Shown: positions 1-64,000 of the stretch, one piece after another
How positions within the stretch are numbered: position 1 is the first letter of the stretch
Layout of the letters: every line of letters begins with the position of its first letter
Assembly: GCA_965217935.1 (NCBI GenBank)
Contig: OZ244581.1
Span: 3,257,970 to 3,321,969, forward strand
Length of the DNA: 64,000 nt
Reading direction: 5' to 3'
Source: Acetobacteraceae bacterium
GTDB taxonomy: Bacteria > Pseudomonadota > Alphaproteobacteria > Acetobacterales > Acetobacteraceae
Made by a program: the position numbers and the translations under genes
The notes under the pieces: generated by a model
Database searches by the model: none
The model's input: the letters and a program-made list of their open reading frames with translations, nothing else
Told to the model about the DNA's origin: nothing

Positions 1-9451: not shown

Positions 9452-10168
9452 CACCCGCCCCCCGTAAATGGTCCCCATTCGTTCAAGCCCGCCCAGCCCA
9501 ACCACGCCGACTACTACCGCCAGGTCCTCCACGAACTCATCGACATCGGCGCCGATCTCGCCCGCATCCTCCACGCCCAGGCCAAGGCCGCCGTAGCCGC
9601 CGAAGCCCCCGGCCCCGCCGAACCCCCGGCCCACGCGCTCCAGCCCGCCCCGCCCCCCACCCCGCCGCTCGACACCGCCTTCGACCGCATCGCCCGCGCC
9701 GTCCGCCGCAGCATCATGCTCGCCCGCGCCCTCGACGCCCCGCCCCGCCCGCGCCCCGCCAACGACGAGGCCCCCACCCCCATCGCCGCCCGCCGGCGCA
9801 TCGTCCGCGCCGTCGAGGACGCCATCCAAGCCGCGGCCGACAACGACCGCGCCGAAGCCCTGCGCCGCGAGGCCCAGGACCGCCTCGACGCCCCGGACCT
9901 CGACGAGGACATCCTCTCCCGCCCGGTCAACGACATCATCGCCGCCATCTGCGCCGACCTCGGCCTCCCCCCGGCCCCGCCCGGCCTCCCGCAGCGGCGC
10001 CCCAGCCCCGTCGACGCCGCCCGCCCCGCCCGGAACCCGCCCGCGCCGAACCCCCCCGCGCCGAACCCGAGTGCCCCGCCCGAGAGCCTCGCCTCAACCC
10101 CGGCCCCAACCCCGGCCAAGACTGCCCCCACCCCACTCCTCCCCGCCGCCCGCTTCCGCGGCAAATAG
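9452..10168 (+). pseudogene. Ala/Pro-rich hypothetical protein gene, apparently missing its 5' end
   Basis: The frame is open from 9452 with GC3-rich coding-like sequence ('YYRQVLHELIDIGADLARILHAQA...FDRIARAVRRS'). No ATG/GTG/TTG occurs in the first 88 codons, and the first ATG is at 9716. It abuts the AT-rich islet. Confidence 0.35.
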
Positions 10169-10267
10169 CCCGCCCGCCCGCCGAACCAGCGCCCCCCAGG
10201 CAACGCCGCCCCCAAACAGCCGCCCACGCGATTGCGCTCCCCCACGCGCGAGCGTAAGGCCGCGCCC

Positions 10268-11836
10268 ATGCCCGACCTGCTCCCGATCCGCCGCGCCCTC
10301 CTCTCCGTCTCCGACAAGCACGGCCTCGTCCCCCTGGCCCAAGCCCTCGTCGCCCACGGCGCCGAACTCCTCTCCACCGGCGGCTCCGCCCACGCGCTGC
10401 GCCAAGCCGGCATCCCCGTCAAAGAGGTCGCCGACCACACCGGCATCCCGGAAATGCTCGGCGGCCGCGTCAAAACGCTCGCCCCGCAGATCCACGGCGG
10501 CATCCTGGCCCGGCGCGACCTGCCGGACCACCTGGCCCAAATCCAGCAGCACGGCATCGCCCCCATCGACCTCGTCTGCGTCAACCTCTACCCCTTCGAG
10601 GCAACCCTCGCCTCCAACGCACCGCCCGCGGACTGCATCGAGCAGATCGACATCGGCGGCCCCGCCCTGATCCGCTCGGCCGCGAAAAACCACGAAGCCG
10701 TCGCCGTCCTCACCGACCCCTCCCAATACGACGCGATGCAGCACGCCCTCGCCAACGGCGGCCCCACCCTCGCCCAGCGCCGGCAACTCGCCGCCGACGC
10801 CTACGCAAGAACCGCCGCCTACGACGCCGCCATCGCCGCCTGGTTCGCCCGGTCCGGCCCCCAATTCCCCCGACGCATGACCCTCTCAGGCACGCTGCGC
10901 CAAACCCTGCGCTACGGCGAGAACCCCCACCAGCAAGCAGCCTTCTACACGAACGGCACGAGGCCCGGCATCGCCACCGCCCGCCAGGTCCAGGGCAAGG
11001 AGCTCTCCTACAACAACCTCAACGACACCGACGCCGCCTTCGAATGCGCCGCCGAGTTCGCCGCCCCCACCATCGTCATCGTCAAGCACGCCAACCCCTG
11101 CGGCGTGGCAACGGCACGCACGCTCGGCGCCGCCTGGCAAGCCGCCCTCCGCTGCGACCCAACCAGCGCCTTCGGCGGCATCGTCGCCATGAACCGCCCG
11201 CTCGACGCCGCCGCCGCCGAGCGCATCGCCGCCATCTTCACAGAAGTCATCATCGCCCCCGACGCCGACGAAGCCGCCCAAGCGATCCTGGCCCGAAAGA
11301 AGAACCTCCGCCTGCTGCTAACGGGCGCCCTGCCGGACCCAGCCGCCCCCGGCCTCGCCGTCAAGACCGTGGCCTCCGGCTTCCTGGCCCAGTCCCGCGA
11401 CGCCGCCCGGGCCGAGCCGGACGCGCTGCAAATCGTCACCCGCCGCGCCCCCAGCCGCGAGGAGCTGCGCGACCTGATCTTCGCCGCCCGCGTCTGCAAG
11501 CACGTCAAATCGAACGCGATCGTCTACGCCAGGAACGAGGCCACCGTAGCCATCGGCGCCGGGCAGATGAGCCGGGTGGACAGCGCCCGCATCGCCGCCT
11601 GGAAAGGCGAAGCGGCGGCCCGGGCGGCAGGACAGGACGAGCCGCTGACCCACGGCAGCGTCGTCGCCTCCGACGCCTTCTTTCCCTTCGCCGACGGGCT
11701 GGAGGCCGCCATCGAGGCCGGCGCCACCGCCGTCATCCAGCCCGGCGGCTCAATGCGCGACCCAGAGGTCATCGCCGCCGCCGACAAGGCCGGGGTCGCG
11801 ATGGCATTCACCGGAATGCGGCACTTCCGACATTGA
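10268..11836 (+). CDS. purH: bifunctional AICAR transformylase / IMP cyclohydrolase
   Basis: '[14 protein letters not shown]', 'LSTGGSA', '[16 protein letters not shown]', 'VCVNLYPFE', '[11 protein letters not shown]' and C-terminal 'RHFRH'. Confidence 0.92.
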
Positions 11837-11844
11837 CCCCATCC

Positions 11845-12801
11845 TCAACTGTTGCCGATCAGGATCCCCGCGGCCAGCACCAGCGCGCCCCCCAGCATCA
11901 CCTTCGCCGCCGCGGACACCGGCGGCGTGTCCATGTACCGCCATTGTATCCAAGCGATCGCCAGCAACTCGAACACGGTCACCACCCCGGCCAGCACGGT
12001 TGCGGTCCAGAAGTCCTGAATGAGATAAGGCAGCGTATGCCCGATGCCGCCGGCAATCGTCATCAGCCCGCACACGAACCCGCGCAACAGCGGCGTCCCC
12101 CGCCCCGAGAGCTTGCCGTCGTCGGCCAGCGCCTCGGCGAACCCCATCGAGATGCCGGCGCCGACCGAGCTCGCGATGCCGACCAGGAACGCATCCCGGC
12201 TGTCCTGCGTGGCGAAGGCTGCCGCGAACACCGGCGCCAAGGTCGAGACCGACCCGTCCATCAGCCCCACGAGGCCGGGCTGCACGATCTGCAGGATGAA
12301 GCGCTTGCGGGCGCCCTCGTCCTCCAGCTCGCGCTTCTCCCCAGGCAATCGCTTGGCCTCGATCGCGTTGGCCGCGTGCTGATGCTCGATCTCCGCCGCG
12401 GCCAAATCGCCGAGCAGCTTGCGGATCGACGCGTCGGACGTGCGCCCCGCCGCCTCGCCGTAGAACCGGCTGGCATCCACCTCCATCTGCCGCGCATGGC
12501 GGCGCACGGCGTCGATCCCCAACGGCCGGATCTGCCAGGCCGGCTTGCGCACGACGGCGCCGCGCACGTCCTGCCGCCGCACCAGCGGGATATGGTTGCC
12601 GAACTTCTCCACATAGGCGTCGATCAGCCAGCGCCGGTGCGTGTCCTCCTCGGCGACCATGTCCTGGAACACCCGGGCGCTGTCGGGGAACTCCTCCCGC
12701 AGGCTCTCGGCGAAGTCGGCGTAGATCCGCCCATCCTCCTCCTCGCTGCTGATGGCCAGGGCAAGGACTTCCCGCTCGTCGAGATCTTTGAAATTGCGCA
12801 T
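11845..12801 (-). CDS. mbfA: membrane-bound ferritin-like protein (N-terminal rubrerythrin/ferritin-like domain fused to VIT1/CCC1 transporter)
   Basis: 318 aa starting 'MRNFKDLDEREVLALAISSEEEDGRIYADF...EEDTHRR'. C-terminal VIT1-like TM region 'GLVGLMDGSVSTLAPVFAAAF'. The upstream part of the 638-aa track ORF is a shadow extension. Confidence 0.75.
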   Translation of the reverse strand: MRNFKDLDEREVLALAISSEEEDGRIYADFAESLREEFPDSARVFQDMVAEEDTHRRWLIDAYVEKFGNHIPLVRRQDVRGAVVRKPAWQIRPLGIDAVRRHARQMEVDASRFYGEAAGRTSDASIRKLLGDLAAAEIEHQHAANAIEAKRLPGEKRELEDEGARKRFILQIVQPGLVGLMDGSVSTLAPVFAAAFATQDSRDAFLVGIASSVGAGISMGFAEALADDGKLSGRGTPLLRGFVCGLMTIAGGIGHTLPYLIQDFWTATVLAGVVTVFELLAIAWIQWRYMDTPPVSAAAKVMLGGALVLAAGILIGNS

Positions 12802-12849
12802 CTCCGCTAAAATGGCGAGCGCGGCCGAAACGATCAACCCGGCTTCGTA

Positions 12850-13740
12850 ATGGCGCGAACCGTTCGCAACACCGATGGCGCCAGGGTTGCATCGGCTCCG
12901 GCGATGACCGTCCTCGCCACCCATGCCCAAGCCGCCGGCACGAAGCCCGCCGAACTGCGCGCCAAGCGCCCGCTCGCGCTGCCCATCCCCGCCTACGGCG
13001 TCGCGTCGGTCGCCGCGATGGCGTTCATCTGGTGGGCGCTGACCGCCTGGGGCCTCGTCCCGCGCGCCCTGCTGCCCGGCCCGGCCGACGTCTGGGCCGC
13101 AGCCCTCGGCATCTCCGAGCACGGCTACCGCGGCACGACGCTCTGGGGCAACGCGCTCGCCACCCTGGGCCGCCTCGCCAGCGGCTTCTCGCTCGCAGCC
13201 CTGGCCGGCGTGCCGCTCGGCCTCTGGATGGGCGTGAACCGCGCGGCCCATGCAGCGCTCGACTGGATCGTGCAGTTCATGCGCCCCCTGCCGCCCTTGT
13301 CCTACATGATCCTGCTCATCCTCTGGTTCGGCGCCGGCGACGCCTCCAAGGCCGCGCTGCTGTTCCTGACCGCCTTCCCCATCATCGTCTCCGCCAGCGC
13401 CGCGGGGGTGCGGGGCGTCAAGCGGCAGCGTGTCCAGGCGGCGCAATCGCTGGGAGCGGGTTCCGCGCAGGTGTTCCGCCACGTCATCCTGCCCTCCGCG
13501 GCGCCGATGGTGCTGACCGGGCTGCAGATCGCGCTCGCCGCCGCGTTCTCGACCGTGGTCGCGGCCGAGCTGCTGGCCGCCACCAACGGCCTCGGCTGGA
13601 TGGTGCTGTCGGCCAGCCAGTTCCTGCGCAACGACGTCATCCTGCTCGGCATCCTGCTGCTGGGCGCGATGGGCGTCACCCTCACCTGGGCGATGCGCCT
13701 GCTCGACCGCCGCCTGGTGCATTGGCGCGGGCGCGAGTGA
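12850..13740 (+). CDS. ABC transporter permease (NitT/TauT family)
   Basis: Multi-TM protein. BPD-transporter EAA-like region 'AQSLGAGSAQVFRHVILPSAAPMV'. The start could be an internal Met. Confidence 0.8.
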   Translation: MARTVRNTDGARVASAPAMTVLATHAQAAGTKPAELRAKRPLALPIPAYGVASVAAMAFIWWALTAWGLVPRALLPGPADVWAAALGISEHGYRGTTLWGNALATLGRLASGFSLAALAGVPLGLWMGVNRAAHAALDWIVQFMRPLPPLSYMILLILWFGAGDASKAALLFLTAFPIIVSASAAGVRGVKRQRVQAAQSLGAGSAQVFRHVILPSAAPMVLTGLQIALAAAFSTVVAAELLAATNGLGWMVLSASQFLRNDVILLGILLLGAMGVTLTWAMRLLDRRLVHWRGRE

Positions 13741-14510
13741 TGCGCCGCCCCCTTCCGTCATGGGCCATCACCGGCCTGAGCATGGCCGTCGCGCTCGCCC
13801 TATGGATCGCCGTCACCGGCGGCGGCTTCGTCCGCGACATCTTCCTCCCCGGCCCGCTCGACGTATGGTCCGGGCTCACCGAACTGGCCGAGTTCGGCTA
13901 CAAGGGCCGCAGCCTGCTGGAGCATGTCGGCATCAGCCTCGTGCGCGTGGGCGTCGGCTTCCTGACCGGCGCCGCGGTCGGCACGCTGCTCGGCCTCGGC
14001 ATGGGCTACGCCCCCCGGCTGAACGCCGCCGCCGCCCCCTTCATCGAGTTCCTGCGCCCGCTGCCGCAGCTCGCCTATCTGGTGCTGCTGATCGTCTGGC
14101 TCGGCATCGGCGAGACCAGCAAGATCACCCTGCTGTTCCTGGCCGCCCTCCCGGTCGCGGCCATCGCCGCCCGCGACGGGGTCCGCAACGTGCCGCCGGA
14201 GCGCCTGCGCGTGGCCCAAGCCCTGGGCGCGAGCCGCTGGCAAGTGTTCCGCCACGTGGTCATCCCGTCGGCAATGCCGGAAATCCTGGTCGGCGCCCGC
14301 CTCGCCGCCGGCATCGTCTACGCAACCCTGATCGCCGCCGAGATCATCGCCGGCTCGAACGGCATTGGCTGGATGATCATGGACTCCGGACGCTTCCTGC
14401 GCTCGGATTACGTGTTCGCCGGCATCCTGATGATCGGCCTGGCCGGGCTGGCGATCGATCGGTTGCTGGTTTGGGTCGAGCGCCGGCTGGTGCATTGGGC
14501 CGGACGTTAA
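13740..14510 (+). CDS. ABC transporter permease (NitT/TauT family), second copy
   Basis: 'AQALGASRWQVFRHVVIPSAMPEI'. Its ATG overlaps the upstream stop. Confidence 0.85.
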   Translation: MRRPLPSWAITGLSMAVALALWIAVTGGGFVRDIFLPGPLDVWSGLTELAEFGYKGRSLLEHVGISLVRVGVGFLTGAAVGTLLGLGMGYAPRLNAAAAPFIEFLRPLPQLAYLVLLIVWLGIGETSKITLLFLAALPVAAIAARDGVRNVPPERLRVAQALGASRWQVFRHVVIPSAMPEILVGARLAAGIVYATLIAAEIIAGSNGIGWMIMDSGRFLRSDYVFAGILMIGLAGLAIDRLLVWVERRLVHWAGR

Positions 14511-14526
14511 CCTTGAAGGAGACATC

Positions 14527-15546
14527 ATGAGTTTTGATCGACTGACCCGGCGCGGCGTCCTGCTGGGCGCGGGCGCCGGCGCGCTTCTGGCAAGCACGGC
14601 GAGGGCCGCGGGGCCGGGCAGCGTCAACGCCGGCTTCTTCACCGAAACCAAGCCCTCGATGATCGCCAAGGGCAACGGCTGGTTCGAGCAGGACACCGCC
14701 GCCCGCATCAACTGGACCGAGATGGGCAGCGGCGCCGACATCAACGCCGGCATCGCCGCCGGCAGCCTCGATATCGGCCTCGGCGCAGGCTCCGTGCCGG
14801 TGGCGGCCGGCATCAGCCAGGGACTGGGCTACAAGGTCGTCGCCATCATGGACAACATCGGCCCCGGCGAGGACATGGTGGTCAAGACCTCCGAGAACAT
14901 CGCCAAGCCGTCCGACTTCAAGGGCAAGAAGGTGGCGACCCCCTTCGGCTCCACCAGCCATTTCCGGCTGCTGGGCTTCCTGAAGACCAACGGCCTGACC
15001 CAGCGAAACGTGACGGTGCTGGACATGAAGCCGGCCGCGATCCAGGCGGCCTGGTCCCGCGGCGACATCGACGCCGCCTACGTCTGGCCCCCGGCGCGCA
15101 GCAAGCTCGTGGAGGACGGCGGCACGCTGTATCCCACTTGGGACAAGCTGGACAAAGCGGGCTACGTCATCGCCGACCTCATCATCGTGCGCGACGAGTT
15201 CGCCCGGCAGTATCCCCAAGCCGTGGTCGGCTTCCTCAAGGCCTACGACCGCGCCTTGACCCTGTGGACGCAGAAGCCGGAGGAGGCGGCCCGGATCGTC
15301 GCCCAACAGACCGGGGTGACGCCGGAGGTGGCGATGGCGGACATGAAGCAATACGATTTCATCCCCTTCCGCGCGCAGGAGGGCAAGGAGTGGCTCGGCA
15401 AAACCGGCGCGCCGGGCCAGTTCGCCAAGGTGCTGCACGACACCGCCGAGTTCCTGGTCGAGCAGCGCAGCATCCGCAGCGCGCCGGGTCTGGACGCATT
15501 CCAGCAGGCGATCGACACCGAGTACCTGCAAAAGGCGATCGGGTGA
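14527..15546 (+). CDS. ABC substrate-binding protein, taurine/aliphatic-sulfonate (TauA/NMT1)-like
   Basis: Tat/Sec-like N-terminus 'RRGVLLGAGAGALLASTARA'. NMT1/TauA-like 'INWTEMGSGADINAGIAAGSLDIG'. Confidence 0.75.
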   Translation: MSFDRLTRRGVLLGAGAGALLASTARAAGPGSVNAGFFTETKPSMIAKGNGWFEQDTAARINWTEMGSGADINAGIAAGSLDIGLGAGSVPVAAGISQGLGYKVVAIMDNIGPGEDMVVKTSENIAKPSDFKGKKVATPFGSTSHFRLLGFLKTNGLTQRNVTVLDMKPAAIQAAWSRGDIDAAYVWPPARSKLVEDGGTLYPTWDKLDKAGYVIADLIIVRDEFARQYPQAVVGFLKAYDRALTLWTQKPEEAARIVAQQTGVTPEVAMADMKQYDFIPFRAQEGKEWLGKTGAPGQFAKVLHDTAEFLVEQRSIRSAPGLDAFQQAIDTEYLQKAIG

Positions 15547-16325
15547 CGAGTTCGTTCGTCCAGCTCGCCGACGTGTCGGTCTCTTACGGGACCGGGGCAT
15601 CGGCGGTGCGGGCGTTGGAGCGGGCCGACCTCGGCTTCGCGCAGGGCGACTTCGTCTGCATCGTCGGTCCCTCGGGCTGCGGCAAGACCACCATGATGCA
15701 GACCCTGGCCGGATTCCTGCCGCCGACGACGGGCGTGGTGAGCGTCGATGGCAAGACGGTGACAGGGCCGGGGCCGGAGCGGGGCGTGGTGTTCCAGCAG
15801 CCGGCCTTGTTCCCGTGGATGACGGTCGCCGCCAACGCCGGCTTCGGCCCGCAGATGCGCGGCGAGGCCCGCGCCCCGGCGGCCAGCCGCACCGAGCAAT
15901 GGCTGCGCGCCACCGGTCTATGGGAATTTCGTCACCGTTACCCTTACGAGCTGTCCGGCGGGATGCAGCAGCGCCTGGCGATTGCCCGCGCTTTGTGCAA
16001 CGAACCGAAGGTCCTGCTGATGGATGAGCCGTTCGGCGCGCTCGATGCGTTGACGCGCGAGCGGATGCAGGAGGAGCTTCATGCCGTCTGGCGGCGGACC
16101 GGGATGACCGTCGTGTTCATCACCCACAGCGTCGAAGAGGCGGTCTATCTCGGCACCGAGGTCGTGGTGATGTCGCCCCGCCCCGGGCGGATCGTGGCCC
16201 GGCTGCCGATGCCGTTCGCCCGCGGGCACGCCGCCGAAGGCATCCGCGGCGTGAAAAGCCGGCCCGATTTCGTCGCCAGGCGTGAGGACGTGCTATCCTT
16301 GATATGGCAAATGGCGGAAGAATAG
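15543..16325 (+). CDS. ABC transporter ATP-binding protein
   Basis: GTG start overlapping the upstream stop (GTGA). Walker A 'GPSGCGKTT', signature 'LSGGMQQR', Walker B 'LLMDEPFGALD'. Confidence 0.85.
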   Translation: MTSSFVQLADVSVSYGTGASAVRALERADLGFAQGDFVCIVGPSGCGKTTMMQTLAGFLPPTTGVVSVDGKTVTGPGPERGVVFQQPALFPWMTVAANAGFGPQMRGEARAPAASRTEQWLRATGLWEFRHRYPYELSGGMQQRLAIARALCNEPKVLLMDEPFGALDALTRERMQEELHAVWRRTGMTVVFITHSVEEAVYLGTEVVVMSPRPGRIVARLPMPFARGHAAEGIRGVKSRPDFVARREDVLSLIWQMAEE

Positions 16326-16348
16326 ACAGTTCCTGAAGGAATCTGACC

Positions 16349-17734
16349 ATGCAGCCCAACTCGCTTCACGCCCGCGACATCGCGAGCCTTGTGCATCAGC
16401 AGACCGACCTCGCCCGCCACGCCCGCGAGGGCGCGATCCTGATCGACCGCGGCGAGGGCTGCCGGGTTTGGGACACCGAGGGGCGGGAATACATCGAGGC
16501 GATGGCCGGGCTGTGGTGCGCCAGCCTCGGGTTCAGCGAGCGGCGGCTCGCCGATGCGGCGCACCGCCAGATGCTGAAGCTGCCCTATTATCACACGTTC
16601 TTCCAGAAGGGGCATGAGCCGGCGGTGGAGCTGGCCGAGGCGCTGCTGCGGATCGCCCCGCCCGGCATGGCGCGCGCGCTGTTCCAGTGCAGCGGGTCGG
16701 AGGCGAACGACGCGGCGATCAAGCTGGCCTGGAACTATTGGAGCATCCAGGGCCAGCCGCAGCGGCGCAAGATCATCGGCCGGGTGCGCGGCTACCACGG
16801 CAACACGTTGGCGACCGTCAGCCTGTCGGGCCAGCCGCACATGCACCAGGGCTTCGGCCTCCCGCTCCCCGGCTTCATCCATGCCGACAACCCGAACTAC
16901 TACCGCGTCCACGAGGACGGCGAGGGCGAGGAGGCGTTCAGCGAGCGCATGGCCGCGAACCTTGAGGCGCTGATCCAGCAGGAGGGGCCGGAGACGATCG
17001 CAGCCTTCTTCGGCGAGCCGGTGCAGGGCGGCGGCGGCGCCATCACCCCGCCCCGCGGCTACTGGCCGGCGATCCAGGCGGTGCTGAAGCGGCACGACAT
17101 CCTGCTGGTGGCTGACGAAGTGATCTGCGGCTTCGGCCGCACCGGCGCCATGTGGGGCTGCGACACCTACGGCATCGAGCCGGACATGATCTCCTGCGCC
17201 AAGCAGCTCTCGGCCGCCTACCAGCCGATCTCGGCGCTCTTGATCGGGACGCGGGTGCACGAGGCGCTGCTGGAGGCGAGCCGGCAGCACGGCACGTTCG
17301 GCCACGGCTACACCTATGGCGGCCACCCGGTCGCCTGCGCCGTTGCGCTGGAAACCCTGAAAATATACCAGGAACGCGATATCGTCAGGCACGTGCGGGA
17401 AGTCGCCCCCGCGTTCCTGGATGGGCTTGAGGCATTCCGCAGCCATCCGCTCGTGGGCGACGTGCGCGGGGTGGGCCTGATCGCGGGCGTCGAGTTGATG
17501 GCGGACAAAGCGGGCCGCGTGCCGTTCCCGCCGTCCGCCGCCGTCGGGCCGCGGGTCCAGGCGGCTTGCGAGCGGGCCGGGCTGATCGTGCGGGCGATCG
17601 GCGACCGGATCGCCTTCACGCCGCCGCTCGTGCTGGACGGGGCGGAGGCGCGGGAACTCTGCCGCCGGTTCGGCCAGGGGCTGGATGCCGCCTGGACCGA
17701 GATGCGGCAGCCCATGCAGACGGCCGCGGAGTAG
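16349..17734 (+). CDS. class-III PLP-dependent aminotransferase (omega-amino acid:pyruvate type)
   Basis: 461 aa. 'GSEANDAAIKLA', 'LVADEVICGFGRTG', 'ISCAKQLSAAYQPI' (PLP Lys), 'GHGYTYGGHP'. Confidence 0.85.
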   Translation: MQPNSLHARDIASLVHQQTDLARHAREGAILIDRGEGCRVWDTEGREYIEAMAGLWCASLGFSERRLADAAHRQMLKLPYYHTFFQKGHEPAVELAEALLRIAPPGMARALFQCSGSEANDAAIKLAWNYWSIQGQPQRRKIIGRVRGYHGNTLATVSLSGQPHMHQGFGLPLPGFIHADNPNYYRVHEDGEGEEAFSERMAANLEALIQQEGPETIAAFFGEPVQGGGGAITPPRGYWPAIQAVLKRHDILLVADEVICGFGRTGAMWGCDTYGIEPDMISCAKQLSAAYQPISALLIGTRVHEALLEASRQHGTFGHGYTYGGHPVACAVALETLKIYQERDIVRHVREVAPAFLDGLEAFRSHPLVGDVRGVGLIAGVELMADKAGRVPFPPSAAVGPRVQAACERAGLIVRAIGDRIAFTPPLVLDGAEARELCRRFGQGLDAAWTEMRQPMQTAAE

Positions 17735-17787
17735 CGCGCCCCGCCCATCAGGCGCGCATTCAGTGTGCCGTGACAGGCGGGGACCTT

Positions 17788-17867
17788 AGGGCAGCGTCGG
17801 CAACAAGCGCGGCAGCACGCCGGAAACGGCTGCCCGGCAACATAACGGCGTGGGTCGCTCGTTCGCC
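17788..17867. repeat. intergenic repeat, copy A (internal GGCAGC/GCTGCC stem)
   Basis: 'agggcagcgtcggcaacaagcgcggcagcacgccggaaacggctgcccggcaaca...ctcgttcgcc' aligns with 26106..26182. Both copies lie just downstream of plus-strand genes. Confidence 0.5.
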
Positions 17868-17902
17868 TGCTCGATACATGGCGACCAGTTCTGAACAAGC
17901 CC

Positions 17903-20272
17903 TCAGTCGGTTGCCGGCGTTTGCTCGTGCCGGGCGAGCAGGTCGACGACCTCCGAGGGAGTGATGGGCTGGCTGAACAGGAAGCCTTGGACCTCGGTGC
18001 AGCCCTCCCGGCGGAGCTGTTCGAGCTGCTGCTCCGTTTCCACGCCCTCCGCCGTCGTCGCCATGCCGAGGCTGCGGCCCAGGCTGATGATGGCGCGGAT
18101 GACGGCCACGGATTCGTCCTGCTCGGAGATGTCCTGGATGAACGTCTGATCGACCTTGATCTTGTTGAACGGGAAATTGCGGAGATAGCTCAGCGACGAG
18201 TAGCCGGTTCCGAAATCATCCATGGCCACGCTCACGCCCATGTTTCGCAACGAGCGCAGCGTGTTGAGGGTGTCGCGATGCTTGCTCAGCAGCACCGACT
18301 CGGTGATCTCCAGTTCCAGGCGTTCGGGCGACAAGCCGGACTTGTCGAGGGCGTCCTGGACGGTGGCGATGAGCGACTGGTTCTTGAATTGCGCGGCGGA
18401 CAGGTTGACGGAAACCCGGACCGAACTCGGCCACTGCGCGGCTTCGCGGCATGCGCGCCGCAGCACCCAGGCGCCGAGATCGAGGATCAAGCCTGTCTCT
18501 TCGGCGACGGAAATGAATTCGTTCGGCGCAATCGGGCCGTGAGCCGGGTGATCCCAACGCAGCAGCGCCTCGAAACTGGCGATCGTCCGCTGCTCGATGT
18601 TGAAGACCGGCTGGTAGACGATGGTGAGCGCCCGGTCGTGCATGGCTTGGCGGAGGTCCTGCGCCAGCGCCATGCGGGCCTGCACGCGGGCATCCATGTC
18701 GGCCTCGAAGAAGCGATAGGTTCCGCGCGCTTCGCTCTTGGCGCGATACAGGGCCAGGTCGGCGTTCTTGAGCAGCTTGACCGGCGTGTCGCCGTCCTGC
18801 GGGGCCAGCGCGATGCCGATGCTGGTGCCGGACACGATCGTGTTGCCGTTGTGCCTGATCGGCTCGCGCAAGGCGCGGATGATGCGTTGCGCGGCGTCGT
18901 GCGTGCCAGCCGGCGTGTCGGTGTCGACCAGCAGGACCGCGAACTCGTCGCCGCCGAGCCGGGTCACGGTGTCGACCTCGCGCACGCTGGCCAGAAGCCG
19001 GGCCGCGACCGTCTGCAGCACGAAATCCCCGGCCGGGTGTCCGAACGTGTCGTTGATGTCCTTGAAGTGGTCCACGTCGAGGCACAGCACGGCGCATTCC
19101 TGGCCGCGGCCCAGAAACGCGAGCGCCTGCTCCAGCCGCTCGTGGAACAGGATGCGGTTGGGCAGTCCGGTCAGCGCGTCGTGCCGGGCCATGTGGACGA
19201 TCTGCGCCTCGGCTTTCCGGCGGTCCGTGATGTCCTCGTGCGTGGCGACCCAGCCGCCGCCTGGCATGGGCTGATGGTGGATCGCGATGATCTGGCCATT
19301 GTCCAGCTCGACCACGGAATCCGTGGCGGCATCTTCGTCGCGGACCGCATCGCGCCAACTCAGGTATTCCTGGGGCTGCATCTTTGGTCCTGCCCCGACG
19401 GCGGCGCGGGCGGCCACGATGTCAGCGAGGCTCATGCCGACGCGGATGCTTTCCGGCGCCAGCCCGTATATCTCGCTGAAGCGGCGGTTGGCGACGATCA
19501 GCGTGCGCTCGCCGTCGAAGAAGCATACGCCTTGGGAGATGTTGCTCAGTGCGAGGTTGAAGCGCTCGTTGGTCCGTTGCAGATGCTGCCACACTTCGCC
19601 CCGCTCGATCGCGAGCGCGAAGGGGCCAAGGCAGCAATCAAGCAACTCTTCATCAGACCGCCTGAGGCGCCGTTGCGTGCGGAAATACAGCGAGATGGAC
19701 CCGAGCGGCTTACCGCGTTGGTCGATGATGGGATAGGACGAGACGGATTTGAAGCCCGCTGCAAGCGGGCCTGCCTTGAATCGGGTCCAACGCCGGTCAG
19801 AGGCGATGTCTGCCGCCATGACCGGCGAGGCCGACGCGATTGCCGCGCCGCAGCTTGCGGTTTCGGGGCCGATCAAGGCGCCGTCCAGCGCCTGCAACGC
19901 GCCGTCTGGCATGCTCGGCGCCGCCAGCGGCCGCAGCGTGCCGTCCGGCGCCGCCAGCATGATGGAGCAGACGGCGCGCGGCAGCAGCCACTCGATCGAG
20001 CGGCAGAGGATGCGCGCAATCTGCTCGATGGGCTGGCCGGACGCGGCGCCGCCCAGCACCCCGAGTTGCAAAGCGGTCTGCGCGCGGCGCACGCTGGCGC
20101 TTCTGCGTTTCTGGTGCAAGCTCTTGATCTGGTCGGCAAGGGCCAGTGGCTTGCGGGCGGGGCGGTATCGCATTTGGCGCGATACTGACGAAAGAAGGTT
20201 TACGGAGTATTGCCGGAAAGCGTTTTTTCTAGGCCGTCGCATGGATTGGCCAGCCCGGTATTTGACAAGCAA
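17903..20272 (-). CDS. GAF-PAS-GGDEF-EAL signalling protein (c-di-GMP turnover)
   Basis: 'RLGGDEFAVLL' (GGDEF), 'FEALLRWDHP' plus 'DDFGTGYSSL' (EAL), and an N-terminal GAF-like region. The true start may be an internal Met. Confidence 0.85.
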   Translation of the reverse strand: MLVKYRAGQSMRRPRKNAFRQYSVNLLSSVSRQMRYRPARKPLALADQIKSLHQKRRSASVRRAQTALQLGVLGGAASGQPIEQIARILCRSIEWLLPRAVCSIMLAAPDGTLRPLAAPSMPDGALQALDGALIGPETASCGAAIASASPVMAADIASDRRWTRFKAGPLAAGFKSVSSYPIIDQRGKPLGSISLYFRTQRRLRRSDEELLDCCLGPFALAIERGEVWQHLQRTNERFNLALSNISQGVCFFDGERTLIVANRRFSEIYGLAPESIRVGMSLADIVAARAAVGAGPKMQPQEYLSWRDAVRDEDAATDSVVELDNGQIIAIHHQPMPGGGWVATHEDITDRRKAEAQIVHMARHDALTGLPNRILFHERLEQALAFLGRGQECAVLCLDVDHFKDINDTFGHPAGDFVLQTVAARLLASVREVDTVTRLGGDEFAVLLVDTDTPAGTHDAAQRIIRALREPIRHNGNTIVSGTSIGIALAPQDGDTPVKLLKNADLALYRAKSEARGTYRFFEADMDARVQARMALAQDLRQAMHDRALTIVYQPVFNIEQRTIASFEALLRWDHPAHGPIAPNEFISVAEETGLILDLGAWVLRRACREAAQWPSSVRVSVNLSAAQFKNQSLIATVQDALDKSGLSPERLELEITESVLLSKHRDTLNTLRSLRNMGVSVAMDDFGTGYSSLSYLRNFPFNKIKVDQTFIQDISEQDESVAVIRAIISLGRSLGMATTAEGVETEQQLEQLRREGCTEVQGFLFSQPITPSEVVDLLARHEQTPATD

Positions 20273-20338
20273 CAGACTTCGTTGGGTTCAATTTGAGACT
20301 GTAAGGAATTTGTTGTCGTCTGGACGATGCTGCGGTTT

Positions 20339-21022
20339 CTACGACCCTGGGAACGGGGATACGCCGATAACGCGCGCGTGGCCGCCGAGCATGAGCGCGT
20401 AGGCAGCGAGGCCGGCCGCCGGGCGCCGCCAGCCGATCTCCTGCCAGACCAAGGAATTGCGGCCCGCGATGATGGCCGCGAGCGGGACGATGGACGTGCG
20501 GCCGGCGAACCGGTCCCATGCTTCGGCGCCGAGCGAACGCCGCCGTTTGGCATCGATTGAGACGGTTCCGGCCAAGGCGACGATCGCCAGGGACCCGAAG
20601 AAGACCAGCGATGCCCAGTCCCCGTTGCCGACCAAGTGGACGCCCGCCCACAATGCGACGCCGACCAGGAACGGATGCCGGGTGATGCGGACGATGCCGC
20701 GCGGCGGCTGGCTGGCGAGACCCTCTTGCGAGACCGCGGTCGGGTTCGGCGTCGCGAGCCCGATGACGACCAAGAGGAAGGCTGGCAGCATGAGGACGAT
20801 CGCCACGGGCTTCCACCACTCGAGCGGTCCCCAGGTCGGCACGTAAGGGGCACCGATATATGCCGAGACGAGCCACGCCATCCCGAGCGCCGACGCCAGG
20901 GAAAAGACAATCATGTAGGCGCGCAATCCAGTCAGGCCCACGGCGGCGCCGCGGAGCGCCGTGCCGGACCAGCCGAGGTGGATGGCAATGAAGAACAGGG
21001 CAGCAAGCAGCAGCGGCGTCAT
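20339..21022 (-). CDS. NnrU family membrane protein
   Basis: 227 aa from 'MTPLLLAALFFIAIHL'. 'RITRHPFLVGVALWAGVHLVGNGD' is typical of NnrU. Confidence 0.7.
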   Translation of the reverse strand: MTPLLLAALFFIAIHLGWSGTALRGAAVGLTGLRAYMIVFSLASALGMAWLVSAYIGAPYVPTWGPLEWWKPVAIVLMLPAFLLVVIGLATPNPTAVSQEGLASQPPRGIVRITRHPFLVGVALWAGVHLVGNGDWASLVFFGSLAIVALAGTVSIDAKRRRSLGAEAWDRFAGRTSIVPLAAIIAGRNSLVWQEIGWRRPAAGLAAYALMLGGHARVIGVSPFPGS

Positions 21023-21362
21023 TCGGACCTTATCCTTCCCGATCGGAACGGCGATACAGGTTAGCACGGAGTCCGCGCTGAACAGTGATCGGCAGGGCGT
21101 GGACCAGGCAGCCGAACGATGGCAGGTTGGGTTGCAAGGGCTGCCCAAGGCGTTGGCGCGCAGATGCGCAAGGCCGGCCGCCCGGCTCCTGCAACAGCCA
21201 GGCCAGGCGCGCCACGGCCGGCGCCAGTGCGTTCGGTCTCGGTCCGGACGCCCGCCGGGATCGTTGCGGCCGGGCCGTCGCTGCAAGCGTCTCGTGGCGC
21301 AAACCCGACGGAAAAGGCCCGTCAGATTCGCACTACTAGCCTGATCTGATGGGCCAAATTGC

Positions 21363-21389
21363 CCTGACGCTCGATACTTGAGCGTCAGG
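21363..21389 (-). terminator. possible terminator hairpin downstream of the RidA gene
   Basis: Perfect 10-bp stem cctgacgctc/gagcgtcagg with a 7-nt loop. The trailing tract on the minus strand is only weakly T-rich (gcaatttgg). Confidence 0.3.
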
Positions 21390-21533
21390 TTTGGACCGCA
21401 AGCCCTGTTCGGTGGGCCGATCCAGCCAACGGGCTGACGCACTTGTTCGCGTCAGACCCCTAGGCAGACCGCTCGGGGATGCGGGACCGTTAGGCTTGCA
21501 ACGCGGAGGCGGCGTGCCGGCTGCCAGGAGGCG

Positions 21534-21905
21534 TCATGCTTGCGGCAAGGCGGCGATGCAGTCGATCTCGATCAACATGCCGAGCAACTGGCACGCGACG
21601 GTGGTGCGCGCGGGGGGCTCGTGCGGGAAGGTCTCGCGGTAGATGTCGTTGAACTCGCGGAACCGGGTCACGTCGCTCAAGTAGGCGTTGACCTTGACGA
21701 CATCGGCGGCCCCGGCCCCCCGCAGAATGGCGACCACGTTGGCCAGCGTCTGCCTGACCTGGGCGGCGAAGCCGTCGGGCATCACCCCGGTCGCCGGGTC
21801 CGCCGGGCCTTGGCCGGAGATGAACACGAACCCGTTCGCGACCACCGCGTGGGAGTATTGCCCGGCCGGCTTCGCAGCGCCCTCAACCATCATCGCTTTC
21901 CGCAT
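21534..21905 (-). CDS. RidA family protein
   Basis: 'PAGQYSHAVVANGFVFISGQGP...VKVNAYLSDVTRFREFNDIY...PARTTVACQL'. Confidence 0.85.
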   Translation of the reverse strand: MRKAMMVEGAAKPAGQYSHAVVANGFVFISGQGPADPATGVMPDGFAAQVRQTLANVVAILRGAGAADVVKVNAYLSDVTRFREFNDIYRETFPHEPPARTTVACQLLGMLIEIDCIAALPQA

Positions 21906-21988
21906 GTCGCTCTCCTCGGCGCCTCAGTGCGCCATCGAACGGGAACAGCATAGAGCGGCTGAACGGCGGCGCCAGCCTCGCCAGGCCG

Positions 21989-22705
21989 TCAGCGCAGCGG
22001 GCCGATCAGCCGCTCGTACTCCCTCTCGGCCTGGCCATAGCCATAGACCGCGATCTCTTCCAGCCCCGGACGGTCGATGATCGTCAACATGCTCCGCCTC
22101 GCGCGGATCAGGCCGCGGCTTTCCAGCATCTGCATCGCGAGCGTGACCCCCGTGCGCCGGACGCCGAGCATGGTCGAGAGGAACTCGTGCGTGAGGGCGA
22201 TGTCGTCGGTATCCAGCCGGTCATGCGTCAGCAGCAGCCACCGGGCCAGACGGTCCTCGATGCTGAAACTCCCGTTCGAAAGCGCGGTTTGCGAGACCTG
22301 CAGCAGGAATGCCTGCACGTATCGCAGCAGCAGCGCCGACAAGTCGGGGAAGCGGCCCATCAACTGCCGGAGCTCGTGCGCCGGCAGCCGATGCCCCATC
22401 CCGGCAAGCTGAACGAACGTCCGATGCGGCGAGCGTCCTGCATCGAGCACGATGGCTGTGCTCCCCATCCCTTCGCGTCCAAACAGGCCGATCTCCAGCA
22501 CGCGGCTGACGCTGCTGGCGGTGACGACGGAGGCGAGACCGCTCTCCGGGAAGTAGGCCCATTCATAGAGCGTGTCGGCTTCAAGCAAAATATCGCCTTT
22601 GTTCAGCTCGACGGCCTCAAGTTTCGCCTGCAACGATGCGTAGATTTCGGGCGACACGGACCGTAAAAGACGGTTGGTTATGCCAGACTGTTCTGGAATG
22701 GACAT
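21989..22705 (-). CDS. Crp/Fnr family transcriptional regulator
   Basis: cNMP-binding-like N-terminal half and C-terminal HTH 'THEFLSTMLGVRRTGVTLAMQMLESRGLI'. Start set at 'MSIPEQSG'. Confidence 0.8.
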   Translation of the reverse strand: MSIPEQSGITNRLLRSVSPEIYASLQAKLEAVELNKGDILLEADTLYEWAYFPESGLASVVTASSVSRVLEIGLFGREGMGSTAIVLDAGRSPHRTFVQLAGMGHRLPAHELRQLMGRFPDLSALLLRYVQAFLLQVSQTALSNGSFSIEDRLARWLLLTHDRLDTDDIALTHEFLSTMLGVRRTGVTLAMQMLESRGLIRARRSMLTIIDRPGLEEIAVYGYGQAEREYERLIGPLR

Positions 22706-22779
22706 TGAAATGTCTCCTGCGGCAAAATCGCGGGAGCACCCTCTGTCTCTCTGTCGCCACTTCAATTAAGGGCGATTGC

Positions 22780-22795
22780 TGTTATCTAGATCACT
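22780..22795. promoter_or_regulatory. candidate Crp-type palindrome upstream of the Crp/Fnr gene
   Basis: 'TGTTAtctagaTCACT' matches 8 of 10 positions of TGTGA-N6-TCACA. Located in the AT-richer spacer about 75 nt upstream of the regulator start. Confidence 0.25.
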
Positions 22796-22900
22796 TGTGC
22801 GTCAATTCCAACCCGAATTAAACGATTAAGCTGGGTTTGGCAGTTTTAATTTAGCTTCGCAGTTTCATACGCTGCGAAAAGCCTTCGCGGCCGGCTGAAT

Positions 22901-24163
22901 TCAGGCCCGCCGCGCGCCCCCGTCCATGCCGAGCAGACGCTCGGCCGCGGCCACCCCGCTGAGGTATGCCCCCCCGACCGTGCCCGCGAGCCCATCGGTC
23001 CGCGTCGCCTCCCCGGCGAATACGAGCCGCTGTCCCGGGAACGCCGTCGCCAGCGCGCCTCGCGCATCCGCGTCCCCCGGCCCGGCGAATGCGTAGGACC
23101 CCGCCGAAAGCGGATCGCGTCCCCAATCCGTCACCACCGCGGCAGGGCCGAGCCGCCGGACAGCGTCGCCGCCCAAGGCCCGGCGCAGCTCGTCCCGCGC
23201 CAGCGCCTCCGCGGCGCCCGCGTCCCCGGCCACGCTCCACGCCGCCGATCCGCCCACGAAGCCTGTGACGTAGCGGCGCCCTTGCGGCCAGACGTTGAAC
23301 GTCATCCGGCCGTCGCGGTCCACCAGCAGCGTGCTGTCCTCGATCCCGAGCCGGTCGCCGCCGGGTCTTGCGAACGCGACCTTGCTCAGCAACCCCATCG
23401 GCAACGACTGGATGGCCTGCCGCAGCTCGCCCGGCAGCGGCGGGTCGAACCGGATGCCTCCCGCCGCCAGGACGCCGGTCGAGACCGTGATCACCGCGGC
23501 CCCGGCGGCGAGCGTTCCGCGGCCGGTCTCGACCCGGACCCCGGCCCCATCCCATCGCACCCGCCGCGCCGCGACATTCAGCTCGGCTTGCGTGCCGAGA
23601 TGCTTCGCCACGTAGCCGCCGACGCCCTGGGCGGGCACCACGTTGCTGCCGTCGAGCCGGTTGCGCCGCCAGTCCTGCAAGCCGAGCTGCTCCGCGTCGG
23701 CGGCGGCGATGATCGAGCCTTCCCACAACGCGACCAGCCCCGCCCACGGGTCCTCGCGCATCGGCGCCATGGCCGCGGCAAGGCTCACGTCCGGTCCGGC
23801 GAGGGCAGGGGCCACGACCGGGTCGAGGCGGTCCCACGCGGCCTCGTACGCGGCCAGGTCGTCCGGCCCTGCAAGCCGCCCGCCGAGGGTGACGCGCTCG
23901 CGCCGCGCCACGTCGGAGTTGATCAGGCAGTCATCCCCGGCCGCCAGGTCGACCAGCGGGTTGCGCTCCGCATCGTGCAGCCAGGACGCCCCGTGATCGA
24001 ACGGGTCGCCGCCGACCTGGCCCGTCCAGGCCCGCCCGCCGATCCGCCCGCCTGCTTCGAGCAGCGTCACCGCAACGCCCTCCGCCCGCAGGCGCCTCGT
24101 TGCGGCCAGCCCGGCCACTCCGGCGCCGACGACGACGACGCCCTGTTCGAAGACGGCTTTCAA
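22901..24163 (-). CDS. FAD-dependent amine oxidase family protein
   Basis: Dinucleotide fold 'VVVVGAGVAGLAATRRL...LLEAGGRIGGR'. C-terminal 'LVFAGEATRTDGLAGTVGGAYLSG'. Confidence 0.8.
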   Translation of the reverse strand: MKAVFEQGVVVVGAGVAGLAATRRLRAEGVAVTLLEAGGRIGGRAWTGQVGGDPFDHGASWLHDAERNPLVDLAAGDDCLINSDVARRERVTLGGRLAGPDDLAAYEAAWDRLDPVVAPALAGPDVSLAAAMAPMREDPWAGLVALWEGSIIAAADAEQLGLQDWRRNRLDGSNVVPAQGVGGYVAKHLGTQAELNVAARRVRWDGAGVRVETGRGTLAAGAAVITVSTGVLAAGGIRFDPPLPGELRQAIQSLPMGLLSKVAFARPGGDRLGIEDSTLLVDRDGRMTFNVWPQGRRYVTGFVGGSAAWSVAGDAGAAEALARDELRRALGGDAVRRLGPAAVVTDWGRDPLSAGSYAFAGPGDADARGALATAFPGQRLVFAGEATRTDGLAGTVGGAYLSGVAAAERLLGMDGGARRA

Positions 24164-24253
24164 GCAGGGCCGCGCTTCACCTGCCCGCGCCGAGGTGGAG
24201 GAGCCGCCGCCTGAAACCTGAAACCCACGAGGACCGTCCGATGAGAGATGACA

Positions 24254-24328
24254 TGGTGCCGGGTGAGGGGATCGAACCCCCGGCCTTCGGTTTACAAAAC
24301 CGCTGCACTACCGCTGTGCTAACCCGGC
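24254..24328 (-). tRNA. tRNA-Thr (anticodon UGU), CCA encoded
   Basis: Manual fold of the reverse complement: acceptor GCCGGGT/ACCCGGC, D arm GCAC/GTGC, anticodon loop TTTGTAA, T arm GGGGG-TTCGATC-CCCTC. 75 nt. Confidence 0.9.
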
Positions 24329-24517
24329 CCTATGGTTCCAGCCTCCCCTTTTCCGGGACCGCTTTCAAGTCCCCCCATCGCATCGCGCATCAAATCATGA
24401 CAACGCGTTCATGAAGCAACCGTCATCCCGCCGAAAGTGTTTCAGGGCGCGTCCCGTCTTATGTTGGCATCAAGCGACCGCCCGGAACGGGCCGTCTGAA
24501 ACGAAGGGACCAAGACC

Positions 24518-25978
24518 ATGATGAAACGCACTCCCCGCGCCATCCGCGCCGGCCTCGTCGCCGTCCTGCTCGGCGGCACCGCCTTGGGCGGCCTCGGCAC
24601 GTACGCCGTCACCGCGAACGCCCAGGACTCCGCGTCCGCGAACGGCGGGGCCATACAGCCCACCGGCCCATCGGCCCGCTTGCCGGACTTCTCCCACCTG
24701 GCAGCCCAGGTCAGCCCGGCCGTCGTCTCCGTCACCGTGCGCGAGAAGCCCGAGCAAGGCCCGGCCCAGTTTCGCATGGGCATGATGGGTCCGCACGCCG
24801 GCATGGTCCGCCAGGGCCGCGCGTCGGGCTTCATCATCGACCCGAACGGCACCATCGTCACCAACAACCACGTGGTCAAGGACGCCGACCACGTGGTCGT
24901 CACCATGAATGACGGCGCCGAGTTGCCGGCCAAGGTCGTCGGCGCCGACCCGCGCACCGACTTGGCCGTGATCAAGGTCGATGCCGGCCACCCGCTGCCC
25001 TCGCTCAAGCTCGGCAACTCGAACGACGTCGAACCCGGCCAGTGGGTCGTCGCCGTCGGCAACCCGTTCGGCCTCGGCGGCACCGTCACCGCCGGCATCG
25101 TCTCCGCCCGCGGGCGCGACATCGGCGCCGGGCCGTATGATGCGTTCCTGCAGGTCGACGCCGCCATCAACCAGGGCAACTCCGGCGGACCGCTGTTCAC
25201 GCAAGACGGCAAGGTGGTCGGCGTCAACACCGCGATCCTCTCGCCCTCCGGCGGCAGCGTCGGCATCGGCTTTGCCATCCCGAGCAACCTGGTCAAGGAC
25301 GTCACCGGCCAGCTTATTGCCAGCGGCCACGTCACCCGCGGCTACCTGGGGGTCGAGACCCAGACCGTCACGGCCGAACTCGCCCCGAGCCTCGGCCTGA
25401 GCAACGACGTGAAGGGCGCCCTGGTCGCTGGCGTCTCCCCCGGCAGCCCCGCCCAGAAGGCAGGCCTGCAACCCGGCGACGTGCTGCGCTCCGTTGACGG
25501 CAAGACGGTCGAAAACCCGCACAAGCTCGCCCTGATGGTTGCCGACATCAAGCCCGGCGACACGGCCCAGATCGGCCTCGTCCGCGACGGCCAGGACAAG
25601 ACGCTCGACGTCAAGGTCGGCGCCATCAAGGACCAGCGGCAGGCGTCGAATGCCAACGACAGCTCGGAGCAGGGCCAGCAAGGCCGGATCGGCGTCGCCT
25701 TGGCGCCGTTGTCTCCCGAAATGCGCGACCGGCTCAACCTGCCTGACAACCAGAAGGGCGTCGTCGTCGCCGGCGTGCAACAGGGCTCGCCGGCCGCCGA
25801 GGCAGGCTTGCGCGAAGGCGACGTGATCGTCGGCGTCGGCGCCAAGGCCATCACCGGGCCACGTGATGCGGTCGCGGCGATCCGCGGCGCGACCAAGAAC
25901 GGCAACGACGTGGCGCTTCGCGTCGTGCGCGACGGCCAAGCCCGCTTCATCGCGGTCTCGCCCAACGCGCAAGGGTAG
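24518..25978 (+). CDS. DegP/HtrA (Do) family periplasmic serine protease with two PDZ domains
   Basis: Signal peptide. 'TNNHVV', 'DLAVIKV' and 'GNSGGPLF' form the catalytic triad context. Two PDZ-like segments ('GSPAQKAGLQPGDVL', 'GSPAAEAGLREGDVI'). Confidence 0.9.
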   Translation: MMKRTPRAIRAGLVAVLLGGTALGGLGTYAVTANAQDSASANGGAIQPTGPSARLPDFSHLAAQVSPAVVSVTVREKPEQGPAQFRMGMMGPHAGMVRQGRASGFIIDPNGTIVTNNHVVKDADHVVVTMNDGAELPAKVVGADPRTDLAVIKVDAGHPLPSLKLGNSNDVEPGQWVVAVGNPFGLGGTVTAGIVSARGRDIGAGPYDAFLQVDAAINQGNSGGPLFTQDGKVVGVNTAILSPSGGSVGIGFAIPSNLVKDVTGQLIASGHVTRGYLGVETQTVTAELAPSLGLSNDVKGALVAGVSPGSPAQKAGLQPGDVLRSVDGKTVENPHKLALMVADIKPGDTAQIGLVRDGQDKTLDVKVGAIKDQRQASNANDSSEQGQQGRIGVALAPLSPEMRDRLNLPDNQKGVVVAGVQQGSPAAEAGLREGDVIVGVGAKAITGPRDAVAAIRGATKNGNDVALRVVRDGQARFIAVSPNAQG

Positions 25979-26105
25979 TCAGCCGCTTTTGCCAGGAGCC
26001 TTTTGGGCTGACTGGCATGCGCGCCGGGTTGGCGGGCGGCGGCGCGCGAAAATCGACACTGATAGCGGCCGCTCGATCGGGCGGCTGGCATCAGTCGAAT
26101 AGCTG

Positions 26106-26182
26106 AGGACAGCGTCGGCAGTAAGTGCGGCAGCACGCCGACAAAGCTGCCCGGCAAGACAAAGGCTTAGGGCTCGTTCCCC
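26106..26182. repeat. intergenic repeat, copy B
   Basis: 'aggacagcgtcggcagtaagtgcggcagcacgccgacaaagctgcccggcaaga...ctcgttcccc' aligns with 17788..17867. Confidence 0.5.
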
Positions 26183-26220
26183 CAATCGGCTCTTGCGGTT
26201 ATTTCCGAACGAGCCCTAAG
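26166..26220. repeat. 13-bp inverted repeat (hairpin) overlapping repeat copy B
   Basis: cttagggctcgtt (26166-26178) pairs with aacgagccctaag (26208-26220). Loop of 29 nt. Confidence 0.5.
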
Positions 26221-26271
26221 GAGACGAAGCCGGGGCGGTTCCCGAACGAGCGGGAAGCCGCCCCAACTCCG

Positions 26272-26493
26272 TCAGGCAAGCCCCGGCGTCGGGGCGCTGC
26301 CTGGGCCGATGGCGCGGATGATGGCCGCCATCAGGTGCAAGGCCTCGGCGCCGCCCCTGTCCGCAAGCACGCCATCGGCAAACTCTTGCGCCAAGACGTC
26401 CGCTTGTTCGGCTATTGTCTCGACTGCTTGGCGAAACGCTTGTTGCGCCAAGTAAAGCTGCAGGCTTTCCGGCAGCGCGTTCCATTCGGTCAT
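26272..26493 (-). CDS. small hypothetical protein
   Basis: 73 aa from 'MTEWNALPESLQLYLAQQAF...'. Helical-looking, no recognised family. Region of intermediate GC. Confidence 0.3.
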   Translation of the reverse strand: MTEWNALPESLQLYLAQQAFRQAVETIAEQADVLAQEFADGVLADRGGAEALHLMAAIIRAIGPGSAPTPGLA

Positions 26494-27082
26494 CGATACG
26501 GGTGTCCGTCGAGCCGTTCTGGCGTTTCGTGGCGCCGCTGCAAAACTTACGCGGTCAACCGGTAGGGTGCGCCTCAATCACTAAAACTTCCTTACCAAAA
26601 CTGGATAAGCAGGCCGCTTTCATCCAAAGCGACCTGCTGAACCATCTGGCCGACGGCGAAGCAGCGCTGTTCGGCGATGCGGCGCGCCCCCTCATTCAGT
26701 GCGGCCGGCCGGTTGCCGGACGCCGAAAGGCAGCCCCGTAGCCGTCGCCCAGACCAGCGGACGCCAGCGCCTCGACGGTCAGGCGCGATCGGTCTGGGGA
26801 CCGGGCAGACGCGGATGCTGCAAGCCCTGACAGTGAATGCGGCCAGCACGATCGTGCCGCCGGACCCAGCGCGACAGCAACGCGCGAGGGATGCCGACCT
26901 CGGCCGCGGCCGACGTCGCCATCCGGCCCGTGCTGACCACAAGGTCAAGCAACGGAGGCTCAGTGGCGAAAGCTCGGGCTTTACGCACGATCCGGCCTGG
27001 GCGGCCTGGTTGTCGGGCTGCCTGCCTGACGGTGGGCGGCGGCAAACGATACGGGCCGCTCGCCGGGTCGCGGCGTGTTCCC

Positions 27083-29386
27083 TCAGCCCGCGGCTCGCGC
27101 TTCCCGTAACGCGGCCCAAACCCGCGCGGGCGACGCCGGCATGTCCAGCCGTGTCACGCCGGCCGGCGCCAGCGCGTCGAGGATGGCGTTCATGGCGGCT
27201 GGCAGGGAGCCGGTCGTCCCAGCCTCTCCGGCGCCCTTGACGCCCAACGGGTTGTTGGGCGAGGGCACGCCGAGGTCGTGGATTGAGAACTGCGGCAGCA
27301 GGTCGGCGCGGGGCATCGCGTAATCCATGAAGCTGCCGGTCACGAGTTGCCCGCTATCGGCTTCGTAGCTGCAGGCCTCCCCCATGACCTGGCCCAGCCC
27401 CTGCATCATGCCGCCGAGGATCTGCCCGTCCAGCAGGGTGTGGTTGAGCACCACGCCGCAATCGTCCACGGCCACGTAGTTCTGCAACCCTACGACGCCG
27501 GTCTCCGGATCGATCTCCACCTCGACCACGTGCGCCCCGGAGGGATAGGCCCGCGCTGCGGCCAGCGCCTCGGTGGTGTCGAGCGCACCGGGATGGCGGC
27601 GCGCGAGGTCGAACAGTTCGATGGCAACGTCCGTGCCTGCCACGCGGAACATGCCGTCATCAAAGGCGATGTCGTCCTCGGCCGCCTCCAGCGCCTCTGA
27701 CGCCAAGGCACGTCCCTTGCGGACCACCGTTGCCGCCGCGACCACGCTCGCCGCGCCCTGCGACAACATGGAGCGGGAGGCGAACGCGCCGCCGCCCAGC
27801 AATGCGGGGCCGCCGGGCGCCCCGGCCCGCAACGTGACGCGCTCCGGCGCGATGCCGAGCGCCCGGCCGACGATCTCGGGGAACACGGTCTCGTGGCCCT
27901 GGCCCGAGGACTTGGTCGCGCAATGGATTTCCACCCCGTCCGCATCGAACCGGATCGCCACCTCGTCCTTCGGCACGACCCCGCCCGACGGCTCCACGAA
28001 CAAGGCGCAGCCGATGCCGCGCAGGGCGCCGCGTGCCGCCGCCTCCGCCTGCCGTGCCGGAAAGCCGGCCCAATCCGCGTGGCGCAGTGCCGCATCGAGC
28101 AGCGCCGGGTAGTCGCCGCTGTCGTAGACGGCCGCCATCGGCCCGCCGGCGGGAAGCGTGTAGGGGAAAGCGTCGGGCGGAATGGCGTTCAGCCGGCGCA
28201 GGGCGATGCGGTCCAGGCCGGTTTGCCGGGCCGCCTCGTCCGCCAGGCGCTCGATCACGTAGGCCATGTCGGGCCGCCCGGCGCCGCGATAGGCGGTGAT
28301 CGGCGCCGTGTTGGTCAGCGCGAGGCGGTGCCGCCCATAGACCGCGGAAATTCGGTAGCAGCCCGTGCACATCATGGCCGGGTTCAACGTGCTGATCAGC
28401 GGGCCAGTGGCGACGGGATAGGCGCCCTGGTCGCAGATCCAATCGTGCCGCACGGCGAGGAACCGGCCATCCGCATCGAGCGCGAGCGATCCATTCATCG
28501 CGAGGCCGCGGCCGTGATAGTCGCTGAGGAACGTCTCGCTCCGCGACGCCACCCATTTGACGGGGCGGCCGGCCAGCCGTGCCGCCAGCGCCATCGCCAC
28601 GTGCTCGGGATAGGCAGGCCCACGGACGCCGAAGCCGCCGCCCACGTCGTCGGCGTGCACGACGATAGCGGCCGGGTCGATGCCGGTCAGCCCGGCCAGG
28701 CTTTCGCCTAATGCGCGGGAGCCCTGGTTGCCGGCCCAGATATGCAGCGCCCCGTCCTCCCAGGCCACGAGCGCCGCTTTCGGCTCCATCGGATTGGCGA
28801 CGACCCGCTCGCTGGTCAGGTCCAGCGTGACGACGTGGGCGGCGCCGGCGAAGGCCGCGTCCACGGCCGCCGCGTCGCCATACTCGTAATCGAAGCAGAG
28901 GTTGCCGGGCGCTTCCGCGTGGATCGAAGGCGCTTCGGGCGCGAGCGCGGCGCCGGCATGGACCGCGGGCGGCAGGTCCTCGTAGTCGATGACGGCGAGC
29001 TCCGACGCGTCGAGCGCTGCCTGCAGCGTCTCCGCCAGGATCAGCAGCACGGGCTCGCCGACGTAGCGCACCTTGTCGTCGGCCAGCGCGCGGCGCGGCG
29101 GCACGATCAGCGGCGCGCCGCCACGCCCGGCATAGGGCAGCAGCGCCGGCGTGCGATGGAATCCGGCCTCTCGCGTGTCCTCCCCGGTCAGCACGAGCGC
29201 CACCCCTGGCGCCGCGCGAACCGCTTCGAGGCCGAGCGAGGCGATGCGCGCGTGCGCCCGGTCGGCCCGCACGAACACGGCGTGCGCCTGCCCGGCGCAA
29301 TCGTGGTCGGCCGTGTAGCGCCCGGCGCCGGTCAGCAGGCGCCGGTCCTCACGCCGGCCCGCGAATGATGCGAAACCGTCCATCAT
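27083..29386 (-). CDS. xanthine dehydrogenase/aldehyde oxidase family molybdopterin-binding large subunit (CoxL-like)
   Basis: 767 aa from 'MMDGFASFAGRREDRRLLTGAGRYTAD'. 'DDVGGGFGVRG', 'AYRGAGRP' and C-terminal 'NPLGVKGAGEAGT'. The rest of the 1233-aa track ORF is read-through over the MFS gene. Confidence 0.85.
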   Translation of the reverse strand: MMDGFASFAGRREDRRLLTGAGRYTADHDCAGQAHAVFVRADRAHARIASLGLEAVRAAPGVALVLTGEDTREAGFHRTPALLPYAGRGGAPLIVPPRRALADDKVRYVGEPVLLILAETLQAALDASELAVIDYEDLPPAVHAGAALAPEAPSIHAEAPGNLCFDYEYGDAAAVDAAFAGAAHVVTLDLTSERVVANPMEPKAALVAWEDGALHIWAGNQGSRALGESLAGLTGIDPAAIVVHADDVGGGFGVRGPAYPEHVAMALAARLAGRPVKWVASRSETFLSDYHGRGLAMNGSLALDADGRFLAVRHDWICDQGAYPVATGPLISTLNPAMMCTGCYRISAVYGRHRLALTNTAPITAYRGAGRPDMAYVIERLADEAARQTGLDRIALRRLNAIPPDAFPYTLPAGGPMAAVYDSGDYPALLDAALRHADWAGFPARQAEAAARGALRGIGCALFVEPSGGVVPKDEVAIRFDADGVEIHCATKSSGQGHETVFPEIVGRALGIAPERVTLRAGAPGGPALLGGGAFASRSMLSQGAASVVAAATVVRKGRALASEALEAAEDDIAFDDGMFRVAGTDVAIELFDLARRHPGALDTTEALAAARAYPSGAHVVEVEIDPETGVVGLQNYVAVDDCGVVLNHTLLDGQILGGMMQGLGQVMGEACSYEADSGQLVTGSFMDYAMPRADLLPQFSIHDLGVPSPNNPLGVKGAGEAGTTGSLPAAMNAILDALAPAGVTRLDMPASPARVWAALREARAAG

Positions 29387-30771
29387 GACCTCGATACGGA
29401 GAGAGAAGGTGTCGTGGCGGGGGCGCCGGCATCGGCTGCCAGTTGCTCGAGCGAGCGGCCGCTCGGCTCCACGCCCAAGGCCAGCACGGTCGCGATCATC
29501 AGCGCGAGCAATCCCACCATCAGCGCCAGCACGCCGCCGACGCCGTAGGCAGTGAACAACGGCACCACAGCGAACGGCGTCAGCACCGTGGCGCCGCGTC
29601 CGACCGTGTTGCAGATGCCGGACGCGCGCAACCGCACCTCGGTCGGGAACAGCTCGGGGATGTAGATCCCGAACAGCACGGCCACGAGCACGTAGATCGG
29701 AACCGTCAGCGCCAGGCCGGTCAGCGGCAGGAGAATGGGATCGTGCACGAATGGGTAGATGCAGCCGAACAGGATGGACACAAGCCCGGCGCCCACGATC
29801 GTCGGCTTGCGGCCGAGGCGGTCCACGACGGAGGCGCCGAGGAACGCGCCGACGGGAGCGCCCAGCGCCATCACCAGCGAGTAGCCGAACGAGGCGGCGA
29901 TCGACAGGCCCTGGCGCGCGAAGAACGTCGGCAGCCACGTGATGAAGCCGTAGATCAGCGTGTTGATGACGATCAGGCACACGGTCCCCAGCACCATCCG
30001 CCCGAGCAACGGCGGCTGGAACAGGCTTGCGACGGAGCGCGGCGGCGCGTGCGCCGGCGCCGGGGCGGGCGGCGGCAGGGACCGCCCGCCGGACGCCTCC
30101 GCCTCGATCGAGCGGACGAGCGTTTCGGCCTCTTCGGCCCGGCCGACGCTCTCCAGCCACCGCGGGCTCTCCGGCATGGCCTTGCGCGCCTGCCACACCA
30201 GCAACGCGCCGATGCCGCCCAGCACGTACATGACGCGCCACCCCGCATACGGCACCAGCAGCCAGCCCAGCAGCGCCGAGACGGGCAATCCCAGCACGAC
30301 CAGCACGGCCACGTAGCCCAGCCAACGGCCGCGCACCGATGCGGGCACGAACTCCGTCATGGTCGAGTAGCCGACGACGTTCTCCGCCCCCAGGCCGACG
30401 CCCATGAAGAAGCGCAGGATGATCAGCGCCTCCATGCTGGGCGCGAAGGCGGACAGCAGGGACGCGCCGCCGAACAGCGCCAGATTGAGCTGGTAGGTGA
30501 CCCGGCGGCCGTAGCGGTCGCCGATGAAGCCGGTCAGCAGCGAGCCGAGCATCATGCCGAAGAAGGTGGAGGAGACGAACACGGCGTTCTGCCCCAAGGT
30601 CGAGAAGCCGGAGCGGATCGTGGCGCCCAGCACCGTGGCCGCGATGTAGATGTCGAACCCGTCGAAGAACATGCCGAGGCCCACCAGCGCGAACAGCCGC
30701 TTGTGGAACCCCGAGATCGGCAGCCGGTCGAGCCGCGGCCCCGCGTTTACGCCGACAAGTGCTGCAGACAT
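29383..30771 (-). CDS. MFS transporter
   Basis: 462 aa, 12-TM pattern, 'GFIGDRYGRR' (MFS loop 2-3 motif). Its stop overlaps the CoxL-like start (ATGA). Confidence 0.85.
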   Translation of the reverse strand: MSAALVGVNAGPRLDRLPISGFHKRLFALVGLGMFFDGFDIYIAATVLGATIRSGFSTLGQNAVFVSSTFFGMMLGSLLTGFIGDRYGRRVTYQLNLALFGGASLLSAFAPSMEALIILRFFMGVGLGAENVVGYSTMTEFVPASVRGRWLGYVAVLVVLGLPVSALLGWLLVPYAGWRVMYVLGGIGALLVWQARKAMPESPRWLESVGRAEEAETLVRSIEAEASGGRSLPPPAPAPAHAPPRSVASLFQPPLLGRMVLGTVCLIVINTLIYGFITWLPTFFARQGLSIAASFGYSLVMALGAPVGAFLGASVVDRLGRKPTIVGAGLVSILFGCIYPFVHDPILLPLTGLALTVPIYVLVAVLFGIYIPELFPTEVRLRASGICNTVGRGATVLTPFAVVPLFTAYGVGGVLALMVGLLALMIATVLALGVEPSGRSLEQLAADAGAPATTPSLSVSRS

Positions 30772-31457
30772 GCCCAGTCCCCATTCGTGGCGCCGCTTGC
30801 CGCGGCTTTGGTTTCGAGATCGCTCAAGGCCCCCAGGATACGGCGGCCGGCCTCGTCGAGATGGCGCCGCAACTGCGCGACCGCCGCCCGCGCGTCGCCC
30901 GCCGCGATGCAAGCGGCCAGCGCCTCGTGCTCGGCCGCGAGCGCGAGCGGGTTCCGCCCCCGCATCGCGCCGAGGCTCAGATAGACGAGCCGGTCCGCCT
31001 GCGCCACGGCGTCCGCCCCGGCGCGCGCGAGGCGCGCATTGCCGGAGCACGCCGTCAGCATGGTATGGAACCGACGGTTGTAAGCGATGAAACTGGCGGG
31101 ATCGCTGCAAGACGCTTGATCCAGCCGCGCGGCATCCTGCAAGGCCGCCCGCTGCGCGACAGTGGCGTCACGCGCGGCCGTGCGGGCGCAAGCCAATTCG
31201 ATCACCGCCCGGAATTGCAGCAAGTCCGCCGCCGCGGGCACCGACACCGGCGTCACGCGGTAGCCCTGGCGAGGGCGGATGCTGACCAGGCAGTCCCCCG
31301 CCAGGCGCAGCAACGCCTCCCGCACCGGCGACTTGCTGCAGCCGAGCCGAGCCGCGAGGGACTGCTCGCGCAACTCGGCGCCCGGGTGCAAGCGGCAGGC
31401 GAGGATGTCCTCCCGCACCGCCCGGTAGATCTCATCCTGCTTCACGCGGCGGAGCAT
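30747..31457 (-). CDS. GntR family (FCD-type) transcriptional regulator
   Basis: N-terminal wHTH 'IYRAVREDILACRLHPGAELREQSLAARLGCSKSPVREALLRL' and an all-helical C-terminal domain. Confidence 0.85.
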   Translation of the reverse strand: MLRRVKQDEIYRAVREDILACRLHPGAELREQSLAARLGCSKSPVREALLRLAGDCLVSIRPRQGYRVTPVSVPAAADLLQFRAVIELACARTAARDATVAQRAALQDAARLDQASCSDPASFIAYNRRFHTMLTACSGNARLARAGADAVAQADRLVYLSLGAMRGRNPLALAAEHEALAACIAAGDARAAVAQLRRHLDEAGRRILGALSDLETKAAASGATNGDWACLQHLSA

Positions 31458-31555
31458 CGGCTTCGTGATATCTCACGTCAAGCCAAACTGCTTGGCGGGC
31501 TTGGCCCCGGCCGCGTCGTCTGCGATACGGTCCGGCATTGATCGGGGAGAAAGCG

Positions 31556-32317
31556 ATGCAACGGTTCGCCGCGGGCGTGCAGGTCGAGGTCAGCGGCCAG
31601 GGGCGGCCGATTTGGCTGTTCCACTCCCTCCTGGCCGACGCGGGAAGCTGCGTTCCGCTCGCCGACGCGCTGCGGCGCGACTTCCAGGTGTTCCTGCCGC
31701 AACTGCCGGGCTTCGGCGCCTCGGAACGGATTGGCCCGGCACTCGACGACGTGGCGGACCGGATGGCCGCGGCGATGCAAGGCCTGTCCGGGCCGGCGGA
31801 CGTGTTCGGCAACGGCTATGGCGGGTTCGTGGCGCTCACGCTGGCATCGCGGCGCCCGGACCTGGTGCAGCGTCTCGTGCTCGCCGGCGCCGCGGCCTGC
31901 TTTCCAGAGGCAGGCGCCGCCCAGTTCCGCGGCATGGCGGCTGGCGCGCGCGCGAACGGATTGGCCGCGGTCGCCGATACGGCCATGCTGCGCCTGTTCC
32001 CGAAAGCGGTGCAGGACGGCATGCCCGAGGTGATGGCGGAGCGCCGGGCCCGCTTCATCGCCACCGACCTCGACGTGTTCGCGGGCGCCTGCGAGGCGCT
32101 GGCCTCGATGGACCTGCGGCCCGTGGCGCCATCGCTGGCAGTGCCGGCGCTGCTGATGGCCGGCGATGGCGATCAGGCCACCCCGGCGCACCTGGCGGAG
32201 GAACTGGCCGGCTTGATGCCGATGGCGCGCTTCCTGCTGCTTGACAACTGCGCGCACGTGCCGCAGCTGCAGGACCCGGACCGCGTGGCGGGCCAGATCC
32301 GCCTGTTCCTGCAGTAG
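31556..32317 (+). CDS. alpha/beta hydrolase (3-oxoadipate enol-lactonase-like)
   Basis: 'FGNGYGGFVA' nucleophile-elbow-like segment (G-x-G-x-G rather than G-x-S-x-G) and C-terminal 'NCAHVPQLQDP'. Confidence 0.7.
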   Translation: MQRFAAGVQVEVSGQGRPIWLFHSLLADAGSCVPLADALRRDFQVFLPQLPGFGASERIGPALDDVADRMAAAMQGLSGPADVFGNGYGGFVALTLASRRPDLVQRLVLAGAAACFPEAGAAQFRGMAAGARANGLAAVADTAMLRLFPKAVQDGMPEVMAERRARFIATDLDVFAGACEALASMDLRPVAPSLAVPALLMAGDGDQATPAHLAEELAGLMPMARFLLLDNCAHVPQLQDPDRVAGQIRLFLQ

Positions 32318-32326
32318 CGCCGCGCG

Positions 32327-33877
32327 TCACTCACTTGCGACGCGGCCATCACTCGGCGCGATCGGTATTCCAACATCCCCGCCGCGCCTGGTTCGGGCGC
32401 GAAGCCAGAAGAAGACCTGTACGCCGACCAACAACGCCGACGCGGTGACGAACCCGGCGCTGATCGGGCGCTGCAGGAACACCGTCATGTCGCCGCGCGA
32501 CAGCAGCAGGGCGCGGCGGAAGTTCTCTTCCGCCAACGGCCCGAGCACGAATCCGAGCAGGATCGGCGCCACCGGGAAGTCGAGTGCGACGAACACGGCG
32601 CCGGCGATGCCGAAGCCCAGCACCTCCCAGACCTGGAACAGGTTGTGGTTGGCGCTGAACACGCCGACGGCGATGAAGAACAGCGCCGAGGGGAACAGGA
32701 AGCGGTATGGCACTTGCAGCAGCTTCACCCAGATGCCGATCAGCGGCACGTTCAAGACGATCAGCAGCACGTTGCCGATCCAGAAGCTGGCGATCAGGCC
32801 CCAGAACAGGTCGGCGTGCTCGGTGATCAGTTGCGGGCCGGGCTGGATGCCTTGGATCAGCAGCGCGCCCAGGATAAGCGCCATGACGGCATCGCCGGGG
32901 ATGCCGAGGCTCATGGTCGGGATGAAATCGACCTGCGTCTTGGAGTGCGAGGCGGCTTCCGGCGCGGCCACGCCCTCGATCGCGCCGTGGCCGAACCGGC
33001 TTGGGTCGCGCGCGACCTTCCGTTCGAGCGCGTAGGCGATGAAGGTCGTGATCGTGGGCCCGGTGCCGGGCATGGCGCCGAACAGCACGCCCACGGACGT
33101 GCCGCGCACCATCGGCCAGAAGGCTTGGCGCAGCTCCGCCATGCTGGGCCGCATGTCGCGGATACGCATGGGGACGGCGCTGCCGACGCCCGCCATGCGG
33201 TTCACGCTGCGAAGGAATTCGGTGACGCCGAACAGGCCGAGCGCAAGCGCCACCAGCTCGACCCCGTCATCGAGCACGCTGAAGCCGAACGTGAAGCGCT
33301 GGACGCCGGTGTTCACGTCGGTTCCGACCACCCCGAGCAGCAGGCCGACGACGGTCATGGCGACCCCCTTCAAGGGCGATCCCCTGGACATGGTGGCCCC
33401 CGCCAGCAGGCCGAGCAGCATGATGGAGAACAGCTCGGCCGGGCCGAACTTGAAGGCGATGCCGACCAGCAGCGGCGAGGCGACGATCATGACGACGATG
33501 CCGACGGAGGCGGCGAAGAACGAGCTGATCATGGTGATGCCGAGCGCCGCGCCGCCGCGCCCCTGCGTCGTCAGCGGATAGCCGTCGAGGCAGGTGACCG
33601 CATGGGGCGGATGGCACGGCAGGTTGAGCAGGATCGCGCCGATCGCGCCGCCGTATTGCGAGCCATAGAAAATGCCGGCCAGCATCAGGATCGCCGGGAC
33701 CGGCTGCATCGCGTACGTCAGCGGCAGCAGCATGGAAATCGCCGAAAGCGCCCCCATGCCCGGCAGCACGCCGATCAGGTTGCCGACCAGCACGCCGAAC
33801 AGCGACCACATCAGGTTGGCGGGCGCGAGCGCCACGCCGAAGCCTTGCCATAAGTCTGAAAGCGCCTGCCCGATCAT
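32327..33877 (-). CDS. tctA: tripartite tricarboxylate transporter large permease
   Basis: About 516 aa from 'MIGQALSDLWQGFGVAL'. 'GVLPGMGALSAISMLLPLTY', 'GAMPGTGPTITTFIAYA'. Confidence 0.85.
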   Translation of the reverse strand: MIGQALSDLWQGFGVALAPANLMWSLFGVLVGNLIGVLPGMGALSAISMLLPLTYAMQPVPAILMLAGIFYGSQYGGAIGAILLNLPCHPPHAVTCLDGYPLTTQGRGGAALGITMISSFFAASVGIVVMIVASPLLVGIAFKFGPAELFSIMLLGLLAGATMSRGSPLKGVAMTVVGLLLGVVGTDVNTGVQRFTFGFSVLDDGVELVALALGLFGVTEFLRSVNRMAGVGSAVPMRIRDMRPSMAELRQAFWPMVRGTSVGVLFGAMPGTGPTITTFIAYALERKVARDPSRFGHGAIEGVAAPEAASHSKTQVDFIPTMSLGIPGDAVMALILGALLIQGIQPGPQLITEHADLFWGLIASFWIGNVLLIVLNVPLIGIWVKLLQVPYRFLFPSALFFIAVGVFSANHNLFQVWEVLGFGIAGAVFVALDFPVAPILLGFVLGPLAEENFRRALLLSRGDMTVFLQRPISAGFVTASALLVGVQVFFWLRARTRRGGDVGIPIAPSDGRVASE

Positions 33878-33882
33878 GCCGC

Positions 33883-34329
33883 TCAGCCCCAGCGCAACAA
33901 TGGAAACGGCACCTGCAGCAGCCACCAGAACACCAGCACGCAGATGGCCGCCATCGCCGCGGCGAGCAATGCCGCAATCCGAAGCGAGTTGTCGCGGTCG
34001 CCGAGCGCCGAGATGAACACGATGGCGAACGTCGCCGGAACCAGGCCGCCGAATTTGCCGAGTAGTATGAAACCGGCGATCCCGGCGCAGATGCACAGCC
34101 AGCCCCGCCATTCCGGCGCGAGCGGTTGCTCCGCAATGCCGCGCTTGGCTGTCAGCATGAGCGCGACGCCGACGGCGGCGAGGATCACGCCGAGGCTGAG
34201 CGGAAAGAAGCCGGGTCCCATGCGGCGGAGCGAGCCGATCGAGTAATTGGTCGCCTGCACCGCCGTGGCCAGGCCGATGACCAGCATCAGCAGACCGCCA
34301 AGCTGGTCCTTGCGCGTGGCCCAGCTCAT
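33883..34329 (-). CDS. tctB: tripartite tricarboxylate transporter small permease
   Basis: 148 aa, 4 TM, 'GPGFFPLSLGVILAAVG'. Immediately upstream of tctA. Confidence 0.7.
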   Translation of the reverse strand: MSWATRKDQLGGLLMLVIGLATAVQATNYSIGSLRRMGPGFFPLSLGVILAAVGVALMLTAKRGIAEQPLAPEWRGWLCICAGIAGFILLGKFGGLVPATFAIVFISALGDRDNSLRIAALLAAAMAAICVLVFWWLLQVPFPLLRWG

Positions 34330-34990
34330 TCGAAGCCGCTCCGTCGCCGAGCGGCCGCGGTTTCCGGCCCGGTCAGCAACGCGACGAGCCGGCGCGCGGC
34401 GCCCTGGTCGGCCGCACGGGCAGGCACCGCGGCGGAATAGACGGTCGCCAGGCCGTGACCCGGCGGAAGCCGGCCGACCAGCGTCAGGCCCTCGGTATTG
34501 TTGATCTCGGTCGTCTGCGTGCTGCCGATGCTGCCCGGCCGCGCGTCGGTGGCGAGCGCGCGCATCGCCGTCTCGCCGTTCGGGAACGCACGCAGCCGGC
34601 CGCTCACGTCGACGCCGAGCGTTTTCAGGACGGACATGACGTGAATCCCCGCAGTCGACCTGAGCGGGTCCGGCACGTAGATGGCGGTGGCGGCGCGCAT
34701 GGCGGCGGCGAATGCGGCGGCGGCGCTGATGTTGGGCGGCGCCTGCCCGGCCGGCACGGCCAGGGCGGTGTGCACCGCGCCGAGCGGGACGGCGCCGCCG
34801 GGCAGAAGCTCGTCTGCCAAGGCGTCGAGCTGGGCTGCCGTCAGGATCAGCACGTCGCAGGCTGCGCCGGCCAGGAACTGCTCGCGGATCGCGCCGACAG
34901 CGTTGAACGTGGCGTTCATTGGGGCGAGCGCGTGGGCGGAATGGACGGAAGTGACCAGGCCCTTCGCGGCTCCGGCGCTCAGCAGATTGA
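34326..34990 (-). CDS. ModA-like (type II periplasmic-binding-fold) protein without signal peptide; start uncertain
   Basis: 'LNLLSAGAAKGLV...NATFNAVGAIREQFLAG...DVLILTAAQLDAL'. No ATG/GTG/TTG near the expected N-terminus, which overlaps the IorB-like stop. Confidence 0.5.
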
Positions 34991-37117
34991 GGGGCAGGGC
35001 GCGGTCTCCTCGGTTTCGTTCATCGCGGCGACGATGCGCTCGGGCGTGAGCGGCGTCTCGCGCACCCGCACGCCCAGCGCGGCGGATACGGCATTGGCGA
35101 TGGCGCCCGCCGTGGGCCCGACCGAGCACTCGCCGGCGCCAACCGAAGGGGCCGCGGACGGCATGAGGTGGACATCGACGGCCGGCGCTTCGGAGAAGCG
35201 CAGGATCGGGTAGTCGTCCCAGCCCTCGATGGCGACGCGGCCGCGGCCGAACGGGACGGCCTCCTTCAGCGCCCAGCTCGTGGCCTGGATCGCGCCGCCC
35301 TCGAGCTGGTTAGCGGCCCCGTCGGCGCTGACGACGAGGCCGATGTCGGCCGCCACCGTCAGCCGGATGGCGCGGATCGCCGCGCCGGCCTCGATCTCCG
35401 CCACCACCGCGCAATAGCCGCCGGCGTTCTTGTATCGCGCGAAGCCGATGCCGCGGCCACGCCCCTCCGGCAGCGCCCCGCCCCAGCCCGAAAGCGCCGC
35501 GGCGCGCTCGATCACGGCACGGGCGCGCGGGTCCGATAGGTGGCGCAGCCGGAACGCGACCGGGTCGATGCCCGCCTGTTCGGCCAACTCATCCATCATT
35601 TGCTCGGCCGCGAACACGTTGGCAAAGGCGCCGAGCGACCGCAGCGCCGAGGCGCGCAAGGGCATGGCCATCACCCGGTGGCTCGTGACCGTCCAATGCG
35701 GCAGGTCGTAGGACGGGATCGCATTCCGCTCGGCCCCGCCGCCGGAGGACGGCGGGGCGTTGGTCGCAGGCTGCCGCTCGAAGGGCGGGTCCATGTGCCA
35801 GGCGCCGAGCAGGGCCGGGCTGCTGCCGCGGCCGGGCCGGGTGCCGTGCCCGTTGCTCCAGACCGTGTGCCGCCACGAGCCGATAGCGCCCGAGGCGTCC
35901 AACCCGGCCTCGATGTCGATGGCCATGGCCGGACCGAACGGGCAGCTGGCCAGCTCGTCGGCCCGGCTCCACTGCACCCGCACCGGGCGCCCCGGCGCTG
36001 CCCGCGCCAGCCAAGCGGCATCGAACGCCGCATCGTCGGCCGGGTTGTGGCCGTAGCACCCGGCGCCCTCCACGTGCTGCACCGTAACCGACCCGACGTC
36101 CATGCCGAACGCGAGCGCCAAGTCGCGGCGCAGATTGTAGATGCCCTGGCTATGGGTCCAGACCGACAGCGCCGCGCCGTCGGCGCGGGCCAGGGCGCAG
36201 GACGGCGCGATCGAGGCGTGGGCAAGATACGGTCGGGCGAAGCGTCGCCGCAACATCACTCCGGGCACGGCATCGGCCGATCCGTGCTGCCAGATCTCCG
36301 GGGCGTCGGCCGCCGCCGTGCGCAGCCAGGCCGCCAAGGCGTGCTGGTCCGGCAATTCGTCTGCCGGGCTGTCCCACGCGGCGGACGCGCGAAGGGTCGC
36401 GAGCGCCTGTTCGGCTTGCGCCTCGGCGCCCGCCAGCAAACCGACCAGCGAGCCGTCGCGCACGACCGCGACGACGCCCGGACAGGCCAGCGTTGGCGCC
36501 TCGTCGAGGCTTTGCAGCCGCGCGGCGGGAGAAGGCGGGCGGAGCATGCGGCCGTGGAGCATGCCGGGCAGTTGCAGGTCATGGATGAAGCGCGGCCGGC
36601 CGAACGCCTTGTCGGGCAAATCGATCCGCGCGGCCGGCTGCGGCGCGGCGGCGGCTTCGGCGGGCTTGCCGTCGGCGTCGCGGGCCAGCAGCGCGTCATC
36701 GGCCAGCGCCCAATAGCTGGTGCCGGCGCCAGTGGGCGCTGTCATCTCGCCATCCCGGAGCGCGAGTTCGGCGGCGGGGCAGTTGAGACGGCGGGAGGCT
36801 TCGGCAAGGTAGATCGCCCGCACCTCGGCGGCGACCTGCCGCAACGCCGCGCCGGAGTGCTGTATGGACAGGCTGCCCGAGGTCACGCCCTCATCCGGGC
36901 TGCCGGCGGTGCTGGCCGCGATGGGACGGACCTGGTCGGCTCGCACGCCAAGCTCCCGCGCCACGATCTGCGCGAGCGCGGTGAGGATGCCCTGGCCGAG
37001 CTCCACCTTGCCGGACCGCATCTCGACGAACCCGTCGGGCCGGATGCGCAGCCATTGATCGAGCCGCCGGTTGGCGTCGAGGCTCCCGGGCCGGCGCACC
37101 ATGTCGCTCACCGGCAC
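34979..37117 (-). CDS. molybdopterin-dependent oxidoreductase beta subunit (isoquinoline 1-oxidoreductase IorB-like)
   Basis: 712 aa. 'VELGQGILTALAQIVA', two aldehyde-oxidase/XDH Mo-binding modules. Paired with the upstream 2Fe-2S subunit gene. Confidence 0.8.
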   Translation of the reverse strand: MPVSDMVRRPGSLDANRRLDQWLRIRPDGFVEMRSGKVELGQGILTALAQIVARELGVRADQVRPIAASTAGSPDEGVTSGSLSIQHSGAALRQVAAEVRAIYLAEASRRLNCPAAELALRDGEMTAPTGAGTSYWALADDALLARDADGKPAEAAAAPQPAARIDLPDKAFGRPRFIHDLQLPGMLHGRMLRPPSPAARLQSLDEAPTLACPGVVAVVRDGSLVGLLAGAEAQAEQALATLRASAAWDSPADELPDQHALAAWLRTAAADAPEIWQHGSADAVPGVMLRRRFARPYLAHASIAPSCALARADGAALSVWTHSQGIYNLRRDLALAFGMDVGSVTVQHVEGAGCYGHNPADDAAFDAAWLARAAPGRPVRVQWSRADELASCPFGPAMAIDIEAGLDASGAIGSWRHTVWSNGHGTRPGRGSSPALLGAWHMDPPFERQPATNAPPSSGGGAERNAIPSYDLPHWTVTSHRVMAMPLRASALRSLGAFANVFAAEQMMDELAEQAGIDPVAFRLRHLSDPRARAVIERAAALSGWGGALPEGRGRGIGFARYKNAGGYCAVVAEIEAGAAIRAIRLTVAADIGLVVSADGAANQLEGGAIQATSWALKEAVPFGRGRVAIEGWDDYPILRFSEAPAVDVHLMPSAAPSVGAGECSVGPTAGAIANAVSAALGVRVRETPLTPERIVAAMNETEETAPCPSIC

Positions 37118-37557
37118 GCGGCCTCAACGGCGCGGACCATGCGGTTATGCGCGCCGCAGCGGCAAAGGTTGCGGTCGAGCGCCTCCCTGATACTGGCCTC
37201 GTCCGGGTGCTGCTGCCGGCGCAATAGGGCGGCGGCGCTGATCAGCACGCCGGACCAGCAATAGCCGCATTGCCCGGCTTGGTGGTCCAGGAACGCCGCC
37301 TGCAGCGGATGCGGCCGCTCCGGCGTGCCAAGCCCCTCAACCGTGATCACCTCCTTGCCCGCCACCAACCATAGCGGCGTCGTGCAGGCGGGGACGGCGT
37401 AGCCGTCGAGCAGCACCATGCAGGCCCCGCACTGCCCGGCGCCGCAGCCGAACCGCGTGCCGGTCAGCTTCAACGTCGCGCGCAGCACGTCCAGCAACGG
37501 CGTGCCGTCATCGCCGGGCACGTCGTGCGACAAGCCATTGATCGTGACCGGGCGCAC
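37108..37557 (-). CDS. (2Fe-2S)-binding small subunit (IorA/CoxS-like)
   Basis: 'GCGAGQCGACMVLLDG' and 'CGYCWSG...CRCGAH' cluster motifs. Confidence 0.85.
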   Translation of the reverse strand: MRPVTINGLSHDVPGDDGTPLLDVLRATLKLTGTRFGCGAGQCGACMVLLDGYAVPACTTPLWLVAGKEVITVEGLGTPERPHPLQAAFLDHQAGQCGYCWSGVLISAAALLRRQQHPDEASIREALDRNLCRCGAHNRMVRAVEAACR

Positions 37558-37560
37558 AGG

Positions 37561-38538
37561 TCAGCGACCGACCTGGGCGCCGGAGATCTTCACGACCTTG
37601 GACCATTTGACGATATCGGCGTCCAGGAACGTCTTGAACCCGGCCGGCGTCATCGTCATCGGCGCCGCGCCCTGCTCCTCCCAGGCGCTCTTCACCTCCG
37701 GCTTGTTCACCGCCGCCGTCACGGCTGCATTGAGCTTGTCCTCGACATCGGCGGGCGTGCCTTTCGGCGCCATCAAGCCAAGCCAAATTGTCGCCTCAAA
37801 GCCCGGCAGCGTGCTGGCGACGGTCGGCAGGGTCGGCAATACGTCCGACTTCTCGAGCCCGGTGGTGGCTAGCGCTTTTACCTTGCCAGCGGCGATGAAG
37901 CTGGTCATCGTCGTGGTCGCGTCGAACATCATGTCCACGTGGCCGCCGATCACGTCGATGCGGGCCGGGCTGCTGCCCTTATAAGGGATGTGCAGAATGT
38001 CGATCCCTGCCATCTGCTTGAACAGTTCGCCGGCCATATGGTACGGCGTGCCGGGGCCGGAGGAGGCGAAAGTGAGGTCGCCGGGATTGGCCTTCGCCAT
38101 GGCGATCAACTCGGGCACAGAGTTCGCGCCGAGGTCGGGGCGCGTGACCAGCACGAGGTCGGACGCGTTGATCGGCGCCACCGGCACGAAGTCGGTCATC
38201 AGCTTGAACGGCTTCTTGGCGAACAGCGTCTCGTTCACCGTGTGCGTGTTGGACATCAGCAGCAGCGTATAGCCGTCGGCCGGGCTGTTCTTGACCGCCT
38301 CCGTGCCGATGATCGACCCGGCGCCGGGCCGGTCATCGATGATGAACGGCTGGCCCAGCGAGGCCTGCAGGTGCGGCGACAGCAGCCGTGCGTAAACGTC
38401 AGCCGAGCCGCCGGCGGCGAACGGCACGATGATGGTGACCGGGTGATCGGGGTAGGCGTCCGCCGCCCGGGCCGCCCGGGTGAGCATCGAAGCGCCGATC
38501 AAGCCCACGGCGATGCGGCGGGAGAATTCATTGTCCAT
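37561..38538 (-). CDS. tctC: Bug/TctC family tripartite tricarboxylate transporter substrate-binding protein
   Basis: Signal peptide. 'YPDHPVTIIVPFAAGGSADVYARLL', 'FASSGPGTPYHMAGELF'. Confidence 0.85.
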   Translation of the reverse strand: MDNEFSRRIAVGLIGASMLTRAARAADAYPDHPVTIIVPFAAGGSADVYARLLSPHLQASLGQPFIIDDRPGAGSIIGTEAVKNSPADGYTLLLMSNTHTVNETLFAKKPFKLMTDFVPVAPINASDLVLVTRPDLGANSVPELIAMAKANPGDLTFASSGPGTPYHMAGELFKQMAGIDILHIPYKGSSPARIDVIGGHVDMMFDATTTMTSFIAAGKVKALATTGLEKSDVLPTLPTVASTLPGFEATIWLGLMAPKGTPADVEDKLNAAVTAAVNKPEVKSAWEEQGAAPMTMTPAGFKTFLDADIVKWSKVVKISGAQVGR

Positions 38539-38551
38539 CGTCGTCTTACCT

Positions 38552-39580
38552 TTACCGGAAGATCTGCGAGAACTGTTCCTTGATCGATCGCGTGTTGCCT
38601 TCGATCTCGCCGTAGTCCACCGGCATCAAGTTCAATCCCGAGAGCGTCGGCGAGCCGCTCGGCGGCGGCGCCGTCTTCACCGCCGCGTAGCCGCCGCCGT
38701 CCGGGAACACGGCCTGAACCTTGTCGCTCAGCATGAAGGCGGCCAGCAGTTTCGCGGCGTTCGGGTGCGGCGAGCCCTTGATGACCGCCGTCGGCGACGG
38801 GATCACGAACACCCCCTCCTCCGGGATGACGCTAAGGATCTCGTGCCCGGCCTCACGGTTCTCGGCGATGTAGCTGTCGAGCACGCCGACGCCGATGCTG
38901 CGTTCGCCGGATTTGAGGTTTTCAGACACTTGCTGGTTGCTCGGCACCACCATAATGTCGTTGGCGCGCAGCTTGCGATAGTAATCCCACCCGAATTTCT
39001 GGCTTAGCGTGCCGACCACGATCAATTGCAGGCTGGTGAAGGACGGATCGGTCATCACCAGCCGGCCTTTGTACTTCGGGTCCGTCAGGTCCATCCAGCC
39101 CTTCGGCACGTCCGCGTCGACGACCTTGTCGGTGCGGACGGCGATGGTCATGAGGTTGAGTCGTTGCGCGACCCACAGCCCATCCGGGTCCTTCGCCTGG
39201 GCAGGCGCCTCGTCGAACCCTGCCGGCTTGAACGGCACGAACACGCCCTTGCTGCCGAGCAGGCGGGAGGCCGCCGGGTCCGACGTGGTCAGCAGGTCGG
39301 CGGCGACCAAGCGGCCCGAGTACTCCTGCATGAAGCGACGCAGGATGGCGCTGCCGCCGGAGCGGAACAGGTCAACCTCGATGCCGTAATCGGCCTGGAA
39401 CAACTGCGCGATCTCGTTGGCCTGCGCGATCGGCGTCGAGCTGTACCAGACGACCTTGCCCTCTTTCTTGGCCGCCGCCACATCGGGCGCGTCCTGGGCA
39501 CGCGCGAGATGGGGGGCGGCGAGCGCAAGGCCGGCTGTGGCCAGCCAGGCACGGCGGCTGATCGGCATGGTTTCCTCCAT
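38552..39580 (-). CDS. ABC substrate-binding protein, iron(III)/family-1 solute-binding type
   Basis: Tat-like 'SRRAWLATAGLALAAPHLARA'. 'VVWYSSTPIAQANEI' is typical of AfuA/FbpA-like binding proteins. No permease gene in the cluster. Confidence 0.7.
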   Translation of the reverse strand: MEETMPISRRAWLATAGLALAAPHLARAQDAPDVAAAKKEGKVVWYSSTPIAQANEIAQLFQADYGIEVDLFRSGGSAILRRFMQEYSGRLVAADLLTTSDPAASRLLGSKGVFVPFKPAGFDEAPAQAKDPDGLWVAQRLNLMTIAVRTDKVVDADVPKGWMDLTDPKYKGRLVMTDPSFTSLQLIVVGTLSQKFGWDYYRKLRANDIMVVPSNQQVSENLKSGERSIGVGVLDSYIAENREAGHEILSVIPEEGVFVIPSPTAVIKGSPHPNAAKLLAAFMLSDKVQAVFPDGGGYAAVKTAPPPSGSPTLSGLNLMPVDYGEIEGNTRSIKEQFSQIFR

Positions 39581-39587
39581 TTATGGC

Positions 39588-40514
39588 TTATGTGCCTCTG
39601 TAACTGGGCTCCGGACGCGAGAAGAAGTCGAGTAGGATGTGATACACCAGCATGTAGTTCTTCTGCTGGAACGAGGCGTGCGAGATGCCCGGCATGACGG
39701 TGAACTGCTTGTCCGGGTTCGACAGCAGCTTATAGAACTCGATCAGGTCGTCGAAGCTGGCGATCCCGTCATATTGCCCGCGCATGACGATCGTGGGCAC
39801 GGTGATCAGCGCCGGGTCGATGATCGGCAGGCGGGAGCACATGTCCACGTAGGTGCCGGTCGGCATGGAGTCGTCGAGCGACAAGATCGCGTCGGCGAAA
39901 GCCTCGACGACCTCCGGCGCCGCCGTGCCGGGATGGTCGCGCTGGAAGATGCTGTGCACGAAGGGCCGGTCGATCGGGCGGCGGTTGCGGCTGATGAAGT
40001 CCGGCAGCTTCTTGCGCCGCTCCGCCAGCGTGGGGCTGCCCTCGCCGGTCCAGACGAAGGCGTCCAGCGCCAGTCGCGCCACCCGGTCCGGATGTCGCTC
40101 CGCGAACTTCGCCGCCCGCAGCGCGCCGGAGGAGATGCCGTACATCAACAGCTTACCCGTGTCGCCCTGCGCCGCGATGTAGTCCGACGCCGCTTCCAGG
40201 TCGTCCGCGCCGGTATCGATGTCGCTGTTGATGTCACGGTCTTTGCCGGACCGGCCGTAGCCTTCCATGTCCACGCACCACGTGTCGAAGCCCTGTTCGG
40301 CGAAGTAGGCCATCGCCGAGGAATGCGGCCTGCCCGGCACGTCGAGGTCGAAGGTCGGCTGCGACGCCATCGAGGAGCCGTGCACGAACAGAATCGTGCC
40401 GCGGCTCGCGCCCTGGGCTGGGATATCATACATGAACAGGGACACGTCCCCCTTCTTGGTCCAGTGTTCGCGGCCCTTGCCGGAGATGCTCTTTGCGGCG
40501 GTCGTGGCTGACAT
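39588..40514 (-). CDS. alpha/beta hydrolase
   Basis: 'ILFVHGSS', nucleophile elbow 'YGISSGA', and a later 'ISHASF' region. Confidence 0.7.
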   Translation of the reverse strand: MSATTAAKSISGKGREHWTKKGDVSLFMYDIPAQGASRGTILFVHGSSMASQPTFDLDVPGRPHSSAMAYFAEQGFDTWCVDMEGYGRSGKDRDINSDIDTGADDLEAASDYIAAQGDTGKLLMYGISSGALRAAKFAERHPDRVARLALDAFVWTGEGSPTLAERRKKLPDFISRNRRPIDRPFVHSIFQRDHPGTAAPEVVEAFADAILSLDDSMPTGTYVDMCSRLPIIDPALITVPTIVMRGQYDGIASFDDLIEFYKLLSNPDKQFTVMPGISHASFQQKNYMLVYHILLDFFSRPEPSYRGT

Positions 40515-40526
40515 GCGGTCTCCTCC

Positions 40527-41575
40527 TCAGGTTCGGGCAAATACGTTGCATTGCGCCGGGTCGATCGTGGCGGCGACGTGGACGCCCGGCGCGTGGCTTT
40601 CGAGCGGATGGGTCTGCACGCGCAGCGTCGCGCCGCTGGGCAAGCGAAGCCAGTGCTCGGTCATGTTGCCAAGGAAGACCTGCTCGGCCACGGTGCCGGA
40701 CAGGCTGGCAGGACCGCCTCCCGGCGGGGTCAGGCGGATATCTTCGGGCCTGACCGCGACATCGACGGCATCGCCGGCCGAGAGGCCGGAGGGCAAGGCG
40801 ACGCGCAGCGTCTCGCCGCCGTCCAGCGTGACCGCGCCCAGGGCCGACACGCGGCCTGGCAGGAAGTTCACCAGGCCCATGAAGTCCGCCACCACCTTGT
40901 TGGCCGGCCGGCGATACACCTCGTGCGGCGTGCCGTATTGCTGCAACTGGCCCTTCGACATGACGGCGATCCGGTCGGACAGCGCCAGCGCCTCGGCCTG
41001 GTCGTGGGTGACGTAGACGAAGGTGATCCCGGTCCGCCGCTGCAACTGCTTCAGCTCGCCCCGCATATGCTCGCGCAGCTTGGCGTCGAGGTTGCTGAGC
41101 GGCTCGTCGAACAGCAGGATGCCAGGCTCCACCACCAGGCTGCGCGCCAACGCCACCCGCTGCTGCTGCCCGCCGCTCAGCTCCGCCGGGAACCGGCCGC
41201 CGAGGCCCGCGAGCCCGACCTGACCAAGCGCCGCATCGACGTCCTGCCGCAGCGCCGAACCCGAGACCCGCCGCATGCGCAAGCCGAAGCCGGCGCCTGC
41301 GGCCTGCCAGCCCCCAGTGCCGCGGCCGCGCAAACATGCCGGTCGGCGATCCACAGCGCGCCAGGTTGCGCGCTGCCCAGCAGCGGCGCCACCGCGGCGC
41401 TCGCTCGCGTGCGCGTCCTCGTGGGCCGCCAGGTCGGTCACCAGGCCGCTGTCCGGCCCATACGCCGCCAGCGACTGCCCGGACAGCGCCGCGGAGCATA
41501 CGCAGGGGCGCCGGAGGCGTCTCGCTCGCGGGCAGATGACGGCCCGCCAGCATGCGCAGCCGCCAGCCGCTCGGC
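40527..41575 (-). pseudogene. ABC ATPase (PotA/FbpC/MalK-like) with degenerate N-terminal third
   Basis: Intact from 'FGLRMRRV' on: 'LSGGQQQRVALAR', 'LLFDEPLSNLD', 'VYVTHDQ' and a C-terminal TOBE-like domain. The Walker A position reads 'GPDSGLVT' (no Lys). Fragments of expected motifs appear in other frames ('GALWIADRHV', 'TGMFARPRHW'). Confidence 0.6.
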
Positions 41576-41599
41576 GCTGCCCTGCACAAGCGCCCGCAG

Positions 41600-41913
41600 G
41601 GGCACAGCGCCGAGCGGCGCACCTTCTCATGCAGCGAGGCCGGCGACACCAGCAGGGTCGCCATCTGCCGTGCCGCCGCGTGCAGGCTGGGACGCAAACC
41701 CAGCGACACCAGCGTGGCCAGCTCCGACATAGCCAAGACCAACAGCTCACGCGCGCACGGCTCGTCGCGATTGGCCTCGGACGCCTCGTCCGCCCGGCCC
41801 GCCGGCAGCGCATGGTCCAGCGCAAGCCGCGCCGTCACGCTCGCCGGCCCGTGCCGCTCGAACCGCTCCAGAACCGCGGGCCAAACCGACCCGGCCTCAC
41901 CCGAGGCACTCAT
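41600..41913 (-). pseudogene. possible IS4-family transposase N-terminal remnant
   Basis: 'VLERFERHGPASVTARLALDHAL...ARELLVLAMSELATLVSLGLRPSLHAAARQM...VSPASLHEKVRR' resembles the N-termini of IS4-family transposases as I recall them. Only about 105 codons, no DDE domain. Confidence 0.3.
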
Positions 41914-42025
41914 CCATCAAGGCCGGGAGTGCAATGACCACGCTGGAAGGGCCGTGCCTAAAAACCCCATGACGGACGCGCCGCACGCTTCCCAACCCGC
42001 GGCCCCGGGCGTAGAACGCGCGCCC

Positions 42026-44970
<2,945 letters not shown>

Positions 44971-45030
44971 GCCGCGGCTTGTGCCGACCCATGATCGGCG
45001 CGGCTTGAGCCAACTTAGGATTGGCCCGGC

Positions 45031-46122
45031 GTGAACCGAGGCACGCTCGGGGCCGCGTTCGCCGCGGGCGGCAGCAACCTCGATCTGATGCGCCTCGCCG
45101 GCGCGGCGCTGGTGCTGGTCAGCCATTCCTGGGTGCTGACCGGGCGTGCGGAAAGCGAGCCGTTCGCGCCGCTGTTGCTGAACTACACGGACGGCGGCGG
45201 GCTCGCGGTGGCGATGTTCTTCGTCGTCAGCGGCTTCCTGATCGCGCGCTCGGCGATGCTGCATCCGGTGGCCGACTACCTGCGGGCGCGGGCGCTGCGC
45301 ATCTACCCGGCCTTCGCGGCGGCGATCCTGGCGCAGACGTTCGCCGTCGGGCTGGCCGCGACCACGCTGCCTGCAGGGACGTATCTCAGCGATGGCGCAA
45401 CATGGGATGCGGCGCTGCGCGGCCTCCTGTTCAGTCCGCGGCTCGGTCTGCCGGGCGTGTTCGAGGGCAACCCGCTGCCCTCGGCGGTGAACGGCTCGCT
45501 GTGGACCTTGCGGATCGAGGTCCTGTGCTACGGCGGCCTGTTGGGCATGGCCGTGCTGGGCCTACTGCGGCGGGGCCGGGTGCTGCTCGCGGTGGCGGGC
45601 GGATTCGCGGCGCTGGGGGTCACGATCGCGGCGCGGGCGGGGCTTGCGCCGTCCGCGTTGGGAACGCTGCGGGTCGTGTCGATCCTGGACTGCGGGCTGC
45701 ATTTCATCGCGGGCGCCGCGCTTTGGTGCTATCGCGACCAGGCGCCGCGGCGATGGTGGCTGGCAGGTTTGGGTGTGGGCGCGTTGGCGGCCGGGCGGGA
45801 GAGCTGGGCGGGGCCGGTGCTGTTCCACCTCGTGCTGCCCTACCTGGTGCTTTGGCTGGCGCTGACGCCGCCGGTCGCGGCCGGGCTGCTGCGGCGGCTG
45901 GGCGACGTGTCTTACGGGACGTATCTTTACGCATTCCCGGTGCAGCAATCGTTGCTGGCGGCGTTCGGGCCGGGAATGGGGCCGGTCGGGCTGGCATTGA
46001 CGGCTTTGCCGATCGCGCTCGGCTGCGGGATGCTGTCGCGCTGGGCGGTGGAGCGGCCGGCGTTGCGGTGGCGACGTCTGCGTGTCGCGCCTGGGCGGCC
46101 GGCTGAGATGGGGCGGCCATGA
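45031..46122 (+). CDS. acyltransferase family 3 (OafA-like) membrane protein
   Basis: GTG start. 'NLDLMRLAGAALVLVSHSW', 'FFVVSGFLI', 'SLWTLRIEVLCY', multi-TM. Confidence 0.75.
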   Translation: MNRGTLGAAFAAGGSNLDLMRLAGAALVLVSHSWVLTGRAESEPFAPLLLNYTDGGGLAVAMFFVVSGFLIARSAMLHPVADYLRARALRIYPAFAAAILAQTFAVGLAATTLPAGTYLSDGATWDAALRGLLFSPRLGLPGVFEGNPLPSAVNGSLWTLRIEVLCYGGLLGMAVLGLLRRGRVLLAVAGGFAALGVTIAARAGLAPSALGTLRVVSILDCGLHFIAGAALWCYRDQAPRRWWLAGLGVGALAAGRESWAGPVLFHLVLPYLVLWLALTPPVAAGLLRRLGDVSYGTYLYAFPVQQSLLAAFGPGMGPVGLALTALPIALGCGMLSRWAVERPALRWRRLRVAPGRPAEMGRP

Positions 46123-46297
46123 TACGCGGGGAGGGTTTCCCATGCGCACGCTCAACGGATTGGCCGCGTAAGATCCGAACGCCCCGCATTCCTTGTAACC
46201 GAGGCAGTGACACCGCCGGAGCGCCTCAACCAACTTTAGACTGCAAACGCCCTGACTGGAAAATCAGGGCGTCAATTGCCAGTCCAGATCAGTGTTG

Positions 46298-46336
46298 GAC
46301 CCTTGCCGCCCTTACATAGTCAGGGCGGCAAGGGTC
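46298..46336. terminator. perfect 15-bp inverted repeat between convergent genes (likely bidirectional terminator)
   Basis: gacccttgccgccct (46298-46312) / agggcggcaagggtc (46322-46336), 9-nt loop. A second 8-bp hairpin lies at 46248-46271. Confidence 0.5.
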
Positions 46337-47136
46337 TAGTCGGCTTGACCCATATGCGTTAACGCAATCCGCATGGGTTCGCTGGAGAGCTGCTGCAAGC
46401 CAGTCAATGCTTCGCTGTAGTCAATGATCAGGTATAACGGCGACGTAATCGACAAGGCCGACAATACGACGACGATGTAGATCAATTTGTTGCGCGGAGC
46501 GGTCAGGGCAAAGATCGCGAACACGATCGAGAGCCACGAAGTCAGTATCGATAGGAAAGCCCACGAGACTGTCGAGTTGGCGGAGAAGACCAAGCGCCAG
46601 CGCTGCTGGATCGTCTGCGCCACGCGGTCGCGCAATCGCGCGGCTGTCTGCCGATGAAACTCGGTCCCTGGCGCAAGACGCCCAATGGCCACGTCAATGT
46701 CCGAGAGCATGTTGCCAAGGGCCGCGCCCTCCACGCTGCGTAACCCTGAAGCGTGATCGAAGCGCGGGTAGCGGCCGGGCGGCAATGGTTCGCCCGGCCA
46801 TGTGTCGGCGATCGCTGCAGCAGTGTAGCTTCGTAGCAGCTTGCGAATGACGTCCGCTTCAGCGCCATACACGCGGAGACGATGATCGAGTTCGATCAAA
46901 TCCGCGCCGAACACTCTCAATTCGTTGTTGAGCTCATCGAATCTTTCTTTGGCGGAGGAGGTCAGCAACCCGAGCACGAGCGCCGAGAAGGTCAGCAGCA
47001 TTCCCATAAGGAGCCGGACGCTTTCCACCGACTTCTCTGAAACGAAACGTTCATGCAGCTTGCGTTGCGCGCTCCATCCGGCGGCCGCACTGAGCAGCAG
47101 CGTCATGAAGACCAGGGCTGGGAACGCGACGTACAA
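46336..47136 (-). CDS. membrane protein, DUF4239-like
   Basis: 266 aa, lower GC than its neighbours. N-terminal TM, then 'LLMGMLLTFSALVLGLLTSSAKERFDELNNEL', and two C-terminal TM segments. Confidence 0.5.
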   Translation of the reverse strand: MYVAFPALVFMTLLLSAAAGWSAQRKLHERFVSEKSVESVRLLMGMLLTFSALVLGLLTSSAKERFDELNNELRVFGADLIELDHRLRVYGAEADVIRKLLRSYTAAAIADTWPGEPLPPGRYPRFDHASGLRSVEGAALGNMLSDIDVAIGRLAPGTEFHRQTAARLRDRVAQTIQQRWRLVFSANSTVSWAFLSILTSWLSIVFAIFALTAPRNKLIYIVVVLSALSITSPLYLIIDYSEALTGLQQLSSEPMRIALTHMGQAD

Positions 47137-47148
47137 AACTGGCTCAGG

Positions 47149-48111
47149 TTATCCTGCCACTTCATTTGGCGCCTCTCGTCCGGCCAGCACCGCGTCGATT
47201 CCGTCCAGCACGAGGAATCCCATCGCGTCGCGCGTCTCCACCGTGGCGCTGCCCAAGTGCGGCAGCAGGACGACGTTTTCGAGCTCCAGGTAGCGCTCAC
47301 TGACTCGCGGCTCATCGTTGTAGACGTCAAGCCCGGCGGCTGCGACCCGGCCCGACCGCAGCGCGTCGATCAGCGCATCGTCGTCGATCAAGGCGCCTCG
47401 GGCCGCGTTGGCGACGATTGCGCCCGGCGGCAGCTTGGCAATGCGCTCGGCGTTCAGCCAGCGCCGCGTGCCTGCCCCGCCCGGCGCGTGGAGGGAAAGC
47501 ACGTCGCAGGCCGCGAGGAAGCTGTCGTCGCCGGCGTGGTACGTCGCCTCGCCCTCCAGGTCCGGGGGCAGGCGCTGCTGGTCGCGGTAGTGCGTCTCCA
47601 TCCCGAACCCGCGCGCCATCCGCGCCAGCTCGCGCCCGATCCGGCCCATGCCGAAGATGCCCAGCCGCCGGCCCGAGACCAGCGTGCCCAGCAACTGCGT
47701 CGGCGCCCACCCACCCCAGCCGCCGCCGCGCACCAGCCGCTCGCCCTCGTTGGCCCGGCGCGCGGCGGCCAGGATCAGCAGCATCGCGCATTCCGCGGTC
47801 GCCACGCTCAGCACGTCCGGCGTATGGACCACCTTTATGCCCCGCGCCCGCGCCGCGGCCACGTCCACGTGGTCGAACCCGACGCTGAAGGTGCCGATCA
47901 CCCGCACGCTGTCCGGCAGGCGGGCGATCACCTGACCGTCCACCCGCTCCGCCGGGCAGCACAGCACCGCGTCCGCGCCCTGCGCCCGGGCGATGATGTC
48001 GTCGCCCGTGACCGGCATGTCGTCGGCGTTCAAGCGCGCCTCGTAGTCCCGCGCCGCGCGCGCCTCCACTGCGGCGGGGAGGCGGCGGGTGACGAGGAGG
48101 ACCGGCTTCAT
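47149..48111 (-). CDS. D-isomer-specific 2-hydroxyacid dehydrogenase (glyoxylate/hydroxypyruvate reductase-like)
   Basis: 'GIFGMGRIGRELA' NAD fold, 'NAARGALIDDDALIDAL', 'PHLGSATVETR'. Confidence 0.85.
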   Translation of the reverse strand: MKPVLLVTRRLPAAVEARAARDYEARLNADDMPVTGDDIIARAQGADAVLCCPAERVDGQVIARLPDSVRVIGTFSVGFDHVDVAAARARGIKVVHTPDVLSVATAECAMLLILAAARRANEGERLVRGGGWGGWAPTQLLGTLVSGRRLGIFGMGRIGRELARMARGFGMETHYRDQQRLPPDLEGEATYHAGDDSFLAACDVLSLHAPGGAGTRRWLNAERIAKLPPGAIVANAARGALIDDDALIDALRSGRVAAAGLDVYNDEPRVSERYLELENVVLLPHLGSATVETRDAMGFLVLDGIDAVLAGREAPNEVAG

Positions 48112-48115
48112 CGGC

Positions 48116-49084
48116 TCAGCTCCACAACGGGTCGATCGCCGGGCGGCCGGCCAGCACCGCGGCGATGTTGTCGAGCGCGCGGAAGCCCATGGCGTTGCGG
48201 GTCTCGGTCGTGGCGCTGCCCATGTGCGGCGTCAGGAACACGTTCGGCAGCTCGGCGAGGCGGCGGTCGAACGCCGGTTCCGTCCGGTATACGTCAAGCC
48301 CGGCGGCGAACAGGTGGCCGCTCTTCAGAGCCTCGATCAGTGCGTCCTCGTCGATCAGGGCGCCGCGGGCGGCGTTGATCAGCACCGCGCCTTTCGGCAG
48401 TAGACTGATCGTTTCGCGGTTCATCAGCTTGTCCGTGGCCGCCCCGCCCGGCGCGTGCAGGGAGAGCAGCGCGCAACGCGGCAACATCTCGTGCAGCGAG
48501 GAAACGAACTCGGCGCCGTCCTCCTGATCCGGCGCCGCCCGCGCCACGTCGGTATAGAGCACCGTCATGCCGAAGCCGCGCCCCCGCCGGGCCACGGCGC
48601 GGCCGATGCGGCCGAAACCGACGATCCCCAGCGTTTTGCCGCTGGCCCGGATACCCAGCATGTCGCGCATCCCGAAGCTGCGGCCCCAGCCTTCGCGCAT
48701 GACCGCGCCGTATTCCCCGGCGCGGCGGCACGCGCCGAGCAGGAGCAGGAAGGCAAGGTCGGCGGTGCAGTCGGTCAGCACCTCCGGCGTGTTGGTGACG
48801 ACGAGGCCCCGGGCCTTCGCGGCGGCGACGTCCACGTGGTCGAAGCCCACGCTGCAAGTGGCGGCCACTTTCACGCGCTCCGGCAGGCGGGCGACCAGGT
48901 CCGCGTTCAATTTCAGGTTGCTGCTGAAGAACAAGGCATCTGCGCGGTGTGCTTCGAGCGCCGCGACGACCTCGTCCGGCGAGGCGTCCCGCTCGTCGAA
49001 TACGTGCGCGTCGAACTCTTCCTGCGCCCGTGCCGTGACCGAGGGGGGCACGGGACGGGCCACCACGATGCGTTGCTTTGCCAT
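48116..49084 (-). CDS. D-isomer-specific 2-hydroxyacid dehydrogenase, tandem paralogue
   Basis: 'GIVGFGRIGRAVA', 'NAARGALIDEDALIEAL', 'PHMGSATTETR'. Start at 'MAKQRIVV'. Separated from the downstream paralogue by 4 nt. Confidence 0.85.
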   Translation of the reverse strand: MAKQRIVVARPVPPSVTARAQEEFDAHVFDERDASPDEVVAALEAHRADALFFSSNLKLNADLVARLPERVKVAATCSVGFDHVDVAAAKARGLVVTNTPEVLTDCTADLAFLLLLGACRRAGEYGAVMREGWGRSFGMRDMLGIRASGKTLGIVGFGRIGRAVARRGRGFGMTVLYTDVARAAPDQEDGAEFVSSLHEMLPRCALLSLHAPGGAATDKLMNRETISLLPKGAVLINAARGALIDEDALIEALKSGHLFAAGLDVYRTEPAFDRRLAELPNVFLTPHMGSATTETRNAMGFRALDNIAAVLAGRPAIDPLWS

Positions 49085-49159
49085 TGCCGGTTCCTCCTGT
49101 TGCTTGGCCGCATCATGGCCGGGGTTGCCCCTGGGCGGAAGGGGCGGCAGGTTGAGGCC

Positions 49160-51235
49160 ATGCAGCACGCTCGTCTCGCCGTCGACATCGGGGGCACGTT
49201 CACCGACCTTGCCATCGAGCACGGCCCGGCCCGGACCACGATGAAGGTCCTGACCACGCCCTCGGAGCCGGAGCGCGGCGTGCTGGACGGGATCGCGGCC
49301 TTGCTGCGTCAGGCCGGGCTTGCAGCGGCCGACATCGGCATCTTCGTCCACGGCACGACGCTCGCCACCAACGCGATCATCGAGCGCAAAGGGGCACGGA
49401 CGGCGCTGGTCACCACGCAGGGGTTCCGCGACGTGCTGGCGCTCGGCAACGAGAGCCGCTACGACCAGTACGACCTAAACATCGTGCTGCCGCAGCCGCT
49501 GGTTCCGCGCCATCTTCGCCTGCCGGTGCCGGAGCGGCTGGACAATCTGGGCGAGGTGCTGCTGCCGCTTGACGAGGGCGCGGTCGCGGCGCTGGTCCCG
49601 ATCCTGCGGCGCGAGGCTGTCGAGAGCGTCGCGGTCGGCTACCTGCACAGCTTCGCCAACCCGGCGCATGAGCGGCGCACGCGCGATTTGCTCAGGGCGG
49701 CCTTGCCGGACCTGGCCGTCAGCCTGTCGTCGGACGTCTCGCCCGAGATGCGCGAGTGGGAGCGGTTCAGCACGACGGCCGCCAACGCCTACGTGCAGCC
49801 GCTGATCAGCGGCTACCTCGGGCGGCTTGAACAGGGGCTTCGCGAGATCGGCGTCGAGGCGCCGGTGTTCCTCATGCTTTCCGGCGGCGGGCTGACGACG
49901 ATCGAGACGGCCCGCCGGTTCCCGATCCGGCTGGTCGAGAGCGGGCCGGCCGGGGGCGCTATCTTCGCCGCCGACATCGCGCGGACCTGCGGGCTGGAGC
50001 GGGTGCTCAGCTTCGACATGGGGGGAACCACCGCCAAGATCTGCCTGATCGACGCGTTCCAGCCGCAAACCTCGCGCACGTTCGAGGTGGCCCGCGTCGG
50101 GCGGTTCAAGAAAGGCTCCGGGCTGCCGCTGCGGATTCCGGTGATCGAGATGGTCGAGATCGGCGCCGGCGGCGGCAGCTTGGCGCACCTTGATGCGTTG
50201 GGCCGGATCGCGGTCGGCCCGGAGAGCGCCGGGGCGGACCCGGGGCCAGCCTGCTATGGCCGCGGCGGCGAGCGGCCCGCGGTGACGGACGCCAACCTGG
50301 CGCTCGGCCGGTATGAGCCGGCGCGGTTCGCCGGCGGCACGATGGCGCTCGACATGGCCGCGGCGGAACGGGCGCTGGACGCCGCGGTCGGCGGGCCGCT
50401 CGGGCTGGCGCCCGGGATCGCGGCGTTGGGCGTGATCGAGATGGTGGACGAGAACATGGCCAACGCCGCGCGCGTCCATGCCATCGAGAGCGGCAAGACC
50501 TATGCCGGGCGCACGCTGATCGCGTTCGGCGGCGGCGGGCCGGTCCATGCTTACCGGGTTGCCGAGAAGGTGGGGATCGGCCGCGTGCTCGTGCCGGTCG
50601 GCGCGGGCGTCGGCAGCGCCATCGGCTTCCTGCGCGCTCCGGTCGGCTACGAAGTGGTGCGCAGCCTGTATCAGCGGCTCGGCACGTTCGAGGCGGACGC
50701 CGTCAACGAGCTGCTCGCCGGCATGGCTGCCGAGGCCGCGGCGGCGGTCGCGCTCGGCAGCTTCGGCGCGGACACGGTGGAGACGCGCACGTTATACATG
50801 CGCTATGTCGGGCAAGGGCATGAGATCCCGGTGCCCTTGCCGGTCGAGGCGCTGACCGAGGCCGGCGTCGGCAGGCTGCGTGCCGCGTTCGATGCCGCGT
50901 ATGCGCGGTTTTACGACCGGCCGGTGCCGGGTTCGGATGTCGAGATCATGAGTTACGCGGTGACGGTCAGCACCGTGGCCGGCGCCGTGCCGTCGCCGGC
51001 GCTGCCTGAACCCGTGCCCGCTCCGCCCCGGCGGCAAGCGGTACGCGATACGGCGACCGGCGAGGTGGCGGACTGGACGGTGCATGACCGATCCAGCCTC
51101 GGTGCGGACGCCCGCGTTGCCGGCCCGGCCATCATCGCCGAGGATGAAACGAGCACGCTGGTCGGGCCCGGCTGGGTTGCCGCCATCGACGCGCGCGGCG
51201 TCCTGGATATGCGGCGGGATTTGAAGGGCGGCTGA
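49160..51235 (+). CDS. hydantoinase/oxoprolinase family protein, A (HyuA-like) subunit
   Basis: 'LAVDIGGTFTDL', 'HGTTLATNAIIERKG', 'SFDMGGTTAKI', 'GGGGPVHA'. No B-subunit gene follows. Confidence 0.85.
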   Translation: MQHARLAVDIGGTFTDLAIEHGPARTTMKVLTTPSEPERGVLDGIAALLRQAGLAAADIGIFVHGTTLATNAIIERKGARTALVTTQGFRDVLALGNESRYDQYDLNIVLPQPLVPRHLRLPVPERLDNLGEVLLPLDEGAVAALVPILRREAVESVAVGYLHSFANPAHERRTRDLLRAALPDLAVSLSSDVSPEMREWERFSTTAANAYVQPLISGYLGRLEQGLREIGVEAPVFLMLSGGGLTTIETARRFPIRLVESGPAGGAIFAADIARTCGLERVLSFDMGGTTAKICLIDAFQPQTSRTFEVARVGRFKKGSGLPLRIPVIEMVEIGAGGGSLAHLDALGRIAVGPESAGADPGPACYGRGGERPAVTDANLALGRYEPARFAGGTMALDMAAAERALDAAVGGPLGLAPGIAALGVIEMVDENMANAARVHAIESGKTYAGRTLIAFGGGGPVHAYRVAEKVGIGRVLVPVGAGVGSAIGFLRAPVGYEVVRSLYQRLGTFEADAVNELLAGMAAEAAAAVALGSFGADTVETRTLYMRYVGQGHEIPVPLPVEALTEAGVGRLRAAFDAAYARFYDRPVPGSDVEIMSYAVTVSTVAGAVPSPALPEPVPAPPRRQAVRDTATGEVADWTVHDRSSLGADARVAGPAIIAEDETSTLVGPGWVAAIDARGVLDMRRDLKGG

Positions 51236-51358
51236 CAGGCTTGAAGCTGACGTCTACGGCTGATCGGACTGACAAAACATGACAGTAACGATTGATTAAC
51301 AATTAGCGTATAAGCAGTAGGCATTGTAATATGCCTTCAAACGCTAGGTTGATGTCTT

Positions 51359-53734
51359 TTGGCAGATAATTACCGTTTCGTTGGCGGAGAGGCATTCGTT
51401 CCCTCGCGCGTTTTGCGGGAGGGATGGCAATACCGCTCCGCGCCGCCCAGCGACGCGGCCCCGCCCGCGGACGGCATTTGGCAACCGGTCATGCTGCCCG
51501 ACGACGTGGGTATCGCGGAGAGTGACGCGCTCGATCACTGGTTCCGGCTTGATGCGGAGCTGCCCGGCGGGTCAACGCTGGAGTTCCGCGGCCTCGCGAC
51601 GCTGTCGGAGGTTTGGCTCGACGGCGCGCTGCTGTGCCGTCACGAGACCATGTTCCGCCCGTTGCGGATAACGGTTCCGGGTTCCGGCGGCGGTCGGCTC
51701 GATCTATGCTTCCGGGCGCTCGCGGCAAGCCATCGGCGCATGAAGCGTCCGCGCTGGCGCAACCGGCTGGTCGAGGATGAGACGTTCAGGGGGGTGCGGA
51801 CATCGCTGCTCGGGCGCATGGCGCGCACGGGGCGGCCGGTTATCGGGCCGTTCCGCCCGGTTGTGCTGCACCCGCCGGGCGCGGCGCCGCGCCTGGAGCG
51901 GCTGCATGCGACGCTGCAGGATGGCGCCGGAATGATCGAGGTATGGTTCTCAGGGCCGAATGCGGCCCGGTGCGCCGGGTTCGTCACGGCGGGCGGCCAG
52001 CAGGCGCGGCTGGAGCCGCAAGGCGAAGGTTTAGTTGCCAGGCTGACGCTACCCGATCCGCCGCTTTGGTGGCCGCATACGCATGGCGAACCGACCTTGG
52101 TCGAGGTGACGGCTTCGCTCGATGGGCAGGAGATGCCGCTGGGCAGGACCGGATTCCGCTCGGTTGAGCGAGCGGGCCACGGCGGGCTGGCCCTGCGCGT
52201 CAACGGCGAGACGGTCTTCTGCCGCGGCGCATTATGGAGTGGTGGCGGCGAGGCGACGCTGCCGACGGCGCGGAGCGGCGGCATCAACATGCTCCGCGTT
52301 CCTGGATATGCCGTGTACCCGGAACGGAGCTTTTTCGAGGCGTGCGATAAGCTAGGGTTACTAGTCTGGCAGGATTTTATGTTTGCCCGAGCGGATTACC
52401 CGCGCAATTCCTCTTTCCTGGAGGAGGCAGGCGCGGAGGCGCGGTGGTTTCTCGATGAAACGGCAGGCTCGCCATCTTTGGCAGTATTATGCGGCGGACA
52501 TGAGGTCACTCAAGCTGCCGCGATGGCTGGCCGCCCTGTTGCGGAGTGGCAACACCCTTTGTTTAACGAGATCCTGCCGGATTCGGTTGTTTCTCTTCGG
52601 CCGGACGTTGTCTATGTGTCGAACGCGCCTTTCAATGAGCAACGCGATGGACTGCCGCCCTTCGCCGTGTCCGCTTCGGTGACGCACTACTTCGGCATCG
52701 GAGGGTATTTGCGGCCGTTATCGGATTCCGCCGGGGTTCGCTTCGCTGCCGCCTGCCTGGCGTTCGCCAACCCGGAAGACCCGGACGAATGCCGGGCGCT
52801 CTCGCCCGTTCCCGGCGATGCCGGCTGGCAGCAGGCGGTCCCGCGCGACCTCGGCGCGTCTTGGCATTTCGACGATGTGCGGGATCATTACGTCGCGACG
52901 CTGTTTCAGCAGGACCCCGCGTCGCTGCGCCGGACCGACCCCGAGCGCTGGCTCGCATTTGGGCGTGCGGCCGTGGCTTTGTCGATGCAGTCGGCCTTCG
53001 CCGCATGGCGCACCGATCCGCGCTGCGGCGGCGGTTTGGTGCTGTCGTGGCAGGATCACGCGCCTGGACCTGGCTGGGGGATCATGAGCAGCAACGGACG
53101 TCCGAAATCTGCCTTTCATGCGCTCGCCGGCGTGCTTGGACCGATCCAGGCGCTGCTGGTCGATAAGGGATTGGACGGGGTGGTCGCGCACCTGTTCAAC
53201 GAAACGGCCCGGCCCCGCCTGGTGCGCCTGCAACTCCGCGGCCTCACGCCGGGCGGGGCCGTTCAGGTATTGGCCGAGACCGAGCATGCGCTCGATGCAC
53301 GCGGTCATGCCGTGCGTCCAGCGACGGCGCTGATGGGCCGCTTCCAGGACCTGGCCGGGAGCTGGCAGTTCGGTCCGCCGCCGTACAGGGCGTTGAGCGC
53401 TTGTCTCAGCGATGTCGAAAGCAAGGCAGTCTTGTCCGAAGCCACGATCTTCCCCGTCAGCCCCTTGCTGCCGCGCGAGGATGTTGGGCTGGAGGCGGTC
53501 CTGTCGCCATGCGAACCTTGGGCGATCACGCTTCACGTGAAACGCTTCGCCCAATTCGTCATGATCGATGCGGGCGGCTACGTGCCGGAGACCAACCATC
53601 TGCACCTTTGGCCCGGCGAGACGCGGCGGATCGCCTTGCGCGCGAGCGCCTCGGCCCAGCTCTCCTCGATGCCAAGCGGAAGCGTTGCCGCGCTCAACGG
53701 CACGGCCGTGGCTTACTTTCAGGCAGCCGCATGA
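51359..53734 (+). CDS. glycoside hydrolase family 2 (beta-mannosidase-like) homologue, no signal peptide
   Basis: TTG start. 'WWPHTHGEPTL', 'GINMLRV', 'FFEACDKLGLLVWQDFMFA', 'LCGGHEV', 'THYFGIGGY'. The expected nucleophile segment reads 'RFAAACLAFANP'. Confidence 0.65.
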   Translation: MADNYRFVGGEAFVPSRVLREGWQYRSAPPSDAAPPADGIWQPVMLPDDVGIAESDALDHWFRLDAELPGGSTLEFRGLATLSEVWLDGALLCRHETMFRPLRITVPGSGGGRLDLCFRALAASHRRMKRPRWRNRLVEDETFRGVRTSLLGRMARTGRPVIGPFRPVVLHPPGAAPRLERLHATLQDGAGMIEVWFSGPNAARCAGFVTAGGQQARLEPQGEGLVARLTLPDPPLWWPHTHGEPTLVEVTASLDGQEMPLGRTGFRSVERAGHGGLALRVNGETVFCRGALWSGGGEATLPTARSGGINMLRVPGYAVYPERSFFEACDKLGLLVWQDFMFARADYPRNSSFLEEAGAEARWFLDETAGSPSLAVLCGGHEVTQAAAMAGRPVAEWQHPLFNEILPDSVVSLRPDVVYVSNAPFNEQRDGLPPFAVSASVTHYFGIGGYLRPLSDSAGVRFAAACLAFANPEDPDECRALSPVPGDAGWQQAVPRDLGASWHFDDVRDHYVATLFQQDPASLRRTDPERWLAFGRAAVALSMQSAFAAWRTDPRCGGGLVLSWQDHAPGPGWGIMSSNGRPKSAFHALAGVLGPIQALLVDKGLDGVVAHLFNETARPRLVRLQLRGLTPGGAVQVLAETEHALDARGHAVRPATALMGRFQDLAGSWQFGPPPYRALSACLSDVESKAVLSEATIFPVSPLLPREDVGLEAVLSPCEPWAITLHVKRFAQFVMIDAGGYVPETNHLHLWPGETRRIALRASASAQLSSMPSGSVAALNGTAVAYFQAAA

Positions 53735-53862
53735 TGCGCCGGTCGGCGATCTGCCTGCAGCGGCGCCGGGAGATCGGTCTTGTGCGAAGCCCGCACCGCA
53801 AGTCCGCCGTCTTAACCCGGGCTTAGTCTTTTCGTCGGATGGTGCTGAAGGAGTATTTGAAC

Positions 53863-54120
53863 ATGAGCGTCGATGTGTCCGAGAATACTGAGGTTGCGTT
53901 GCGGGAAGTATTGGCGGAGCTGCGGTTGAGCGGCCACGCGGTCGGGCGGAATGACGACCTCGCTGCCGCAGGCCTGACCTCGCTCGCAACGGTCGACCTC
54001 ATGCTGGCGATCGAGGACCGTTTCGCGATCGAGTTCCCGGAAACCATGCTGAACCGCCGGACATTCGCGACGCTCGCGAACCTGACCGCGGCGGTCGATA
54101 CGTTGCGGTCGTCGACATGA
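53863..54120 (+). CDS. acyl/aminoacyl carrier protein
   Basis: 85 aa. AAGGAG lies 8 nt upstream of the ATG. Phosphopantetheine-site-like 'AAGLTSLATVDLMLAIE'. Confidence 0.75.
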   Translation: MSVDVSENTEVALREVLAELRLSGHAVGRNDDLAAAGLTSLATVDLMLAIEDRFAIEFPETMLNRRTFATLANLTAAVDTLRSST

Positions 54121-55307
54121 CAGCTTTGATGCCGCGGATGCCGGCGGCTGGCAGCGTGGCATCGGAGGCGCGGCGGATCGCGCGGGACTTCGCGATGCCG
54201 GCGGCCCAAGCGGTCGATGCCGAACGGCGTCTCCCGTTTGAGGCAATCGCCGCGTTGCGAGAGGCCGGATTGCTGGGCGCCGCGGTGCCGCGCTCGCATG
54301 GCGGGCTCGGGACAGGGATCGCCGACATTGCCGCTGCCTGCTTCGAGCTTGGCCAGGGCTGCTCGAGTGCCGCGATGGTGTTCGCGATGCACCAGATTCA
54401 AGTCGCGTGCCTGTGCCGCCATGCCGGCGATGAGCCGTGGCAGTCGATGTTCCTTCGCCGGGTCGCTGACGAAGGGCTGCTGCTCGCCTCAGGCACGACC
54501 GAGGGCGCGACCGGCGGCGACGTGAGGCAAAGCAACTGCGCCATGCTTGCAGACGATGGTTCGGTGCGGGTCGAGAAGGCGGGTTGCGTGATTTCCTATG
54601 CCGCCGCCGCCGATGGCGTCCTGATTACGGCCCGGCGTGACCCGGACGCGCCGGGCAACGACCAAGTTCTGCTCGTCGCAGAACGGTCGCAGCTCGAGTT
54701 AGAAGAGAAGGGAACTTGGGACACGCTGGGGATGCGCGGCACCGATAGCCGGGGCTACCGCCTGCGAGCCGTATGCCGCCCCGGGCAGGTCATGCCGGCG
54801 CCCTATGCCGTCATCTCGGCCGAGACGATGTTGCCGGTATCGCATATCGTCTGGGCGTCGCTTTGGCTCGGCATCGCGACGGACGCTTGCAACCGGGCGC
54901 GCCGCGCTGTTCGCGATCGTGCCCGAAAGGCGCCCGGCCGGACGCCGGCGGGCGCTGGCCGACTGGCTGAAACGCTCGTGATGATGCAGAGCGCCCGGGC
55001 AACGCTGATCGAGGCGGTGCACCGTTACGAGGCGGCGCTGGCTGAGCCTGAGCGGCTCGGCTCGATCTCGTTCGGCTTAGCGATGAACAGCCTAAAAGCG
55101 GCGGCGAGCACGGCCTCGATTCAGATTGTGAGCCACGCGATGCAAGCGATCGGCCTGGCGGGCTATCGCAACGACACGCCCTACAGCGTCGCCCGGCACC
55201 TGCGCGACGTCCACTCGTCGGTGCTGATGATCGGCAACGACCGCATACTCGCCAACAACGCCAACATGGTTGCAGCTTATCGCGGTGAGGAGCCGTTATT
55301 CGCATGA
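54117..55307 (+). CDS. acyl-CoA dehydrogenase family flavoprotein
   Basis: 396 aa, ACAD three-domain layout. 'LASGTTEGATGGD' and C-terminal 'ARHLRDVHSSVLMIGNDRIL'. Its ATG overlaps the carrier-protein stop (ATGA). Confidence 0.8.
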   Translation: MTALMPRMPAAGSVASEARRIARDFAMPAAQAVDAERRLPFEAIAALREAGLLGAAVPRSHGGLGTGIADIAAACFELGQGCSSAAMVFAMHQIQVACLCRHAGDEPWQSMFLRRVADEGLLLASGTTEGATGGDVRQSNCAMLADDGSVRVEKAGCVISYAAAADGVLITARRDPDAPGNDQVLLVAERSQLELEEKGTWDTLGMRGTDSRGYRLRAVCRPGQVMPAPYAVISAETMLPVSHIVWASLWLGIATDACNRARRAVRDRARKAPGRTPAGAGRLAETLVMMQSARATLIEAVHRYEAALAEPERLGSISFGLAMNSLKAAASTASIQIVSHAMQAIGLAGYRNDTPYSVARHLRDVHSSVLMIGNDRILANNANMVAAYRGEEPLFA

Positions 55308-56200
55308 GCGGTCTGGTTTCAGAGATGGTGTCGGCCGGGCTGATGCTGCCGAGTGCGGCGCAGGGCGTGGTGGCGTGGTCAGGCGATTTCCAATCGGTCG
55401 TGACCGGGCTTGAACGACTGCTTGACCAGGAGGCGGCCGGGCAGGGTATGGAGGTGGTGCGCTTTCCGCCGATCATGCCGCGCAAACACTTCGAGACCAG
55501 CGGCTACATGAAGGGCTTCCCGCAGCTTGCCGGCACGATCCACTGCTTTTGCGGCACGGAGGCCGACCACCGGACGCTGCTCCGCTGCCTGTCCGAAAGC
55601 GAGGACTGGACTGGCCAACAGCGCGCGAGCGACGTGGTGCTCACCCCGGCTGCATGCTACCCGGTTTACCCGCTCCTGGCGCAGCGGGGGCCGCTGCCCG
55701 AGGGTGGCCTGACGATCGACTTGATGTCGTGGTGCTATCGAGAAGAGCCGTCCGAGCATCCGGCGCGAATGCGCAGCTTCCGCCTGCGCGAATTCGTACG
55801 GGTCGGGTCGGCGGACGATATCAAGGCGTTCCGTACGCATTGGATGGCGAAAGCTCAAGACATCGCGGCTCGACTGGGTCTGAGGGCAGAAATCGATATT
55901 GCCAATGACCCGTTTTTCGGTCGGTCTGGCAAGCTCCGTGCCGGGATGCAGCGTGAGGAGCAGGCAAAGTTCGAGCTGCTGATCCCGATTGAAGGGAACT
56001 CGCCGAGCGCCTGCGCGAGTTTCAACGATGCCAAGGATCTGTTCGGCGGCCTGTTCGGTTTGCAGCAGTCGGATGGCACGACGGCGCGAACCGGATGCGT
56101 TGGGTTCGGGATCGAGCGGATGGTGCTGGCCATGTTCCGCCAGCACGGGGTGAGCGTCGCCGATTGGCCGATCGAGGTGCGGAAGGCGCTCGACCTCTGA
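55304..56200 (+). CDS. amino acid:[carrier protein] ligase (class II aaRS catalytic-core homologue lacking a tRNA-binding domain)
   Basis: 298 aa. Motif-2-like 'FRLREFVRVG', motif-3-like 'GCVGFGIERM', 'LTPAACYPVY'. Its ATG overlaps the ACAD stop (ATGA). Matches the SerRS-like carrier-protein ligases of Bradyrhizobium/Agrobacterium as I recall them. Confidence 0.8.
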   Translation: MSGLVSEMVSAGLMLPSAAQGVVAWSGDFQSVVTGLERLLDQEAAGQGMEVVRFPPIMPRKHFETSGYMKGFPQLAGTIHCFCGTEADHRTLLRCLSESEDWTGQQRASDVVLTPAACYPVYPLLAQRGPLPEGGLTIDLMSWCYREEPSEHPARMRSFRLREFVRVGSADDIKAFRTHWMAKAQDIAARLGLRAEIDIANDPFFGRSGKLRAGMQREEQAKFELLIPIEGNSPSACASFNDAKDLFGGLFGLQQSDGTTARTGCVGFGIERMVLAMFRQHGVSVADWPIEVRKALDL

Positions 56201-57222
56201 TGCAGTGCCGTATCACCACTACCGAGCCCGAAGCATTTGCGCTCTCATCGCTGAACAATTCTTCGCGGACTTGGCCGGAGTCCAACTGCTATCTCGACCT
56301 CTGGATCGGGCTGCTGCGAACGGTTGGGCAGGATGCCCGGCCGCTGATGGGGGCTGCGACCGGGATGCGTTGGGAGGGCGATCACTTCACCTTTATCAAG
56401 CCGAATGCCGCAGACCTGTTTGATCTTGCTGGCGTGGTAATGCACGAATTGGCGCTTTGGGACGAGGTCGAGGCCCAGGTCGCGACCCAACTTACAGCCG
56501 GATCGGCGCCGTTGCCGGAAGTGGATTCGTTCTTTCTTCCGGACACCGGCGACTACCAGCGTCAGCACAGCAAGACGACGATCGGGATCGTCGCGATCGA
56601 CACGACTGCCCGGGTTCTGGATTACGTCCATAATGGCGGGCTGTTTCGCTTGAGCGGCGATGACTATGCGGGCGTATTAAGCCTGGCTCCTCATGCCCGA
56701 ATGCTGTTTCCGTATGCGGAACTGGCGCGCCTGCCCTCGGCAGCTCCCAGTCTCGCGAGCCAACACGCCGCGGCTCGCCTCGTGTTGGGGCGGCTCAACG
56801 CCATGCGCGGTCCAGGCAATCCGGTTGAGCAGTTCGCGGCGGCGCTGCCCTTGCTTTTCGAGCGGCCGGGACTCGCGAATAAGGTCCACGCCCTATGCTT
56901 CAACACGGCCCGGCAACTTGGCGCCGGGTTCGGCCTATTGGCTGAGCACCTGGCCTGGCTTGGCAGCAATGCCGAGGCGGCAGAGCGGCTGTCCGACCAA
57001 GCGAAGACGTTCCAATTTCAGCTTGCGCGGGCCGCCCGGCGCGGGCGCTATGACCCGGCGCTGGCGATTGCGTTGAATGGCATGGCCGAGAGCTGGTCTG
57101 AAGTTGCTGCCGTTCTGGCGCTGGCCGCGTCAAGTGGCATGAAGCCGGAGCGGGCGAGCCAAACCATCGCTGCATTTTGGCGTTCTGGGGAAATGGTAAT
57201 CGATGTTGAGGGTCACGGTTGA
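56200..57222 (+). CDS. DUF1839-like protein
   Basis: 340 aa from 'MQCRITTTEPEAF'. 'WPESNCYLDLWIGLL' near the N-terminus. Its start overlaps the ligase stop (TGATG). Family assignment is from memory. Confidence 0.5.
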   Translation: MQCRITTTEPEAFALSSLNNSSRTWPESNCYLDLWIGLLRTVGQDARPLMGAATGMRWEGDHFTFIKPNAADLFDLAGVVMHELALWDEVEAQVATQLTAGSAPLPEVDSFFLPDTGDYQRQHSKTTIGIVAIDTTARVLDYVHNGGLFRLSGDDYAGVLSLAPHARMLFPYAELARLPSAAPSLASQHAAARLVLGRLNAMRGPGNPVEQFAAALPLLFERPGLANKVHALCFNTARQLGAGFGLLAEHLAWLGSNAEAAERLSDQAKTFQFQLARAARRGRYDPALAIALNGMAESWSEVAAVLALAASSGMKPERASQTIAAFWRSGEMVIDVEGHG

Positions 57223-57707
57223 TGGTTGAGAAAGTTGGCCGCAGAACGGCATTGCAACTCACGGCCACGGCTTTGTTCGCAATGCCGCTTGCGGCCTGTG
57301 TTGGCGTGGCTTACGGGCCTGTCCCTGTAGCAGGCCCGTATCAGCGATACGACCTTTCAGCCGATGTCTTGTTTGATTTCGGCAGCGCGAAATTGCGGTC
57401 GGGCGCAGACTCTGCACTGCAGGCGATATTGGCGCAAATGCGCAACGTCTACCCATACCCGGCAATCCGCGTTGAAGGCTACACCGACAGCGTCGGTAGT
57501 GTCGCAACGAACGACGTTCTTTCAACGGCGCGAGCTGAAACAGTGAAACGATGGTTGATTGCGGCAGGCATCCCGCCACAAGTCATCACGGCGCAAGGGT
57601 TTGGAGAGCAGCGGCCGGTCGCGCCCAACACGCTTCCCGATAGGGCTGACAATCCCGAGGGCCGGGCGCAAAACCGGCGTGTCGAGTTGATCGCATCTCC
57701 GGCTTAG
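57222..57707 (+). CDS. OmpA-family peptidoglycan-binding lipoprotein
   Basis: Lipobox 'MPLAAC'. OmpA_C motifs 'DVLFDFGSAKL', 'VEGYTDSVGS...NDVLSTARAETV', 'NRRVEL'. Its start overlaps the upstream stop (TGATG). Confidence 0.85.
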   Translation: MVEKVGRRTALQLTATALFAMPLAACVGVAYGPVPVAGPYQRYDLSADVLFDFGSAKLRSGADSALQAILAQMRNVYPYPAIRVEGYTDSVGSVATNDVLSTARAETVKRWLIAAGIPPQVITAQGFGEQRPVAPNTLPDRADNPEGRAQNRRVELIASPA

Positions 57708-57779
57708 GGCCGGGCTAAACCGCCCTGGATTTGTCGAAGACGGATGTTATTGAGTTATGCCCGTAAGGTGGGCTTCTCA

Positions 57780-58683
57780 GAGCCTGTTTGATCACGCGGT
57801 GATGTATTCGTGGCGGTGATAGGCCCGTAGCAGGCGATGGCAGTTGGCGATGGCCACGGCGTCCTCAGCGGCAGCCGGGCTTTGCTCCAGGTTTGCGGGT
57901 GAGGCGGTGCCAGCGGTTACTCAGCATGCCAAACGTGGCCTCGATGCGCCAGCGGCTGGAAGCCTTTCGCATCCGCGTCGCGGATCGTGACCTGCACGTC
58001 CACGATGTGGTTCTGGGTGGCTTGCGACATGCGCGGCCCTATGTAGATGCCATCCACCTTGACACGCTCGACGGCCCAGCCGTTCCCAGCCGCAAGCGCC
58101 AGCAGCGCAGCCACTGACTGCGTGCCGTGCGCGTTGGCGGGACCGTGACCAGGATCGCCAGCACGAAGCCCAGCGAGCACGTGAGCACATGGCGCTTGAT
58201 GCCGCGCACCGTCTTGTTGCCGCCCACGTCGCGCGGTCCCGCCTGCGGACCCGAAGGCACGCGTTGGCTGTCGAGGATAGCTGTCGCCGGTTCCGGGTTC
58301 CGGCCCTGCTTGGCACGCACCGCCCGCGGGAGCAGGGCGGCGATGTCGGACCAGATCGCGTCGGTTCGGAAACGGTCGTGTCAAGTTCGCACGGTTTGCC
58401 AAGTTCGCACGGTTTGCCAGGGGCCAAACTCCTTGGGCAGAAAGCGCCACGGGCAACCCGCCTTCTCCAGATACAGACAAGCATTGATCATCTCGCGCAG
58501 ATCTGCCGTCAGCGTGGCATAACCGCGCAGAACCGGCTCAATTGTCTGCCATTCTGCATCCGTCAAGTCACTCGGGTCGCGCCGACCGTCATCCTTGTAT
58601 CGCGCCCGCGCTTCGTCAGTCCACATTGCGCGCCTCTATGTCAATGGATGACGCGCGACTGGCTCAAATCGTCAAACAGGCCC
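57780..58683 (-). mobile_element. degraded IS5-family (IS427-group-like) element
   Basis: Terminal inverted repeat gcctgtttga / tcaaacaggc. OrfA-like 'DLTDAEWQTIEPVL...LPKEFGPWQTV'. DDE pieces sit in three frames ('AILDSQRV...KTVRGIKRHVL', 'VKVDGIY', 'IEATFGMLSNRWHRLTR'). Confidence 0.7.
58382..58417. repeat. perfect 18-bp tandem duplication inside the IS5-like orfA
   Basis: caagttcgcacggtttgc occurs twice (58382-58399 and 58400-58417), which doubles 'WQTVRT'. Confidence 0.9.
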
Positions 58684-58686
58684 TAA

Positions 58687-60133
58687 CATTACAGTTGCAT
58701 TCTCTGTGGAGTTCTTAATCGATGGGCAACCATGATTCGCAGGGTCGTGGATGTCTCTGGCATCGATCGAGACGACGTTGGAGTTCTGGGCGCCTGGGCA
58801 TTGCGATGTAAAGCCGCGGATGCGCGGGCTGTTCACGCAGGAGCGGGTCGCGGTCTCGGGTGGGCTGTTCCTGGACGGGTTGCTGGGCGAGGAGCGGCGC
58901 AAGACCGGCTGGATGCGCGCCGAGGCGGCGGGCGATCCGGGGCCGTGGCGGCAGCAGGCGGTGCTGGGGCGAGGCCGGTGGAATGCGGACGCGCTGCGCG
59001 ACATCGTGCGGGACGACGCGCTCGAGACGCTGGCTGACCCGGATGCGGCGCTGGTGATCGACGAGGCCGGGTTCCTCAAGCAGGGGCGGGCCTCCTGCGG
59101 GGCGGGTCGGCAATGCACCGGGTCTGCCGGCAAGATCGCCAACTGCCAGATCGGGGTGTTCGCGGCCTACGTTTCGCGCCATAGCCACGCCTTCATCGAC
59201 CGCGCGCTGTATCTGCCCAAGAGTTGGACCGGCGACCCGGCCCGCATGGCCGCCGCCCACGTCCCTCCCGCGACCGGCTTTGCGACCAAGCCCCAGCTGG
59301 CCACGGCGATGATCGAGCGGGCACTGGCGGCCGGCGTGCCGTTCGCGTGGGCGGCGGCCGATGCGGTCTATGGCGTCGGCGCCGTCGAGCAGCGATTGCG
59401 CCGGGCCGGCAAGGGTTACGTGCTGGGTGTCGCCTCGGCGCACCGGTTCAACTCGTGGGGCAAGCCGCGGCGGGTCGCGGGCGCCGCGGCCATGATCGCG
59501 GGCGCCGTCCCGGCCGAGGCGTGGCAGCGCTTGTCAGCCGGGGCGGGAACAAAGGGGCCGCGGCTGCACGACTGGCGCTGCATCGAACTCGCCGACCTCA
59601 AGGCCGACCGCCCGAAGGCACACGATGCCGCCCCCGCGACGCTCTGGGCCCGGGGCCTGCTGATCCGGCGCCGCATCGCCGGCGGCGACCTGGCGTTCTT
59701 GTCGACCTGGCGCCCGGCGGAAACAGGGATCGCCGCCCTGGTCAGCGTCGAGGGGCATCGCTGGTCGATCGAGGACAGCTTCGAGACCGCCAAGACCGAA
59801 CTCGGCCTCGACTACAACGCCGGTTCAGCGAAGCTGGGAGGCGGCCCTGGCACGGCTGGCGCCGGCACGTCTGCCTGGTCATGCTGGCCTTCGCAAGGCT
59901 GGCGGCAATCCGGCGCCAGGCCAATGCAGCACTCCCAAAAAAATGGACGCCGCCCAGACGCAATCGCCACCAAGCCTGATCCGCTGGTCGCTGCAGGAAA
60001 TCCGCCAGATCGCAAACCGCCCGGCGCAGAGGCGGATCCAGCCGGCCCACGTCATCGCATGGTCACTCTGGCGCAGGGCGCATCAAGCGATCGCACAACG
60101 CTCGCATCTATAGGAAGAAATGCAACTGTAATG
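58687..60133 (+). mobile_element. IS701-family-like element, copy 1 (transposase broken by two frame changes)
   Basis: 15-bp terminal IR cattacagttgcatt / aatgcaactgtaatg. Transposase 'LVIDEAGFLKQG...RQCTGSAGKI...YLPKSW...GHRWSIEDSFETAKTELGLD'. 'WHGWRRHVCLVMLAFA' lies in frame -1 and the tail 'IRWSLQEIRQI...WSLWRRAHQ' in frame -2. Confidence 0.75.
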
Positions 60134-60249
60134 CTAGCTATCAGGTTGCGGAACATTGTTGGGACCCGGTCGGATTGGCTATTATGGAGCATGCCTACCG
60201 GTTTCAGCGTCTAACGACCGTTTCAGGACAAGGGGGACCCACGCTGCGC

Positions 60250-61270
60250 ATGCACCCGAATGCCCGCACCACCCCTGCTGCCCGCGCCGAAATCGCGCGC
60301 TCGACGGAACCCAGCGGCGCAGTCGCCAAGCGCTATGGCGTCAGCGCCGAAACCGTGCGCAAGTGGCGCGCGAGGCGCCGATGACTGCCTCGACCGCTCT
60401 GCACGCCCGCACAACCTGCCCTGGAAGGCGAGTGAGGAGGAGCGCGCCATCGCCTGCACCCTCCGGCGCGCAACCAGCGTCCCGCTCGACGACCTCACCG
60501 TCGTTGTCTGCCACGTCCTGCCGCACCTCAACCGCGACAGCGTCTGGCGCATCCTCAAGGCCGAGGGCCTGAACCACCGGCCGAAACCTTTCTCCGAACG
60601 CCCCGCCAAAGGCCAGGGCGCCTTCCGCGACGACGACCTCGGCGTCGTGCGCATCGACATCAAGCGCCTCCCTCCGCAGCCTTTCCAACCGCCATGCGGC
60701 TGGAACCTTGGGCTGCTCCGCCCAAACTGCAAAGCAGCGACGGCGAGCGGCGCAAGCGCTTCCTGTCTGTCGCCATCGACCGCTGCTCGCGCTCTGTCCA
60801 CCTCGCGGTCAAAGACAACGAAACCGAGCAAAGCGCCATCGCCGTCCTGCGCGAGGCTGCTGCTGCCTTCCCATTCCAACTCACCCATGTGCTGACCGGC
60901 AACGGCAGCGGCTCTCACGCCAGCCTTCGCCAAAGCCTGCGCCGACCTGGGCGCGCAGTATCGGCACACTCGCCCCCGCGCGCCCCAGACCAACGGCATG
61001 GTCGAGCGCTTCAACGGCCGGGTCAGCAGCGAAGCGCTCGGCATCAACATCTGCTCGCACCGCGCCCTGGAACAGCTGCTGCGCGGCTTCAACACGGCCT
61101 ACAACGCCCGCCGCCAGCGCGTGCTGGACGGCAGGACGCCAAACCAGGCCGTCGCTGAGCGCCTTAAAGCCAAGTCCGAACTCGCCAACCCGGCGCCGCA
61201 CGGACGCGCAGGCCCCTGCGACGCCACCAAAGCGCGCCTTATCGCAGACGCTGCCAAGGAGGCTTCACAA
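60250..61270 (+). pseudogene. IS481-family transposase gene with at least three frameshifts
   Basis: 'MHPNARTTPAARAEIARS...VSAETVRKW', 'DRSARPHNLPWKAS', 'RKRFLSVAIDRCSRSVHLAV...LTGNGS' and 'RPRAPQTNGMVERFNG' alternate between two frames. Confidence 0.7.
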
Positions 61271-61275
61271 CCGGA

Positions 61276-61392
61276 CATGCGGGAGGTTGCGCACCGTCTG
61301 GGGCGGGCGGCGTCCGCGATCTCGCGCGAGCGGCGTCGCAATGCGGCCGCGCGGGGTGGCGGGCTGGAGTATCGGGCCACCACGGCGCTCTA
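61276..61392 (+). pseudogene. IS30-family transposase N-terminal HTH fragment
   Basis: 'MREVAHRLGRAASAISRERRRN...YRATTA' resembles the IS30 'REIARRLGRSPSTISRELRRN' motif. Cut off by IS701-like copy 2. Confidence 0.4.
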
Positions 61393-62783
61393 GTACTACA
61401 GCCGTAGTTGAGCGTTGTGTCTGTCCGGAGGCGGGTGGAATGACGACGAAACGGGATGTTTGCGGGTGGGCTGCGGGTTTGGATGAGGTTGCTGGGCGGA
61501 TTGCGCCGCGCTTCGGGCGTGCCGAGCCGCGGCGTCGGGCAGGCGCTTATCTGCGCGGGCTGCTGGCTCCGGTTGAGCGCAAGAACGGCTGGCAGTTGGC
61601 CGAGGTGGCTGGCGACGCGACGCCGGACGGGGTGCAGGAGTTCCTGAGCCGCGCGCGCTGGGACGCGGAGGCGGTGCGCGACGACCTGCAAGCCTACGTG
61701 GCGGAGCGCCTGGCCGACCCTGGAGCGGTGCTGGTTCTGGACGAGACCGGCTTCCTGAAGAAAGGGACGAAGTCGGCTGGCGTCCAGCGGCAGTATACGG
61801 GAACCGCGGGCCGCATCGAGACCGCGCAAGTGGGCGTGTTCCTGGGCGACGCAGGGCGGCACGGCCGCGCCCTGATTGACCGAGCGCTTTACGTGCCCAA
61901 GGAGTGGGCCGGGGACGACGCGCGGTGCCGCGAGGCGCGCATCCCGGCTGACGTGGAGCGTGTGACCAAGCCCAAGCAGGGCCTGGCGATGCTGGAACAC
62001 GCCCGCGTGGCAGGCGTGCCCTTCTCCTGGGTCGCTGGCGACAGCGTGTATGGGGCGGACAGCGCCATCCGCCGGTGGGCGGAGCGGCGCCGGCGCGGCT
62101 ACGTGCTGGCGGTCACGTCTGGCCAGCGCCTGGCCATGCGCCCGGTCACGACCTGGATCGAGGGGCTGCCGGACGCGGCGTGGCAGCGACTCAGCGCAGG
62201 CGACGGCGCCAAGGGACCGCGGCTATACGACTGGGCGCACCTGCCTTACAACGGCGGGGCGCCGGGCTTTGCCTGTGCGCTCCTGGTCCGGCGCAGCATT
62301 GCTGATCCCGAGGAGGTCACGTTCTACCTGACCCATGCGCCCCAGGACACCGCGCTGGCCGAACTGGTGCGCGTCGCGGGCACGCGCTGGTCCATTGAGA
62401 GCCTGTTCGAGCAGGCCAAGGGCGAAGTCGGCCTGGACCAGTATGCCGGTTCAGCGAAGCTGGGAGGCGCTCCTGGGTCGGGTGGCGCCGCCACGTCACC
62501 TTGTCCATGCTGGCCCTGGCCTACCTCGCCGTGGTCCGCCGCAGCGCCGAACAGGGCGCTGCCGGGGGGTGCGGACCCGGCAAGCCTCCAAGCGGACCTG
62601 TTGCCGCTCACAGTTCCAGAGATCCGGCGGCTCATCTCAGCCATCGTGCTCAAGCAACCATCCAGGCCCGATGCCGCCCTGCGGTGGTCAACCTGGCGCA
62701 GGCGCCACCAGCAGCGATCCAAGCGCGCCCACTGGCGTAAACGAACACGGGGACATTCAGTTGAAACCCGGCTGTAGTACTAG
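61390..62783 (+). mobile_element. IS701-family-like element, copy 2
   Basis: 15-bp perfect terminal IR ctagtactacagccg / cggctgtagtactag (the exact ends are ambiguous within a CTAG). ORF from the ATG at 61440 to 62777. 'LVLDETGFLKKG...RQYTGTAGRI...YVPKEW...GTRWSIESLFEQAKGEVGLD'. The 'WVGWRRHVTLSMLALAYL' motif lies in frame -1. Confidence 0.75.
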
Positions 62784-62791
62784 AGCGGTTT

Positions 62792-63430
62792 TCATTTAAG
62801 TCCGGCGAGCACGTATCCTGAGTGCATGAAGTAGCCGCGTGCGTCCTGGGGCGTGATGGCGGCGAGTGCTGGTCCGAGCGCCTTGTGCAGGGCGTCTGCT
62901 GTGCGTGCGGCGGCTTGGCGCAGCTTGCCTTTCAGCTTGGCCCAGCCTGGCTCAATGGGGTTCAGGTCTGGGCTGTAGGGAGGCAGGTAACGGCAGGCAA
63001 ACCCCGAGGCGTCCAGCGCCGCCCGCACCGCGGGCGTTTTGTGCGCGGCCAGGGTGTCCATCACCAGCACGGCGTCAGGCCGCACTTGGCGCAGCTTAGG
63101 CAGCAGCGCCTTGTCGAGAAAGGCCGTGAACACGGCGGCGTCGGTTGCGGCCTCGACCGACATGGCGGCCACGATGCCGTTTACGCCAAGCGCGCCTAGC
63201 ACGGTCACGCGCTTCCAGCGGCCCGCGGGTGCTGTGCCCAGAGCGCGTTGCCCGCGCGGGGCGCGGCCATGCAGGCAGGCCATGTTGGTCAGCGCGCCGC
63301 ACTCGTCCAGGAACACCAGCCGCTCCGGCGCGATCCCTTCCACCCCGGCCTGCGCGTCCGTGCGCCAGGCGGCCCGGGCGCGTGCCACGTCGTCACGGTC
63401 CTGCTCGGCCGCGCGCAGCGTGCGCTTTTT
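62792..63430 (-). CDS. IS630 transposase DDE ORF (+1 frame relative to the HTH ORF)
   Basis: 'LVFLDECG', 'VLVMDTLAAHK', 'LPPYSPDLNPIEPGWAKLK'. The frame is readable from the A6 run ('KKRTLRAAEQDRDDV...'). Confidence 0.7.
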   Translation of the reverse strand, partial: KKRTLRAAEQDRDDVARARAAWRTDAQAGVEGIAPERLVFLDECGALTNMACLHGRAPRGQRALGTAPAGRWKRVTVLGALGVNGIVAAMSVEAATDAAVFTAFLDKALLPKLRQVRPDAVLVMDTLAAHKTPAVRAALDASGFACRYLPPYSPDLNPIEPGWAKLKGKLRQAAARTADALHKALGPALAAITPQDARGYFMHSGYVLAGLK

Positions 63431-63797
63431 TCCAGCTCCACCTCATGCGCGCCAGCGCCCGGCGCACGGTGGACACGTGAACCAGCACCTTGGCCTCCTC
63501 GGCCAAGCGGTCCCGGCACTGCGCCAAGGTCAGGTGGTTGGCGCCTTCCAGCACCCGCCGCAGCGCCGCCTCTGCCTTGCCTGCAATCACCGGCTTGCGG
63601 TGGCCGCCCATCTTGCCCGCCACGCGCCGCCCGTCCCGCCGAAGCGCCCGCGCCCAGTCCTGCACCGTCGAGCGGCCCACCGCGATCCGCCGGGCCACAG
63701 CCGACATCGCTTCTCCCGCCTCAACCGCCGCCAAAACCCGCTCCCGCAAGTCCGCCGAATACGCACCAGCCAGCAAAGCCATCCCAAAACCAGGCAT
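63393..63797 (-). CDS. IS630 transposase N-terminal (HTH) ORF
   Basis: 'YSADLRERVLAAVEAGEAMSAVARRIAVGRSTVQDW'. Ends shortly after an A6 run. Confidence 0.7.
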   Translation of the reverse strand: MPGFGMALLAGAYSADLRERVLAAVEAGEAMSAVARRIAVGRSTVQDWARALRRDGRRVAGKMGGHRKPVIAGKAEAALRRVLEGANHLTLAQCRDRLAEEAKVLVHVSTVRRALARMRWSWKKAHAARGRAGP

Positions 63798-63850
63798 ATG
63801 GGAACAAATCGCCGGACCTCAACGCAAATCGCTCTAGTGCCCTGAATCGC

Positions 63851-64000
63851 TTATAATGCCGGGTATAAGCGCTTGAGCTTAATGCGTGCGTCGGCGGTGG
63901 TGAATTGCCAATCGGCCTTGGTGTGGTTCTTGTTGCGGCTATCTTGCCATGCGGCGACCTCGTCGATCAGGGTCTGCTTTTGGGGAATGCGCCGGCCGAG
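63851..64000 (-). CDS. partial transposase C-terminus (IS630-like DDE-endonuclease type), continues beyond the window
   Basis: 'LGRRIPQKQTLIDEVAAWQDSRNKNHTKADWQFTTADARIKLKRLYPAL*', a tail typical of a common alphaproteobacterial transposase class as I recall it. Confidence 0.5.
   Translation of the reverse strand, partial: LGRRIPQKQTLIDEVAAWQDSRNKNHTKADWQFTTADARIKLKRLYPAL

Follow-up and report, generated by a model that had tools for sequence, protein, structure and literature searches.

A conserved carrier-protein module in an Acetobacteraceae genome, possibly a thiotemplated side-chain pathway with a sugar-type acceptor

We find that the genes at 53863-57707 of a 64,000-nucleotide stretch of an Acetobacteraceae genome (hereafter the window) largely belong to a conserved module built around an amino acid:[carrier protein] ligase. 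Tentatively, and with somewhat less than even confidence, we read the locus as one instance of a thiotemplated side-chain pathway that is widespread and independent of NRPSs, and that would operate in the cytoplasm on an acceptor most likely of the sugar type. Indeed, among the 80 genomes compared, the carrier protein (CP), an ACAD-fold flavoprotein and the ligase occur together at 80/80 loci, a DUF1839 protein at 78/80 and a GH2-like protein at about 73-77 of the 80. The neighbourhood conservation on which the sequence-only reading depended is thus strong. It extends across Alpha- and Betaproteobacteria, and an actinobacterium also has the same six proteins, counting a double hydrolase discussed below, accompanied by a dedicated PPTase. 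All genes are under purifying selection (dN/dS 0.06-0.26), and inspection of the N-termini revealed no signal peptide on any module enzyme. This conserved neighbourhood is not a new discovery, as it was already described in 2023 (supplement of PMC10318531).

The five plus-strand genes are chained by overlapping stop and start codons (ATGA, ATGA, TGATG and TGATG), as the sequence-only reading described, and the motifs that it quoted are all present (GLTS with Ser40, TPAACYP at 114, YREEPS at 145 and TGCVGFG at 263). A Shine-Dalgarno-like GAAGGAG (53847..53853, plus strand) lies 9 nt 5' of the ATG of the first gene, which encodes an 85-aa aminoacyl CP (53863..54120). This protein matches PF00550 (E 1e-8) and NF005480 (79.9 bits, cut-off 72), and among PDB entries it is closest to the aminoacyl carrier protein 4h2w_C and to Atu2571 (2jq4), at E 2e-11. 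Its predicted phosphopantetheine attachment site, Ser40 in AAGLTSLATV, is kept in at least 95% of 63 homologues, so that the modifiable serine expected of a dedicated carrier is in place.

The identification of the 298-aa product of the third gene (55304..56200, ATGA overlap with the flavoprotein gene) as an amino acid:[carrier protein] ligase, rather than a fragment of a true SerRS, also stands. The protein scores 415 bits against the NF005479 equivalog (cut-off 357) over residues 6-297, and matches the Bll0957 entries 3mey (E 4e-83) and 4h2w (E 3e-84). It is a class II aaRS catalytic core devoid of a tRNA-binding domain, and its likeness to methanogen-type SerRS is confined to that core. The Zn ligands of the published ligase structures are all kept (Cys118, Glu148 and Cys265), and are invariant among 19 sequences. 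Mocibob et al. reportedly described, in 2010 and 2013, the ligases Bll0957 and Atu2573 with their carriers Bsr0959 and Atu2571 (PDB 3mey, 4h2s-4h2y and 2jq4). These ligases and carriers belong to the same families as ours by NCBIfam equivalog and PDB match; the ligases share the Zn ligands, likewise have no tRNA-binding domain and are likewise paired with a dedicated CP. The window ligase is roughly 55-60% identical to Bll0957, as estimated by eye from the alignment, and the numbering of Atu2571 and Atu2573 appears to fit the CP-ACAD-ligase gene order. By analogy with these homologues, for which loading of Gly or Ala has been shown, the Zn-dependent ligase would activate a small amino acid by adenylation and attach it to the phosphopantetheine arm carried by Ser40. 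The clade of the window nevertheless swaps several ligase residues whose conservation elsewhere is 90% or more (H147E, A264G, Y143W, Y242D and H243A), some of which adjoin the Zn ligands. With the pocket remodelled in this way, the Gly/Ala specificity of the characterised homologues cannot be assumed. A 2022 review still gives the biological role of these ligases as unknown.

The 396-aa product of the second gene (54117..55307, ATGA overlap with the CP gene) contains the Acyl-CoA_dh N and C domains above the Pfam cut-off, and reached the cut-off of none of the NCBIfam equivalogs; against that of RedW, a prolyl-carrier-protein dehydrogenase of the type to which the sequence-only reading likened it, it scored 46 bits where 650 are required. 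It shares the ACAD fold with the prolyl-PCP dehydrogenases PigA and RedW and with the N-oxygenases DnmZ, KijD3 and ORF36, but falls far under every equivalog cut-off. Judged from its PDB profile matches (ACADs, 1e-28; DnmZ, 6e-23; KijD3, 3e-21; DszC, 3e-19), it appears to lie about equally near the amino-sugar N-oxygenases (DnmZ, KijD3) with DszC and the true ACADs. Unlike canonical ACADs, it lacks both catalytic Glu bases: Ile occupies the position of MCAD E376, and Ser242/His243 stand at the IVD-Glu/MCAD-R256 positions, with His243, in place of MCAD Arg256, being invariant. The location of its gene between those of the CP and the ligase at all 80 loci suggests that the flavoprotein would modify the CP-tethered aminoacyl group. 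Candidate reactions are N-oxygenation and dehydrogenation of a C-N or C-C bond, the latter leading to an imino, 2-oxoacyl or dehydro species. Were the substrate Gly, chemistry would rule out a classical alpha,beta-dehydrogenation; ACAD-fold enzymes acting on a seryl-ACP are exemplified by ZmaG and ZmaI.

The off-loading role proposed in the sequence-only reading for the DUF1839 protein (56200..57222, plus strand, TGATG overlap with the ligase gene; PF08893, E 1e-74) finds support at the level of the fold. In a Foldseek search its AF2 model (pLDDT 92.4) matched AziU2/U3 and CtaG with a TMq of 0.54-0.60 over about 310-350 columns. The match to CtaG is full-length (E 5e-6 to 2e-5, TMq 0.57-0.60), compared with a TMq of only 0.29 for ordinary papain-like proteases. 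No PDB match was obtained for DUF1839 by sequence, so the link to CtaG rests on the fold, and sequence similarity to the CtaG-like transacylases is limited to weak BtrH_N matches in 3 of 38 family members. CtaG (closthioamide), BtrH (butirosin), AsbE (petrobactin) and MllDE likewise combine a papain-like domain at the N-terminus with a C-terminal helical region, have a Cys at the N-terminal end of a helix and are encoded beside a carrier protein and the enzyme that loads it; the first three are CP-dependent transacylases by experiment (PMC7183216, PMC12865890). The loader beside DUF1839 is an aaRS homologue, whereas it is an ATP-grasp or AMP-ligase enzyme in the CtaG-like systems, and the His/Asp positions of DUF1839 appear rearranged (Cys-Thr/Ser-His). 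Invariant residues of the family are C30, D33, E107, D109, D115, K125, H144 and D155, and Cys30, in WPESNCY, is the candidate nucleophile. By its fold, DUF1839 may thus accept the acyl group on Cys30 and hand it over to a nucleophilic group of a free acceptor.

What could this acceptor be? The adjacent GH2-like gene pointed out in the sequence-only reading (51359..53734, plus strand) is, unlike the OmpA gene, a true member of the conserved module. Its 791-aa product is β-mannosidase-like (PDB 5n6u, E 2e-24), and the family profile matches BtMan2A (PDB 2vjx) over its full length (E 1e-78 to 2e-83) with both catalytic Glu residues aligned. In contrast with these GH2 β-mannosidases, the window protein has no N-terminal hydrophobic segment or signal peptide and would be cytoplasmic. 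Both catalytic Glu are kept in the main family, and the acid/base Glu is conserved everywhere, including the window (Glu382, in CGGHE). However, the nucleophile (family Glu465, BtMan2A E555) is replaced by Ala in the window and in loci L081, L083, L084 and L086, and other conserved acidic residues are lost in this clade (E321P, E549A and E603K). Despite the loss of the nucleophile, the gene remains under purifying selection (dN/dS 0.19), and its product in this clade is probably a binding or presenting subunit. Moreover, 28/80 loci have one or more glycan genes within 8 kb, which makes a sugar or glycan acceptor plausible, although neither the flanks of the other 52/80 loci nor the whole window contain any. 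The Rhizobium locus is near Wzx, GT4, GH5 and Wzz genes, that of Methylobacterium near four GT4, Wzz and Acyl_transf_3 genes, and L089 near genes for a DegT aminotransferase and a hexapeptide acyltransferase. From the conserved GH2-like adjacency and these recurrent glycan genes, we infer that the acceptor is most likely a sugar, an amino sugar or a polysaccharide precursor, which the GH2-like partner would bind or process.

A diffusible small-molecule product, such as an N-acylated polyamine, amino acid or glycoside, is less probable, though its chance is not negligible. DUF1839 would then have a small amine as its acceptor, the part that spermidine plays for AsbE, with the GH2-like protein and the α/β-hydrolase serving in (de)protection or maturation of a glycoside. 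Its closest functional analogues (AsbE, BtrH and CtaG) all come from secondary-metabolite pathways, no glycan-assembly genes were found in the flanks of 52/80 loci, and L084 and L086 carry the module as a compact operon complete in itself. Against this, the compared loci show no consistent association with a transporter, a regulator or an additional biosynthetic gene, and the module is recurrently embedded in EPS loci. The sixth gene, a fused double α/β-hydrolase present at 46/80 loci and lost from the window, also resembles exosortase-A/EPS-associated families; it looks like a fusion of hydr2_PEP and hydr1_PEP, both 'exosortase A system-associated' hydrolases.

We consider a lipid or lipoglycan acceptor improbable. 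It would fit the 'fatty acid/phospholipid processing' suggested in a 2023 papain-superfamily survey, and the actinobacterial locus adjoins MMPL, cutinase and LysX-type genes. By analogy, AlmEFG, in which a glycyl-carrier protein donates to lipid A, and DltABCD, which brings D-Ala to teichoic acids, also deliver a small amino acid from a dedicated CP to an envelope glycoconjugate, and the window CP is weakly similar to DltC. These systems use ANL-type adenylating enzymes, membrane transferases unrelated to DUF1839 and no flavoenzyme. However, the module has no membrane-bound acyltransferase (AlmG/LpxL-like or MBOAT), DUF1839 and the GH2-like protein are soluble, and the strictly conserved partner has a glycosidase fold rather than that of a lipid enzyme.

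There is likewise only a slight chance that DUF1839 is a thioesterase for release or proofreading, with the CP a mere scaffold for the flavoenzyme and a free modified acid (e.g. imino or 2-oxo) as the product. Papain-fold enzymes are primarily hydrolases, and the Cys-(Thr/Ser)-His catalytic residues of a published DUF1839 model, against Cys-His-Asp in CtaG, leave room for hydrolysis or other chemistry. In addition, DUF1839 is missing from L043 and L045, and in L043 the double hydrolase lies directly 3' of the ligase. But it is transacylases and AziU2/U3, not hydrolases, that the bipartite fold matches over its full length; tethering a simple acid at the cost of ATP only to release it would serve no obvious end, and the close association with a sugar-binding fold would be left without explanation.

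The last gene of the chain encodes a 161-aa OmpA-type peptidoglycan-binding lipoprotein (57222..57707, plus strand, TGATG overlap with DUF1839; PF00691, E 2e-19), the only locus product with a signal-peptide-like N-terminus (lipobox LAAC). In L081 (92.6% nucleotide identity) and L083 (82% identical DUF1839), the DUF1839 frame closes with TTT TGA, and the OmpA start follows 41-42 nt later. At the position of this stop the window reads TTT TGG, and this window-specific read-through adds a 14-residue C-terminal tail. The overlap therefore exists because the stop was lost: it is a lineage accident of recent date, and the OmpA gene, like the upstream HyuA-like gene, is a local neighbour and not part of the conserved module. 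That an oxidised aminoacyl group goes to peptidoglycan or an outer-membrane glycan with this lipoprotein as functional partner is very improbable, since beyond the overlap and its retention in its closest relatives, L081 and L083, the OmpA gene is missing from all 80 other loci and from L084 and L086 (DUF1839 61-64% identical), and its product is exported while the enzymes are cytoplasmic. Of the glycan or envelope acceptor first proposed, the part that holds is the one backed by the GH2-like partner and the nearby glycan genes; the lipoprotein fails as a pointer to it.

In conclusion, the sugar-type side-chain pathway that we favour would follow the same overall logic as butirosin side-chain assembly, namely a free-standing carrier protein, a loader, flavoenzyme tailoring of the tethered amino acid and its transfer by a papain-fold enzyme to an amino sugar. 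In the butirosin AHBA pathway, BtrI is the carrier protein, BtrJ the loader and BtrO the flavoenzyme, with BtrK also taking part and BtrG carrying out deprotection. The loading and tailoring enzymes of the module are of other families, no decarboxylase or γ-glutamyl protection is evident, and the GH2-like protein and double hydrolase have no butirosin counterpart. Transfer to the aminoglycoside is the role of BtrH (PMC7183216). Lacking both the GH2 nucleophile and the double hydrolase, the window copy may not function as the main family does.

Which of the genes around the aa:CP ligase form the functional unit? The window encodes, all on the plus strand, a carrier protein (CP; 53863-54120; PF00550, E 1e-8; NF005480, 79.9 bits against a cut-off of 72), an ACAD-fold flavoprotein (54117-55307; Pfam ACAD N and C domains), an amino acid:[carrier protein] ligase (aa:CP ligase; 55304-56200; NF005479, 415 bits, cut-off 357; E 4e-83 to the characterised ligase Bll0957), a DUF1839 protein (56200-57222; PF08893, E 1e-74, 252 bits) and an OmpA-type lipoprotein (57222-57707; PF00691, LAAC lipobox). 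A GAAGGAG Shine-Dalgarno lies 5′ of the CP gene, and the junctions from CP to OmpA read ATGA, ATGA, TGATG and TGATG. The chain of five overlapping genes is as a sequence-only reading had described it, and HMM and structure-sequence searches bear out the families assigned to them there. In a simple hydropathy check, OmpA alone among the products carries a signal peptide, the other proteins being without one. The promoter and terminator scan gave counts at or below chance expectation and does not inform the operon boundaries. Rfam yields a single match across the window, a tRNA gene (24257-24328, minus strand) that is distant from the operon and unrelated to it.

Our scan, with one genome per species, gave 593 confirmed loci, the best 80 of which were used for mapping the window's proteins. 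In these best 80 of the 593, the CP-ACAD-ligase set is found throughout (80/80, the CP being detected in 78), DUF1839 in 78, and a GH2-like, beta-mannosidase-like protein (window 51359-53734, plus strand, 791 aa) in about 73-77, mostly directly 3′ of DUF1839. Furthermore, 46 of the same 80 loci hold a double hydrolase of about 600 aa, a fusion of two alpha/beta-hydrolase domains (for example L084 6075-7691, L086 6114-7682 and L090 13406-15184) whose halves resemble hydr2_PEP and hydr1_PEP, the NCBIfam 'exosortase A system-associated' hydrolases, with scores below the cut-offs. This protein is missing from the window and from its two nearest relatives, L081, which shares 92.6% nucleotide identity with it and has a ligase 96% identical, and L083 (DUF1839 82% identical), in both of which the order is HyuA-GH2-like-CP-ACAD-ligase-DUF1839-OmpA. 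In L084 and L086 (DUF1839 64% and 61% identical), the order GH2-like-double hydrolase-CP-ACAD-ligase-DUF1839 forms one overlapping operon, without OmpA. The locus counts and the gene orders of the relatives therefore define the real module as CP, flavoprotein, ligase, DUF1839 and GH2-like protein, usually with the double hydrolase, which has been lost in the window's lineage. Against both L081 and L083, dN/dS is 0.06-0.26 for all six genes and for HyuA, indicating purifying selection.

The module is spread over Rhizobiales, Acetobacteraceae, Burkholderiales and actinobacteria, plant symbionts and pathogens among them. In an actinobacterial locus of the Skermania type (L087, 4957-13255), the same six proteins are encoded in two divergent units together with their own phosphopantetheinyl transferase (ACPS); cutinase, BON, MMPL and LysX-type genes are neighbours there. 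A 2023 survey had already listed a GH2/ligase/ACAD/ACP neighbourhood (PMC10318531). The ligase and the CP belong to a characterised family, and the operon type is already described as a neighbourhood.

The lipoprotein and the HyuA-like gene upstream were considered as further members and set aside, as tblastn found no homologue of either in the best 80 of the 593 loci (0/80 each). OmpA is kept just in the relatives with a DUF1839 at least 82% identical (L081, L083). Its overlap with DUF1839 is particular to the window: at 57178-57222, TTT TGG replaces the TTT TGA at which the DUF1839 of the relatives stops, adding a 14-residue tail, WRSGEMVIDVEGHG, whose new stop overlaps the OmpA start (TGATG), where L081 and L083 keep a spacer of 41-42 nt. 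The same last residues form a low-confidence tail in the AlphaFold2 model of DUF1839. The lipoprotein, earlier taken as a pointer to a glycan or envelope acceptor, is a mere neighbour of the module. The expected conservation of the neighbourhood accordingly holds for CP, ACAD, ligase, DUF1839 and the GH2-like gene and fails for OmpA (0/80, best 80 of 593).

HyuA itself (49160-51235) is a lone hydantoinase/oxoprolinase A-like protein with three Pfam domains and no adjoining HyuB. It lies directly 5′ of the GH2-like gene solely in the window, L081 and L083, which are exactly those without the double hydrolase. On the other side of the operon, synteny with the 92.6%-identical contig stops 9 nt past the OmpA stop (window 57716-63900 lying beyond). 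Transposase genes and fragments are piled up there; long ORFs, at 58751-60214, 60708-62777 and 62792-63388, resemble transposases, and a perfect 18-bp tandem duplication (58382-58419) holds 2.1 copies of CAAGTTCGCACGGTTTGC. The site 3′ of OmpA looks like an insertion hot spot, because two relatives hold different insertion sequences at the very place of the window's transposase pile.

The first step proposed for the pathway is the loading of an amino acid, which the ligase would attach to the CP's phosphopantetheine thiol with the use of ATP. The NF005479 match covers residues 6-297 of the 298 of the ligase, a class II aaRS catalytic core without a tRNA-binding domain; SerRS models match this core alone (E 1e-15). 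With the equivalog score above its cut-off and the match to Bll0957, the identity first proposed for the enzyme is confirmed. The Zn ligands that had been singled out for checking, Cys in TPAACYP, Glu in REEPS and Cys in TGCVGFG, correspond to C118, E148 and C265; they are invariant in an alignment of 19 diverse homologues, form the triad of the methanogen-type SerRS lineage and align with PAACYP, REPS and TGCV of Bll0957. The CP was likewise rightly seen as a dedicated one with a modifiable Ser: beyond the NF005480 score, Ser40 (AAGLTSLATV), at the start of helix 2 of a four-helix PP-binding domain, aligns with the Ser of AAGLSSFASV in Atu2571, the carrier protein that was crystallised together with Bll0957.

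The aa:CP ligases have reportedly been characterised structurally and kinetically since 2010. The characterised ones are specific for Gly or Ala. A 2022 review gives this same specificity and describes the aa:CP ligases as still without a product or physiological role; we found no later functional assignment of the ligase, DUF1839 or the operon in the literature searched. The window's clade carries its own replacements in the ligase, Y143W, H147E (adjoining the Zn ligand E148), Y242D, H243A and A264G (adjoining C265), which turn CFRHEPS into CYREEPS, NYHQD into NDAKD and TACVGFG into TGCVGFG. Because these replacements lie near the Zn site, the specificity is uncertain, and the amino acid loaded by the window's ligase may differ from Gly or Ala.

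The flavoprotein has the three-domain ACAD fold and aligns over its full length with ACAD structures. In Pfam, its ACAD N and C domains pass their cut-offs and the middle one falls short (19.4 bits, cut-off 33.3), and none of the NCBIfam equivalogs is reached (top score 85 bits, cut-off 600). The catalytic Glu is absent: an Ile stands at the position of MCAD E376 (LMIGNDRI) and Ser242 at that of IVD E254, in the 80 homologues alike, all of which also have an invariant His243 in place of the conserved Arg256 of MCAD. The family profile retrieves true ACADs first (1e-28) and then, not far off, DnmZ (6e-23) and KijD3 (3e-21), both amino-sugar N-oxygenases, and DszC (3e-19), a monooxygenase. The gene is fixed between the CP and ligase genes, which argues that the enzyme acts on the tethered aminoacyl group, whether by dehydrogenation or by oxygenation. 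With glycine as the substrate, alpha,beta-dehydrogenation is chemically excluded. As a candidate, L-prolyl-[peptidyl-carrier protein] dehydrogenase was rejected, with scores of 46 against 650 (RedW) and 45 against 500 (PigA) for NF045652 / NF053553 and the catalytic residues missing. The sequence-only reading, an oxidation of the tethered group in the way of these dehydrogenases, is unproven.

How would the acyl group leave the carrier? In DUF1839, Cys30 (WPETNCY in the family) is invariant and lies at a helix N-terminus; D33, E107, D109, D115, K125, H144 and D155 are invariant as well. In a confident AlphaFold2 model built from 38 sequences (pLDDT 92.4, pTM 0.88), a long helical bundle comes after an alpha/beta domain, which is the bipartite architecture (papain-like domain and C-terminal helical region) of the papain-fold transacylases CtaG, BtrH and AsbE. 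In Foldseek searches of the PDB, AziU2/U3 came out best (E 2e-7) and CtaG gave E 5e-6 to 2e-5 with TMq 0.57-0.60 over ~310 aligned columns, whereas ordinary papain-like proteases were far lower (staphopain, TMq 0.29). The DUF1839 profile matched nothing meaningful among PDB sequences, so that the fold search alone was informative there; weak BtrH_N matches occur in 3 of the 38 family members (best E 0.028). CtaG is a transacylase proven by experiment: its own Cys receives an acyl group from a carrier-protein thioester, and an amide is then formed. Of its structural relatives, which transfer to acceptors that are free, BtrH uses an aminoglycoside and AsbE spermidine (PMC7183216, PMC12865890). 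DUF1839 was assigned to the papain superfamily by a 2023 survey, which proposed Cys-(Thr/Ser)-His as its site (PMC10318531), an arrangement that differs from the Cys-His-Asp triad of the CtaG type; Cys30, His144 and several Asp are invariant in our alignment. From fold and operon context we infer that DUF1839 is the off-loading transacylase, the role that had been suggested for it.

Two loci (L043 6580-10696 and L045 6514-8882; Dongia soli, Ralstonia pickettii) have CP-ACAD-ligase without DUF1839 or GH2-like protein. Immediately after the ligase gene, L043 carries the double hydrolase, as if this could stand in for the off-loading step.

The link to the adjacent GH2-like gene proved sound, this being a conserved partner in about 73-77 of the best 80 of 593 loci. 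Its family profile matches beta-mannosidases over the whole length (5n6u, E 2e-83; BtMan2A, E 1e-78) and was used to locate the nucleophile position. The invariant Glu382 (CGGSE in the family), kept in the window, coincides with chain residue 437 of 2vjx, and the nearly invariant Glu465 (RFAxECLAF) with residue 530. We take these to be, in BtMan2A, E462 (acid/base) and E555 (nucleophile), an offset of 25 residues being consistent for both. Because both catalytic Glu positions align, the main-family protein looks like an active retaining glycosidase. In the window, codon 465 (52751-52753, GCC) encodes Ala, as it does in L081, L083, L084 and L086 (DUF1839 61-90% identical), and this clade has also lost conserved acidic residues (E321P, E549A, E603K). 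Despite the missing nucleophile, purifying selection acts on the gene, with a dN/dS of 0.19. The clade's protein is unlikely to be a retaining hydrolase; judged by these residues, that of the window is a natural nucleophile-less glycosidase homologue.

These changes do not stand alone. At residues that the other loci share to at least 90%, the window's clade carries 24 replacements in the ligase, 15 in the flavoprotein, 29 in DUF1839 and 34 in the GH2-like protein. Such coordinated changes suggest a shifted substrate or chemistry.

Clues to the acceptor come from other genomes. In Rhizobium sp. 9140, Wzx, GT4, GH5 and Wzz genes lie on one side of the module and GT2 genes on the other; in Methylobacterium radiotolerans, four GT4 genes, a Wzz-type protein and an Acyl_transf_3 lie beside it; in L089, its neighbours include a sugar aminotransferase of the DegT type and a hexapeptide acyltransferase. 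At least one glycan-assembly gene within 8 kb is found in 28 and at least two in 15 of the best 80 of 593 loci, as raw counts by similarity to a limited query set, without a matched random control. In the window, the module is surrounded by genes for housekeeping and transport; one Acyl_transf_3 gene stands 8 kb upstream, insertion sequences lie downstream, and no glycan-assembly cluster is present. Our best guess of a sugar or glycan as acceptor comes therefore from the glycan genes that recur elsewhere, none being clustered here.

In the scheme that we propose, the aaRS-derived ligase would load an amino acid on the CP, the flavoprotein would tailor it, and DUF1839 would transacylate it to a sugar-type acceptor. 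We tentatively put forward, while holding it rather doubtful as a whole, a cross-phylum pathway in which a flavin-modified acyl group derived from Gly or Ala would reach an amino sugar or polysaccharide precursor by way of an aaRS-derived loader and a CtaG-like transacylase. The window's clade would then be a derived form, in which the amino-acid pocket of the ligase is remodelled and selection maintains a nucleophile-less GH2 protein, either as a subunit that binds or presents the acceptor or for substrate-assisted catalysis with an N-acyl sugar. The butirosin side-chain route and the CtaG and AsbE systems would be closest in their working; their loader is an ATP-grasp or ANL enzyme, whereas it is aaRS-derived here. 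Looser analogues are AlmEFG and Dlt, in which an amino acid bound to a carrier is delivered to an envelope glycoconjugate.

In conclusion, our analysis comes down to the fold of carrier-protein-dependent transacylases found in DUF1839, to the GH2-like protein and the hydr2/hydr1_PEP-like hydrolase, not OmpA, as conserved partners, and to the recurrence of EPS genes beside the module. An orphan of 15 years' standing is thereby sharpened, not solved, and becomes a concrete, testable scheme. If this scheme is true, bacterial glycans would have a new route by which they are decorated with acyl groups, one more translation enzyme would prove to have been recruited into thiotemplated biosynthesis, and the aa:CP ligases would at last gain a biological role.
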